A stretch of 64,000 nucleotides of DNA from Paragordius varius (lineage: Eukaryota; Animalia; Nematomorpha), in NCBI GenBank assembly GCA_964247055.1, contig OZ176055.1:6882001-6946000 (forward strand), written 5' to 3'. Shown piece after piece: positions 1 through 64,000 of this stretch. Below the pieces are notes generated by a model that saw only the letters and a list, made by a program, of their open reading frames with translations, was not told the origin of the DNA and made no database searches. The translations under genes were made by a program, and so were the position numbers. How positions within the stretch are numbered: position 1 is the first letter of the stretch; the number at the start of each line of letters is the position of its first letter.

Positions 1-910
1 AAAAGGAAAATTTGCGGCACTCATCGCCATCAGTAGAAAAAGGTATCGTTTGCTGGCAGAAATATATGGTGTACATCCTTTATCGATTAAATATTAAAAA
101 CATATCAAAATATCAAAAGTTATGATATGTGAAAGAGTGTGAAAGCTCTGGTAGATGGTACACCTCAACGATCAAGCGCAAGTGTTATTGGATGATGACC
201 CAATTGAAGTCCAACGGTATTTGATAGAAAATTGCCACAAAATCAATAGATGTCCACGATCAGCAGCCCAATAAACTCCCTAAATGGGCACAAAAATAAA
301 CTATACTCGAAATCCCAAAATTATTTGGAAATCCTTCAATACAAAAAACATTTTTGCATTTAATTGCGACTGTAAGAAATGTCTTTATTTTGTAAATCTG
401 AGCCAAAAAATCGTGGCTTTGCAAGGCCGTTCTATCCACAATAAGGCAAAATCTCTGCTAGCAAATCATATGTTGGTGCTAAAGCGGTATTGTCCAATAT
501 GAACTTTTAAAGTCCCGTGAAATTGTTTAACACAACACTCTTTCATACAAATCATTGATTAGAATTATGTGTTAATGGAAAAAGAATCGTAATAAGCTAG
601 AAAAAATAATATAAAAAAATCGCTTTGATAAGAAATATTTCATCATCCGCTGAACTTGGCGCCATCTGACTAATACAACTACATATCTGGGGACGAACAG
701 CAATTTATTTCGAAGACATTGGAAAAGGGCTGGACGAATGGTGGGCCGCAAAAGTCACTCGGTTTTCTGGCACAGCATTTATATATTACCAAATAGAGGA
801 GCTCAAAAGCCGATGGACAATATTTTGAATTGAATACATGATTAATTTTCTTATAACATGACATGATCTTTCAGCGTAAGATCGACAAGAAATTATAATT
901 ACATCTGGAA
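1..910 (+). pseudogene. Decayed mariner (Mos1-like) transposase, cut by the window start
   Basis: Fragments across stops and frameshifts match Mos1 in order: YRLLAEIYG (HRMLVEAFG), QVLLDDDP (QALLDEDD), FLHLIAT (FLHRIVTGDE), C*SGIVQYELLK (WDQSGVIYYELLK), LAPSD at ~655-670, LDEWWAAK (LDEWFAAK), ADGQYFE (SDGKYFE). Possible right TIR at ~880-908. Confidence 0.85.
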
Positions 911-1882
911 GCAACAGAGCATTTTGATATTATATAAACATGAATATTTTTAGTTAAAATATTGTTTTAAAAATTGCTCAAAGAGGACAAGAACGGTCAC
1001 GTTGATGTGGCATCATAAATAAAGCCGAAATAAACTCGATCAGTCAGGTGTAAAATAATATGATGAATTTATTTATGTATAAAATTAGCTGAGCAATTGT
1101 AAAATGCATATTTTGTAAACATATGCTTTGAGTATTTGGGTATTTCTAAAATCAACCAATTTTATAACCACATTTTATTTTAAACCATCCGTATATCCGA
1201 TATTTTATAAATAGGAAGTCTGATTTGTGAATTAAAATGCTTCACTTTAATACTAAAAATTAAAGCCTATAAATTATCTATATTCTTTATTTGTAATTAT
1301 ATAAAGGTTTTAATTTGATCTCATAAAAAATTTATAAAGCAAATAGACACAATAGTTTGCTAAAACTTTTTTAGGCTTTGTCCCAATTATCAATTCATCA
1401 AACTGAGGATATGAGCTTTTAAAACTTAATTTTTGACCCCGAATTCGACACATTTATAAATAGCTCTTTTCCTTATTTTGATATAAAAACTTAAACAATT
1501 CGGTAAAAAGTTGGTGTCGTTACATATAAAGAAAAAAAATAATACAAATTTCGGCATTGAATTGTTTCAAAAATTACTTTAATAATTTTAATTTATCAAA
1601 TGTATCAAGCCTACCGTTCTTTAATGGGCTTAATTTAAGGACTTTTAATCAATTTGATAGAATGAGCTAAAAAACATATTAAACTTTTTAATTTCCAACA
1701 GTTAAAGAAAGCACTTTTCCGCTATAATAAATATTAAAATATACCCAGTTCCGTTTTTTAATTTTGACTAAAGATGGTAGATAGATCTTAAACTCATAAC
1801 GAAAAACATCAAGATTTCTATCTTTTTTAAATTATTTTTTATATTTGTTTGGTGGTTGTAAAATTATTTATATCTTCATTAA

Positions 1883-2383
1883 CACTTCATGACCTTTTCA
1901 TATTTTAGTCTTAATTATTGGGGTACTTTTATATCCCAGAGTTTGTATTATAAACACTGTTTTGAAAGTTATTTTAGTTAAAATTTAATAAACATACATT
2001 TTTCTTATGTATTAGATATAAAAGCTTAAATTATTTCAGTTTTACGACTTCTAGAATCTAAAATGAGGACAGCTCGTCAACATGATTGAAACAAACAGCT
2101 GATATTATAATCATAGTTTTTGGTGATAAATTGTAGCTTGAAAGCTTTTTAAAGTTATTATTTACATTTTATAACCATAATATACATTTATTATTGCCTG
2201 TTGCATTTGCGATTTAAAATTAAAGATAAAAATGGAAGCGAAAAACTTTGAGAAGATTTTATTAATATTTTAAAGTTTTTAAATTTATATAAAGCACCAG
2301 GCTAAAGGAAGCATATTTTTAAAATAACTTAAATAATATTTAAGAATTCAACTGGATGTAAAAATTCAAAAGGTCATGAGCTG
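1883..2383. mobile_element. piggyBac-like MITE (family J), copy 1
   Basis: TTAA|CACTTCATGACCTTTT at the left end and AAAAGGTCATGAGCTG|TCAA at the right. The interior is homologous to 23915-24436 and partly to ~17990-18055. Confidence 0.6.
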
Positions 2384-2734
2384 TCAAACGAGAAAATTAC
2401 ATTAAAATAATTTTATTCCCCTCATTTTTTCTATCAAATTTTGCAGTGTTTTCTTTATAATTATTGATTTATATATTAGATCAAAATCACCACAAGATAC
2501 AACCACTTTAATTATATCAAAAGTTTTGATTTCTTAACCGGCGAAAAATTTACGTACTCATACTTTAACGTAATAGTTTTGGTCATTATTTTGTTAAATA
2601 CTCAATACCATTTTGCTAAAAAGGTAACTGGCTTTGTCATAGTATAATTGGTCAATTCGCAACGTTGACTAAAGCATCTGCTCTGCCTAAAAAAGCTTAT
2701 TTTTGCAAAATAGCTTCTTAAATTTTTGCATTTA

Positions 2735-2969
2735 CACACAAGTTCGATACCTGAGAGGGAAGAAAAAATAGGGGTTTAACTTTAATTTATAACAGTATTG
2801 TAAAATTATATAACTTTAAATAAGTGGAATTATACGAATACAACAATGACGAAAGAAAAAATAAATTTCAAAATTAATCCTTGTTGAATTAAATTTGTAA
2901 AAAATAAGTTTCCATTGTTATTTTATACAATTATATATTTTTTGTTTTTCCATCTCAGTACCGAACGGG
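2735..2969. mobile_element. piggyBac-like MITE remnant
   Basis: Right end CATCTCAGTACCGAACGGG|TTAA. Degenerate inverted left end (gttcgatacctgagaggg). Confidence 0.4.
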
Positions 2970-5374
2970 TTAAACACATGTCGAGAAAACAAATAATTAA
3001 GCGACAAAGTCAATGCCTTAGTTATGTTTTGCCTATTATAATTTATTAAATATTATATTTTAAATAATCTAATCTTATATAAATACCGGTTTATTGCAGA
3101 AGCTGACTCTGATGAAAGAATTATTAAATTTTGGGAATCAAATGTTGATCTGCTATAGCAATACGATTTTATAAGCCTGACCCCTTAAATAATAATTTTT
3201 CTGATAAAGAAAGCTATATAAGACTATATGATGCAAGATTATTTTATTATTAGACATCCCAAAAAAATATTTAAAATTTGACAGGGGACAAAATCAGTAT
3301 ACATAAAAACGTCTTGGAAAATTACAGCTACCTTGAAAGAGTACATCTTGATTTCGTACTTTTGGTTTTACGAGTTATATAAAAAATTTAAAAAATGGCG
3401 AATATATGCCCACATTATGTACAATTAAATTTATACATAGATGACATACTTAAAATTATGTTAATAAATAGCATCCTAACATGAAAGCGATTATAGTTGA
3501 GCGCTTTTTACCATACTATTTAAAATTTGAAAAAAACATGACTTTCAAGCCCATATTAAAACATATGCCATCCCAAAAATTTATTTATCAATTTATATTA
3601 ACTTTAATAATGCAATAAATTTAAAAACGGACCCCTTTTTCAATTATCTCTAAGCTTGATCCTATCTTCTGCCAAGACAACAATCGCACAAATACAAGTT
3701 ATCACCAATTGTCATCCAAAGAAATTAAAGTCTTTCGCATCGAGTTAAAAAGAGAATTAAAATTATCAGGCCGCGCTAGTTTTAAATATGATAGCAAAAT
3801 GTTTACAATACCCCTCATAACTTAAAATTAAATAGGCGGGAAAAAAATTGAAATCAGCAATCGTAGAATATTTGGATTCGTTAAACCATTTTAAAAGCCA
3901 CATGCAATAAATTATATAATGAATGCTATTTTATTAGAATTTAATATTGGAACAAACTTCTGCCCATTTTAAATATGAAAGTATGGAACAGTCATATCGC
4001 ATGAATAATCAAGTTGTTTATGAAATCTTTTATGATGCCGAAGAGATGAACGTCACATATAGCCCTTTTAATGTTCAAAAAAATGTGTATTGCCTAGGCA
4101 ATTAAAAAAATCCAGTTACTTATATATTTACATAAATTCAAAATGTATGATGATAGTAACTGAACTTTTTTAACGAAAATATTGATTATCTCCATAAATT
4201 GGAGTTTTACCTAAGTCATAAAATCTAACTCAAAACTTTTCAACCAAACTTCATAACAAAAATTTTTCAACCACACTAACCTCTTTAACCAAACTGTACA
4301 CTTTTTATTAAAAATTAACATTATTTTTTAATTTGCTGCTATCAAAAATTATTTTAAGCCCTTATAGCATATATAGGAATGAGTCCCTTAATCTTAAATT
4401 AAATCAATTATTATGTTTTCTTAAATTTTTGTTTTTTTAATCAAAATATTTTACCCAAATTTCCGTTAGGATAACTTATAATCATTTCCAGCATTTAAAA
4501 AATTGGATAATGCATTTTAAAAAATTAAATATTAACAAAGAATTTTTTATAGAGTTCGGTTGGAATAATGTTGAATTAAAGGTTTTAAGTTTGGTTCAAA
4601 AAGTACTAAGGTTTAAAAACGGTATTTAAAACACGGGAAGCTTTATATTGGAGGTAAAAATATTAGGGATAAAAATGTTTTTATACATATCTTAAAATAT
4701 TATTTGTTTCAATATATATTATAATTTATTTAAAAATAATTGCATTTCCCAATAAATACATTTAAATGGAATATATTGCTATCCATATATACTATATAAA
4801 TGTAATAAGATCATTATTATGCGATTGTGAAATAGATAAAATTTTATAGTGACCAGATATATAAGTATTTTTATGATATAATTATTTTTGTGAAAAAAAA
4901 ATTTAATTTTTTCTATTAGAACAAAAACTTAGCAGATATAAGGATATTAAATATGATCATAGGTAGATGGATGGAATGACTAAATATTACAAATGCAATA
5001 AATAATAAAATTTGTTATGGTTCCATATTATTCAAAAAAATAAATTAATTTATGTACTTCAATTAAAATTAAATACATTCCTAGTTTTTCAATCAATTTT
5101 TGGCAGATAACATTTACAGTAAAGAGCAATAAACATGGATTCAATAAAAAAGAAAAAAATATGTTTTTTTTCACCTTTCTTATCTGCAAATGCTATCTGG
5201 CAAGATTTAATAAAAAACCACAGTGCATTTACTCTGTATATTATAATTAGCCAAAATTTATCATATATAATGCATACAATATATTGTCATAATTTAAATG
5301 TCTGCAATACAAGATTTATAATATGCTTAGCCATAGATATATAGAGGCACCCACAATTACAAACAAAATTTATC

Positions 5375-6247
5375 TCAAAATTTTGAAGACACTAACTTTT
5401 TAAGCGTTTTGAAACGAGCCTCATCTAAATGCAAAATTGCTTGTAATGCATTCAAGTGCGAATCTATCGTAGATTTTGAACAAAACATTGGTGTTGATTG
5501 AGTATTTGTTTTGGGGGTAATATTTTGATTAGTAATACCACATTCTACATCTCCATTTTTCCCAATATCGTTCGTTTTACCTTTTTGAATGCTAATTCCA
5601 TCATTTTTACTGTGTGTAGTATGATTTATCAAATCACGGAGTAAATGATATACCACATCTCGTAAAAAGGATAATTTGATCGTTAATTGTTCCTTTTCAA
5701 ACATAGTTTTATTATACGATATGCTAAAATCTTCAAAAGCTCTTACCACATATTGGTGAAGTTGTGAAACCTTATCTCCAAGGCAAACATTTTCATTAAG
5801 TTTTTTATTGACAGCTACTTCCAAACCATCTGCATTTTTAGGTTTATTAGGTTCCTTTTTGTCCGTTATTGTATTCATCTTTTGCATATGCGTTTGGCTA
5901 GTTATTCCAATATTTTTTGAAGAAGTCACCTTTGTTTCTCTAAAACTATGCCTATACTTTGACAGGGATAAATTGTGTGTAGAAACTGTTTTAGCATTCT
6001 TGGTTAATTTCGGAGTAGATGCTACATGTCCAAGGTTAAGATTTGAAGTATTGTCACACAAATTACCAGGGGTAGTTTTTCCTCGAACATCGTTCCGTTT
6101 AGAGCAATTATTGGGAGGCAAATATTGTTTTATAATGGTGTGGGAACCATTAAGGGCGAGACCGATCGATGATTCAGATGAACTGCTAATAGCCGGTGTC
6201 AATGGTTGAAAATCTGATTTAAACTAGAAAAATTAATAAAAGGAAGT

Positions 6248-6292
<45 letters not shown>

Positions 6293-9200
6293 TTTATAAT
6301 CACTAAGGGCTAAACTTTAAGCCAATTTAAGTTTTGTTTATGAAACAACCGGATTCTCGGTACATAAAAGTATATTGAATATATAAAATCACAAAATATA
6401 ATTCGATTTAATTCAAGCGAAATATAAAATTGTCAGAAACTTGGATTTTATGAAATGAGTATATCAGCGCCTTGGATTCAAAACTAAGCACACCGATACT
6501 GTGTAATATATTTAATAGTATAATTAACGATAATATAACTCCAAACGAATGGAACAATAGCTTAATAATACCCCTATATAAGGGCAAAGGGGACAGACTT
6601 AACCCTGACTCCTATCGCCCAATAAAATTACTCGAACATGGTATGAAACTTTTTGAACTTATTCTATTAAATAAGCTAAAAGATAGGATAGATATAAATG
6701 AAATGCAGTGTGGTTTCTTACCCAACAAAGGAACCACAGACGCCATTTTCATCTTAAGACAACTTCAACAAGCACACCTTCGAAATAGCCCCTTATTTTA
6801 TGCCTTTATCGACCTCGAAAAGGCATTTGATTCGGTACCCCGAACTCTAATCCCATGGGCCCTACAAAACAAAGGCATTGACGAATGGATGGTTAAATCA
6901 ATAATGGCATTATATACCGAGTGCAAAGCTCAGGTGGCGACAAGCGTAGGGCACTCCGACTCACTCTCAATTAACTCCGGGCTGCATCAAGGCTCGCTCT
7001 TAAGCCCGTTCTTGTTTATAACTATTATGGATGAAATCTCTAAACCTTTAGAGCAAGGCTTACCAAACATCCTTTACGCCGACGACTTGGTATTAATGGC
7101 AAACAGTGAAGTGCAATTAAAGACAAATCTTGCGAGGTGGAAAGAACGGCTAGAGATGTTTGGACATAAGGTAAATGTATCCAAAACAAAATTAATGAAC
7201 GATAATAATAAATACAATCCCATTAAATGGCCCTGCTCAATATGTAATAAAGAAGTCAAAACCAACGCAATCCAATGCCTCAAATGTAAAAAATGGGTCC
7301 ACAAAAAATGCTCTCAGTTGAAATCGCTAAAATTACATCACGATTTTATATGCAGCAATTGCACCACGCCCAACCCAACTAAGCCTCCACAAAGTGTACG
7401 TAATGAAGAACCTTTTGAAACAGTACAAAGTTTCACATATTTGGGTGACATTATAAGCGCTGGTGGGGGCCTTGAACCAACCATCAATAACCGTATAAAA
7501 AACGCCTGGTCAAAATACCACCAACTCAAAAGTATTATAAACAATAAATACATCTCGTTCAAATCCAAATCGAATATGTACACCACCACCATACGACCCG
7601 TTCTAATTTACGCAACCGAAGCTATGGCTTTAACCAAAACAAATTCACTTAAGTTACAACTAGCGGAAAGGAGAATTCTAAAAACTATACTTTATGCTAC
7701 AAACCCAAACCTCTATAATTACAATAATAAATTTGATCCATATACTGTCCTACAAATGACTCCGCTTATCGATTGTTTGCGCACAAATCGTCTGAGATTT
7801 GCGGGACATGTTCACCGACGCTCACATGAAAGTTGGCTATACCGCATGGTCAATTTTTCTACAAGTTTGCGAAATCGTAAAGGACGTCCATTACAAAGTT
7901 GGCTTTCTATTGTGGAAAACGATCTGGCTATTTTAAACCTGAAAATTGAAGATGCACAGGACCGATGCTCATGGCGTAAATCTATCCGAAGGGTTACCTC
8001 CTTGTTGGGAGAAAAAACCCTTAAAGGTTGATATATAAAATAGCAAGAACCAAAAAATATTGAATTATTGTGTGTGCATTTTACCGTCTCATGCTTAAAT
8101 ATAATAAATTATTAATAAATAATTTGCGGCCCACGAAGCCTCTTGAATTTCAACATGAATAAATATCACTAGTCGACAAATTTGGACATTTTTGAGCACC
8201 ACCACTCAAACTTTTAAATTATGACTAATTTCAGTGTTTTAAAACCGAATGTGAAAAAATTTCTGATCCCGCCAATCAGAATTTTGAAATATTATAGGTT
8301 TTTCAATTTTTCAAAAACAAGAGAAAATCGAGAGAAAATTAAATATAACTTTATAATAAAATGTTATTATATTATAAACTTAATATCATTTAATAAAGCG
8401 TTTTAAACTCTATCTTTTGAATATAAATATGTCATTTAAATATCAGAGAGAAAAAAATAGTACGGACTTAAACGTCAAAATTTAGTCTTTTTCTTTCAAG
8501 TGAATTTTTAATACGTATAAAAATTTTTTAAAAAAATACTTAAAAAGGCATTCGATGGTTTAAACCTTCAGCTTTTAGATAGGCTATATTTTTTTGTTAG
8601 TTTTCGTTCTTTCGAGTATTTATTAGGCTTTTTTTCTTGAGTTGGTTCTTACAAAAAATCCTTTATTTATACCTAGTGGATATACTTTATTTTTTAAAAT
8701 TATTGGTTGTTTTGTATTTATAATTTCAGATGGATGTTGTGTAGCCACTTTTAGTAGAATTTACTATTATGGGATTGGACCATTTGTATTTACCTAATCT
8801 TTTTATTCAATTTAATTGTAGAATCTATCTAACTTTATTCTGTGAATTGGTTAATTTGACATGTCAATTTGCCAGGATTTTGCTTGCAAGTCTCTCTTAT
8901 CGGGCTTTACGATTACTTATTGTTATCTTTGCCATATCTGGCATAATTGGATCGCTTGGGGGATATGCAGAGCTTGTGCAGCCCCCCGGATCTATCACAC
9001 TATACATAAGCCCCTTTTAGATTTTTGATACTTTGGCTCTTAGCTTGTTTAGTATCTTATTTAATGCCTAGAATTTTGTTATTCATGCATGGAATATTAC
9101 TTGTATCGACTTGTTCGTTTGAATATTTAAACATATATACACGAGGAATGATTGTTATTTTTAAATTAAATACAAATTTAAAAATTAATTTTTGGAAAAA

Positions 9201-10321
9201 TCCTATTGGTGGCCTCAATTTTCTTTTTTGTTTTGGCCTTTCCATGCCATTAGGTATCATAAAATGCAAAAATAATGGGGTGGTGCAAAACCTTGTTGAG
9301 CAGTGTATTTAAGGCTCAAAAATCCAAAAATGAAATATAAGCTTTAAACATGACGATACATATTATTTTATGATAAACTGAAAATATCTCTACCTGATAT
9401 TACGATACCTGATGCATATATATTTATAAAAAATACTTAGAACTATTGTTAATATAAGAGAAACGTTCATAGTCAAAAGCAATTTTAAGGCAAAACATCA
9501 GGTCCAAAAAATTATATAATTTGACTATTACATTATTGTAAGCGAATACATGCGTTAGACTTCATGCCATTTATAATGTAATTTTTTGGACTTACATAGA
9601 ATAGAGCAAAATAAACTTATAAAGTTACCCGTTTAAAAAATTATTAATATTTTATGATTATAAAGCAAATAAATATACTAAACATTTTTATTGACTTATA
9701 AAAATGTTATGTTAAACATAACTTTGGCCCAAATATATAAAAGGGTTAACAAATTTATAACAATAAATTCTAATTAATTTTATACGGAAAAGAATTCAGC
9801 AATTTTCGTTAGTTATTCATTTATATATTTTTGGCATTATTTAATTAATTACCATGTTAAAAAATAACATGCTACCTGCTGTAAAAAATTAAAAAATTAT
9901 AAATTACTTACATCCGAAGTCGTTAAAAAACCGTATAAATCATTAAATCGTTCATTTAAAGGCGAAATGAGGTGTTGAGAAGCTAAAAAATATATATTTA
10001 AATACTTAAACTCGTATCTGGCCTTTCATATGATGTAATTTTGTCTAATAATTCGAAATTCTAAATTTATACTATATATTACCTCTAATTCCAAATTTTT
10101 GTACCTATCTTGCAAAAGAGTAAATGAATTTTCCAATTGCCTGTATTTTAATTTCAACTCCTTAATTTGATCATTTTTTCTTTGCAAAGGTGTTCTATAT
10201 ATTGGATTATCATCTAATGTTGTGCAATTGCAATGATACTCTGAAGAATGATACTCTTCCATGTAAAATTAATTATACCTGAGTAAGGGATTTGAACAAG
10301 ATGATTACATTGTTCATTCAT
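5375..10321 (-). CDS. Uncharacterised protein with N-terminal coiled coil (~350 aa)
   Basis: Exon 10255/10262..10083 (KNDQIKELKLKYRQLENSFTLLQDRYKNLELE, phase-0 donor gag|gtaata) joins in frame to the terminal exon 6223..5375 (acceptor ttttctag|, 283 codons). A possible first exon 10321..10279 joins via a 23-nt intron. The 3.9-kb intron holds the RTE. No family recognised. Confidence 0.55.
6253..6289. repeat. (TA)n microsatellite; others at ~26560-26597 and ~29268-29328
   Basis: Direct inspection. Confidence 0.95.
6457..8035 (+). mobile_element. 5'-truncated RTE-clade non-LTR retrotransposon with an uninterrupted RT ORF (6472..8031) containing a PHD-type finger
   Basis: RT motifs PLYKGKGD, YRPIKLL, QCGF, FIDLEKAFD, GLHQGSLLSPFLF, LYADD, FTYLG. 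RTE C-terminal motifs RLRFAGHVHRR and RKGRP. Cys array CSIC..CLKCKKWVHKKC..CSNC. No endonuclease domain. No clear TSD seen. Confidence 0.92.
8600..9309 (-). mobile_element. Possible decayed Tc1-like element (left end)
   Basis: The minus strand begins TA|CACTGCTCAACAA, resembling Tc1-type TIRs. Weak fragments RSGGLHKL and KQNPGK follow. The other TIR was not found. Confidence 0.3.
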
Positions 10322-10765
10322 TTGTGTGAGTGATTGCGTAATTTATATAAATATTTTATATTAACATTTATCACCACATATCTTTAAGGCTTTCCTTGAA
10401 ATGATTTAATATTTAATTATTTATTTGCTAACAAATCTGTTATGTAAAAAGAGAGTGCAGGTTGTCTAAGTTTGGAAGTTGGATTATTCACAATTTAAAT
10501 TTTAATAAATAAAATAGTATAAGAATTATTTAAGGATTTGTTCAAATAAATTCATGCTCTTTACATAATCATCAACTATCGACTTTGGCTATAAATGTCT
10601 ATCGAAACATAAAAGCGATAACCCTGAATTTGACACATGATATTACAAATCTCCAAAATTGAATAAAATTTATAGTTAAATAGCTACCGATATAAAATTG
10701 TACGTGTTATAAATGATTATTATATTAATTTATTTTGTATAATGATAGTGACAAATAATTTATCT

Positions 10766-13700
10766 TTATATTAGTTTTAGATTGTTTTGGTAGGGCTCCA
10801 CCATATCCCATAAAGGGTGAAGTTTTTTGATTCCTATAGATTAAGATTATATAGATTAAATAATCATAATAGTAAAATTTCTTTATTATTTAGTGTCAAT
10901 TATATAATACCTTTGGTAAAAACACTGCCAAATCTTTCATAAACCGGTGGCATTGATCTTCTAAATGATAAAAAATTATTAAAATATAATATTTTAAAAA
11001 AATAACACATACGGAACGGAGAGTCGAGGTGCAAGAGTGATTTCAAAAATTGCGCAAACTGGCTTATGATCCGAACATTTGATTGAATTTATGTGATTAT
11101 AATACAAAACTTTAGTTGTATTTTCAACATTTTCTGCCTGATTTTCCATTAAATGATCTTGAGAGTTTGTGCTTTGTTCAAATTTAATAGTTGTTTCCAA
11201 TGAATTTTGAATAGGTTCAAGAGATCCCTTATACATTATACGGTCCTATACATAGTGGTATTAAAAATTAGTTTAAATAGAAATATGGTAAATAATGTTT
11301 CACAAATTCCGAAACCATTATAACAATTGAAAATACATCATTCTTATGCTTTTAAAAATTTAAAAACAATTTTATTAAAGTTTACAATTACCGTATATGA
11401 TGGAACTCTATTTTTATGTGACGAATCATAAACATCAGTTCCAATGTCATATTTATATGTGGGTGGAAAATTGATTTTAGCTTCACTAAAACCACGGAAT
11501 AAATGCCCTATAAAACAATGATTAAATATTATTAGTATTTTTAATTTTTTCACAACAATACAAATATAAATGGCATATGAAGGATGCATTTTAGACATGG
11601 GCATAGCAAAATGAAAGATAATTTATATGAGAAAAATATACAGCTTAGTATATGATCATGGCCCTTTTTAACAAAAAAATGCAACTGAAAATTAATAATT
11701 ATATTTCGTTATCAAACATAACACATTTTGCTAAAATATTTACACCACTAAAGTTGTAATTATTATGATATATTATGTGTTTAAAATGAATACCATCCTG
11801 TCGATATTGATTCAATTGATCACATTCAAGGATGGAAGCAAAACTTTCTTTTGCTATTCGCCGCCTCTCATCAATTTTTTGTCGTATAAGTTTTTTACTA
11901 TCATCTTCAATGCGAAAATTGAAATCACCAAACCAAAATATATGATCATACACTTCAGTTACATCTTTTTCTTGGCCTTTATTCAATATATACAGTAAAA
12001 ATTAAAATTATACGGACAAACCGTAAAATATAAAGACAAATATTTTTTTAAAAAACCGCTGTACATTATACACACTTGATTTTTTAAAATATAATTCAGT
12101 TTTTTAAAACTCAAAGTATCAAATAGAGATGTAAATTGGTAACACAATCAATTATATATTTTAAAATTGTAAGTAAATAAGTTATAGAGGAAAAATTACG
12201 GTTTAAAAAGTATGGTTGTTGCCTTTTGAAATAAAATATTTGTATTTCTATTTTAGGTTTTTTCCGTATAATTTCAGTTTGAATTATATGTAAATGTGAT
12301 ATTTTTTATATTATTGTGCAAACTAAATTGCACACAAATGTTACCCTTAAAAATGGCCTTTCTAAACGGATTTTTCCACATAGTTTTCCCATAACCCGAA
12401 ATATGCTTCATACGTAATCGCATTAGTGTGTGAGAATAATTTTTAATCCGTTGTTTGGCATTACTTTCATGAGCTAAAATATACAGTAAAAATGATGGTA
12501 TACAGACAAAACATAATTTTCTAAAAAAGGAAAATAATTTTTAAATCATGATTTTTTTAATAATAATAATAATTCATCATTTTGGGTTGCGAAACGGAAT
12601 TTAAAATTTGTAATTTTATGTAGGAAAAATCAAAGTTTAAAGATTATGGTTATCCTTTTTTTAAAAATATTTCTCTTTTAACCTTATATTTTGTCCGTAA
12701 ACTTTTAATTTTGACTGTAAAATAATATTTTTTACAAAAAAATACTTCAAATAAAAGTTTTACTATTTAATTATTGCAGAAAAAAAACTAATTCTTACCA
12801 ATAAAATGGGAATTAATAAATAAAAATGTCGTCCCAAGCACGTTAAATGATGCAGCAAGAGAACCCTTAGTGCGAAGAAAAGTCGTCCATCCAAACACAA
12901 GAATGTCTTCTTTGACATCTACAATTATTTAGTAACATGGTTAAATATTATATGATTCCATATTTAAAAGTTGTAGAAACAAAAACTATATACAAAATAT
13001 GCTATATGCACAAAATAAAAAAGTTTAATATTGTTTAATAAAGTTATATACTTTTTTAGCGTTAATTCCTTTTACATTAATATAATGAAATAGTTTAAGT
13101 AAACACATATATTGTGTAATTATACAATTTGCTTTTTTGTTAAAATATTTTATTTTGAAATAAATAATATTACTGTAGATAGGTAAATATAAAAGCTATG
13201 TCAAGAATTATTCATGCAAAGATTCCTCAGATATCTAACCGTTTATAATATATAGTGTCACTGAACATTTAATCACATGTGCGACGTTGAGATAATTTGC
13301 ATGCATAATCTATAAATAAAATTGACAGGATTACATTAATAACTAAGGCACGTTATCTCGATATATAATATGTTTTACAGATAGATATCGACATATACAC
13401 ACATTTATAACTTTATTTAATAATTTTCAGGTAAAATTTAACATTTATAGACGTAATATTCGATAATTTATATAAAACATAAACGATATTTTGTTATATA
13501 TTATACTTCGAATAATATAACAAAACATCACCTGTGAAAAGGCATAATAAATGGCGACGAACAAAAATGAGTAGGTGAAGGTCAAAAAATGTTTTAACCA
13601 ACAATGGTACATACATTTCCCCCAAATGCTTTTGAATATAAATGGTCCATTTTCGTCTAATGAAGGATATTAAACACAATAAATATATTTATATTTTAGC

Positions 13701-14940
13701 CAATAATATTATTACGAAAAAATGGATAAAAGTTTCTGAATTTTTTGGTTAATTTTAAGGGGATAATAATTTGTAGATGTTACCTAATCCCACACCCCAT
13801 AAAAAAAGATGAAATTTACAATAATTTTTTAGCAAGGTTTGTTAGATGTATGATAATAAGCTAACAAGAGGTTTAGCCTGTTTTATGATATGACACTAAT
13901 ATCCATGGAATTAAGAGAGAAACTCTCAAAAATGGAATACATTTATTAGGCTATATTTTGTATTTAAATAATGAAGCAAAAGTAATTAAAGTAACAGTAA
14001 AAAATGTTACTTTCTGGCTTACATAGATTTTATTTGGTAAAACAAACCTTTTTTATGGGACGTTTTTTAAGCGCGATCGCGTATGCGAGACTTAAAAGAC
14101 CGCTACAAAACGATAATAAATAAAAAGTTAAAAGTAGCTGGGTAAATTAGAATTTCAAGCGTGTTGTGACATATAATTGATTTTAAAAAATAATTTATAC
14201 AGTAAGTTGTCGGACTTGGAATGATATGTAATCCACAGAAGTGGGATATGAAAAAATCCGATGTAAGCCATTTAAATGGTACAGAAATAAAAATGTTTAA
14301 GATAATGTGTGTCTAACAAGAGACAACGTTAAAAATAGATATATTCATGGAAGCTCGGATGTTAAACCGAACAACCATGTCTGGTTTGACACATTGAAAA
14401 GAAGGATTCTCATTATATTAACACTATAGACATTTACATAGTTGAAGGGAAGCGAGGACATGGGCGTTTAACCAGTTAAAAGGGCACATATAAGAGAGAA
14501 CTGGGAAATTAAAAATTTATAGCTGAAGACGCTATAGAGTTTTATGGCAGGACAGGTTTCACAGAATCGCTCTCAGAAGTAAAAACAGGTAAAAAAACTT
14601 TTAAGCATATGTAGTACTTTGATATTATATTACCGTTTTGAGCAAAATATAATTATTAAAACTAACTTTCGAAAAACGGTTTCTTGTGTACCGATAACGT
14701 ATATATCATATGGATAGGAAGAATTATTGGGTTGAAACAACATATTTCGAATTGTCTCTGATTTAAATGCCTAAACATTAATATTGTTTTACTTCGGAGG
14801 AGGCGCACATATTCCAACTTAAAATGTAAAGGGTAAATTTATTTTCGATTTTTTGTAGTCGAGCCCGATCTTCAATATATTGTTTATAAGGACCATAGAA
14901 AAGGTAACTAAATTTTCATGTTATAATACCAATCATTCAT
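10766..14940 (-). CDS. INPP5E: Inositol polyphosphate 5-phosphatase, INPP5E-like (~413 aa, 11 exons)
   Basis: Exons 14940-14930, 14907-14793, 14770-14667, 13656-13532, 12918-12799, 12473-12345, 11964-11794, 11507-11392, 11245-11013, 10960-10911, 10833-10766 have consistent phases. Motifs LSWNM, DIYVIGTQE, RTKGSL, FLFINSHF, DHIFWFGDFNFRI, FPPTYKYD, RVPSYTDRI, SDHKPV, GIKK. The first 11-nt exon is the least certain. Confidence 0.88.
11991..12292. mobile_element. Tc1/mariner-type MITE family A (TA|CAGTAAAAATT..TTATACGGACAAA TIR); other copies 12482-12719, 35591-35855, 40198-40488, left end at 43826
   Basis: Recurrent ~30-bp inverted termini flanked by TA, with homologous interiors. Confidence 0.75.
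13800..14600 (+). pseudogene. Old decayed RTE LINE 3' fragment in an INPP5E intron
   Basis: Frameshifted fragments VVGLGMICNPQKWDMKKSDVSHLNGTEIKMFKIMC, TRDNVKNRYIHGS, VWFDTLKRR and IVEGKRGHGR match the RTE C-terminus (VVRPAMLYGSECW..TEMKMLR..VEGKRGRGRP). Confidence 0.7.
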
Positions 14941-15026
14941 TATGACCCATTTAATATTCGATTTTGAGGGAATCAAACGTTATCAAGGTATCATCCAGGT
15001 AAAAAACATATGAACCCTGATCAATC

Positions 15027-15357
15027 ATGATATCAGATGAAAAACTAAAATTTCAAATTCCAAAGTTTGATTGGAATTCAGAAGGGCAAAGCCTGTTTGT
15101 GTATGATACCAAACAAGATGAATTAAACGGTGAAACTGCCAAAGAGTTCATATCAAATATTATAAATCCAATGCAAAGGGAAAATTTGAGTCAATTATAC
15201 TGCTATGTTTGTCGGAAGGTAGTCAAATATCATCAAGTATAATAACTTATAGCTAGAGCATCATGAAAGCACACTTCATCAGGAAAACTTGAAACAATTA
15301 TCAAAACATCCAAATTATATTGAACTTAAAAATTATATTGATATTCATTATCCATAA
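15027..15357 (+). CDS. Small (~102 aa) zinc-finger protein with weak GPANK1-like motifs
   Basis: The ORF from 15027 plus a 22-nt intron (15237-15258) gives YCYVCRKVVKYHQ-HHESTLH (C-x2-C-x8-H-x2-ST-x-H). ELNGETAKEFISNII resembles the GPANK1 N-terminal motif. No ankyrin or G-patch exon found. Confidence 0.5.
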
Positions 15358-17022
15358 AATGTTATTATGGATTTTATATTATATTATAAATATATAATAT
15401 GGACCATTTATATTGCATGTTTCCATGGTGAATAACTTTTGCATTTTAAATTCACATACAAAATTGTTTGCGTTAGCCCCATGCAGCTCTAAAAGTTTTT
15501 TTATGGCCTATAATTATTCTTTTAATTTTTAACTTATTTATTAAATAATATCTGCTTATTTTTCATATAGCTATGCATATTTGTCGTTAGTTTACAGGGA
15601 ATAGCCCTTGAGACAAAAATAATGATTTCTGTGGTCCTTATTTTTTTGGTGAGCCCCACTTATTTAGGCTAACCAAAAAAATATCTCATTTCCTCCTGCA
15701 GAAGACATACAACATCTTCCCTCGCATTTCATATAAACGTAAAAAAATATTTCATCAATTAGATTAAGTTAAGTTTTTAACTTAACTTAAAGTAACTGTT
15801 TAAAATAACAGTTTCAAAATCGTTTTTTACGCTCTACAATCGGGTACCTAGTTAATTTTTTACTTTTTTCAATTGAACAAAACCTTTTTACATATGGGTT
15901 TTTCAACAAAAGTATTGTTTCGATTGTTCAAATATTTGACTTTATACATTTTTAGCTTAAAAACTTTGCCGAACTATCTAACATAAACCCACGGAACACA
16001 ATAGATGCGAAAAATCGGACGGTAATGTCAATTTAAAAGGAAACTATAGGCAAAAAAATGATTTCGTAGGACCGAAATTGAAACGGGTTCTTTGATTCTA
16101 TCTACAACACTTTGTTATGCAAAAGCTATAAGAATTCTACCCTTCTACCGCTTTCTCTTGTGTAAAATAAATAAATCGATAATTAATATTAAATTATTGT
16201 AGTTTATATATCTAAAATTATTATAAACTAATAGGTTATGAAAGTTTGTAATATATTATAGAAAACTAATTACAGTTGACATCATCCAAAAATTGCATAG
16301 ATCAATCCAAAGAAATGTTTTTGTTTCTTTATCAAATGACAGGCTCAAGCAAACCATATCAAAGAAAATACATATATAGAATGAAACAATTTTTTATCAT
16401 TAATTAATGCCAAAGGAAGTTTTTTCATGTAGTCACCTTTTTTAAAGTCATATAAATATCGCTAAATTAAATATAGATCTAAAAGTATATGATTTAATAA
16501 GTTTAATGTAAACAATTATATCATATGATAATTTAATATTATATTAAGATCTGGATTGTAACGCACATAAATTTAAAATTTACTGTATTCTTACATCCAA
16601 CATAATTGTAACACGTGAAGGAAAATCATATATTTAAGATCTCTTTCATTTCATTTTATATTAAGGCGTTGTAGTCATATAATATACCTTTGTTGTTTAG
16701 TGAGAGATGTCAATTTTTTTTAAAAAAACTTTTTAGCTATCCAAACACATTTTAGTGGATTTGATATTTAGGTTTTAAAAGTTTTGTCAAATAAAATGTT
16801 CAATAAATTCCATTTATATGCTAATGACGAATTATTTTAGTTTGATAACATCTACATGTTTGCGAGAAATAAATTGTTTTACAATCCTTTGAAATGATTT
16901 ATGTTTTGATAAATGGCCATGCATAGAGGAGGTCAAAAGCACTATATATTTATATAAATAAATGATTATAAATTATATATTTATTATATTATGGTACTTG
17001 CCGATTACTTATTTATCTATAT

Positions 17023-17160
17023 CAGGCGTTTTCAGCACAAATGGCTTCACGGCTGCATTTTTGGATCGAAGAAATCCGACGGGCATTCGCAAGACTAACA
17101 AATATTTTTTTAAATTTTAAACAGAAGACTGGCCCGCGGACGACATGTTGGACACTCTTG
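17023..17160. mobile_element. Buster-type hAT MITE (CAGGGGTG[T/G]CCAA TIR family); other copies 47749-48032, 29826-31826 (interrupted), fragments at ~8120, ~15650, ~45160, ~46970, 62340
   Basis: TIR-like ends with near-identical 8-bp flanks and a central TA: atctatat/atctaata here and gtttagat/gtttaatt at 47749-48032. Confidence 0.65.
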
Positions 17161-19951
17161 ATCTAATATTATAGAATGTTGGCTTTGAAGCAATCCATAA
17201 AATGTTTAGGATTCCTTTAATACCATGACGAAAATCATTCAATATTAAAGCGACTACCTTGGGCGAGCTACTTTTTTGAAATAGCTACTGTGTTTCGTCT
17301 CTCCTGTGTGAAAATAAGAGTCCTGAATGTAAAATCTGCTATCAAGTATCGAAATTGTGACTATTAAGCATTTAAACAAGGTCCCTTTGAAATTTAATTA
17401 TAGCTTACATTTCTTTTAATAATGCATCTATTAGAGATATTTATAGATTGTTTTTGTTAGCCCTGCTTAAGTTATATCATCATATTTAAGAAAAAATATA
17501 TTTAGATTGTCAGTTGCTAAACATAATAATATCCCATATATTGGTCATAAATTTTTAAAAATTGCAGATATTCTTTAATAATGTTCAGTATAAAGAAAAA
17601 TATATATATGGAGTAATGCCGCTTTCAGTTACTACTCATCATATCTGTCTATATAAAAATGTAATAAAATTGGTTTTGAAAATTGATATTCCCCAAGCAG
17701 GCCCATTCACATAAGATGATGCAATATTTTTCAATCAAATCGTAGAACCTTTTTAAACCAAATTCATATAAAGATTGTGCTATAACAATAATAATATGAA
17801 TTTTTATATGAATGTTTTGATACAATTAAAATAAATTAATTTACATGCGCGTTTGTATAAATGGAAATTAAATAAACGGAAAAGCGCGCACAGGGATGAT
17901 GGATGACTTTTTATTTTCATATATGTTTAAACTGATATTTTTTCAGATTGAACATTATTAACCCTTTTTTATGCGGTTTTATTTTGGGGTGATTGTATAT
18001 CCCAGAGCTGAAACCTGTAAATTACTGTTTTGAAAGTTATTGTGGTTAAATATTGATGATTTGTATTAGGGGAAGCTTTTATTTTTAAGTTTTGTAACTT
18101 CCAGAGTCCCGAATTGGGATAGCGCCAAAGCACGAAACATTCCAAGTTCATTAAATAGGACAATGCTAGTAAAATATAAAGATTTAAATTTTTCATTATT
18201 ATAATCTGCTTGCCAGTTGTGTTAGCTAAATAAAACCAAAAAATGGTAGCAAGGTTAAGGTAAATTTATTTTACTAAGCATGCGCTTGAAGGGCTAATAA
18301 AAACTTATTTAAATTTGGCCCAATAATAATTTTATTTTAAATGGCTGTGGAAAATCAATCTAAACTAAATAGTAATGAAGTAATAAATTTATTATAGATA
18401 TTTGTCTGGATGCTTAGATATGTATAAATATACTGAAATAAAATTGGACAAACGGGACATTTTCTTTTTTTATGAGCACCAATTTTTAATACGAACAGGC
18501 CTATTTTTACAAAAAATCAAATATCATTAACAATAGTTGTTAATATATAGAAAAATTTAGTTTTAACATTTGAATACCACCCTAAATCAATACTTAAGAT
18601 ATTTTTTGTGTCAAAGACTTTGAAAATATGTTATAGTTTTAACATTAGTTCTTCTGACGGATTTAATCTCACCAAGAAAAGTTTTTATGCGTTGAAAATA
18701 CTTTAAAATTTAGTTTTTATGAGAGATATAACCATGTAAAATAACAACATCAAGTTTTAATGTTATATAATAATTTATTTCATGCCAATTTGATTGATGA
18801 AAAACTTTAAGAAATAAATCATATTGAAATTTTTTATTTATATTAGGCTTACGTATTAATAAAATCAGTCAGTTGTATTGTTTAAAATTTGGAAAAAAAT
18901 GTTAACAATTTAATATTTGGATCCGAAATGCAGTTTTTGAATTTCCCAGTCATTTTCGGACAACGGTTTTCATAAAAAAATCTGCATATCAGAATTTTTG
19001 AGTTTAGAATAATATCATTTTTGGAGTCGCATTTTTTTCAATTTTAAAAAATATCAAGTAAAATTCGAAAAATAATGAAATCGACTTTTAGCTAAAAATT
19101 ATATGCTGTGTCTCAATATGCTCTTTTCTGGTAAAAAATTGAATCAGGATTATTATGAGTCTTTAAAAATCATTTTCATATCAATAGCTCAAAAACGAAA
19201 AAGGCAAAGTTAGGTCCAATTTATTTTTTTGGTAAAAGCACACACCTGTAATAAACATAAAAGTTATAGAGGTACCAAGTGAAAGCACAATATTTTACAG
19301 GAAATCAATTTAACCTTGACCGAACTTACGCCAAAACTAAATATCGCAGTTTATAGAAAAGTTTTATTTATTAAGATCGTCCTTGACTTCACCAACACAT
19401 TCATTGGTACTCGAATAAATTTTTATTTTTTTATTATTGATATCCATAAGAATTAAAAGTTATCAGGTTAATATTAAGCGTCAAATACAAAATTCTCTGC
19501 CACTCTTGGTTATGTATATCTAGCGTTTCTTTCAAATTTTATTTTTTGGTAGGTGCAAATTCCTAATCATGAAATCAAGGATTAAGGATTTAATTGATTT
19601 ATAATTAATAGTGACGTCAAAATAAAAAATTTGTATGAATGCTGGTCTAAAGACTAATAACTTTCTCACATCTTAAACCTGACGGTTTACAATAATCCGT
19701 GCAAAAATATTTTTTTTCATTTTAAAGCCCCAATTATATAATTTGATTGAAAGTTATTCAAATAAAACCCGGCGAATAATATATTCTATTTGTAAATATT
19801 TAATTTTCCGAGATCCGAAACCGGTGCTTTAATTAGTCTGAACCGTGATACACCAATTAATATAAAAAAATAAAGAATTTTTGTTAACTGTTAGGATAGA
19901 TCTTGCATCTGAACATGCATTATTTCAAGAATGAAGACTGAATTATACAAA

Positions 19952-21196
19952 TAATGTGTACTGCAAAAAACTTTTTAACATAATAATATTTTTTCATGAG
20001 ATAGCTTATGACAGGCGTATTCATTTGCCGCAAAAATTATTATTTGTTGACGACCTAGTTTTTGAAATATTGAGAGAAAATCGAAATGGGACAAAAATTA
20101 AAAATTAAGGATAATTAGGGATAATTCAAAAAATAATGATAAAAATTGAGATATTATGGTTTTTTTATCATTTTATGAGATATTACCAATATATAATTAG
20201 CCTAAAATCATATAGTAGGGTTTCTAAAAAATCTCAGGTCAAAAGATGGCTTTTTTCCTTCTAACACACCTAAAAGACAAAAAAATTTTTATGAAACTAT
20301 AGTAAAATAATTTTTTTAGTATTATTTACTAGCTAAACTCACTATTAAAATCTTAATCATATTTTATTCATTAAAATACTTATATATCAAAATAAAACCA
20401 AAAAATATTGTTTTGCATTTTTCCATTTTTTGTCAACTGGTTAATGAGTGTATAAAAAATCTATACTGTTTTTTTTGGATTACATGAGTAAGAATAAAAA
20501 AGTATATAATTTATGCAAAATATAACTTAAAAATAGTGGAATATCAACCAACAATCCTTACGAATCCCTGTAACAAGTTTGTTTTAAAACATTTTTGTTG
20601 GGATTTGTACGGATTGTTGGTTGATATTCTACTACTTTTGAATCCTATATTGCAAAAATTATATACTTTACGATTCCCACTCATGTTCCAAAATAAAACA
20701 GTAAAAAAAATTATTCACTCATAAACCAGATGACGAAAAAATGGAAAAATAAAAAACAATATTTTTAGGTTTTATTTTGATATATAAGTTTTTTTTACTG
20801 AATAAGATATGAATGTTAAGATTTTAATATGGAGTTTAGCTAGTAAATAATTAAAAAATTATTTTACCATAGTTTCATGAAAAAATTTCTGTCTTTTAAA
20901 TGTGTTAAAAGGAAAACGCCATCTTTTGACCTGAGATTTTGTAAAAACCCTAACTATAAGATTTTAGGCTATTTATATTTTGGAAATATCTCATAAAATG
21001 ATAAAAAACATCTCAAATTTATCATTTTTGAATTATCCTTAATTTTCAATTTTTGTCCGATTTCAATTATCTCTCTATATTTCAAAAACTAGGTCCTCAT
21101 AAAATAAAAATTTTTGCCGCAATTCCCTGGTCATAAGTTATCTAATGAAAAAAAAATTTTTGCTAAAAAATTAACGCTCTATTTTGCACACAGTGT
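19952..21196. repeat. ~1.25-kb foldback palindrome (two ~620-bp inverted arms, centre ~20585)
   Basis: The arms can be followed segment by segment, e.g. ctcaggtcaaaagatggc vs gccatcttttgacctgag and ctagctaaactc vs gagtttagctag. The right end ttttgcacacagtg is Tc1-TIR-like. Confidence 0.85.
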
Positions 21197-21205
21197 CTAT
21201 TAAAA

Positions 21206-21651
21206 CACTTGGATACAACGCGTTTATTTTAGTCCTCCGATTCAAGTTGGGCTCTTTGGGACGCCCGGCCTGGTTATTATCGAATATTTGACGGATTTAA
21301 ACAATAAAAGTTTGCATTATATAATATTGACGCAATTACAAACAAAAAACATTAAAAAACTTGATATTACTTTATAGATGAACTCACGATAAAAAGTCAA
21401 CATAATATGTATGGCTTCAGCCAAATATAAAAATAATGCAAAATGAACCACTTATATTTATCAATGTATGTGATTTAATATAAAATTAAGTTTAATTTTA
21501 GCGTTAAAATTAAATAAACATGATATTTTGCAAAATTGTTGTGAAATAAAAATGGCAAACATTTTAACGATTTTAATTAGAGTAGAAGCATTTTAAGATG
21601 AAACCGTTTCTTTCACTTGTGACTCTTAGATCACCAATTCGAATCAATGTG
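21206..21651. mobile_element. piggyBac-like MITE family I; better copy at 41228-41785, right end at ~35146-35246
   Basis: TTAA flanks and CAC..GTG termini. TIR CACTTCGATTCGAATTGGGGTATCTAAATACCCCAG at 41228/41785. Confidence 0.7.
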
Positions 21652-23177
21652 TTAACACAACAAGAAAGGGTTTTTAATAACCATACACCCAATATATATG
21701 ATTTTTAATCATTAATATATGTATATATATATCAATACTATAATCCTTTTATTGACAAAAAATATAATATCCGTCACACTTATTAATTTTTTGCAGAGAG
21801 ATATTTAATTGTGTGCTTTGTTTAATCTCAATGCGCTCAAAATATATTATTTTACTATTATTATATTAGCCAATAAATATCAACAATAATTACATCTCTA
21901 AGATAAAAAGATGAAAAATTTAAAAATTTTTTGCATTAATTAATGTAGAATAGCGCGTATGAAAAACAACACAACACATACAAAATTGCAATTTTTTCCC
22001 AATGTTTTAACATTGATTTTGTTTTTTCAATTATGGAAAAACTTTGTTTTATACCATATGCTACTGTATATATCTTTTCCATTAATTAATCATTTATCAA
22101 ATTACTCCGTCTTTATATAAAGTATATGTATAATTTTGCAATAATGACAGTTAACATATGCGATGATATATACATATACCAACATTACATTGTGATACAA
22201 TAAACCTTACATTTATACGTTTTAAAACATATTATTCGTATCTTCAAAATTTTTAAGGTATTTTAGTTATTTACACATTATCGTATTTTTTTATTTACAA
22301 TCATCACATTGATATCCAAAATTTTATTTGATTTATTGTACTGCACACCATAACATCGGTTTCATTTAGTTATTTTAAATACATATCCCTTTTTTCATAC
22401 ATGTATCATGTGTAAATAACTTTTTTTTAATTTTTTATAAAATTTCGGCTTACGTACATATCTTTTAATTAATTATCATAATTATTTTAATGGTTATTCA
22501 TCATATCTGTTTCGGTATTAGTAAAAATTTTCAGATATATTTAACTACCAAGATTTTTTTTCATATATAAAAAGAGACTTCAAAATATATTCAACATTTT
22601 TGGTTGTTTTTAGTCTTTACAAAACTATGAAAAATAGAAAAGATTCCTCAAACGTTGTTTTGTTGACAAAAATGTAAATATAAAATAATAATTTATTCCA
22701 ATTTTATAAATAAACAGATAATGTTTATGTCCCTTACTCGAATAACTTTGATGATATTATGATATTGTATAATATTAATAATGATTATATCTACATCGAA
22801 TTCATATATTTTCAATTATTCAATTTGTCAAAATTATAATTTTCGTCAAAAAGTTTTCGATTTTGCCACACCGAATTTCAAGATATGTTTGTTGAATCCC
22901 CTACTGGTTTCATTTTAAACATTATTTATATTTGATCTCACAGGAAGGAGATTCAACGTTTATGTTTTGCAATATGATCATGAAAACAGATTTATTGCAC
23001 TTGAATGATTTTTCTAAATTTTCTTGACTTTACAAAAAAAATTTATGCAAATTCACATCATTCTCGTAAATATCAAAATCGTAATATGTCCGCTTGGAAT
23101 CATAAGAAAAATAATTTAATCCATACCAAAACATAAATTACATGCCATAAACAATTAACCGAGTGCTCTGTGTAAAA

Positions 23178-26100
23178 ATGTCATCGCTTAACAATAGTAG
23201 TACAATGCCCATCTTCGATATTCAAAATATTTTGACATCTCCAACAACCCAAACTTATTATAAAAATAATCAAACTTTCAACGACAATATTAAGAACACA
23301 AGTTATTACTATAATGAAATGTACCACAAAACTCATTTATACAAAGATTGGCTCAGATCATTCCCTGGGATTCAAGATTATCAGGCTCAAGAGACGGCTT
23401 TTCTCACCTGCATGAAAAATACTGTGATACCTTTTCAAAATACTTTGGGTGGTCAAAATAGGAGCTTTAACAAATTACCTGGCATTATCAAAACTCAGAA
23501 TACTTCGTCTTATCAAGGTATAAATTTTGTGTAAATTTTCATAACATAATTTTTTTCATAACATAATTTTTAACAATAGCTCAAAGGTTTGTGCATATTT
23601 AAATTTTTACACATCAAATACCAGGAGTATAACAGAACTGTTTTTAAAAAACCGAAATCCTTTAGAAACAGTATTCCAATCTAAAACAGTATTTCAATCT
23701 AATACTTTTTTTAATTTTTTACAATATAAATGCTCTCGGAAACGTTTTCGAACTTTTTAAAAAATTTGAATCAGCTTCCAGATATTGGCAGGATTTATAT
23801 CATTTTCAAATAAAAAACGATTTTACGAAATGCTTGGGATTTCTGATCAGTTCGCTATCATAATTTTTTTGATTAAATGTTTTTTTTAATTTTTAAATGG
23901 CGCATCATTGTTAACACTTCAATTACGATTTCACTTTTTTGTCCTAATACCTTTTGGGTTAGTTTTATATCCCAGAGCTTAATTTTGTAAACAACTATTT
24001 TTGAAAGTTATTTTAGTTAAAATTTAATTATCAAATAATGTTCTGCATTAGATTAAAAGCTTATAATTTTTACCGTTTTGTGGCTTCTAGAGTCTAAAAT
24101 TGGAACAGCTACAAACAGCTGATATAAATCAAAATTATCAAGTTTTTGCTGGTAAAACGCAGCCGAATACTTCTTTAGGCTAATTATTTACATTTTATAA
24201 CCATAATATAAATTTATTGGTGCATGAGCGATTTAAAAAATTATAGAAAAAAGACGGCAAAAAATTTTGAGATGAGGATTTTTTTTACAATTTAATATTT
24301 TTTTAAAAAAATTTGTATAATGCGCCTTAAAGCGTAAAGAAAGCATTATTTCAAATTCGGATTAATACCTTAAATACTTTTTAAGATTAAATTTCAATCG
24401 CTTTGGAAATAAAACACTCCAAAAAGTTATGGAATGTTAAACCACTAATGTTTGGAACTGTTAGATTAATTTAAATACTGTATCTAAAGGGTTTTGTTCA
24501 AATCCCTCCTGGGCAAACATTGATATATTTTTTATATATAAATAAATGCTTAACCTAATTAATAAATTTCAATCATCGTTTGAATTTTTAAGCGTTGTAA
24601 ATTTTATTGTGTTAAAATTTAGTCCCAAAAGAAAGATTAATATACAGTTAACTATATATATATAAATACCTAATTATTACCCTATTTTATATTTGTTAAT
24701 TTAGCGATTACCTTTTGTTAATTGATTTGTATTTTTTGCCATTGATCATATATACAGTAGCGTATGGCATGAAATAATATTTAGTTTATAGAAGAATAAA
24801 AAAATGTTTTATAAAAAACAAGGGGATATTATAATTATGTATCTAGACTTAGGTACAACTAGGCTTGTTTTTTTAAAATTACATTTTTTTTATTTTATGG
24901 ACTAATATTGTTTTATGCCATACTCTACTGTACATATATTCCAATTTAGATTTCATATTTTTTTATCAAAAAAAACTAATTACATATGAATTTGCAAATT
25001 AATTTTTTTAATTATAATTTTATGATGACGGACAGAGGACAATTGCGAAAACGATATATATACGTACTTTTCCCGTTTGTAAATCTCACAATAAAAATCA
25101 GAAATGATATTAAAAAAATTTTTTTGAAAAGGCGGTAAACACCGCCATCAATTTTTTTGATTTATATTAATATATATATTGTAACATTTTCTGGCCAGTT
25201 TCAACATAGTGTAGTGTTTTAGAAAATATGAATGTTCCTCGGGAATATTTATCATTAATAATTAATTGACATAATTTAATTAACAGTGGAAAAAAACTCA
25301 TATATTTTGGTTGTTTTTATAGTTTTTTTAGACAAAGGAAATGCGTGGAATTTATAATAATATAAGTATATAATAATTTTGATTAAAGAATTTTAATTAT
25401 TTTTAAAAGTGTCCCTCAAGATCCATTTTAACAAACTGTTTTCATCGATGAATATTATTTAAATTTGTATAGCAACTGTAAGAATATATAATAATTATCG
25501 ACAGAATTCATAATTTTTATATTTTAATATTATTTTTTTAGATCAAAAATATTTATGGATTTATAGATAAAAAATTAGATGACAACAGGAATAAAGGGTG
25601 GTTGTTCGCTTATGTCGCCTTTGTCAAGACTATTATATAAATAATACTATATTACCAAAAAAAATTTTTTAAGGATGCCACTGCGCGCGTTAATTAGAAT
25701 AATGTGCTTAATAATCTAATTATATATCTACTATTGTTACTTATCCTTTGTTCTTTGCCTTTCCCCGTTCCTCGACTAATAAATATATGGTTAATCTTTT
25801 TAAAACTAACTAATACTTTTATGAAAATATGGCGTATATATATATATAATATATATATAATTAGAAAAATCTTAATACAGTTAGTTAGTTGCGGTTTATA
25901 TATGAAAATCAATAAATTATAGTAATGTCATAATAATATGGTAGTATTTGTTTAACAAAAAAGTAAAAGTATGCGACACTATGTGGTTTAATATATATTA
26001 TTTTATGAAGAAATAAAGTAGAACCTATAAAAATTTGGCCTATGTGCGCAACATTAAATTATATATACTCATGTATGTTAAGAAATCATTAACATTTTTG

Positions 26101-26556
26101 TTTCCGATTTCCGACATCGATTGATTGTAGGAAATTTTGACAGAAATGCCATTTTTTCTATTAACAAAGGTAAAAGTAGTAAGGGAATGAGCTAGTTAAA
26201 AAGTGAAATTATACAGGCAAAAAAATGTAAAAACTAAAAAATAAATATTTAGATATAATTCATTGTAAACTTTTTAATTGGAATATATGATTTTAAATTG
26301 TAAAAATATATGGTTAATGGACTAAAGATTGGGGGTAAAAATAGTTGCCTTTTGAACAAAAAGGATTTGTCTTTTAGTGTTTACATTTTGTCCGTATATT
26401 TTCAAGTTTTACTGTTAAAAAATAACCCTATACAAATTAATGTTCGTTCCATTTATCATTTTGTCAGAGTATTGGATCATACAAATCTAATTTATATTCT
26501 TGTTTCATTCAAACAAATTACGCGTTTCTAGGAAATTGGCCTAAAAATTTTAAAGA

Positions 26557-26602
<46 letters not shown>

Positions 26603-29266
26603 AATAGGTGGGGCAGGCAAATATAAATGATAAGTAAAAACCAATGTGAATGATTGATGTAGTCATTAACATTTGTTGATTTGTTATTTGTAAAATACTA
26701 TATCTATTGTAAGGGATATTTCGTAGTTCTTAATGTTAAAGCTGATTGCCAACAATATAATTATTCTGTGATGGTATTAACAATTCGTCATTCACCATTA
26801 CAATATCAATTTATATTTTATATTTTTAACAAAAAGAGTGAAGCATAGTTAAAAAATTGATCTCTGAGAATCTAAGTAGCTATACTCGAAATCTAGTAAG
26901 TGTATTTTCAATTCAGTTTAATTATCATAAATGTCCATTAAATTTAACTTAATCGTATACCAACTGCATTTATACCAAAATTGCAAAGTTTATATATATG
27001 AAATCGATATGTGAAAACCCCAAGTCAAATAATTGTCGAAGCGTTTCACATATCATTTCTTTTTTCAGTTTAATTTTCAGTAAATTTCTAATTAATTTTC
27101 GCTCCTCATCATTTCAAAGATTTAACCATTGTTAATACGAAATTGTTCTGTGCTTATGAAAACAAGTTTACCATAAAATGGTATAATATTTGCGATGCAA
27201 AATGTTGATGGTTAAAAATGTACTAAGCTTATCTAAAATCATTAACGAGCACTAGGGCATTAAATTTTCGAATGATTAAAAGTGGATTTATTACATGTCG
27301 GTTGCCATATGAAATATATTTTTATTAGTTACAAATTTACAGTATACATTATGCTGGCCAATTCACATTATTGTTGTTGAACGTAAAAATACAATAGCTT
27401 ACGTATGATATAAAACAAATTCTGTCCATAATTAAATAAACAATTTTAATGTTGTCAGATAGGGAAAAAAATTGTTTAATTACCATCATTTGTTATTTTT
27501 TATCCATGCGGTACTATGTTGCCAATTAGCCAACAATATTGTAAATTGGGCTTAAATGTCCATACTGTAATTGAACATTGTTTTTTTTCTACTCAATTTT
27601 CAAAATATAACTAAAAAAATCAGAAAATAGCAACAGTCATACAATTTAAATTTCTCTTTCATCCAACCAAAATACCTAAATGGCTAATAAAAATATCTCA
27701 TTACTGTATCGTCTGCGTATTTTTCCCATGTAAAAAATGGCTTAATTGGGACCTCAATATATTTGGATTGCTTTCTTCCGTTTTTATTTTGTGAAGATTT
27801 TATATTGAGGTTCTTTAGTTACCACCCATTTAAGTTAATTTATAGAGCTCCTAACTCTTAAACTGACTTTTCTGTGATCAGATTTCATTGAACAATCTAC
27901 AAATTAAGTATATTTTTCTAAAAAAATATACTTAATTTCATCAACACTTGAGAGAAAAAAACTTTAGACTTTTAATTTTAATTGGACTCCTATTCAAGGA
28001 CAGCAAATTTGATTTTATCCTTTAATTTACTAACTAACTATATTTTAAATAAAATGATGCAAAAATTATTAATAGGTTTCATTACAGTTTTTTGAATATT
28101 GTCAAGTATTAATTTAACAGATTAAATTTACCTTAATTTTCATATGCCAATTCAATAGTTACCAGGCTTTCTAATTAATAATTAATATTGTTGGTTATGC
28201 ATACGTGATATTAAGTGCAAGTTTTAAGCATATCCCTAAATAAAATTTTAATAATTTATATTATATTACAACAAATTAATTATTAATTACGTAAAATAAA
28301 GTGTTGATATTTGTAATTTATACTGCCAACCCTATATCGTTTTTTGTCAGATTTAAAACTCCTTGACGTAAGAATAAGCATAATATTATTGTACGTAAAA
28401 TTCCCACCCAAAAAAATTAACCCCCAAATAATTCTTGGATCAATAAAGATCTATTATATTATAATATTGCAAAAAACGAGATAGAAAGATTAATAATGAG
28501 TTTTAGAATGATTTTTTCAAAGATATTATTTATCTTGTCACGAAATGTCTACGAAATCGTAAAAGCGACAGAGTCAACCTAAGGAGATCCATATAAGTTC
28601 AATCATAATAATTTAGAATAATTTGGAGATATTATTAAAATATAATTATAGAATATATATTATTTATTTATCTATATATTTATAAAAATGGAAAATGCTG
28701 GCTTTGTGATCTGGTACAGGAAAACCGGTACACCCAATCAAATCCAAATATCGAAAAAATATAATCATTAATAAATGTCCCGACAATAGCTTCGCCTTTT
28801 TTTGAAATAGGCCCCCAGTTCGGGCCCACCCCGTATGAAAAATGGGTTTTTTTTGAAAACAGAAGTCCACAAAAATCGTGTCTTTGAGACAATTTTCCGG
28901 AGAACGTATTGGACCATTCAATTTCAAATATGATTTTTTATTTTCGATTGCGCCGAACATAGTCGAGTCACTTTTTTGATTTAGGCCCTCTTTTACCCGC
29001 TCCCCCCGTAAATTGCCATTTTTTTCAAAAAACAAAGTCCACAAAAATCGTGTCTTTGAGACAATTTTCCGGAGAACGTGTTGGACCATTCAATTTCAAA
29101 TATGATTTTTGTTTACCTTTTTTCGATTGCGCCAAACATAGTCGTCTCGCTTTTTTAATTTAGTCCCACTTTTTACCCGCTACCCCCGTAAAATGCCATT
29201 CCCCCCCTTCCCCCCAGAAGTCCGAAGGACTTCCTCGGGCTGCGTAGCAGCACGAGATTTACGCTA

Positions 29267-29331
<65 letters not shown>

Positions 29332-32300
29332 AAAAGCTTTTTTATTTTAACTTTGGTATCTGAATAATTGTATCAAAATTCAAGAATAAATGTTGATTAT
29401 ATATAACAATAATTGGCGAAAAGTGAAAATTTGACAATTAATATAAATATCAGATTAATTATTTTTAGTATAATGATCTTTTGCCAATTTTATTAGCGAT
29501 TTAATAAGAGTGCAGAAAAAATATTTCTCGGAAAAATGTTCGGGATAAGCTATTTTAAACAAATTTATTCCTTAATCTGATGTTTCAAATATAACGCATA
29601 TTATATATATTTTAATTTAGCCAGATATATTCGGTATTTTTCAAAATTCAAATTTTTTAGGTTTGGGCCAGAAAGCTAACCAAAAGGTGATGTAAAATTC
29701 TTAACAGATTGAAAAAAATAAGCAAAACACTTATTATTTTAATAGAAAAGTTGTTATATAACCATATTTTATTCTGCCTTTTTAGATTCTAAAATAAAAC
29801 CGGATTCACATCTAAATCTCTAAAGCAGGTGTGTCCAACATAAATGACTTTGCTAGCCGCATTCAAGATGATTTATACCATTTACAATTTAACACCCTTG
29901 AACAATTCCAATTCACCCTTATACAATTTAAATTTACCCTCGAACAATTCGAATTCACCCTCAAATAAATTATATATTTTTTAAGATTAAAATTTACCTA
30001 TTTTATATATTTTTAAAAATAAAATTTAGTTTTAAATTAAAATAATATTCAAAAATTAATAAACTATGCCATAAAGAATTTTATATTGATAATGAGTTAT
30101 ATTAGTTTTAAAACACAATTTATTTTTAAGATGAATTTGAATTGTTCAAGGGTGAATTTGAACTGTAAATGGTATATAAGAATTTTAATATATACCATTT
30201 CCCAGTCAATCGAAACATTTTCCCAATCAATCTAAACGTTTTCCCAGTCAATCGAAACGTTTTCCCAGTCAATCGAAACATTTTCCCAGTCAATTAAAAC
30301 GTTTTCTCAGTCAATCGAAACATTTTCCCAGTCAATAAAAACATTTTCCCAATCAATAAAAACGTTTTCCCAGTCAATAAAAACGGTTTTATTTTTGATG
30401 ATAAATATCAAAACATGATATAAAACTAACTTTTAACCATTATCAGCGTAATATTAGGATATTATTTTTTATAAAAACACAATTATATGACAATTCTAAA
30501 TATATTCCAGTGCACAATCATTAATGACTTATTCTTTAAAAGTTATATTTTTGGAATTTGAGATGTTTTTAAGATAATATTTTTTATTTTATCGATGGTT
30601 CGCATCTATATTTGCGGCTAAATTATAAAATCTATTGTTACGGATGAAATAATAAAATTTATAAAAATATACCATTTTTATCTCAAAAGTCATTTAACAC
30701 CTCATATTGGAATTTAAACATATTACCTTAATTTATGATATTTATCATTTGGTTCATCGGGTGCCCAACGCGGCCTGCCGAGTATCTTTGTGGGGCTCGC
30801 TAAAAATTTAGAAATCCATATGCAAAAATCACAAAATCTTAGTAATATTCATATGCTTACACATTTACAATAAATCTGTTAAATTGGTAACAAATTAAAA
30901 AAAATTGTTATATTTTTGTATTTTACAGTCATATGTCTAATCGAAAAATTATTTATGAAATATATCGAACGGAACGCCGTGCTTTGAGTAATGCAGCCCG
31001 CGAAGCCATTTGGTTAGACACCCCTGTTTTCAAATATCTTTTTTTTAATATTTTTAAATCAAAAACATTTTTATCGAAAAAATTTTTTTGTTTAGATATT
31101 TTTTCCCACAGTATTTCTATGGAAAAACTTGAAATGTTTAAAAACTGTTTTAAAGCCGGCAAATTTTAATGCGAACCATCAATAAAATAAAAAATATTAT
31201 CTTAAAAACATCTCAAATTCCAAAAATATAACTTTTAAAGAATAAGTCATTAATGATTGTGCACTGGAATATATTTAGAATTGTCATATAATAATTGTGT
31301 TTTTATAAAAAATAATATCCTAATATTACGCTGATAATGGTTAAAAGATATTTTTATGTCTTGTTTTGATATTTATCATCAAAAATAAAACCGTTTTTAT
31401 TGACTGGGAAAACGTTTTTATTGATTGGGAAAATGTTTTTATTGACTGGGAAAATGTTTCGATTGACTGAGAAAACGTTTCGATTGACTGGGAAAATGTT
31501 TCGATTGACTGGGAAAACGTTTCGATTGACTGGGAAAACGTTTAGATTGATTGGGAAAATGTTTCGATTGACTGGGAAAACGTTTATTTAGACTGGGAAA
31601 TGGTATATTAAACATAAGACTTAAGTAAATTACGAGGACAATATCATTATTATTTATTGCAGCAATTTTTCTTAATTCCCGTTGAAGACCCAATAGAAAA
31701 TTTTGTGCAATATCAATCTTTTTAGGATTTTATAAATATTTTTGCAAATTTTGGAATTTTAGTTTGGTATTTTTAAAATTTTCGAGGGCCGAACATTCTC
31801 GAAGGGGCGCATGTTGAACACTTTCGTTGTAAATTACATTACAATCCCTCCATAATGTCCTTTCATAATTAAATACTAAATTGGGGTCAAAATTTTTTTA
31901 TCATTAATTATATTATATTTAATTTTTGTGAGTATGTTCTAATGCAGTGGTTTTTTAAAGGGGGGCGTATTGAAAAATTTAAAGCGGGTGCAAAAAATTT
32001 GATGAATATAATTTAAAAATAAAAATTGAAGTTTATAATAAGGATTACAGGTGCAGATTATCAAGATTTTTCATCGATTTCAAAAATATTTCAACGATTA
32101 CAGATACAAGGATCTCATTAAATACGATAGACATCACATTTTTCTGTTTGTGTTTTTTGCATTTTCTGATATACTATCATTTTAACAGTATGAAATAAAA
32201 ATTATAATTATTTTTGGTTATGCGCCCTCTTTATAAAATACCAAAAATGTTTTTCTTTGAAAATATACAAGTAATGCCCATTTGTAATATATCATTCGAA

Positions 32301-35300
32301 AGTGTAATGAAAACTCTATAAAGTACATACTAATATGTTTTAAATCGATAGTTAATATTGGACATAGTAAGCGACAAACGAGCGAGAGCGTTTTTTTAAT
32401 TAATATATTTTAAAAATAATGGATAAAATTAGCTCAAATTTTGTTTAGATGGCAATGAATGTCTAATAAAGATATCACAAGAAGTTTTTTTGATTAAAAC
32501 ACTTATTTATTGGTTTATGTCATTCAAAACAGCCATTTTTATGTTTTTTGTTTTTATTCATAAATATAAATTATTTTCTTAATAAGGCTTATAATTTAAA
32601 AATTTTAAAGCCTAAAAACAAAGTTTAATATATTTTTGATCTTCTAAACGATTATGTAATAAATTTAAAGTTATAACTATGCATATTAGTATCCAATAAG
32701 TAAAACAATTTCGATAATATTATTTTTTATTTAAATGGCAAGCCAAAAGCTTTTTCTAAGATTTTTTTTACATTTTATATAAATGTAACCCTAATAATAT
32801 TAAAATAATTTATTTGATTTTTATATTCGTTTGTCTGTGAAAATTTTGACCTATTTACGGGAAATATTGACCATATACACCCAAATAACTTTTAATCATA
32901 TTAACTCAAATGACTAACTACCATTCTAAAGATACAGTTTTTTGCCCTCTATCGAACGTTATAAATTACACGGCTATATATCTAAAACTTTTAATTATAA
33001 AAATTTCGAGTTTAATGCGAAATTGGGGCCAAATTTTACGATAAACCCTAATAAAAATAAATTCTTAGGTGTTAAACCACCTTTTTTCAGCATACTATAT
33101 ATGTACTTTATGAAATAAATTTTGAATTTACAAGAATGGCACACAAAAAGTCAAAATTTGTTGTCTAATGTTTTGATCCTCATAATATTAATAATAAATT
33201 TTTTATTTCATTGTTATCTTTGTTTTTTTTGGAGGAAGGGGGGGGGGGAGGGGCGCAAGTTTTTTTTATCAATTTGGTGTGGGGCTTTAACAAAAAAAAG
33301 ATTGGGGGAACCACAGTGTGTTCGTAAAAAGGTATTTTGTCACCTGAACGATAAAAATTGAAGAATGAGGCCTTATTTTAAAATCAGAAAAGTTTATGAT
33401 AATAATCATCATAAGCTAATTACAATATAGGCATTGTTTCTATAAGGCGGATCATTATATGCGTCTCCTGTATTATCTATCATCTATTTAATGTTAACTT
33501 TAGCGGAATTAATATATGAAATACATATGTTACGACTTACATTGATACTTTATATTTTTTTAATATTATGCCTGTATTAAAGGATACATATACAATCTAT
33601 AAAATATTTAATCAATAAATTGTATTTTAGATATTTTAAAAAAGGAAATTGCTCTATAATTTATAATTTTTAGGAATCCTTTCAAACAGTGCATCAAATT
33701 GGGGAGGCCTTATGTGCCCACCAACTTTTGATGGCTATGGTTGTTGGGATAAAACGATGGCCGGAACGCGACAATACATTCAATGTCCATCATTTGTTTT
33801 AGGGTTCGATTCACAAAGTAAATTACAAAACTAAAATTTACAGGAAAAATTGAAATTATGCAGATAAAAAAGGTTTTTTTAAACGACAACTTTATCATTA
33901 TTTTTCTCTGAAGAATAATTATTACATTTATAAAATATATTTAATTGATTCGATTGTGTTACTGATTTACATCTTCTCTATTTCATATTTAGCAGTTTTA
34001 AAACAATGAATTAAATGATAAAAAAATCAAGTTTTATAAAATAGAGCGATCGGTCTTTTGAAAATAAAATATTTTCTTTATATTTTTACCTTTGTCTGCA
34101 CATAATTTCATTTCTTACTGTAAAATGTTGCTTATTCTTAATAAATTCCAAAAAATTTTCAGGCTAATTTTTGTAAAAAATTAAATTTGTAATTTTCACC
34201 GGATTAATATAAAGATGGTACAATGCTTAAAATACTAGCAATTTCCAATTTTTTATTGTATTTATGATCATACCATTTTTTATATATATATAAATATATT
34301 CATTTTTCGGACCTTTATTGCGACTTTATTGATTTCATACGCGCTACGAACTTATTGTTTCGCTTAATTTAATTTTGAAATTCACACTGGCGCTTATTTC
34401 TTTATATCTATGCCATTAAACAATAAAAATGCGTAAATACCGCAATCGATCCTATAAAAAATAATATAAAATAAAAAAGGTATAAATTTAAATTTCATTT
34501 CATTTTTATATTATATTTTAGCCTAAGAAATGTGAAATTTTTTTATTGATTTTGTATTAATATTTACATCTTTCCCTGATTTTATATAAGAAAACTTTTT
34601 ATTAACCATATATATAGCTATCTTCAAACATAAAAAAGAAACACAATAAATTAAACATTTAAATGGTAAGTTTGACTAACCACAAATTATATAATATATT
34701 TTTATCTTATTTAACTATATAAATGTAATTTCCATCTTTCTCTCTGTCCGGTGTAGTCTAGAGGGAATATTTTGTATTGTTGCTTAATAAATTTTATTTC
34801 CATATACCAAAACATTTGTTTAAATTAATCATATCATCTTTCTTATTATTGATAAAAATAAGTAAAATTTCAAAATTTATTTCATCTTAATAATTCTTTA
34901 TAACAGGAAAAGCGTTTAAAGATTGTTTGGAAAATGGTACGTGGTTTCGTCACCCTATAACACAGCGCATTTGGTCCAATTATACGACATGTATTGATTT
35001 GGGCGACTTTGAGGTATAAGGAAAATCCGAAATACCCATTTTTTTTGAGTTTTTATATTCACTCTCCAACAGCGAAATTATATAACTCATAGTTTGATAT
35101 GAAAGTTATATATTAGAAACGAAATTTTATTTAGAATATTTTGGAGAAGCATAAATTTAAATTGGGACCGTTTTTAGTATTTTTTAAAATATTAACTCAA
35201 ATTAGTCTGGGGTATTTAGATACCCGAATTTAAATCGAGGTGTTAACAACTTTAGTTTGTAAAAATCGAAAAATTTATATATATCTGTTATGGGCTAAAT

Positions 35301-38300
35301 CCAGTACATTTGAGTTAAGCTATACCTCTTTTATACTTAATATTTAGAATGAATTTTTTTTATAGAAACCAATTTTATATAAGGATTATATACATATATT
35401 TTTTATAGTTACGGCGAAAAGTTGTCAATCTTTACATCATTGGATATGCCATTTCTTTGATTGCGGTCCTTTTAGCTATCATAATATTTTCACATTACAA
35501 GTAAATTATTAACTTAATTTCAAAGTTATTGGGTATTTTTTCGAAAAAAAAACTTTTAAGAAGCTTTAGTAATAATGATATTTTCATAAAACAGTAAAAT
35601 TGAAATTATACGGACAAACGTAAAAATATAAGGACAAATATATTTTTCTAAAATACAACCACACTTTTTATATCTTGATTTTTTTAAAATATAACTCATT
35701 GTTTTTTACTCCAAGGTATAAAATAGAGTTTACACGAGTGTTACAAAAACTTTTAATAGGATAAATTAAGGTTTAAAAAAGTATGGTTGTGTTTTAACAA
35801 AGAATTTTGTCTTCTTATTTTTCCGTTTTGTCCGTATAATTTTAATTTTTACTGTGTGTAAATCATTTAATTTCTTACAGCAACCTTATTTTTAAATAAA
35901 AACTAAAAAGATTAGTTTTTATACAAGTAAAAAGATTAGCTTTTTGTATAATAATTGGAAGGGGAAACTAACAAAACTACTAAATTCTTATAAAACTTGC
36001 ACGATCCTAATAAATAATTTTTGTAGCAACAAATTATTATTCCTTTGACATTTCTTTTGTAGTTTTTTTGCTATTTATACAAAACAGGGAATATTGTAAT
36101 GATTTTAGATTACGTTGTTTTTTGTTATTGGATATAATGAAAAGCCTGTTTTAAAGTTTTTACCTATTATTATTTCCAATCTTTTTGCATAATTTGCGGT
36201 TACATCCTTACTAAAAAAAAGTATGTTTTGATCTTTTAATGAGATGATCAAAGAACGAAACATAATTGGCCAATACTTGAGGAAAAATTTAATGGTTTGT
36301 AAAAAATTGGATAACATTTTTATATTATGATATCTTTTATTAGGTTAGGTATAATAGCATTTTTTAACATTATAAACAGGTCAAAAATCGTAACTTAAAT
36401 ATTGGATAGATGTGTTATTCGAGGTCGACTTTTTGCAATATTGTAAAAAAACCTTTTCCATAGATTACGGTAAAGTTTGAGTCATGGTGTTTTTAAAATA
36501 TTGTGCCTTCACTTGGTTCTTTTTAGGCTTAGTTTTACGTGTTATACTGATCCTTTCTTAACATCAAAAACTTTTCTAATGAATTACATCTCATAATGTG
36601 GCCTGCAAACAATGAATGACTTATCAGGATAATTGATTGCGTTTAGGATTGTATTATATTTCTAATTGTTAAATTATCGGACCATTTTATTTGAAGGAGT
36701 TTTCTTCACACTCAAAATATAGCTATGAGCTTCAACGCATCTAAATCAACATAGTTATCTCAAACTCGACTGCTATAATTTAGATAAATCATAATAGACT
36801 CGTGCATGGTCAATGTGGGGTTACGTCAGGACTGTGTTTCATCGCCTATTCTATTTAATTCATATCTTGAATGCACAATCAAAAACTTAGCCCATAATTT
36901 GGCATAAACATTAGAGGTTATGATCAAACTTCTATTCATTTTACGGTTTCTTCGCATCCAAGTTCGTTATTGTAGATGTTGAATATGAAAAAATGGTCTA
37001 TCTCTCAAAAACAAAAAAATTTTCAAATTAACCCTCTATCTATATTAAAATAGTATAATCACAAATATTTTGGAAGCTTAATACGGAACGATAAAAATTA
37101 TACTATCGAGATTAAAAGGTATCGCTATGAACAAAAGGGCCAAAGTAATTCAAAAAATAGTTTAAAAATCGAAATCCGGCTTTTATCAATGCAACTATTT
37201 TTTCAACGTCTTATAATGTGCAGGAGTTTTTATCCCATTTTTCAGTCAAAAGCAACATTTCAACCAAACGCAACGTTTTTCCAGTTGTCTTTGCTTGATA
37301 AAAATGTTGCATTTGTCTGAAAAATGGTGTCTAATGACATGTGAATGTAAAATTCACACTGAATATCATTATTAACTTTAATTTTGTAGTTTAAGTACTG
37401 ATACCATCGTGTTTTATTAAAATATATTACAAGGCATTTATTAAATAATAAAATTTTACAGATGAAAATTTTATTATTTAATTTTAAATACAAATTCCCA
37501 GATCATTACATTGTACACGGACTCAAATTCACAACCAATTATTTTACTCGTTTGTTGGAAACAATTTATCTCGAATCATTTGGCACGCCCTTCTAATGGA
37601 TGGGAATATCGTTTTAAATAATCACGTATAAACTTTTTTGATGCATTTTTATTTTTTAAAAAAATTAACTTACATCAAAAGCAAACGCTTTTTACTAGAC
37701 TAATTTATTGTAACCGAATCTAAATAAAAACAACATATAATAAGGCTGAAATCGAAAATTTAAACGATATTTCATATAAATTATAAAGTAACAGATAATT
37801 TTGGACCATACTTAGAGCGCAGAGCGATTGGGAAAATGATTTTTTATTGTGAATCGTTTTTATCTTTAAAATTTTATGCCTTTTTAAGTCCTAACCTTTA
37901 TGCGTATAAACATGTATATATTACACGCTGTTGTTTAGAAACAAAGGAAATATTTTAATTTCAAAATTTATATTTTTAGATTGCATGTCAAATCATACAT
38001 ATAATTGCTCAATATTTCATGACATGTAATTATATGTGGATGTTTTGTGAGGGCCTTTACCTCCACACAGTTATAACTATGGCTCTCAGAAATATTAAAT
38101 ACATGGTCGCTTATCTGTGCTCTGTGGGATGGGGTTACTTTCTTAATTATTATTTGTTTAATTTTAAATTTTATAAAAACAATATACCATTTACAATTCA
38201 AATTCACCCTAAAAATAAATTAGGTGTTTTCGGGCTAACATAAATCATCATAATAAGAAATATATACTTATGGCATAGTTTATTATTTTTTCAGTATTAT

Positions 38301-40118
38301 ATTGACTTTAAACGTAATTTTTTTAAAAAATATAAAAAAGTATAGTTAATTTTTAATCCTAGAAAACACATAATATACTTTATGGTGGATTTGAATCGTT
38401 CGAAGGTGAATCCGAATTGTTCAAGGGTGAATTTGAACTGTAAATGGTATATATTATTATAATAGGTTTACCAATCCTATTGGTTGCAGCTTATGCCACT
38501 ATGCGATATCAATACAATCAAATTTTATCGTAATAACATCTTTTGTTAAAAATAATTTTTTTTTAATTTTCATTACAATAATTTTTTGATTAGATGTTGG
38601 TCCGAAAAAACGGATTTTAAATGGATTCTTGATGGGCCGATCATTGCATCCATGATTGTAAATTTTAATATTTTTTATGGCATTTATGAGAGGGAATATC
38701 CCATAGTTAATAAAAAATTTTCCCTAACCTATATTGAATTTCGGTAATTGTTTTAAAGCTAAAATATTATTTTTTTTACTCAGGTTAGTTTTATGTTCAT
38801 GTGCAACATTATACGCATTTTAGTGGCCAAATTAACGTCATTCAATAGTGCCGAAACGCATCAAACAAGGTATAACCATTATTTTTTAATAATCATTTTT
38901 ATTTCACCAACCCGTAGAATTTCTGCATTTTCAGTTACTTGGTTTAAGGCAAACACCACGAATTTTAAAAAATTGATGTATGAAACTGCCTGATAGATAG
39001 AATATTAAACAAAAATTTAAAAGTCTAAAATTGCGTTTTAAAAATCAACTATTTTTGAATTACAAATAATCTATAAATAGAGGACTAAATATACCATGAA
39101 CACTTTGGATTCACCTTCGAACAATTCAATTTTACCGTAAAAAGATTATGTGTTTTCGAACTAAATAACTCATTATTAATAATATATCTTTATGGCAGAG
39201 TTTATTATTTATTCGGTATTATTTTAATTTAAACAAAATTTTATTTTTTAAAAGCATATAATTTCTTAAAAACATTTAATTTATTTGAGGGTGAATTTAA
39301 ATTGTTCAAGGGATTCGAATTGTTTAAGGGTGAATTTGAATTGTAAATGATATATATATATATATATATCATTTTATTACAAGTCCTGATACAATTTAAG
39401 CCCTTACCCTAAAAAGACAAAAAGAGGCTCCAAACTGTACTTTTTTTAAGGTTTTTTTCTAAAATTTACAAATTTAAATTTTGGCTTTTGAGGCTAAAAT
39501 AATTATAATTTCTATATTTTGCAGTAAAGCTGTAAAGGGTACCCTTATACTTTTGCCTTTGTTGGGGATGCACTTTATAATATTGCCGACTCGGCCACCC
39601 AAAGGATCTCATTATGAAGCTTTATACGAATACATTTCAGTTATATTGGTCACATCACAGGTAGAAAAATATTCTTGAAATATTTTAAAATGTGATACAA
39701 AATTTAATTTTTATACCTAACTGATCAATAATGAATCAATAAGAATTGATAAAATAAAAATTTAACACTTTTTACATTTTATCGCTATTGGTAATTCAAA
39801 TATATACTGAAATATTAAACGTATATTTTTTTGAATATTTAGGGCCTATTTGTCACTGCTATATTCTGTTTCCTCAATTCCGACGTATAATATATATTTT
39901 TAAATTATAAAAATTATACATTATTTATGAATGTTTAAACTCAGATTTAATACAATAATTTTTCTTTTTTTTACAAAAAAAAGGTTCAAACATGCATTAA
40001 AAATTCCATAAAAACCCACGCTGGATGCTTTAATTCAAATGACAGGCTATTCCGCAATAACCAAAAAACAGCCCACAAAACCAATGGGAATGGTGCAAAG
40101 TATTCACAAATAACTATG
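23178..40118 (+). CDS. Class B1 (secretin-family) GPCR, calcitonin/CGRP/DH31-receptor-like
   Basis: Exons 23178-23517, (26131-26169?), 33674-33817, 34907-35013, 35409-35500, 37502-37625, 37980-38133, 38466-38529, 38594-38657, 38784-38869, 39525-39660, 39843-39884, 39984-40118 are all phase-compatible. Motifs CPPTFDGYGCW, QCPSF, DCLENGTWFRHP..WSNYTTC, SLHCTRTQIH, WMFCEGLYLH, GWGLP, CW, KAVKGTLILLPLLG, QGLFV..FCFLN. The last exon is uncertain (maybe 40777-40803). Linking exon 1 is inference. Confidence 0.88.
23915..24436. mobile_element. piggyBac-like MITE family J, copy 2
   Basis: TTAA on both sides. The interior matches 1883-2383 (tatatcccagag, ttttgaaagttattttagttaaaattt, acaaacagctgatat). 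Confidence 0.65.
24755..24930. mobile_element. TA-flanked palindromic MITE
   Basis: TA|CAGTAGCGTATGGCAT ... ATGCCATACTCTACTG|TA with ~70-bp imperfect arms. Confidence 0.7.
26905..27060 (+). mobile_element. Fragment of the Penelope-like repeat at 49259-49853, lacking the ribozyme module
   Basis: Shares ccaactgcatttataccaaaattgcaaagtt, gaaatcgatat.tgaaaaccccaagtcaaata and tttcacatatc with 49570-49740. Confidence 0.8.
28671..29267 (+). mobile_element. Non-autonomous Helitron
   Basis: A|TCTATATATTTATAAAA 5' end. 3' hairpin ctcgggctgc-gta-gcagcacgag followed by CTAG|T. Internal ~175-bp tandem duplication. Abuts a (TA)n run. Confidence 0.8.
29874..30176. mobile_element. MITE family C (TATACCATTT termini, 21-bp subterminal repeats); copies 38183-38451, 39090-39354; related family D ~43145-43498
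   Basis: Inverted termini TATACCATTTACAATT / AACTGTAAATGGTATA. Repeat unit ~aattcacccttgaacaattcg. Confidence 0.75.
30191..31607. mobile_element. Long-TIR foldback-like element B, copy 1 (arms ~30191-30605 and ~31168-31607)
   Basis: Near-identical ~420-bp inverted arms, each starting with 9-10 units of the 21-mer tttcccagtcaatcgaaacat. Termini TATACCATTT. No coding capacity. Confidence 0.85.
36450..36990 (+). pseudogene. Decayed RTE-type RT fragment in a GPCR intron
   Basis: VGLRQDCVSSPILFNSYLE (GVRQGCVLSPILFNIYLE), preceded by SNSTAI and followed by GINIRG, with frameshifts. Confidence 0.6.
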
Positions 40119-41795
40119 GTAAGATAAAAATTTATAAAAATACAGTAATGGTTATTGTTTGCACTTTTTTGGATTTTAATTAGAGAAAAGGGGTATTTAC
40201 AGTAAAAATTAAAATTTTACGGTGAAAATATTAAAACTAAAAACAGATATATTTTTAAAAAAGACATACGTTTATAAATTTGCTGTTTTCTACAGACAGA
40301 AACTTAAAAATAATTAGACATTTGTATTATATAATTGCGGGTGACCAATTAAAATTCTATTTTTATTTTGCAACACGGAACGATGGGAGGATATATTTTT
40401 AATAATCCTGGTTCAAAAAACTATTCATAAAAAATATATTTGTCTTTAACTGTATAGTTTTGTCCGTATAATTACAATTTTTACTGTAATTTACATGGCG
40501 ATTGCCATATGAGATTTTCCATTTTTATAAACTTTTGAAAATTGTGGAGACCAAGATACAGTGTTCAATTAAATATAGTGAAAATGAAAAATTTCAATCA
40601 TAGCACCAAACATGTAAATTAATTAAATTTATTTTAAACCATTTAATATACAGAGAGATGGCAATAGTAGAAAGAATTTTACGTTTATTACTGGAAAAAT
40701 TGATGTTTGCCTTTTACTCTTCATATAACAGTATGAAAAAATTTTGCTAGCTTTTTTTCATTTGTCATATTTGCAGTTAAGAAAGTACTATCGACAAAAG
40801 TAACATATAATGAGGAATTAACCACCAACTTTAAAGTCAATAAGTTTAATCTCAACTGTGAATGTTAATGGTATCTGACAAAACAACATAAATTTTATGT
40901 TTGTTTTAAACTTTTGATAACATATTATTTTAATATGATCCAATTCTAGAAAACACCCATAAAAATCAAAACACCTTATGAATGATGACTTGATATTCAT
41001 TATAACGCCCCAACTTGGTGTCTTATCTTACATTAGCATAATAATAACTATATACATAACTTAAATTAAATTGTGCAAATACCCTTCTTGTCTGCTATGG
41101 TTATGTGGAAATGGTCTCTATATTTGTGACAACCGAAGGAATGTTAATCGTCTAAATATGTGTATGATACGCTTATTTTTTAAAAGACTCGATTTAACTT
41201 TATATATTTTTACTGTATACATTTTAACACTTGGATACAACAGTCCTTCGATTCAAATTGGGGTATTTGGATACCCCAGGCCTTTTTAAAATCAAATACT
41301 TTAAAAAGTATGGAAGGAATCGAAACCATGGCAAAATTTTACACTTATATAACAGTAATAAACCGAAATATATAAAAAATTATTCAAATATACTTGATAT
41401 TACTTATTGTAAGCTAAAACCGAAAGGTAAAAATTTCGTCAACGTGACATGTGTCAAATTCTAAAATTAAAAAATAATACAAAATAAACCGCGTTTTCTA
41501 TTTCTATCAATGTTAAATGCAATTTATATAAAAAATTAGCTTTAGTTTTACCCTTAAAATTAAATTAAGACGATATTTTGTAATATAAAAATGGCGTCGA
41601 AGTAGTTTTAGATGGAACTTTTTTTTCAAAACATAATTCTATCAAGATATTTTGGCATATTTATATAATTTTTATCAGGATAGAAGCATAAATTTAAATT
41701 GGGACCGTTTCCTTCAGTAGTTTTTTAAAAAAATTAATTTAAATTTAATCTGGGGTATTTAGATACCCCAATTCGAATCGAAGTGTTAATATTGC

Positions 41796-41935
41796 TAATT
41801 TCACATTGTCGTTAAGCAATTTGCAACATAATAGTGTATGGAAAAAAGAAAAGAAAAAATTGTATATTTAAAATTTTGTTGTTTTTTCCATACACTATTA
41901 TGTTGTGAATTGCCCAACTATAGTGTGAAATAAGC
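41796..41935. mobile_element. Small palindromic MITE
   Basis: caacataatagtgtatggaaaaaa vs ttttttccatacactattatgttg, with further imperfect outer arms. Confidence 0.6.
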
Positions 41936-43672
41936 AACTATAAAATGCATACTTTAAAAATAAATATGTAATAGCTAAGGATCAAAACAGATCAGTTTTT
42001 AGCTTACTGTTTTGTGTCAATTACTGGAAAAAATAGTTATTTAAATATTTTATTTGATTCCCAAACCGTTTCAAATGCTGCTAATTCTTAAAAATTCTTA
42101 ATTAGTAAGAAAATCTAATTTTTAATCCAATTTTTAAATAAAATTATGGCGTTTGAGCCAAATTTATTATTATAAATTCTCTTATTTTTATTTAAAATAT
42201 ATCATATATTTTTTAATTACTATTAATAAAATTTAGACATAGTATATGGAATTATTGGAATATGCTACCACTATTTAACCGCGGACATCACATCTCACAA
42301 AATATTAGTTCAACACCACATCTTTTGATATATATTGAGTTATTTACTGACTTTTAAAACTCGCATAATAAACAAAATTATATGAAGAAAAATATACTTT
42401 TAAAGAGGATTCAAAAACTAATAAATTATATTTATTACCATTTTACTATATTAGGCGCATTCCTTTAACCGGAGTGTATTTATTCGTCAATAATTACAGT
42501 TTCCAGTGTGATTAATCGAAAACCCGACAATAATAAATTTTTAATCTTTCTCTATAATACGGACGTTTTTAGATTAAATAAAAATGTTTAAATTTGGCAA
42601 TTTTTTCGAATTCGAATTGCTATTATAAATTTTAAATATATTCCTTCACGCATTCAACAAATCATTTTGCAGACATTCCGCGTTATGTCATAAAAATAGT
42701 CTTATTTAAAAACGGAATTCTAGTAAATAAATCTATAAATATTATTTATTGTGATATATTGAAAAATAGTAATATAAAATTTGACTAGAATCGATTATCT
42801 TGACAAACGTTTCAATCCAGTTTCTATAAATTATAAATATATATTAATGTTAAATTTTTGATCAAACAAATTTTTTAATAGGGTTGATTGTGCACGTTAA
42901 ATCTGAGAAAATTTGGAGGGTACTGCGTCAGATTAATGAAATAAATGAATATAACATAACCCTTACCAATATCTTTAACTACATATTGTTTACTTGGTTT
43001 AAAAGATAACATTTCAATAAATTTAATATTACTGAACTCACATATTCGTAATTAAGATCATTAAAGCCGATTGATTCAATAATTTATAAAATATCAATTC
43101 AATTGTTCTAAGAGTTAAATATCATTTTCACATCAAAAGTATCCTTAATACTTCCAGTTGGTCTTTAAACACGAGTTGGTCCTTAAAATTTAGTTTAAAT
43201 ATAACCATAATTTTTGCATTTATTTAACAAAATTATAAACTTTTAAATGTTAAGAAATTAATAAAGATATACGGTTTCTAAAAGATTAATTGATAATGAT
43301 TTAAAAGTTATGTCCAATAAATAAAATATAATAATGATTAGATGAATGAACCACGATTTGATTGATAAAAGTTAAAAACAAAACGAAATTAAAGGATCAA
43401 CTTGAAATGTTCACAATTTGAGGTGTTCAAAGACCAATTTGAAATGTTCAAGGACCAACTTGAAGCGTTCAAGGACCCTGTTGAAGTGCAATGGTATATT
43501 TGAAACTTTCATTTATTTTTCGTCTTAAACTTGAAATGTTTTTCAATTATTTTTACCTTAAATTTTAAGTAAATGGCATAGTTTATAAACACATGTAATT
43601 TAATAATAATCAAATGATATTTTAAATTTTAACTTATATGTTGTGAAACATTTTGTAATTAATATCAAGTAC

Positions 43673-46431
43673 CAATTGGGTAAAATCTTGGTTAAATTGA
43701 TCCTCCAAATTTTGTATCTGTTGATACAGCTTTTCCATTTGGAGTTTGAGTGTTTTGATCAAATTTTTGGACAAACTAATATCTCTTAACTATTAAATAT
43801 TTTTGTATATATTATATCCATATATACAGTAAAAATTGAATTATACACAAACAAAACGCTAAAAAAAGTCAAATTATTTTTTAAAGATAACATATTTTTT
43901 AAACTTTAGTATTTTCTACATAAACAAACTATATAAATGTAAATATATAACTAATGTTACCATTTACATCCCTATATTCAATGAACCAAAATCGATGAAA
44001 GGTTGTATTAAAAAAACAATGTATAAAAATGTACTTGTTCGCTTAACAAAAAATATTTGTCGTTTAGTTTTTACAATTTGTCAGTATATAGTGTACTTTT
44101 GTCGCCAAATATCGGCATTGTTTGTCATACACAGATATTTTGCTCTCCAAATCCGTAATTATTTCTGCTTTGGTTGTCAGTTCTTTTTGCAAATCTTCAT
44201 TCCGATGCTTTAAACCGGCTAATTCAGTTTCATAACGTTGTGTACTCTCCACACTATTTTTTTGTTATAACTTTCTATATAACTTCTTTAATAGCATAAT
44301 AAAATAAAATAAAAAAATATACAGTTCAAAGTCTCTTTTTTCCCTTTTATATTAAAGGGTAAGGACTTTAATTGTATCCGGATTTGCGGAAGGCTTTAAC
44401 ACTCGCCTGCCCAGAGCTGACAGTGATGATGGAAAAATTGCATAGTTTCGGGATTTGAATTCTCGCACGCAGTGTAAGAGTCGTGCGCCCTACCCACTAT
44501 ACCTGTGATTTAAGGGTTAGGTTGTCATTTAAAATCCTAGAGAAAAAATATGGGTCATGGTAAACCACCTACAAATTGTTTAAAGAACCTCTTTAATGCA
44601 AATTATTTTAGCAAAAAATTGTTTTCCTAAATGTTTTAACTGCCATATTCTAAAGATTGGAACAAAAATCGTTTTTAGTTCGAGTTCAATTCAATTATCT
44701 CTAGGTCGGTTTAACTCGGTACTATTTTTGTGAACTGTTTGCGGTTAATATTTGTTTGGTGGTTCGCTTTGGATTCCATTTATAAATAGTTATCAATAAC
44801 CTTAATTTTAATCCTTTTAAAATATTATGTATAAACAAAATCGTGCTGTGCTAATCTAAAAAATATATGTTAAATATACAATAATATTAACATGTAAAGA
44901 TAGAACAGTTTGGAACCGTTTTTTGTGTCCAGGACGGTTCTCAAATGAGGTTAATGGTAAAAGTCTATTTATCGCTAGATTATTTCTTTTTGCTATACCA
45001 ATAATTTTACCAAAACACCATTTTATTGGCAAAAGGATTAAAAAATACCACCTACTTGAGAGAGACAGCCATTTTTAATTTTTCGTTTTCGATACGAAGC
45101 CTTGATTCTAAAGGGACCAATAAACTGTGGCCGAAAAAATTAAATTTTTTTGGTGAGCCCTGCATTATAAATAATTGTTTTTAAACTTCAACACTAGTTA
45201 AGCAACGTCTTGATCTGATAGATGAGTGCTTCTTCAAACTATTAATTTTGGGTCTATTTTGTTGACTTTTGTATTCAAAATGAGTTTCTTCGACTAAACT
45301 AGCATTCGAACAAACGGATCCATTTATTCCACTTTTGGAATCTTCAGAGTATTGAGACAACTCCATTTGACTTGGGTCCAAAGCTTTTATAGCCTCATTG
45401 ACTGTTTTACAAAACTAAAAAAATTATATTTTAATATTACGCTCTTGTATTAAAACCTATATATCATTTAGTAAATTTGTAAAAACATTTTGATTACCAA
45501 AAAAATCCTGTTCTAAACTCAATAGTAGTTCATTTCCTATCATCTCTTTTGTAGTAATATATAACACTGTAAACGGAATAAATGTTTTGGTTTTAAAGTT
45601 AAAGTCTATACAAAAATTGTAACTTTTCCGAGCAATCTAAAAAATGCATGCTTCCAGTTTATTGTGTGTTAAATTAGCCATTTAATTAATTTATAACTAA
45701 AAATTAAAACTTTTTTCGTTTAAATTGATTTTGCCAAAAAAGTAATATTTTCCATTTATGCTATACAATAATAGTACAATTTTAAGTTTAGTGTATGGCT
45801 TAAATTTTCGGGCACTCTATTTTCACAAAAAGTGGTTGAGCTGTTTAGCCTTACTTTTAAAAAATCCGAAAAATAGTATAAAAATATTCTCAATTTTGTT
45901 TAAGTGGAATAATTACTTTTGCAAGTTCTTTTTCATTAGAGGAAACACAACCTAAACCATATATAATGTTGGTCTTAGGATCAGACCATTTACCAAACAT
46001 TGGGGATAATAAATCAATTTCACTATGCATATCCAGCACTGTGTTAAGTAAAAGCTAAAATGTTAAGAAAATTATATATATATATATATATGTACATAAA
46101 TCTAGATGATTTATTTATAGCCATGCATGTGACTTATAAAATTATTTATCGCTAGGGACATCAAAATTTTAGCATGAATGAAATTCTATTTAATAAATTA
46201 TTTTTGAGTAAATTATTTTTTACTTTATCATTCTCAAAACTCAAAAGTCGAAATAATTGTCTGGGTTTATCATAGAACAAAGAAATTTTGACTTCATTGC
46301 ATGATAATGGTTTCCATACATCATTAACTGGTTTATTTATATTTGTTTCAACTGAGTTAATCGCGGATGTTCCAGAAGTGGCCGAATATAATATAAATAA
46401 TTTCCCCGAGATTGATACCAAAGGTATATCG
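43673..46431 (-). CDS. HOMER: Homer-family scaffold (EVH1 plus coiled coil); first and last exons not located
   Basis: Exons 46431-46224 (WKPLSCNEVKISLFYDKPRQLFRLLSF ~ [26 protein letters not shown]), 46054-45917 (FGKWSDPKTNIIYGLG ~ FGQWADSRANTVYGLG), 45414-45187, and coiled-coil exons 44253-44097 and 43789-43673. A phase gap between 45187 and 44253 implies an unresolved exon near 44890-45000. Confidence 0.8.
44340..44505 (-). mobile_element. tRNA-derived SINE; a 3' fragment also at ~39380-39428 (+)
   Basis: On the minus strand an A-box-like TAGTGGGTAGG and a B-box-like GAATTCAAATCCC are followed by non-tRNA sequence. The tail ggatacaattaaagtccttaccct recurs at ~39385. Confidence 0.5.
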
Positions 46432-49365
46432 CTATGAGCAAAAATTACAAAAAATGATTATAATGCCTGGTAAATATATACATAATATATTTCCATATTT
46501 ATTATCAATTAAAGAGAGCAGTCCTATTTTACGGCCTTAAGGCTTAGGAACTTGTTTAAAATACTTAAGGCTTTCGTTTAATTAATAAAATTAAAGTGTT
46601 TAATATATCATACATTTCAAAATCAGTGAGGATTTAATAATATCTAACGGTGAAGCTACTCGATTAAATTATTTCTAACAGAAAAATTAATATTATACAG
46701 ACAAAATCTAAATCATTTTTTTAAATGACAATGATCATATGTTCGAAATTTGATGTGTCGCTTGAAAAAAAATCTGTAGATTTTGAATGTAAAAATAAAA
46801 TTATTTTTAACGATATTAACCATATATTTTTCAATGCATTCATAAAAAGTTGGGTTTCAGAGTAAGGTATAATTTAATAAACCGAATTAAAAGATCAGTG
46901 TCAACGACCATTTATGAAAATAAATATATAGCTTTAATCGTAAAATATTTGGTTAGTTTTTATAGATCAGGGGTGGTAAAAAATAAATTTTTCCATATTA
47001 AGTTTCAGCCACATTTTTGTTGATAGTATATTTAAATTATTCATGATTCAATACAAATATGAAAGGTTACACGTTGATATTCACGGGAAAAATCCAATTA
47101 TCAATTTAATTTCACACAGAAAAGAATGCAATAAACATGCAATAATATCATCAAATTAGTGACAGCCTCATAAATATTCATGATAAAATGAAATGATGAC
47201 AATCAGAATTTGCAGGAATCCTCGTCATATATTTTGAAGTAATAGAATAAAAATTATGGCAAAAATATATCAAAGCCCTGTCTTTTCAATCTTTATTCAT
47301 TTAATAGTATCTATTAAATATCCGAAGGCTATTGAATAACTACAAAGTTTACAAGTTTAGACGGGAATTACGGAGTTTTTTTAACTTACAAAAAGGAATA
47401 TTTTTATGGTATTTGTTGTCCCAATCTAATGTTTTTGGCCATTTCTTAAATAATCGGATTATGGGTAATTTCAAAAATGACACCAAAAGATACCATTTAA
47501 GTAAAAAACAAGGAATCGAAAGGAACAAAGTTTTTAAAACCGGAAAAGTTTAATTCGTAACCGGAAGGAAAAGTAAAACCCGACTTAAAACAGTACCAAA
47601 TTTTATCGATAAAATTTGTTTTTGACTATTAAAAATATGAAATATGTTCTGATTACTAAAATGCGTTTTTTAGACTTTTTATATTCTTTATTTTTATCCA
47701 ATTGTATAGCAAGCTGCCTTTAATCATAATAATTTATGTAGTTTAGATTAGGGGTGTCCAACATTTCCGAGACTTTACGTGTCGCCCGCGAAAATTTTGT
47801 GGAAATCCCTAATTTGAAAAATGCTTTCAAAATCTTAATTTATTTCTCAAACAATTTTTATAAATAAGTCTATCCAAATTGCTAAAACTAGAAAAATTTT
47901 ATAATGTGTTTGCTTTTATCAGTCTTATGTGTGAAATCTATTAAATTATATATGAAGGCCCATTTTTAATGCGGCACACCCGTTCGATGTCTAACATGCA
48001 GCCCGTGAAGTAATTTGAGTTGGATACTCCTGGTTTAATTTACATATTTCTGTTTCTAATATTTAAACTTAAATTTACGAAAAACAAATAAAGTTTTTAC
48101 CGAATTTTTGGACTTTCTTTGCATGGAATCGTCTCTGTCGGCATACGGATTAATTATATTTCACTTTGGATATAATATTAAAAATGTGATGATTCTTTGA
48201 TGTATTAGATATTTAAAAAAATAGGATAAAACAGAAAAAATGTTTTTTGACCAAATATTTTAGGCTATTCCTAATTCCACACCAATTTTTGCAACGAGAG
48301 AAAGATTATAGGCAAAAAAATGGAATAAGGAAAGATGTGAGAATCATGAATAAAAATATTTCCAATATTTATTTCGTATGTCTATTTCTATACATTTATG
48401 ATTGCAATTGATGCAAATATGACAAACAAACAGTAAGACGAGAGATGAAGCCTACATCTATCTATCTATAAGAAAAGACAAATCCATAATATATCTAAAA
48501 ATTCTTTACATTACTATTGATTATATCAAAAATTACTAAATAAAAAATTTTAAAATATTCGGATGCTTTGGGGAAAAAAATTTTCGTCATATTTTGAAAT
48601 TTTTTTTCTTTAACATATTTTTTAGAGATATGCTGATTGTATCAAGGTCTGGGTTGTCTACTACTTGTTAAAAGGTGAACAATGGAAAATGCCTAAATTT
48701 ATGAATACCATTCATTTATTGTTATTTTTTGTAAATTCCCTAATTAAATTTAAAATATACATATTTTATTCTTAAATTGTCAACGTACACTTTATTAATT
48801 ATGTTTCTTACGAAGATTGTAATTTTTGTAGCTTTTAATGTTAACATTTATAAATTAGCAACAGGAGAATAATATATCTTGTGTTACTATCAAAATTTAC
48901 AATTGATTTTAAGTTATTTATATAATTTTTCAAAAAGAGTTATGATTGATCTTGCTTTAAAAAAACTAAGAATGAGAATGAACAATTTTAACCATCATTT
49001 ATTGTAAGTACCAGAGACGATTTCGTTTTTCTTTAATCGCACAGTATGATATGATTATTATTCCCATATTGAAATATATGGTGTTTTTTCAAAAAAATTA
49101 TCATAGAAAGCATTTAGGGTTAAATAGTGGAAAACTGGTATATTCATAAGGCTATTTTTTTGAATTTTCCAAAATTGAGCAATTTGAATGGATGAAACGC
49201 ATTTAGTGTAATAATACATTTTTTATGAATGCCATATAAATCAATATCAATTCCCTATAACAGTTGTTAAAATCCGTAATATAACGATAAAGGATAATTA
49301 AATAGTATTAAATAAAATTATAAATATAAATTATAAACGATATTTGAAACCCTTCGTCAATAGTA

Positions 49366-49408
49366 ATCGCAGACTAGTTTCGTGCTTGTTAGCACTCATC
49401 AGTACGAC
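49366..49408 (-). ncRNA. Minimal type I hammerhead ribozyme (left arm)
   Basis: The reverse complement reads GTCGTA CTGATGA GTGCT AACA AGCAC GAAA C TA G TC TGCGAT, identical to 49671-49713. Confidence 0.85.
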
Positions 49409-49670
49409 AAAACTATTTGACTTGGGGTTTTCACATATCGATTTCGTATATATATCCAACTTTGCAATTTTGGTATAAATGCAGTTGGTTTAACGAATTT
49501 AAATTAAATTTAATGGAATTTGTGAAAACTAAACTGAAAATTTGAAAATAAACTGAAAATTCATTAAATTTAATTTAAATTCGTTAAACCAACTGCATTT
49601 ATACCAAAATTGCAAAGTTGGATATATATATACGAAATCGATATTTGAAAACCCCAAGTCAAATAGTTGT

Positions 49671-49713
49671 GTCGTACTGATGAGTGCTAACAAGCACGAA
49701 ACTAGTCTGCGAT
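49671..49713 (+). ncRNA. Minimal type I hammerhead ribozyme (right arm)
   Basis: Stem I GUCGUA/UGCGAU (6 bp, 2 GU), core CUGAUGA, stem II GUGCU/AGCAC, GAAA, palindromic stem III ACUAGU, GUC cleavage triplet (cut after 49707). Confidence 0.85.
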
Positions 49714-51970
49714 TACTATTGACGAAGGGTTTCACATATCGTTTATAATTTCTATTTATACACTCATTTAATTCTATTTAATTATCCTTTATCGTTATAT
49801 TACGGATTTTAACAACTGTTATTACAAAACATAACCAATCCGTTAATTACCATTATCAATTCCCTATGTTTTCCATTATAATATATATGTATATATATTT
49901 TGCCCGTTATAATGTTTGCTTTATTTATTGTGATATCTATTATATAAGTTATAATATTTTTTACCTATATATCAAAATCATTAACGTGGTTTATTTGTTT
50001 TGTTGAAAACATCGATCTTTTTCGTAAAAAATAGTAATAAAATTTTGCTAAAAAAATTAGTCAAAAAATTTATTACCATTCCCATTTAACAATATTTTAA
50101 GGGTTAGTTGTTAGTGTATTTTCATTGTCCTTACACAAATTTTTACCAAAGATTTTCGACACACCTTTCCCCCACACTTTTTTACAACTTTTTAATGCAA
50201 TCGTTATGGTCTAACCTAACATAATACAAGTGTAATAGCTATATATTTTTTGAATAGCCTAGTTAATTGAGATTTGCATTGAAAGAATCTCAATATTATT
50301 CAAGCTTAATTATTTGTAAGCGATAATTGACTTTTATCCCGATTTTAGAGAATTAAACTCGCAATATTTTTCAAGTTATCCCACTTAAAAATTTCAAGAG
50401 CAGACTTATGACCAATGAATTCTATATATGTTTTAAAATGTAAACCTAACTAAAAATTAACCACGCATTAATACTTACTTAACTAGGGACAAATATAAAT
50501 TATTACATCTCTATATCCTCTCTGCAATTAAAATGAGATGTATTCAAAAATGCTAACTAGGGTTAAAATTAAACTTGAGATCGGTTGAATTTACTTATTT
50601 ACGTCATTGGCCTACTAATTTAGTTTATCCAAAATTATTTTAAAAAAGTTATCCATTAATGGAGAGAGATACTATGAAATTTTATTTTCAAATAAGTACA
50701 ATAAACTTGCACTAAATATTTATTGCGATAAGTGATGCTTCTATAATTCAGATTTAGATAGAGTTAATATAAAATTATGGGTTTTTTAAAAAGGATAGAA
50801 ACATTACTCGTTAAATAAATGCCAAGTATAATCAAAGAATGCCTAAATCTGAGGGTAACAATGCAAAAATATAAAAGCTTGTATATATTTTGGCTATATT
50901 TTATAAATATATATTAAAACACCTTATTTTTTAAAATTTTTAAAATATGACCTAACGTCATGAGAGATCATGGTAAAAAATCTTGTTTATAATAATAAAA
51001 TTTTGTTAAATGATATATATTTTTGATAATATCGCTTATAGGTTTTATGTACCACATGATATTCAGTCACAATGGATTTAATGTCATTAAATTGGCTTCA
51101 TACATAATTATATTTTGTTGTTCCATAATTTAACTATGTAGGAATACAGTGATAAAGCTGGAATGAGCCTGGCAAAAAAAGAGCATTTTAAATTGTTTAA
51201 AACAAATTTTTTGACACAATATAATATATTATCACTTCATGCTATTTTCACTTTTTTGTCCACGAAAACATAATTTTTTTCGGTCAAAATGCGAAAGAAG
51301 CTTGTTTTGGGCACCCCTTTAAATAATTCAGTCGTATTTTTCAGAATTCTGCCGGTTATAATTTCATAAGATATATAAACCACAAAAAAGGATCATAACA
51401 TTAAATGTAAAATTTAGCCGAAGCCAGAAATTGGAGCCAATATTGGATTCGGAAAAAATAATTTTTTCTGATTACAGTTGTATATTTTTTTAATGATGGT
51501 TTAACAATATTATTTCCTAATATTTATAGCTAATCTCATGCATTTATTTTTTGCCATTTGTACAAGATAAAGCCTTATAACGCGATTTTCAAAGTTTCGG
51601 TTTTAATTATTTCAAATCAATCCGAATAACTGGTTAAAACTGGGAGCAAATTTATTTTTAAAGCCTGATCTCACAATAAAGATATATATTAATTGAAACC
51701 ACCCCTTTAAAAAATATCATTGAAATAATTTAGTATTATCTATATTTTATCCAATCTCTTTCTTGTTAAATCTAAACTTGGATCCCATTTTACTTAGAGT
51801 AAAAAATATTATTGGTTTCACAATGCTGACCAAATCCTTAATCTGTTGAATTGCAGTTCCGCAATTATCAAATCATGTGATCGACAACATACAACAGTCC
51901 TATGAACCAAAATTTTTAAAGGACCAAAAAAATATTTACCGGTAAATTTTTGGTTGTGCACATTTGCAGA

Positions 51971-53388
51971 TATACCATTTCCCGGTCAAAAAAACTTTCC
52001 CAGTCAATCAAAATATTTTCCCAATTAATCGAAACGTTTTCCCAGTCAATCGAAACATTTTCCCAGTCAATGAAAACGTTTTCCCAGTCAATGAAAACGG
52101 TTTTATTTTTGATGATAAATATCAAAACAAGATATAAAAATAATTTTTAACCATTATCAGCGTATTATTAGAATATTATTTCTTATAAAATCACAATTAA
52201 TGAATGACAATGTTTCCTCTATATTACAATACACAATCATTAATGATTTATTCTTTGCTAATTTTGTTAACAAAAAGAATATTTTATGGTTTTAAGAATT
52301 TTTTAAAAAAATATTTTATAATTTTTTTATATTATCGATGGTTCGCATTAATATTAGAGGCTAATTTATACCGTCTATAGTTACGGATAATATAATTCAT
52401 AAAAATATACCACTTTCATCTCAAATTGGTCATTTAACGCTTCATATTGAATGTTACATAAATTTTCCCCTAGTTTATATAATATTTATCATTTGGTCCA
52501 GGGGTGGCCAAACGCGGCCTTCGAGATTCTTTGTGCGGCCCGCGAAAAATTTGGTAATCCATATGCAAAAATATGTCCACAAAATCTTAGTAAAATTCAT
52601 ATTTCTTACCCTATTATTCTGATTGAATCTATTTAATTGGCAAGGAATTAAAAATTATATTGTGTTTGTACTCACAGTCTTATGTCTAAAATCGAATAAA
52701 TTATTTATGAATGTCCGTATATGTTTCGAATGCGGAACACTGTGTATTTGAGTTAAAAGTGCGCCCGCGAAGCCATTATGTTTTAAATCAAATACAATTT
52801 TATCTAAAAAATATATTTTGTTTAGATATTTTTTTCCGACAGTATTTTTATCCACAATTCAACATGTTCATAATCCAATTTGAAGCGTTAAATGACTACA
52901 GTCATGTATATGTAGAATTGACAAACATTCGTTTTTAAATGATTATAATTTGTTTTTAATTGTTTTGATGTTTGTTCAACATGCGCATTTTTAAGCCTTA
53001 TGTTGAAAGACATATCAAACATCAAAACAATTAAAAACATATTTTAATCATTTAAAAACGAATGTTTGTCAATTCTACATATACATGACTGTAATTTGAG
53101 ATGAAAGTGGTATGTATATTTTTATAATATTATACGTAACTATATTATGCTTTATAAGTTAGCCTCGAATATTGATACGATCCATCGATAAAATAAAAAA
53201 ATTATTAAATATTTTCTTAAAAATTCTTAAAAACCATAACTTGTTTTGATCAAAAATGAAACCGTTTTTATTAACTGGGAAAACGTTTTTATTGATTGGG
53301 AAAATGTTTTTATTGACTGGAACGTTTCGATTGATTGGGAAAATGTTTCAATTGACTGGAAAACGTTTTTTGACTGGGACATGGTATA
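51971..53388. mobile_element. Long-TIR foldback-like element B, copy 2
   Basis: Same termini, 21-bp arrays and internal order as 30191-31607, including the captured hAT-MITE end at ~52499. The right arm is internally deleted. Confidence 0.8.
52899..53091. mobile_element. Young TA-flanked MITE nested in element B
   Basis: TA|CAGTCATGTATATGTAGAATTGACAAACATTCGTTTTTAAATGATTA with a perfect inverted copy ending CATGACTG|TA. Confidence 0.85.
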
Positions 53389-53549
53389 TTTATGCTCAAA
53401 ACAACTACTTTAGGGCCATAAAAAAGCACTTTCAGGGTTGAGTATGGCTGGTATACAATATTTATTATTTATTTTAATATTATGGATATATGAATGTAAA
53501 CATAAAAAATTTATTACCTTACATATACATATATATTAAAGTGTGACAA

Positions 53550-54128
53550 CTATTTAGTATATTTTGTTAAATCTAACGGTTTATCGTAACCCATAAATTT
53601 GGAGTAATAACTTTTATCAAGAAAATCATCCCTGTTAATGACAACAGGTCGATCTTTGATCTTTAGGATGCAAAATGGGCTAGGATTCGTTGTATTTATA
53701 TCAGAAGCATTAAAATATAAAGCTTTTTTGATAGGAATTATACTATTATATATTTGGTACATAAATTCAGATGGATGATCTTTAGGACATTTCCAAATTT
53801 GCAGGATTAATCGTTTGGTAATTAAATTAAACCAAAAAGGGTTTAGTACAAATATGGTGTATATAACAGCGAGAAAATATTTCAAATACATAGGATAGTT
53901 TTCAAACGCATTGCACATATCGTTGAGTAACACAACTCCCACACTACTTGAAAATATCATGGTGTATTTAATTAATTTTAATTGCCTAGCCATGTTAAAT
54001 GAATATATCAGGGTATGCGAGCTATCATATTTGGAATTTCCTTTTATAAGAAGATTTGCGATTGTCGAAACAGAATAATGTCTTGAAAATTTTAAAGGCT
54101 TATTGATTAAACTTTTTAGCAAAAGCAT
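53550..54128 (-). CDS. TMEM70: TMEM70, mitochondrial ATP synthase assembly factor (intronless, 192 aa)
   Basis: Basic N-terminal presequence, LIYSFNMAR (human LIYTGNMAR), two hydrophobic segments, C-terminal MGYDK. Confidence 0.8.
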   Translation of the reverse strand: MLLLKSLINKPLKFSRHYSVSTIANLLIKGNSKYDSSHTLIYSFNMARQLKLIKYTMIFSSSVGVVLLNDMCNAFENYPMYLKYFLAVIYTIFVLNPFWFNLITKRLILQIWKCPKDHPSEFMYQIYNSIIPIKKALYFNASDINTTNPSPFCILKIKDRPVVINRDDFLDKSYYSKFMGYDKPLDLTKYTK

Positions 54129-54185
54129 GGGTTTATCAAATGAAAGCTACCATATGCCAAATAAATTTTATTAAATAATAGATAA

Positions 54186-54510
54186 ATGGGTAAATAATAT
54201 TTTAATTTAGAGAGTGGCAAAAAATTAAAGAAGAAGTTGAATATCTAGTTAATATTCCGTGTTTCAAGGATGCATTTATATATGGAATATCTGGAGCAGT
54301 ATGTGCTTCAATTTTAACATTTCTTGCCACAAGTTTTTTACCGTATAAGTGATTGCAGGTAACAGGAAAAAAGTTTATTACTCATATATGATTGCTTTTG
54401 GCACAATTTATTTTGGTTATTTTACTGTTTGTAAAATTTCACAATATCATCACATGAAATCCTTGAATTTTAAGGAACAAATTGATAAACATCAAGAAGC
54501 AAATAAATAA
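54186..54510 (+). CDS. COX20: COX20, cytochrome c oxidase assembly factor (91 aa)
   Basis: Exons 54186-54189, 54213-54332, 54359-54510 (introns of 23 and 26 nt). IPCFKDAFIYG..TFLATS..YFTVC matches the COX20 PC..S.LYG..FL.TS..W..C pattern. Absent from the ORF track. Confidence 0.8.
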
Positions 54511-54524
54511 TATTTTTTTTTGCC

Positions 54525-54989
54525 TCATATATATAAATTAGTTATTTCGTTGACTAGACTAATAGTTTCTTCTTCAAAAGCATCGCTAAATTTATATTTT
54601 AAATATACATATTTTTAAGAGATATGTCACATTCTCTACCAAATTCATTAACTTCTGTTTTGTGCGATTCCACTAATTCATCATAAATTGCTTTTAGTCT
54701 TAAATTAAATTGGTAAAACTTGTCAAGCTCTGATGACACATTTTTCATTTTTATATCCAAGATTGATTCCATTTCTTTTAAAATGACGTTTTCTTGTACT
54801 AAACCGGCTTTATTAGTATTAACTTATGATAAGGTAAAATTTACTTTTTTCCATTTCTTTTTCGAGTGCAAGACATTGCTCATCAAGAGTATTCAAAATA
54901 CTTTCCATTTGGGAATTTTCTATATTAATTATTTTTATCAAACTTTTATTTAGCATGGCAAAAATATTTGATAAATTGGGCACGGACAT
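54525..54989 (-). CDS. Small coiled-coil protein (139 aa), weakly pallidin/BLOC1S6-like
   Basis: Exons 54989-54845, 54822-54609, 54585-54525 (introns of 22 and 23 nt) form one 420-nt frame: MSVPNLSNIF..LVQENVILKEMESILDIK..YQFNLRLKAIYDEL..ITNLYI*. The family guess is from memory only. Confidence 0.7.
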
Positions 54990-55297
54990 GTTTACAAAAA
55001 AATCGTCTGCTAACGATAATATAATATAATTTTCGCCTATATGAATTTTAAAAAAATAAAACCCCTTTTAACCATTAAAAATAGGAATGATATCCACATT
55101 CATTTATTTAAATATCGACTCTAGCCTTTATTTTGCATAAGATCCGTTTAAATCATAATATATCGTTTAACAAATTATTCATTTGGTAATAAAATATTTA
55201 TTATATAAATCAATCATTATTATTGACTATCATACAAAAAAATGATGGTAGCAAATTTGGTTTTGGTTAAAACAAAGCAAATCATTTTATAAGTAAA

Positions 55298-56100
55298 TCA
55301 TTTTTCTTCACACCATTCATTCTCTTTACGTATTTGTTCCTCTTCACTGGGCGTAAAATCATTTTTTATGTTAAACGTTTTTCGGATTTCTTCAGGCGTT
55401 TTACCTTTAATCATGTTTGCAACCGTTTTGCAGGTGACGTCAAGTAGCCCCTTAATATCCAAATAATTTGCTGCCAAGATTAGTTCAAACAGAGTTCCCT
55501 GATCAACTTTAAGGAAATCCATATCCCAACTACTAATATCATCAGTTCGTTTTTCTCGTTCTTCATCTTCAAGAGAACCAGGGCCACCAGCACCGGAACC
55601 AGGGTCATCTTTGTGATGTGTAGCCCATTGAATGACTTTTTTGAGGATGGCGGCATTGACATTAGGGAGCGGGACTATATCATCGTCACTGACACCTGTT
55701 TGATGATTAGCGGTTGGATCTAATTTTGTGGAATATAGGAAAGAAAATCATAAAAAATATATTCTAATTTACAATATATATATATATATATATACCATAT
55801 CATATCAGATATGATTAAATTTTAATTGTTATATACTTCAATAAAATTAAAGAAACGGATTAAATACTAAATTGAGACATTAAAAAAGATATTGACTGCA
55901 TTTTTTCAGATTTTAAACAAATATCTCAAATATAGCCTTTTCAATAAAATCATTTATAAATTTAACAAACCTCCATCATTCATTGCACCGCCGCATAAGT
56001 CATCCAACATAGTTTTTATCGTTCCTGATACTTTGGCAACTTCAACATCGACATCGAATACTTCACCGTCAGATGATTGCAATTTTATTGTAGAGGGCAT
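55298..56100 (-). CDS. SKP1: S-phase kinase-associated protein 1 (183 aa)
   Basis: Exons 56100-55971 and 55719-55298: [66 protein letters not shown]. Confidence 0.97.
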
Positions 56101-56294
56101 TAATTAAATATCTACTAAATGCGATATCACTAATAATTAGTTTATAAAATACCTTTAGTCGACTTTTTTATACAATGTACAACTGATATAATCCGTGAAT
56201 GTTTTCTAGTTGCCTAATCTCGTCCCACACCCACATACGCCTTGATTACTATTCATAATTATAATGTTTTAAAACCATATTATCTATATTGCTT

Positions 56295-59200
56295 ATGTTA
56301 ACTAAACCTGAAAAAGACAAATTTAAACAAGAAAAATATCAAAGTATTATAGCAGCTTTACTACGAGACGAAGAAAACAAATATTGTGCAGATTGCGATG
56401 CAAAAGGTATTATTTATATCTTGCAATTTTAGGACCTCGATGGGCTTCTTGGAATTTGGGGGTTTTTCTTTGCATAAGATGTGCCGGAATTCATAGAAAT
56501 CTTGGCTGCCATATATCAAGGGTGAAATCCATTAATCTTGATTCATGGAATGCTGAGCAATTACAAGTTTTATTTAGTTGGTTTTAAATAATTTAGCAAT
56601 TGCAAGAGATTGGTAATAGTCGGGCAAGAGCAATATATGAAGCAAGTTTGCCAGATTCTTTTCGAAGACCTCAAAATGATTCGTAATTTTAATCTTTTGT
56701 TTTATAAGAATTGATATTTCGCCTTCAAATGGTAATTTCTTGTAATCTAAGATTTCGTTGTCTGTAACAAATCAAAGCAATCCAAATCTTTTTTAAGATA
56801 AAATATAATTCCAAAAATCGAAAAATTAATTATAATAAATTTTACCCAACCTTATGGCACATATATTTCGGACTAATATTATAATGGAATTTAATTGCTT
56901 CTTTAATTCGATTAATAAGGCCAATTTAAAATTTACACTAGTATTTTTTGGAATTATATAATGAAACATCGATTTGGACAGTATTTTATAAGTCTACCTA
57001 AAATAGTATTTTTTATGTTTTTAGTGCTTTGGAATCTTTTATTCGTGCCAAATATGAATCTAAAAAGTACATTGCGAATGAATGGAAACCCTTGACATTG
57101 GCCGAAATTAAAGATCGAGTATTTTTAATAATTATCCATATTTTTTTTCAAATGTTTGCCAATATAATAAAATATTTGGTATATATTAAATAAAATGTTA
57201 ATTATGGTTCTTGCAAAAATCTCATTCTCTAATAATATATGTTGTCTTAAAATTTAAGCAAACAATAACAACCATTTATATTGTCTATATTTTGAATTAG
57301 TTATTGTTTTTTGCGTTTTAAATTTTTTTAAAAATTATAAATAACAAGAGCAAGGTCAATATTACAACAAATCCTTTCTAAAATATACACACTTTTTTAA
57401 GGCAACAAGCCTTGAGAATGAATTAGAAAATGAAATTCTAAACATTTATGGACTCTCGGGGAAAAAGAAAAAAAACCGAAGTATGCCTGATAATTTGGTA
57501 GCTATTATTGACAAGCCAAATAAAAGTGGTTCTAGTCTAACAAAAAATACCACCAATAATAATGTTGATCACATTGGAAATAAATTGCTCAAAAATGGAC
57601 AAACGAATTTATGCTTATTCGATACAATGTTTGATGATAATAATATTAATGAGAATCAACAAATCACCGAAAACAACAATATGAGCGAGAATACCAAAGA
57701 ATTATTAGTAAATTTTGCTTTTGTTTAAAAACATAAAGTTATTTTTTGAAATAATGGTAAATATTAATTGAATATTTAGGACATATTTAACACTATACCT
57801 CCACAATCAACCGAATTCCAACATAGTGACAGCGCGCCAAATATAAGTATTATTTATTTTTTGATTGATATCACTATAAATAATAATTGCGGATGGTGAA
57901 TGTATTTTTATAAAGTTACATTTTAACGTAACTCTTTGACAATTATTATATTAACAACATTGATTTAAAAATCTTTTACAAATATATAATTCATAGATTT
58001 AAATCACATGAATAATCCTGTTTGCAATGATACGAACGCTACGAATGTACTCTTAACCGGCATTCAAAAAACGAATGATGATATCTTAGCATTATTTGGG
58101 AATCAACATAATTATAGTATAAATTATTACTTATATCTTTTTAATTTTGTAAATTTTTCTAACCAAGGAATTCGTTAGGGAAAGTATCTCATCAAGTCTT
58201 GATTTATTTGTATGTTTTTACCATATAGGTAGTATAAAATATATTTATGAATAAATAGTGATTTTAGTATTGAATTGATTATAGATACACCAAATACAAG
58301 CAACACCCTATCGAATGGCCTATTAAGGGGCGATATTTTACGCCAATCTGAAAATTTGTTTGATAACTTTGAAAACAATAAAACTTCTCATGCACACCAA
58401 ACGGATTATCTAATCAAAGTAAAATAAAGACAAATATCTTGTTTTTCAAATGACTGATTTTTACCGTAAAATCAAATGCATATGTTTTTGTTATTAAAAT
58501 CATGCGAAATAAGTACAATCACTCTCCACCAAATTTAAATAAAACATAATTCCTGATAATAACTTTTTTGGCTTAATATGAATTCGGTTGATTAAGGAAT
58601 TACTTTTGATTTTTTGGTTTAAATTAAAATTAAAAAAATTTTGTTCTTTTATTTTTGTAATAGCTCATTATTGAATCCAGTTTGACCGCCTATGAAAACA
58701 ATTATTTACAGGCACATTCACTCATTATATAATATAACATTATATATAACTTAATGACACTAATTAAACCTAGTGTTAAACAATAAAAAAATCATTAAGA
58801 TGTTTTACCTTAGATTTAATTTTTAGACTCCTATTTTTTATAATGTGTCATTGATAACCAATGTTCAAATTGTTAAACTGATTTTTTTTAAATCAAGTCC
58901 AATATTTGCAACATGGTTTAGTTTATGTGAAAACTTTTAGTTTAACTTTAAAATTTTTCGAATGGGTATATTGTTTAATTTTCCAGGTTATCTAGTATTA
59001 AATATTATCTCATTTTTTGTGTTTTTCATTTTAAAATAGATTTATATCACTGATATGAAATGTTGATTCTCAATTATACTTTTATCCAGATTCAAAATCA
59101 ATTAGCGAATTTAAATACGCAAGACAATTCACAACCTACATCACAATCTGTGCACAAGGACAAAAAGTTATCAGTTAAAAATAACGTTATTATTGAAGAC

Positions 59201-59302
59201 AATTTTTTAAATGTTTCCACTGCATTTTCCACAGTTCCAGCCCCTGGGTCCAATAATGGAATTAGTAATGTTAATGATAAGACGCTATTAGATATTGATT
59301 AA
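56295..59302 (+). CDS. SMAP1: Stromal membrane-associated protein (SMAP1/2-type ArfGAP)
   Basis: Exons 56295-56406, 56433-56566, 56597-56682, 57025-57118, 57402-57707, 57780-57846, 57997-58116, 58285-58418, 59090-59302. [51 protein letters not shown]. Exons after the GAP domain are less certain. Confidence 0.88.
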
Positions 59303-60218
59303 AGCAAGCGAACGAAGCACATACTGTTGGCTATTATATACCATAATTTATTATATCACATACAAATGGTGTCTATAAACTTTCCATGTGTTAATCATAT
59401 ACAACCAAAAAATTATTTTGTTTTTAACCAAATTTAATAATAAAAATTAACTGCAAAATATTTTTTAATATATATATATCGACTTGCAAAATTATTTTTG
59501 CTTCAAAACAAGCAATGAAATCGTTTCTTCCTACTTGCAATCGAAAATAATATTTTGTCTGTGTTGAGTATAGATTTTTGGAACATATGTTAGCTCGGTC
59601 GTTGTTAATTAGTGTTTTTTATAGTTTATATATAGTGTGTATAAAAAGGTACTTTTTATGAGACAGAGTCGATGATTAGCCCTCACAATTTAAGGGGATC
59701 AAAGGTAATATGAGAGAATAAATGTTATATTTAAATACATTAAACGGAATACCTGTATCCCTTTTAGCTAAAACGCAAACGGCTAAAATTATCTTACACT
59801 AGAAAACGCCCATTGAATCTGCTAAATATAGAGATGTAAAAAATATTAACGAAACTAAATTTACAATTAAATTATTTACCTATAAAACTTTTAGATTTTT
59901 GATGTTTTAAAGGTCGTCGATTTTCAGATGTACTTGTGTATCTCGTAATGTTGGAGGAATAGTGCGCAAATAAAAGCTTTAAAATTGGCTGTCTATTGAT
60001 ATTACATTTAATTATTCAATAACTTTTTTTAAAATTTGTTATCATATTTTACCTAATATTTGGTTGACGCTTCTAAATATAAAAGTAATTATAGAGCCTT
60101 ATCAGATGTTTTGCTTGTAAATGTTACTGTATATTGTTTAAATATAACAAAAATTTTAGACATCTTGTGTACAAATATTATGGCATATTGAATGTTTTTA
60201 TATTTAAATACTATATAC

Positions 60219-62601
60219 CAGGGGTGGCCAAACAGTTTCGTGCCCGAGGGATTTCAAAACGTGACCGCCTGAAAATTAAAAAAATATGTTTGCATAATTT
60301 TTTTTCACAAAATTATATTTTTTTCCTGCTTGAAAAAAGTATATTAGAACAAAATTTTTTATTTTAACTTAATTTATTATTATAATATATTTTATTAATC
60401 ATATGTATTTTATTCGAACTTAAAAGCATTTCTGATTTCCTTTGAAAATAGTTATAAAAAAACGCAAGTGTCATTTTTATATTTTAGTAATGTTAAAATT
60501 CAAACCAAAAAAATATAATTATAAAAGTGAGTGAGAGGGTTTTTACTTTTTTATAATGAATAATGATAAAAGTACTTATTTGATATGCAACTCCACCAGG
60601 GTGTCTAAATAAGCCAATGTCCAAAGACATTTCCCTAAGCTTCACATGAACTATTAAAAATACAATTCAGATATTCGCAAATCAAAAATCAAGCTATTTA
60701 AAGAAGAGCTAAATACTCAGAAACCATGCATTGTGAAAATACAGCTTAAATTAAAAAATCTATGGTTGCAATTTACAAAATATTAGATATCCTAATTAAA
60801 AAAACAAATCTTTTCATGTGGCATATATGAAAAGCTTTTATAAAAGCTTCTAAGTTTTGTTGATAATTATGAGGAAAAAATGATATTATGGAATCAATAA
60901 AAAGCCGATCCCTATCTAGAAACACAATTTTACGGAGAGGTGAAGATCTTAATCAGAACCTTAGAAATTTTGCATGATAAGTATAAATCTTGTATTTGAT
61001 TTTCGCTTCAAATCGACAAGTCCGCCGATTACGTCGTAATCGCTCAATATTTTTAATTCGCATGGTCTTCCATGAGAGCCAGCCACTGAAGTTGACTGTA
61101 ATATTTCTGCAAGAGCACTCCAAAGGGCAGGATATATTTAATTCATTAATTATGTTACAGAACCGATTTTAAAACATCCATAACAACCTACGGAGCGCCA
61201 GCGATGATTGGAGTAATGGGTTCGTGGCAATGGATGTATGCTTTAAAATAAATTCGAATCGCCGCCAATTCAAGTTCTGTTAAACGGGTGCCATATTGAA
61301 CATGGTAAACTCTTACTTAATAGCGATGTAAGAGGATTAAGTCGTGCCGTATTTTAGTAAGACTCCAAACGCATTTTTTTTCGTTTCCGATCAACAATCA
61401 AAAGATCAAATATGGCGTTTGATCTTGTTATTTATAAATAAAAATAAATACCCACATATTTGAAAAATTACGCACTTTTCAATTCTTTTTTTAAATCCAC
61501 ATATTTATGTTAATCGGCTTTTTCTGATATGAATGCCATTAAACAAAGACCACGATTAACTGATCATGGAATCAGGCCTGAGAACCCAATTTAAAAAAAA
61601 TTGAAATAAAACTTACAATCTTCTTAATTTTTATTGAAACATCAAGTGTTTCCAAAAGTTCGCATGCATCACGATAATTCTCAACCGAAATTCAAAATGT
61701 TTACGATCTCTAATTAGTTTTATTTGACATCAAATCCAATTGCAATTTAAGAAAAAGATTATTTTGGTTTTACATTCAACATATTATTAAACGAGCACAA
61801 CATGGAAATGTATTAGAGTTTATGTATTGAAAAAAATCCTATTTTTTAATTAATTTGCAATGTGCAATTTTTATGATACATCGAAAGAAGCGGTTTTAGA
61901 TCTTTAAGATATAAATAATTTTTTTGTAAATATATATATTTGTAGTGAAAATTGTCTTAATCGCTCTAAAAATGATCCACGACTTAATCATCTTACATCT
62001 ATAACTAGTTTTTTGTGTCCAAACCAATTTTTTATTAAACGAATGATAAAAAAAATGAAGTGTTAATAGATGCTCATTTCAAATTAATGTGGCTGCCAAA
62101 ATAGATTATAGAAAACTAATTCATTACACTCGTTTAAAATTAATATTTTTAGGTATTGGTTTTTCTCATGTTACAGTGTTTACAAAATATTCATAAAAAG
62201 ATATATCAATTATCATGATTTTGTTTACGAGTAATTAGGAAAGATATTTACACTTTTGTTGTAATTGCACCATATATTTATTGATATCAATATCGGCTGT
62301 TCGTTTCAATTGTGTTTTGAGGCTATCTGAATCCGAGAACAGGGGTTGCCAACAGGCTTTACGCCGCAAGAGGCTTCCGAATTTCTCTATTTCTCGAAAA
62401 ATTTCAAATATAAAATTACGAACTCCACGTAAAATTGATGTTTTTAAACAAATTATATGAACAGGTCTAATTTCGGCAACAAACTAGCTAAAATTGTTGG
62501 AATAAAACTATTTTTTACAATCTCAATCATAAAAATTATAATATTTGGTGATACCCATATTTACCAATGCGGCCTACAAGGCCATTTGCGTTGGAACCCT
62601 G
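60219..62601 (+). mobile_element. Decayed Buster/GTF2IRD2-type hAT transposon (transposase pseudogene ~60590-62090)
   Basis: Left TIR CAGGGGTGGCCAAAC and right GTTGGAACCCTG, flanks ctatatac/ctatacat. Fragments LSRNTILRR, FSLQIDKSAD, IRMVF, KGQDIF, TTYGAPAMIG, DVRGLSR with stops and frameshifts. Confidence 0.75.
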
Positions 62602-63308
62602 CTATACATTAAAGTTGAAAGCTGTAACACTATGCATGAAATGAGTGTTTGCTAATTTAATTATAACTAAAACAACTCTCAAAACAGTAGTTTGAATACT
62701 ATTTAAGATATGGAACATACTAACCCAAAATATCATCGAGAGAAAATGAAATGTAATGAAGTGTTAGCTATTGAAAATTCTGATGCAAACACGGTAGAAA
62801 CAAACATAAATCTAAATTAAGATTTGCTGGGACACGTTATTTCATAGCTTTCCCTAATTATTTTTCTGACCATATATATTTATTTGCCTGTATAACGATA
62901 GAACATTCACAAGAAAAATGTTATTTTGAGGCTAATATTTACTTAATATTTTACAATTTTTTAAAGCGGAACTCAAAGAAAGCATATTTTTAAATAAATG
63001 GGTCTGTACCCCAAAAATTAATGAGTCAACCATTTTAGTCCGTGAAACAGTGATGTAAAACAAAAGTGAAAGGAAATCAGGAATTCTTAGATTATGTTTT
63101 AAATATATTTTTAGTTTTGTATTAATTTTCGAATTAATTCATAAATATTGTTTTTAAAATTAAACTTATATGGCTTTATCCAAAAAATAATAGTGCATAA
63201 TTTATGATTGCATGTATTTTATATATAATGCTATTTATCTGCACAATAATTTTACCCTCAAACTGCTATGATTTTGTGCATATTTAGTGGATACATTAGT
63301 TATACCTG

Positions 63309-63952
63309 ATGTCGCTTTCAAGCGTATTACCAAAACCCGTACAAAATTTTTCTTCAACTCTAAAACCAAAAGAGGTTAACAACCAGGTTTAAAATTATTT
63401 TATTTTAGCAATCAAAAATAGCAAAGGTTGGACCTCAACCTTATGGACATCGTCATGGATTTATACCAAGAATTCAAGAGGTAGACATTTTGAATAAAAT
63501 TTAATTTAACGATTTTAGTTAACAAGTTAATAACTTTATAACCCAAATTCATTTCTCCTATATATTTAATTGTACTGTTTGTTTAGTTTTTTTACATTTT
63601 TTATTGAATAATATGTAATTTATTGTGTTTAAAAATTAGTATACAATTTTAGTATAGTTTATAATATAAAATCCTGCACACACCTACATATATATGTATA
63701 TATAAACTTTATGGAAGCTTAAATATAAATGTCACCGAAATAACAGTTAATGTATATCTTATTTATTTATTTTTCATCTAGGATTTTGCAGACGGTGGGG
63801 CTTTTCCCGAAATTCAGGCTGCTCAATTTCCATTAGACATGGGTAGAACCAAAAATATTGTTCCCTCCAAAAAGGTCATTCCTTTACAAGTCGATAAAAC
63901 AGGCAAAGTTAGGTTTGACGCTATTGCAAAACAAGGGCATCATAAAGATAAA
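63309..63952 (+). CDS. SNW1: SNW domain-containing protein 1 (SKIP/Prp45), 5' exons; continues beyond the window
   Basis: Exons 63309-63386, 63409-63480, 63782-63952: MSLSSVLPKP, PYGHRHGFIPR, EDFADGGAFPEI..AQFPLDMGR, VRFDAIAKQG. Confidence 0.95.
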
Positions 63953-64000
63953 GTATAAATTAATTTTATATTACAGATATATAGTACTATTGTTTTGTAT

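Follow-up and report, generated by a model that had tools for sequence, protein, structure and literature searches.

The window analysed here is a stretch of 64,000 nucleotides from contig OZ176055.1 of Paragordius varius, and the 49245–49867 region, which corresponds to C6:6931245–6931867, carries an insert of 609 bases whose palindromic layout was confirmed by sequence comparison. The insert interrupts an older dispersed repeat. The left part of this repeat (48920–49244) has 35 other genomic matches with 67–84% identity, and its right part (49868–50100) is contiguous with the left part in the paralogs. Repeat comparison identified two copies of the 14-mer TATCAATTCCCTAT at the borders of the insert, one on the left (49245–49258) and one on the right (49854–49867), which corresponds to the target-site duplication (TSD) proposed in the original prediction. 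Two paralogs of the surrounding repeat consist of the left flank, a single 14-mer and the right flank without interruption, and in ten paralogs the flank matches overlap, by coordinates, by exactly 14 bp. The paralogous repeats represent empty sites with one 14-mer, as for a true insertion, and the insert is a discrete insertion with a 14-bp TSD inside an older repeat. The proposed setting in a Homer intron found no such backing. A WH1/EVH1 profile search of the genome gave no match inside the window, Pfam searches on ten nearby ORFs returned only Skp1 and a weak TMEM70 match, and the recognisable neighbours of the insert, itself nested in the older repeat, are a TMEM70-like ORF and a Skp1 exon.

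Between the two 14-mers lie two 5′-truncated copies of a 455-nt unit, joined 5′-to-5′ at about 49557–49561. The left, tail-less copy (49259–49561, sense on the minus strand) covers unit positions 152–455 and is 96.1% identical to the natural unit found at locus L032, and the right copy (49557–49821, sense on the plus strand) covers positions 192–455 with 95.9% identity to the same unit. The outer end of the left copy is a fixed AACAGTTGTT terminus. On the right side only, the sequence continues on the plus strand for a tail of 32 nt (49822–49853), close to the ~33 nt anticipated, which according to copy alignments and published work (PMC11167929; PMC8557442) equals the first ~32 nt of the next unit; this tail would represent the stretch between two inferred reverse-transcription start sites. 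The inverted arms comprise an outer block (49257–49455 with 49624–49822; 199 nt, 95%) and an inner block (49447–49521 with 49556–49630; 75 nt, 97%), so that each arm is ~263 nt long and the centre between the arms measures 34 nt. Inverted arms of about the predicted length (~255 bp) are thus present, and describing them as near-perfect was slightly generous for a complementarity of 95–97%. The longest ORF in the insert does not exceed 68 aa, as expected of AT-rich non-coding DNA.

Each arm contains a complete minimal type I hammerhead, at 49362–49413 on the minus strand in the left copy and at 49666–49717 on the plus strand in the right copy, with CUGAUGA, GAAA and GUC in the right order. Across the window the 31-nt core CTGATGAGTGCTAACAAGCACGAAACTAGTC has exactly two occurrences (49677–49707 on the plus strand and 49372–49402 on the minus strand), and shuffled sequences contain none. 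Stem I has 6 bp, two of them G-U, and stem II has 5 bp (GUGCU/AGCAC, with an AACA loop in the right copy). Stem III is only the palindrome ACUAGU and has no loop. Cleavage is predicted after the C at 49707 on the plus strand (49707/49708) and after the C at 49372 on the minus strand (49372/49371), which is unit position 341/342; these are the positions given in the original prediction, whose stems and cores were likewise all recovered. The Rfam model Hammerhead_HH9 matched both arms with 26.6–26.7 bits (E ~0.001), although this falls short of its gathering score (52), since the model is built with a stem III hairpin and stem III here lacks a loop. A predicted double-hammerhead fold reaches −25.0 kcal/mol versus −28.0 for the dimer minimum free energy (MFE).

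Does this ribozyme act as a dimer? A hammerhead pattern search of the genome yielded 220 matches versus 3 in the control and revealed a second hammerhead family with stem II GUCC/GGAC and stem III ACGCGU. Between both families, stem II changes from GUG/CAC to GUC/GAC and stem III from ACUAGU to ACGCGU, which is still a palindrome. Since pairing in stem II and the palindrome of stem III have been kept through compensatory changes, the comparison supports a hammerhead that would act as a dimer via stem III. Among 35 instances of the first family, variation is 0.012 per site in the hammerhead versus 0.023 in the flanks, values too low for a covariation test. Apart from short copies being in excess, as is usual, the 5′ ends of unit copies were not concentrated at the predicted cleavage position; an end at unit position 145/146 recurs. 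Published minimal hammerheads cleave poorly in vitro.

The unit is abundant, as other copies of the element were found well over 100 times in this 110-Mb genome. A genome search with the unit gave 146 matches from 449 candidates, consisting of single units and of units spaced 444–455 bp apart, from which the full natural unit was recovered with a tandem period of 444–455 nt. Tandem loci include L031, with 2.4 copies and a 444-nt period, and L032, with 1.7 copies, so that the family exists in single, tandem (up to 2.4 units) and head-to-head forms. Among the 100 matches listed, all 14 opposite-strand hammerhead pairs within 1 kb are head-to-head, and the hammerhead of the unit always faces outward. 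We surveyed junctions in nine aligned head-to-head copies, including that of the window, and in 21 loci overall. The centre junction differs in every surveyed head-to-head copy, and the TSD is also individual, with 13–15 bp. The AACAGTTGTT outer terminus is common to six of the eight other aligned head-to-head copies, and the remaining two are truncated there. The opposite outer end begins ~33–47 nt further downstream than this fixed site, and the extra stretch is the tail, whose length is 33–47 nt in most copies and 20 nt in L032. Of the 14 head-to-head or compound loci, about 13 have the tail at a single end; at L007 both sides carry tail sequence, and L034 has a shortened tail-less end. Some tail-less arms measure no more than a few tens of nucleotides, and the 3′ end of the element is neither poly(A) nor a simple repeat. 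The arms differ by 3–5% from each other and by ~4% from the natural full unit, whereas the arms of autonomous Penelope-like element (PLE) pairs in the same genome are 98–99.8% alike, values that speak against the youth attributed to the insert.

These features point to PLEs. Insertions of PLEs contain an inverted 5′-truncated copy and a 30–40 bp tail at one end (PMC8557442), and in vitro this tail is defined by two reverse-transcription start sites, with both strands being cleaved and extended (PMC11167929). The pseudo-LTRs of PLEs carry minimal hammerheads, with opposite-strand pairs 100–700 bp apart (PMC4209133), and animal retrozymes are regarded as PLE dependants (PMC7229834; bioRxiv 10.64898/2026.07.22.740005). 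The TSD, the inverted 5′-truncated copy, the one-sided tail and the family-wide tandems reproduce this published insertion signature (PMC8557442, PMC11167929, PMC4209133), which upholds the original view of a non-autonomous Penelope- or retrozyme-type element. The insert is very probably a dead-end copy of a retroelement of 455 nt that has a hammerhead but no ORF, namely a non-autonomous PLE equivalent to an animal non-LTR retrozyme.

How close is the likeness to each known system? The unit shares with endonuclease-positive (EN+) PLEs (Craig et al. 2021, PMC8557442; PAc in vitro study 2024, PMC11167929) the TSD, the partial tandems, the adjacent inverted 5′-truncated copy, the 32–47 nt tail at one end only, the hammerhead in the repeat and the AT-rich targets. 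Unlike them, it has no reverse transcriptase (RT)/GIY-YIG ORF, measures only 455 nt and has no established sequence similarity to the 3′ end of autonomous PLEs seen in the genome. Metazoan non-LTR retrozymes (Cervera and de la Pena 2020, PMC7229834; Li, Clavereau and Pollet 2026, 10.64898/2026.07.22.740005) are likewise small non-coding units with a type I hammerhead, tandem copies elsewhere in the genome, low GC, TSDs longer than 4 bp and an inferred PLE dependence. However, the window copy is head-to-head rather than tandem, and the unit has a loop-less minimal hammerhead whereas retrozymes have a classical type I ribozyme with a short stem III and a loop. In this respect the unit resembles the minimal hammerheads of PLE pseudo-LTRs (Cervera and de la Pena 2014, PMC4209133), which have the CUGAUGA...GAAA core without a stem III loop, a self-complementary stem III that allows a double hammerhead, and opposite-strand pairs 100–700 bp apart. 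The minimal hammerhead of Schistosoma differs in having a stem II of 7–8 bp and a stem I of 4–5 bp, compared with 5 bp without a bulged base and 6 bp here.

The machinery for such mobility is encoded in the genome. Profile searches identified EN+ PLEs of several lineages, with RVT_1, a C-terminal GIY-YIG domain and open frames of up to 788 aa, and those checked (L038/39, L042/47, L044/45 and L043) are inverted pairs with a one-sided tail of 20–30 nt. An autonomous partner sharing the arm was not found among them. The 3′ ends of PLE-A elements have no similarity to the unit (the score is equalled by 78–187 of 500 shuffles), the likeness of PLE-B to the unit is collinear but weak (equalled by 82 of 2000 shuffles, p about 0.04), and no PLE endonuclease match among the genome matches adjoins a unit copy, the nearest being ~1.2 kb away on C4. 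Candidate partners would be PLE-B-like lineages with TSDs of 13–14 bp. A Rfam scan of ten PLE loci returned no hammerhead. As a separate observation, L043 contains a hammerhead-like motif by pattern search only.

The lack of a PLE with the 3′ end of the unit leaves some room for a SINE-like non-coding retroelement moved by a LINE/RTE reverse transcriptase instead of a PLE, with the hammerhead as a mere processing signal. Candidate enzymes would be plentiful, as our first RVT_1 search gave 1,712 candidates, 150 of which were scored, many with long open frames. Nevertheless, we consider this improbable: the one-sided 33–47 nt tail, the consistently head-to-head pairs (14/14 among the 100 matches listed) and the partial tandems are signatures of PLEs and not products of LINE target-primed reverse transcription (PMC8557442), the unit does not end in poly(A) or a simple repeat, and the checked PLE pairs of the same genome have a matching architecture.

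If the insert is a non-autonomous PLE, its formation may be envisaged as follows. Minimal hammerheads of two units, or of two RNAs, would form a double hammerhead by pairing of their ACUAGU palindromes, which would cut after GUC and release unit-length RNA, as described for retrozymes. A PLE RT/GIY-YIG protein acting in trans would nick both strands of an AT-rich target, 13–15 bp apart, and reverse transcription, primed at both nicks, would start from two neighbouring internal positions in the element RNA. The resulting cDNAs would extend toward each other, halt at arbitrary points and become joined head-to-head. Since some insertions exceed one unit in length, the RNA template would be multimeric or circular. 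Because centre junctions differ and single and tandem copies exist, the palindrome is a side effect of integration, and it is the 455-nt unit that propagates.

The same observations bear on the suggestion that the palindrome is a selected device, a built-in switch whose hairpin RNA turns the ribozyme off or feeds small-RNA pathways and so regulates the family or a host gene. Either strand of the insert is predicted to fold into a near-complete hairpin (MFE −376 and −380 kcal/mol), a read-through transcript of the window copy would form a ~263-bp hairpin masking both ribozymes, and inverted-repeat transposon copies are generic sources of dsRNA. Yet arm lengths and centres vary per insertion, each head-to-head copy having a junction of its own, and hence no specific hairpin is conserved; besides, the arrangement follows directly from the integration mechanism, and the window copy is ~4% decayed and nested in another repeat. 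We therefore regard such a device as very unlikely, and the window copy is most likely without function. Finally, a DNA-level origin, as a MITE/foldback transposon with terminal inverted repeats or as a replication or repair palindrome, would account for long inverted arms between direct duplications but is extremely improbable, since single-arm and tandem copies occur, the centre junction changes from copy to copy, the two ends are unequal in that just one has a tail, TSDs range in length between 13 and 15 bp and the unit is directional, its hammerhead being always outward. A MITE/foldback identity in particular was rejected on the basis of the end asymmetry, the variable centres and the single-arm and tandem copies, symmetric terminal inverted repeats not being found at every copy.

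What does a non-autonomous PLE of this kind add? The insert is an ordinary single copy of an abundant non-coding element, and the family adds to the known PLE/retrozyme kind. It documents at good resolution one family of PLE-dependent, non-coding retroelements with a hammerhead, in an animal lineage whose transposons have received little study, and it accounts for a class of small palindromes in this genome. Its value is modest and lies in being a clean natural data set with many young, short copies and readable junctions. These data agree with recent in vitro work that models PLE integration with two reverse-transcription start sites and extension of both strands, and with the proposal, made in 2026, to derive animal retrozymes from PLEs as non-autonomous forms. 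More tentatively, the unit family might be a natural record of PLE integration. Integration would then be a coordinated event on both strands, each of the two nicks would always use its own internal RNA site for priming, and the last ~100 nt of the 455-nt ribozyme RNA would contain the cis-signal for PLE reverse transcription; an asymmetric dimeric RNP is one possible agent of such coordination. If this is true, the 455-nt unit would be a minimal ORF-free substrate for dissecting PLE retrotransposition, and we know of none described in this phylum.

The insertion and its family extend to other sequencing runs. All runs recovered were contig sets, and no RNA run contained the sequence words searched for. 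The hammerhead-unit family is abundant in contigs of organism B and also occurs in those of C, D and E, and none of these contigs skips the insert. One organism E contig crosses the right junction of the insert with zero differences, which indicates that the organism E run has the same insertion.

Re-reading of the region bore out the layout described in the original prediction: a 14-bp target-site duplication (TSD; TATCAATTCCCTAT, 49245-49258 and 49854-49867), inverted arms, a one-sided tail and no ORF, the longest frame overlapping the insert being 68 aa. In general, the observation is confirmed and its core interpretation supported, whereas the embellishments are not. The arms, around 263 nt each with a 34-nt centre between them, pair in two blocks: 199 nt at 95% complementarity (49257-49455 against 49624-49822) and 75 nt at 97% (49447-49521 against 49556-49630). 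The tail (49822-49853, right side only) consists of the opening 32 nt of a following unit; a full unit of the repeat, from the reading of loci L032 and L031, measures 455 nt. When this unit is numbered from the first tail nucleotide, its 3′ end (position 455) is ...AACAACTGTTA. The insert is made of a left copy on the minus strand (49259-49561; unit 152-455, 96.1% identical to the natural unit, without tail) and a right copy on the plus strand (49557-49821; unit 192-455, 95.9%, followed by the tail), joined 5′-to-5′. On this reading of the sequence, the "34-nt loop" is accounted for by the 40 nt by which the left copy is longer than the right. The insertion had been called young, and this holds in a relative sense only, as the arms are 3–5% apart from each other and around 4% from the natural full unit.

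Direct reading also confirmed that each arm carries a hammerhead motif whose stem III is nothing but the palindrome ACUAGU. Within the 64-kb window there are exactly two occurrences of the 31-nt string CTGATGAGTGCTAACAAGCACGAAACTAGTC, one per strand, where none is expected by chance. The motif comprises a 6-bp stem I (GUCGUA/UGCGAU, two of the pairs being G-U), the core CUGAUGA, stem II (GUGCU/AGCAC, loop AACA) and GAAA, followed by ACUAGU alone before C17; the predicted cleavage site lies after unit position 341. In an Rfam search both motifs align to Hammerhead_HH9 with 26.6–26.7 bits (E ~0.001). The gathering score of this model, 52, is not reached, since the model counts on a hairpin in stem III, which these motifs lack. 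One copy is unable to close stem III and two can do so through the ACUAGU palindrome; the double-hammerhead structure evaluates to −25.0 kcal/mol, not far from the −28.0 of the unconstrained dimer optimum. The minimal hammerheads of the pseudo-LTRs of Penelope-like elements (PLEs), which are thought to work as dimers and cleave weakly in vitro (PMC4209133), resemble the predicted ribozymes of this genome in their features.

Among 35 instances of family 1, that is, the genomic copies of the unit, variants per site amount to 0.012 in the hammerhead versus 0.023 in its flanks, and the sequences are too uniform to show any covariation. A second hammerhead family in the same genome reads CUGAUGA-GUCC-ACAAAAA-GGAC-GAAA-CGCG-UC; compared with family 1, the third pair of stem II changes from G-C to C-G, and stem III from ACUAGU to ACGCGU, so that both central bases are altered and self-complementarity is retained. 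At least 15 copies of it appear among the first 100 hammerhead-pattern matches, head-to-head pairs included (for example G000:C1:3529125, C2:5641672 and C2:14440617/14441195).

How does such a palindrome arise? Other copies of the element do exist: a search of the 110-Mb assembly gave 146 unit matches from 449 candidates, mostly single and some of them 444–455 bp apart. The 21 loci that were read out include single 5′-truncated copies, 1 to 2.4 tandem units, and tandems placed after an inverted 5′-truncated copy. When nine head-to-head copies, including that of the window, were aligned with their flanks, the centre junction was different in every one and each had its own duplication of 13–15 bp (e.g. 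TATAAAATAATATT, AATATTAAATTTT and TTAGATATTTATA). A single tail was found in about 13 of the 14 head-to-head or compound loci, the exception being L007, with tail sequence on both sides. In the loci that follow this rule the tail-less outer end is a fixed terminus, AACAGTTGTT... (unit 455), shortened in three of them, and the tailed outer end continues from unit 1 to ~33–47 (20 nt in L032). A strict hammerhead pattern matched 220 genomic sites versus 3 in a reversed control, and among the 100 matches listed all 14 opposite-strand pairs lying less than 1 kb apart were minus-then-plus, i.e. 5′-to-5′, with no 3′-to-3′ pair within that distance. The palindromic form is a recurrent by-product that follows from the integration mechanism. 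Six independent tailed copies (L002, L003, L006, L015, L019 and L028) begin at unit 145/146, TAGAGTTAATTTTCAG, a position directly preceded by a small hairpin (TCTAGG...CCTAGA) and followed 12 nt later by an initiator-like TCAGTT motif. It could mark where transcription starts, where reverse transcription stops, or a preferred 5′ end of the RNA.

Family 1 is consistent with all four published descriptions of PLEs and retrozymes that we compared. PLE insertions are 5′-truncated partial tandems, often with an inverted 5′-truncated copy beside the upstream pLTR and with a 30–40 bp tail that is often at a single end (Craig et al., PMC8557442); the window copy is the inverted variant of this standard architecture. 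In the case of the Anolis element PAc, in vitro work from 2024 showed that the RNA has two neighbouring internal sites from which reverse transcription is initiated, that the tail is the sequence between them, and that both strands of the DNA are cut and extended by the protein (PMC11167929). Metazoan non-LTR retrozymes, which by definition are small hammerhead repeats in tandem and have TSDs >4 bp, have PLEs as their named likely mobilisers (Cervera and de la Pena, PMC7229834), and a 2026 preprint on vertebrate data argues that retrozymes are non-autonomous PLE derivatives (10.64898/2026.07.22.740005). By this comparison, family 1 is best described as a non-autonomous PLE-type element, or retrozyme, in support of the core of the original prediction. 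Its value lies in numerous short insertions with readable junctions, which agree with a model of PLE integration from two start sites and on both strands. Should the near-constant rule of a single tail prove true genome-wide, these insertions could define a minimal RNA substrate for reverse transcription by PLEs.

The insert had also been proposed to act as a built-in switch. RNA from either strand is predicted to form a hairpin along nearly its whole length (−376 and −380 kcal/mol), and in such a structure both ribozymes would be masked. Nevertheless, every insertion has a different hairpin, explained by the integration mechanism, and the window copy is a decayed passenger within another, older repeat; the switch idea is not supported. 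The flanks of the insert (48920-49244 on the left, 49868-50100 on the right) belong to this dispersed repeat, with 35 and 59 other genomic matches, respectively, at 67–89% identity. In 10 paralogs of this repeat the left- and right-flank matches have exactly 14 bp in common, as expected from the size of the duplicated 14-mer. A junction-pattern search provided two of them at the sequence level, TAATCAA-TATTCATTCCCTAT-GTTTTCC (C8:2836587-2836614) and TAATCAC-TATCTATTCCCTAT-GTTTTCC (C3:195670-195697), both consisting of left flank, a single 14-mer and right flank. The expected empty site is thus present in paralogous form; an orthologous one was not seen in contigs from four runs that bear the labels of other organisms, and in one of these runs the same right junction is present, unchanged. 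Runs X5-X13, labelled with eight other organism codes, contain part of the element's words; a contig of organism E (run X8, window 49824-50017) is identical across the right junction, and 301 flank bases are identical in a run of organism B. Such identity suggests that some of these labels may stand for the host species itself, for a very close one, or for samples in which it is present.

The proposed location near Homer exons was not confirmed, since a WH1 profile search detected no WH1/Homer exon in the window and matched another contig only. The recognisable coding pieces nearest the insert, both on the minus strand, are a TMEM70/TMEM186-like ORF (53550-54128; 20.7 bits, slightly below the cut-off) and a Skp1 dimerisation-domain exon (55298-55522; 108 bits).

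An autonomous partner sharing the arm was not found among the PLE lineages of the genome that were compared. Among the matches of a GIY-YIG profile search are long open frames, reaching 788 aa, and one 613-aa frame has RVT_1 followed by a C-terminal GIY-YIG domain, the canonical order of EN+ PLEs. In the lineage PLE-A, L038/L039, L044/L045 and L042/L047 are young autonomous EN+ copies with this domain order, arranged as head-to-head pairs with arms 98–99.8% alike; the loci checked have a one-sided tail of ~30 nt and duplications of 8–11 bp. In PLE-B, whose endonuclease shares ~33% identity with the PLE-A enzyme, two 3′ fragments lie head-to-head (L043 689-2206; G000:C5, ~6.762 Mb), with a 13–14 bp duplication, TTATAAATATAGT, and a 20-nt one-sided tail. 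An endonuclease protein search revealed further lineages at 35–60% identity, with open frames of 520–730 aa. None of the PLEs compared has the arm of the unit: PLE-A 3′ ends show no similarity to it, and PLE-B gives a collinear match that is statistically weak, its score being reached by 82 of 2000 shuffles. No endonuclease match adjoins a unit copy, the closest lying on C4 at a distance of ~1.2 kb. Judged by TSD length, PLE-B-like elements are the stronger candidates for the partner. About 270 nt downstream of the PLE endonuclease ORF in L043 there is a third, hammerhead-like motif, whose palindrome is the 4-nt AAUU. Fragments of the PLE-B endonuclease (84–90% identity) are also found on at least seven contigs, ~8–9 kb from the contig ends (G000:C1:8777, C2:8806, C5:7881, C7:7788, C28:8470, C3:14411682 and C4:14188621), a placement which suggests a shared subtelomeric repeat containing a PLE fragment.
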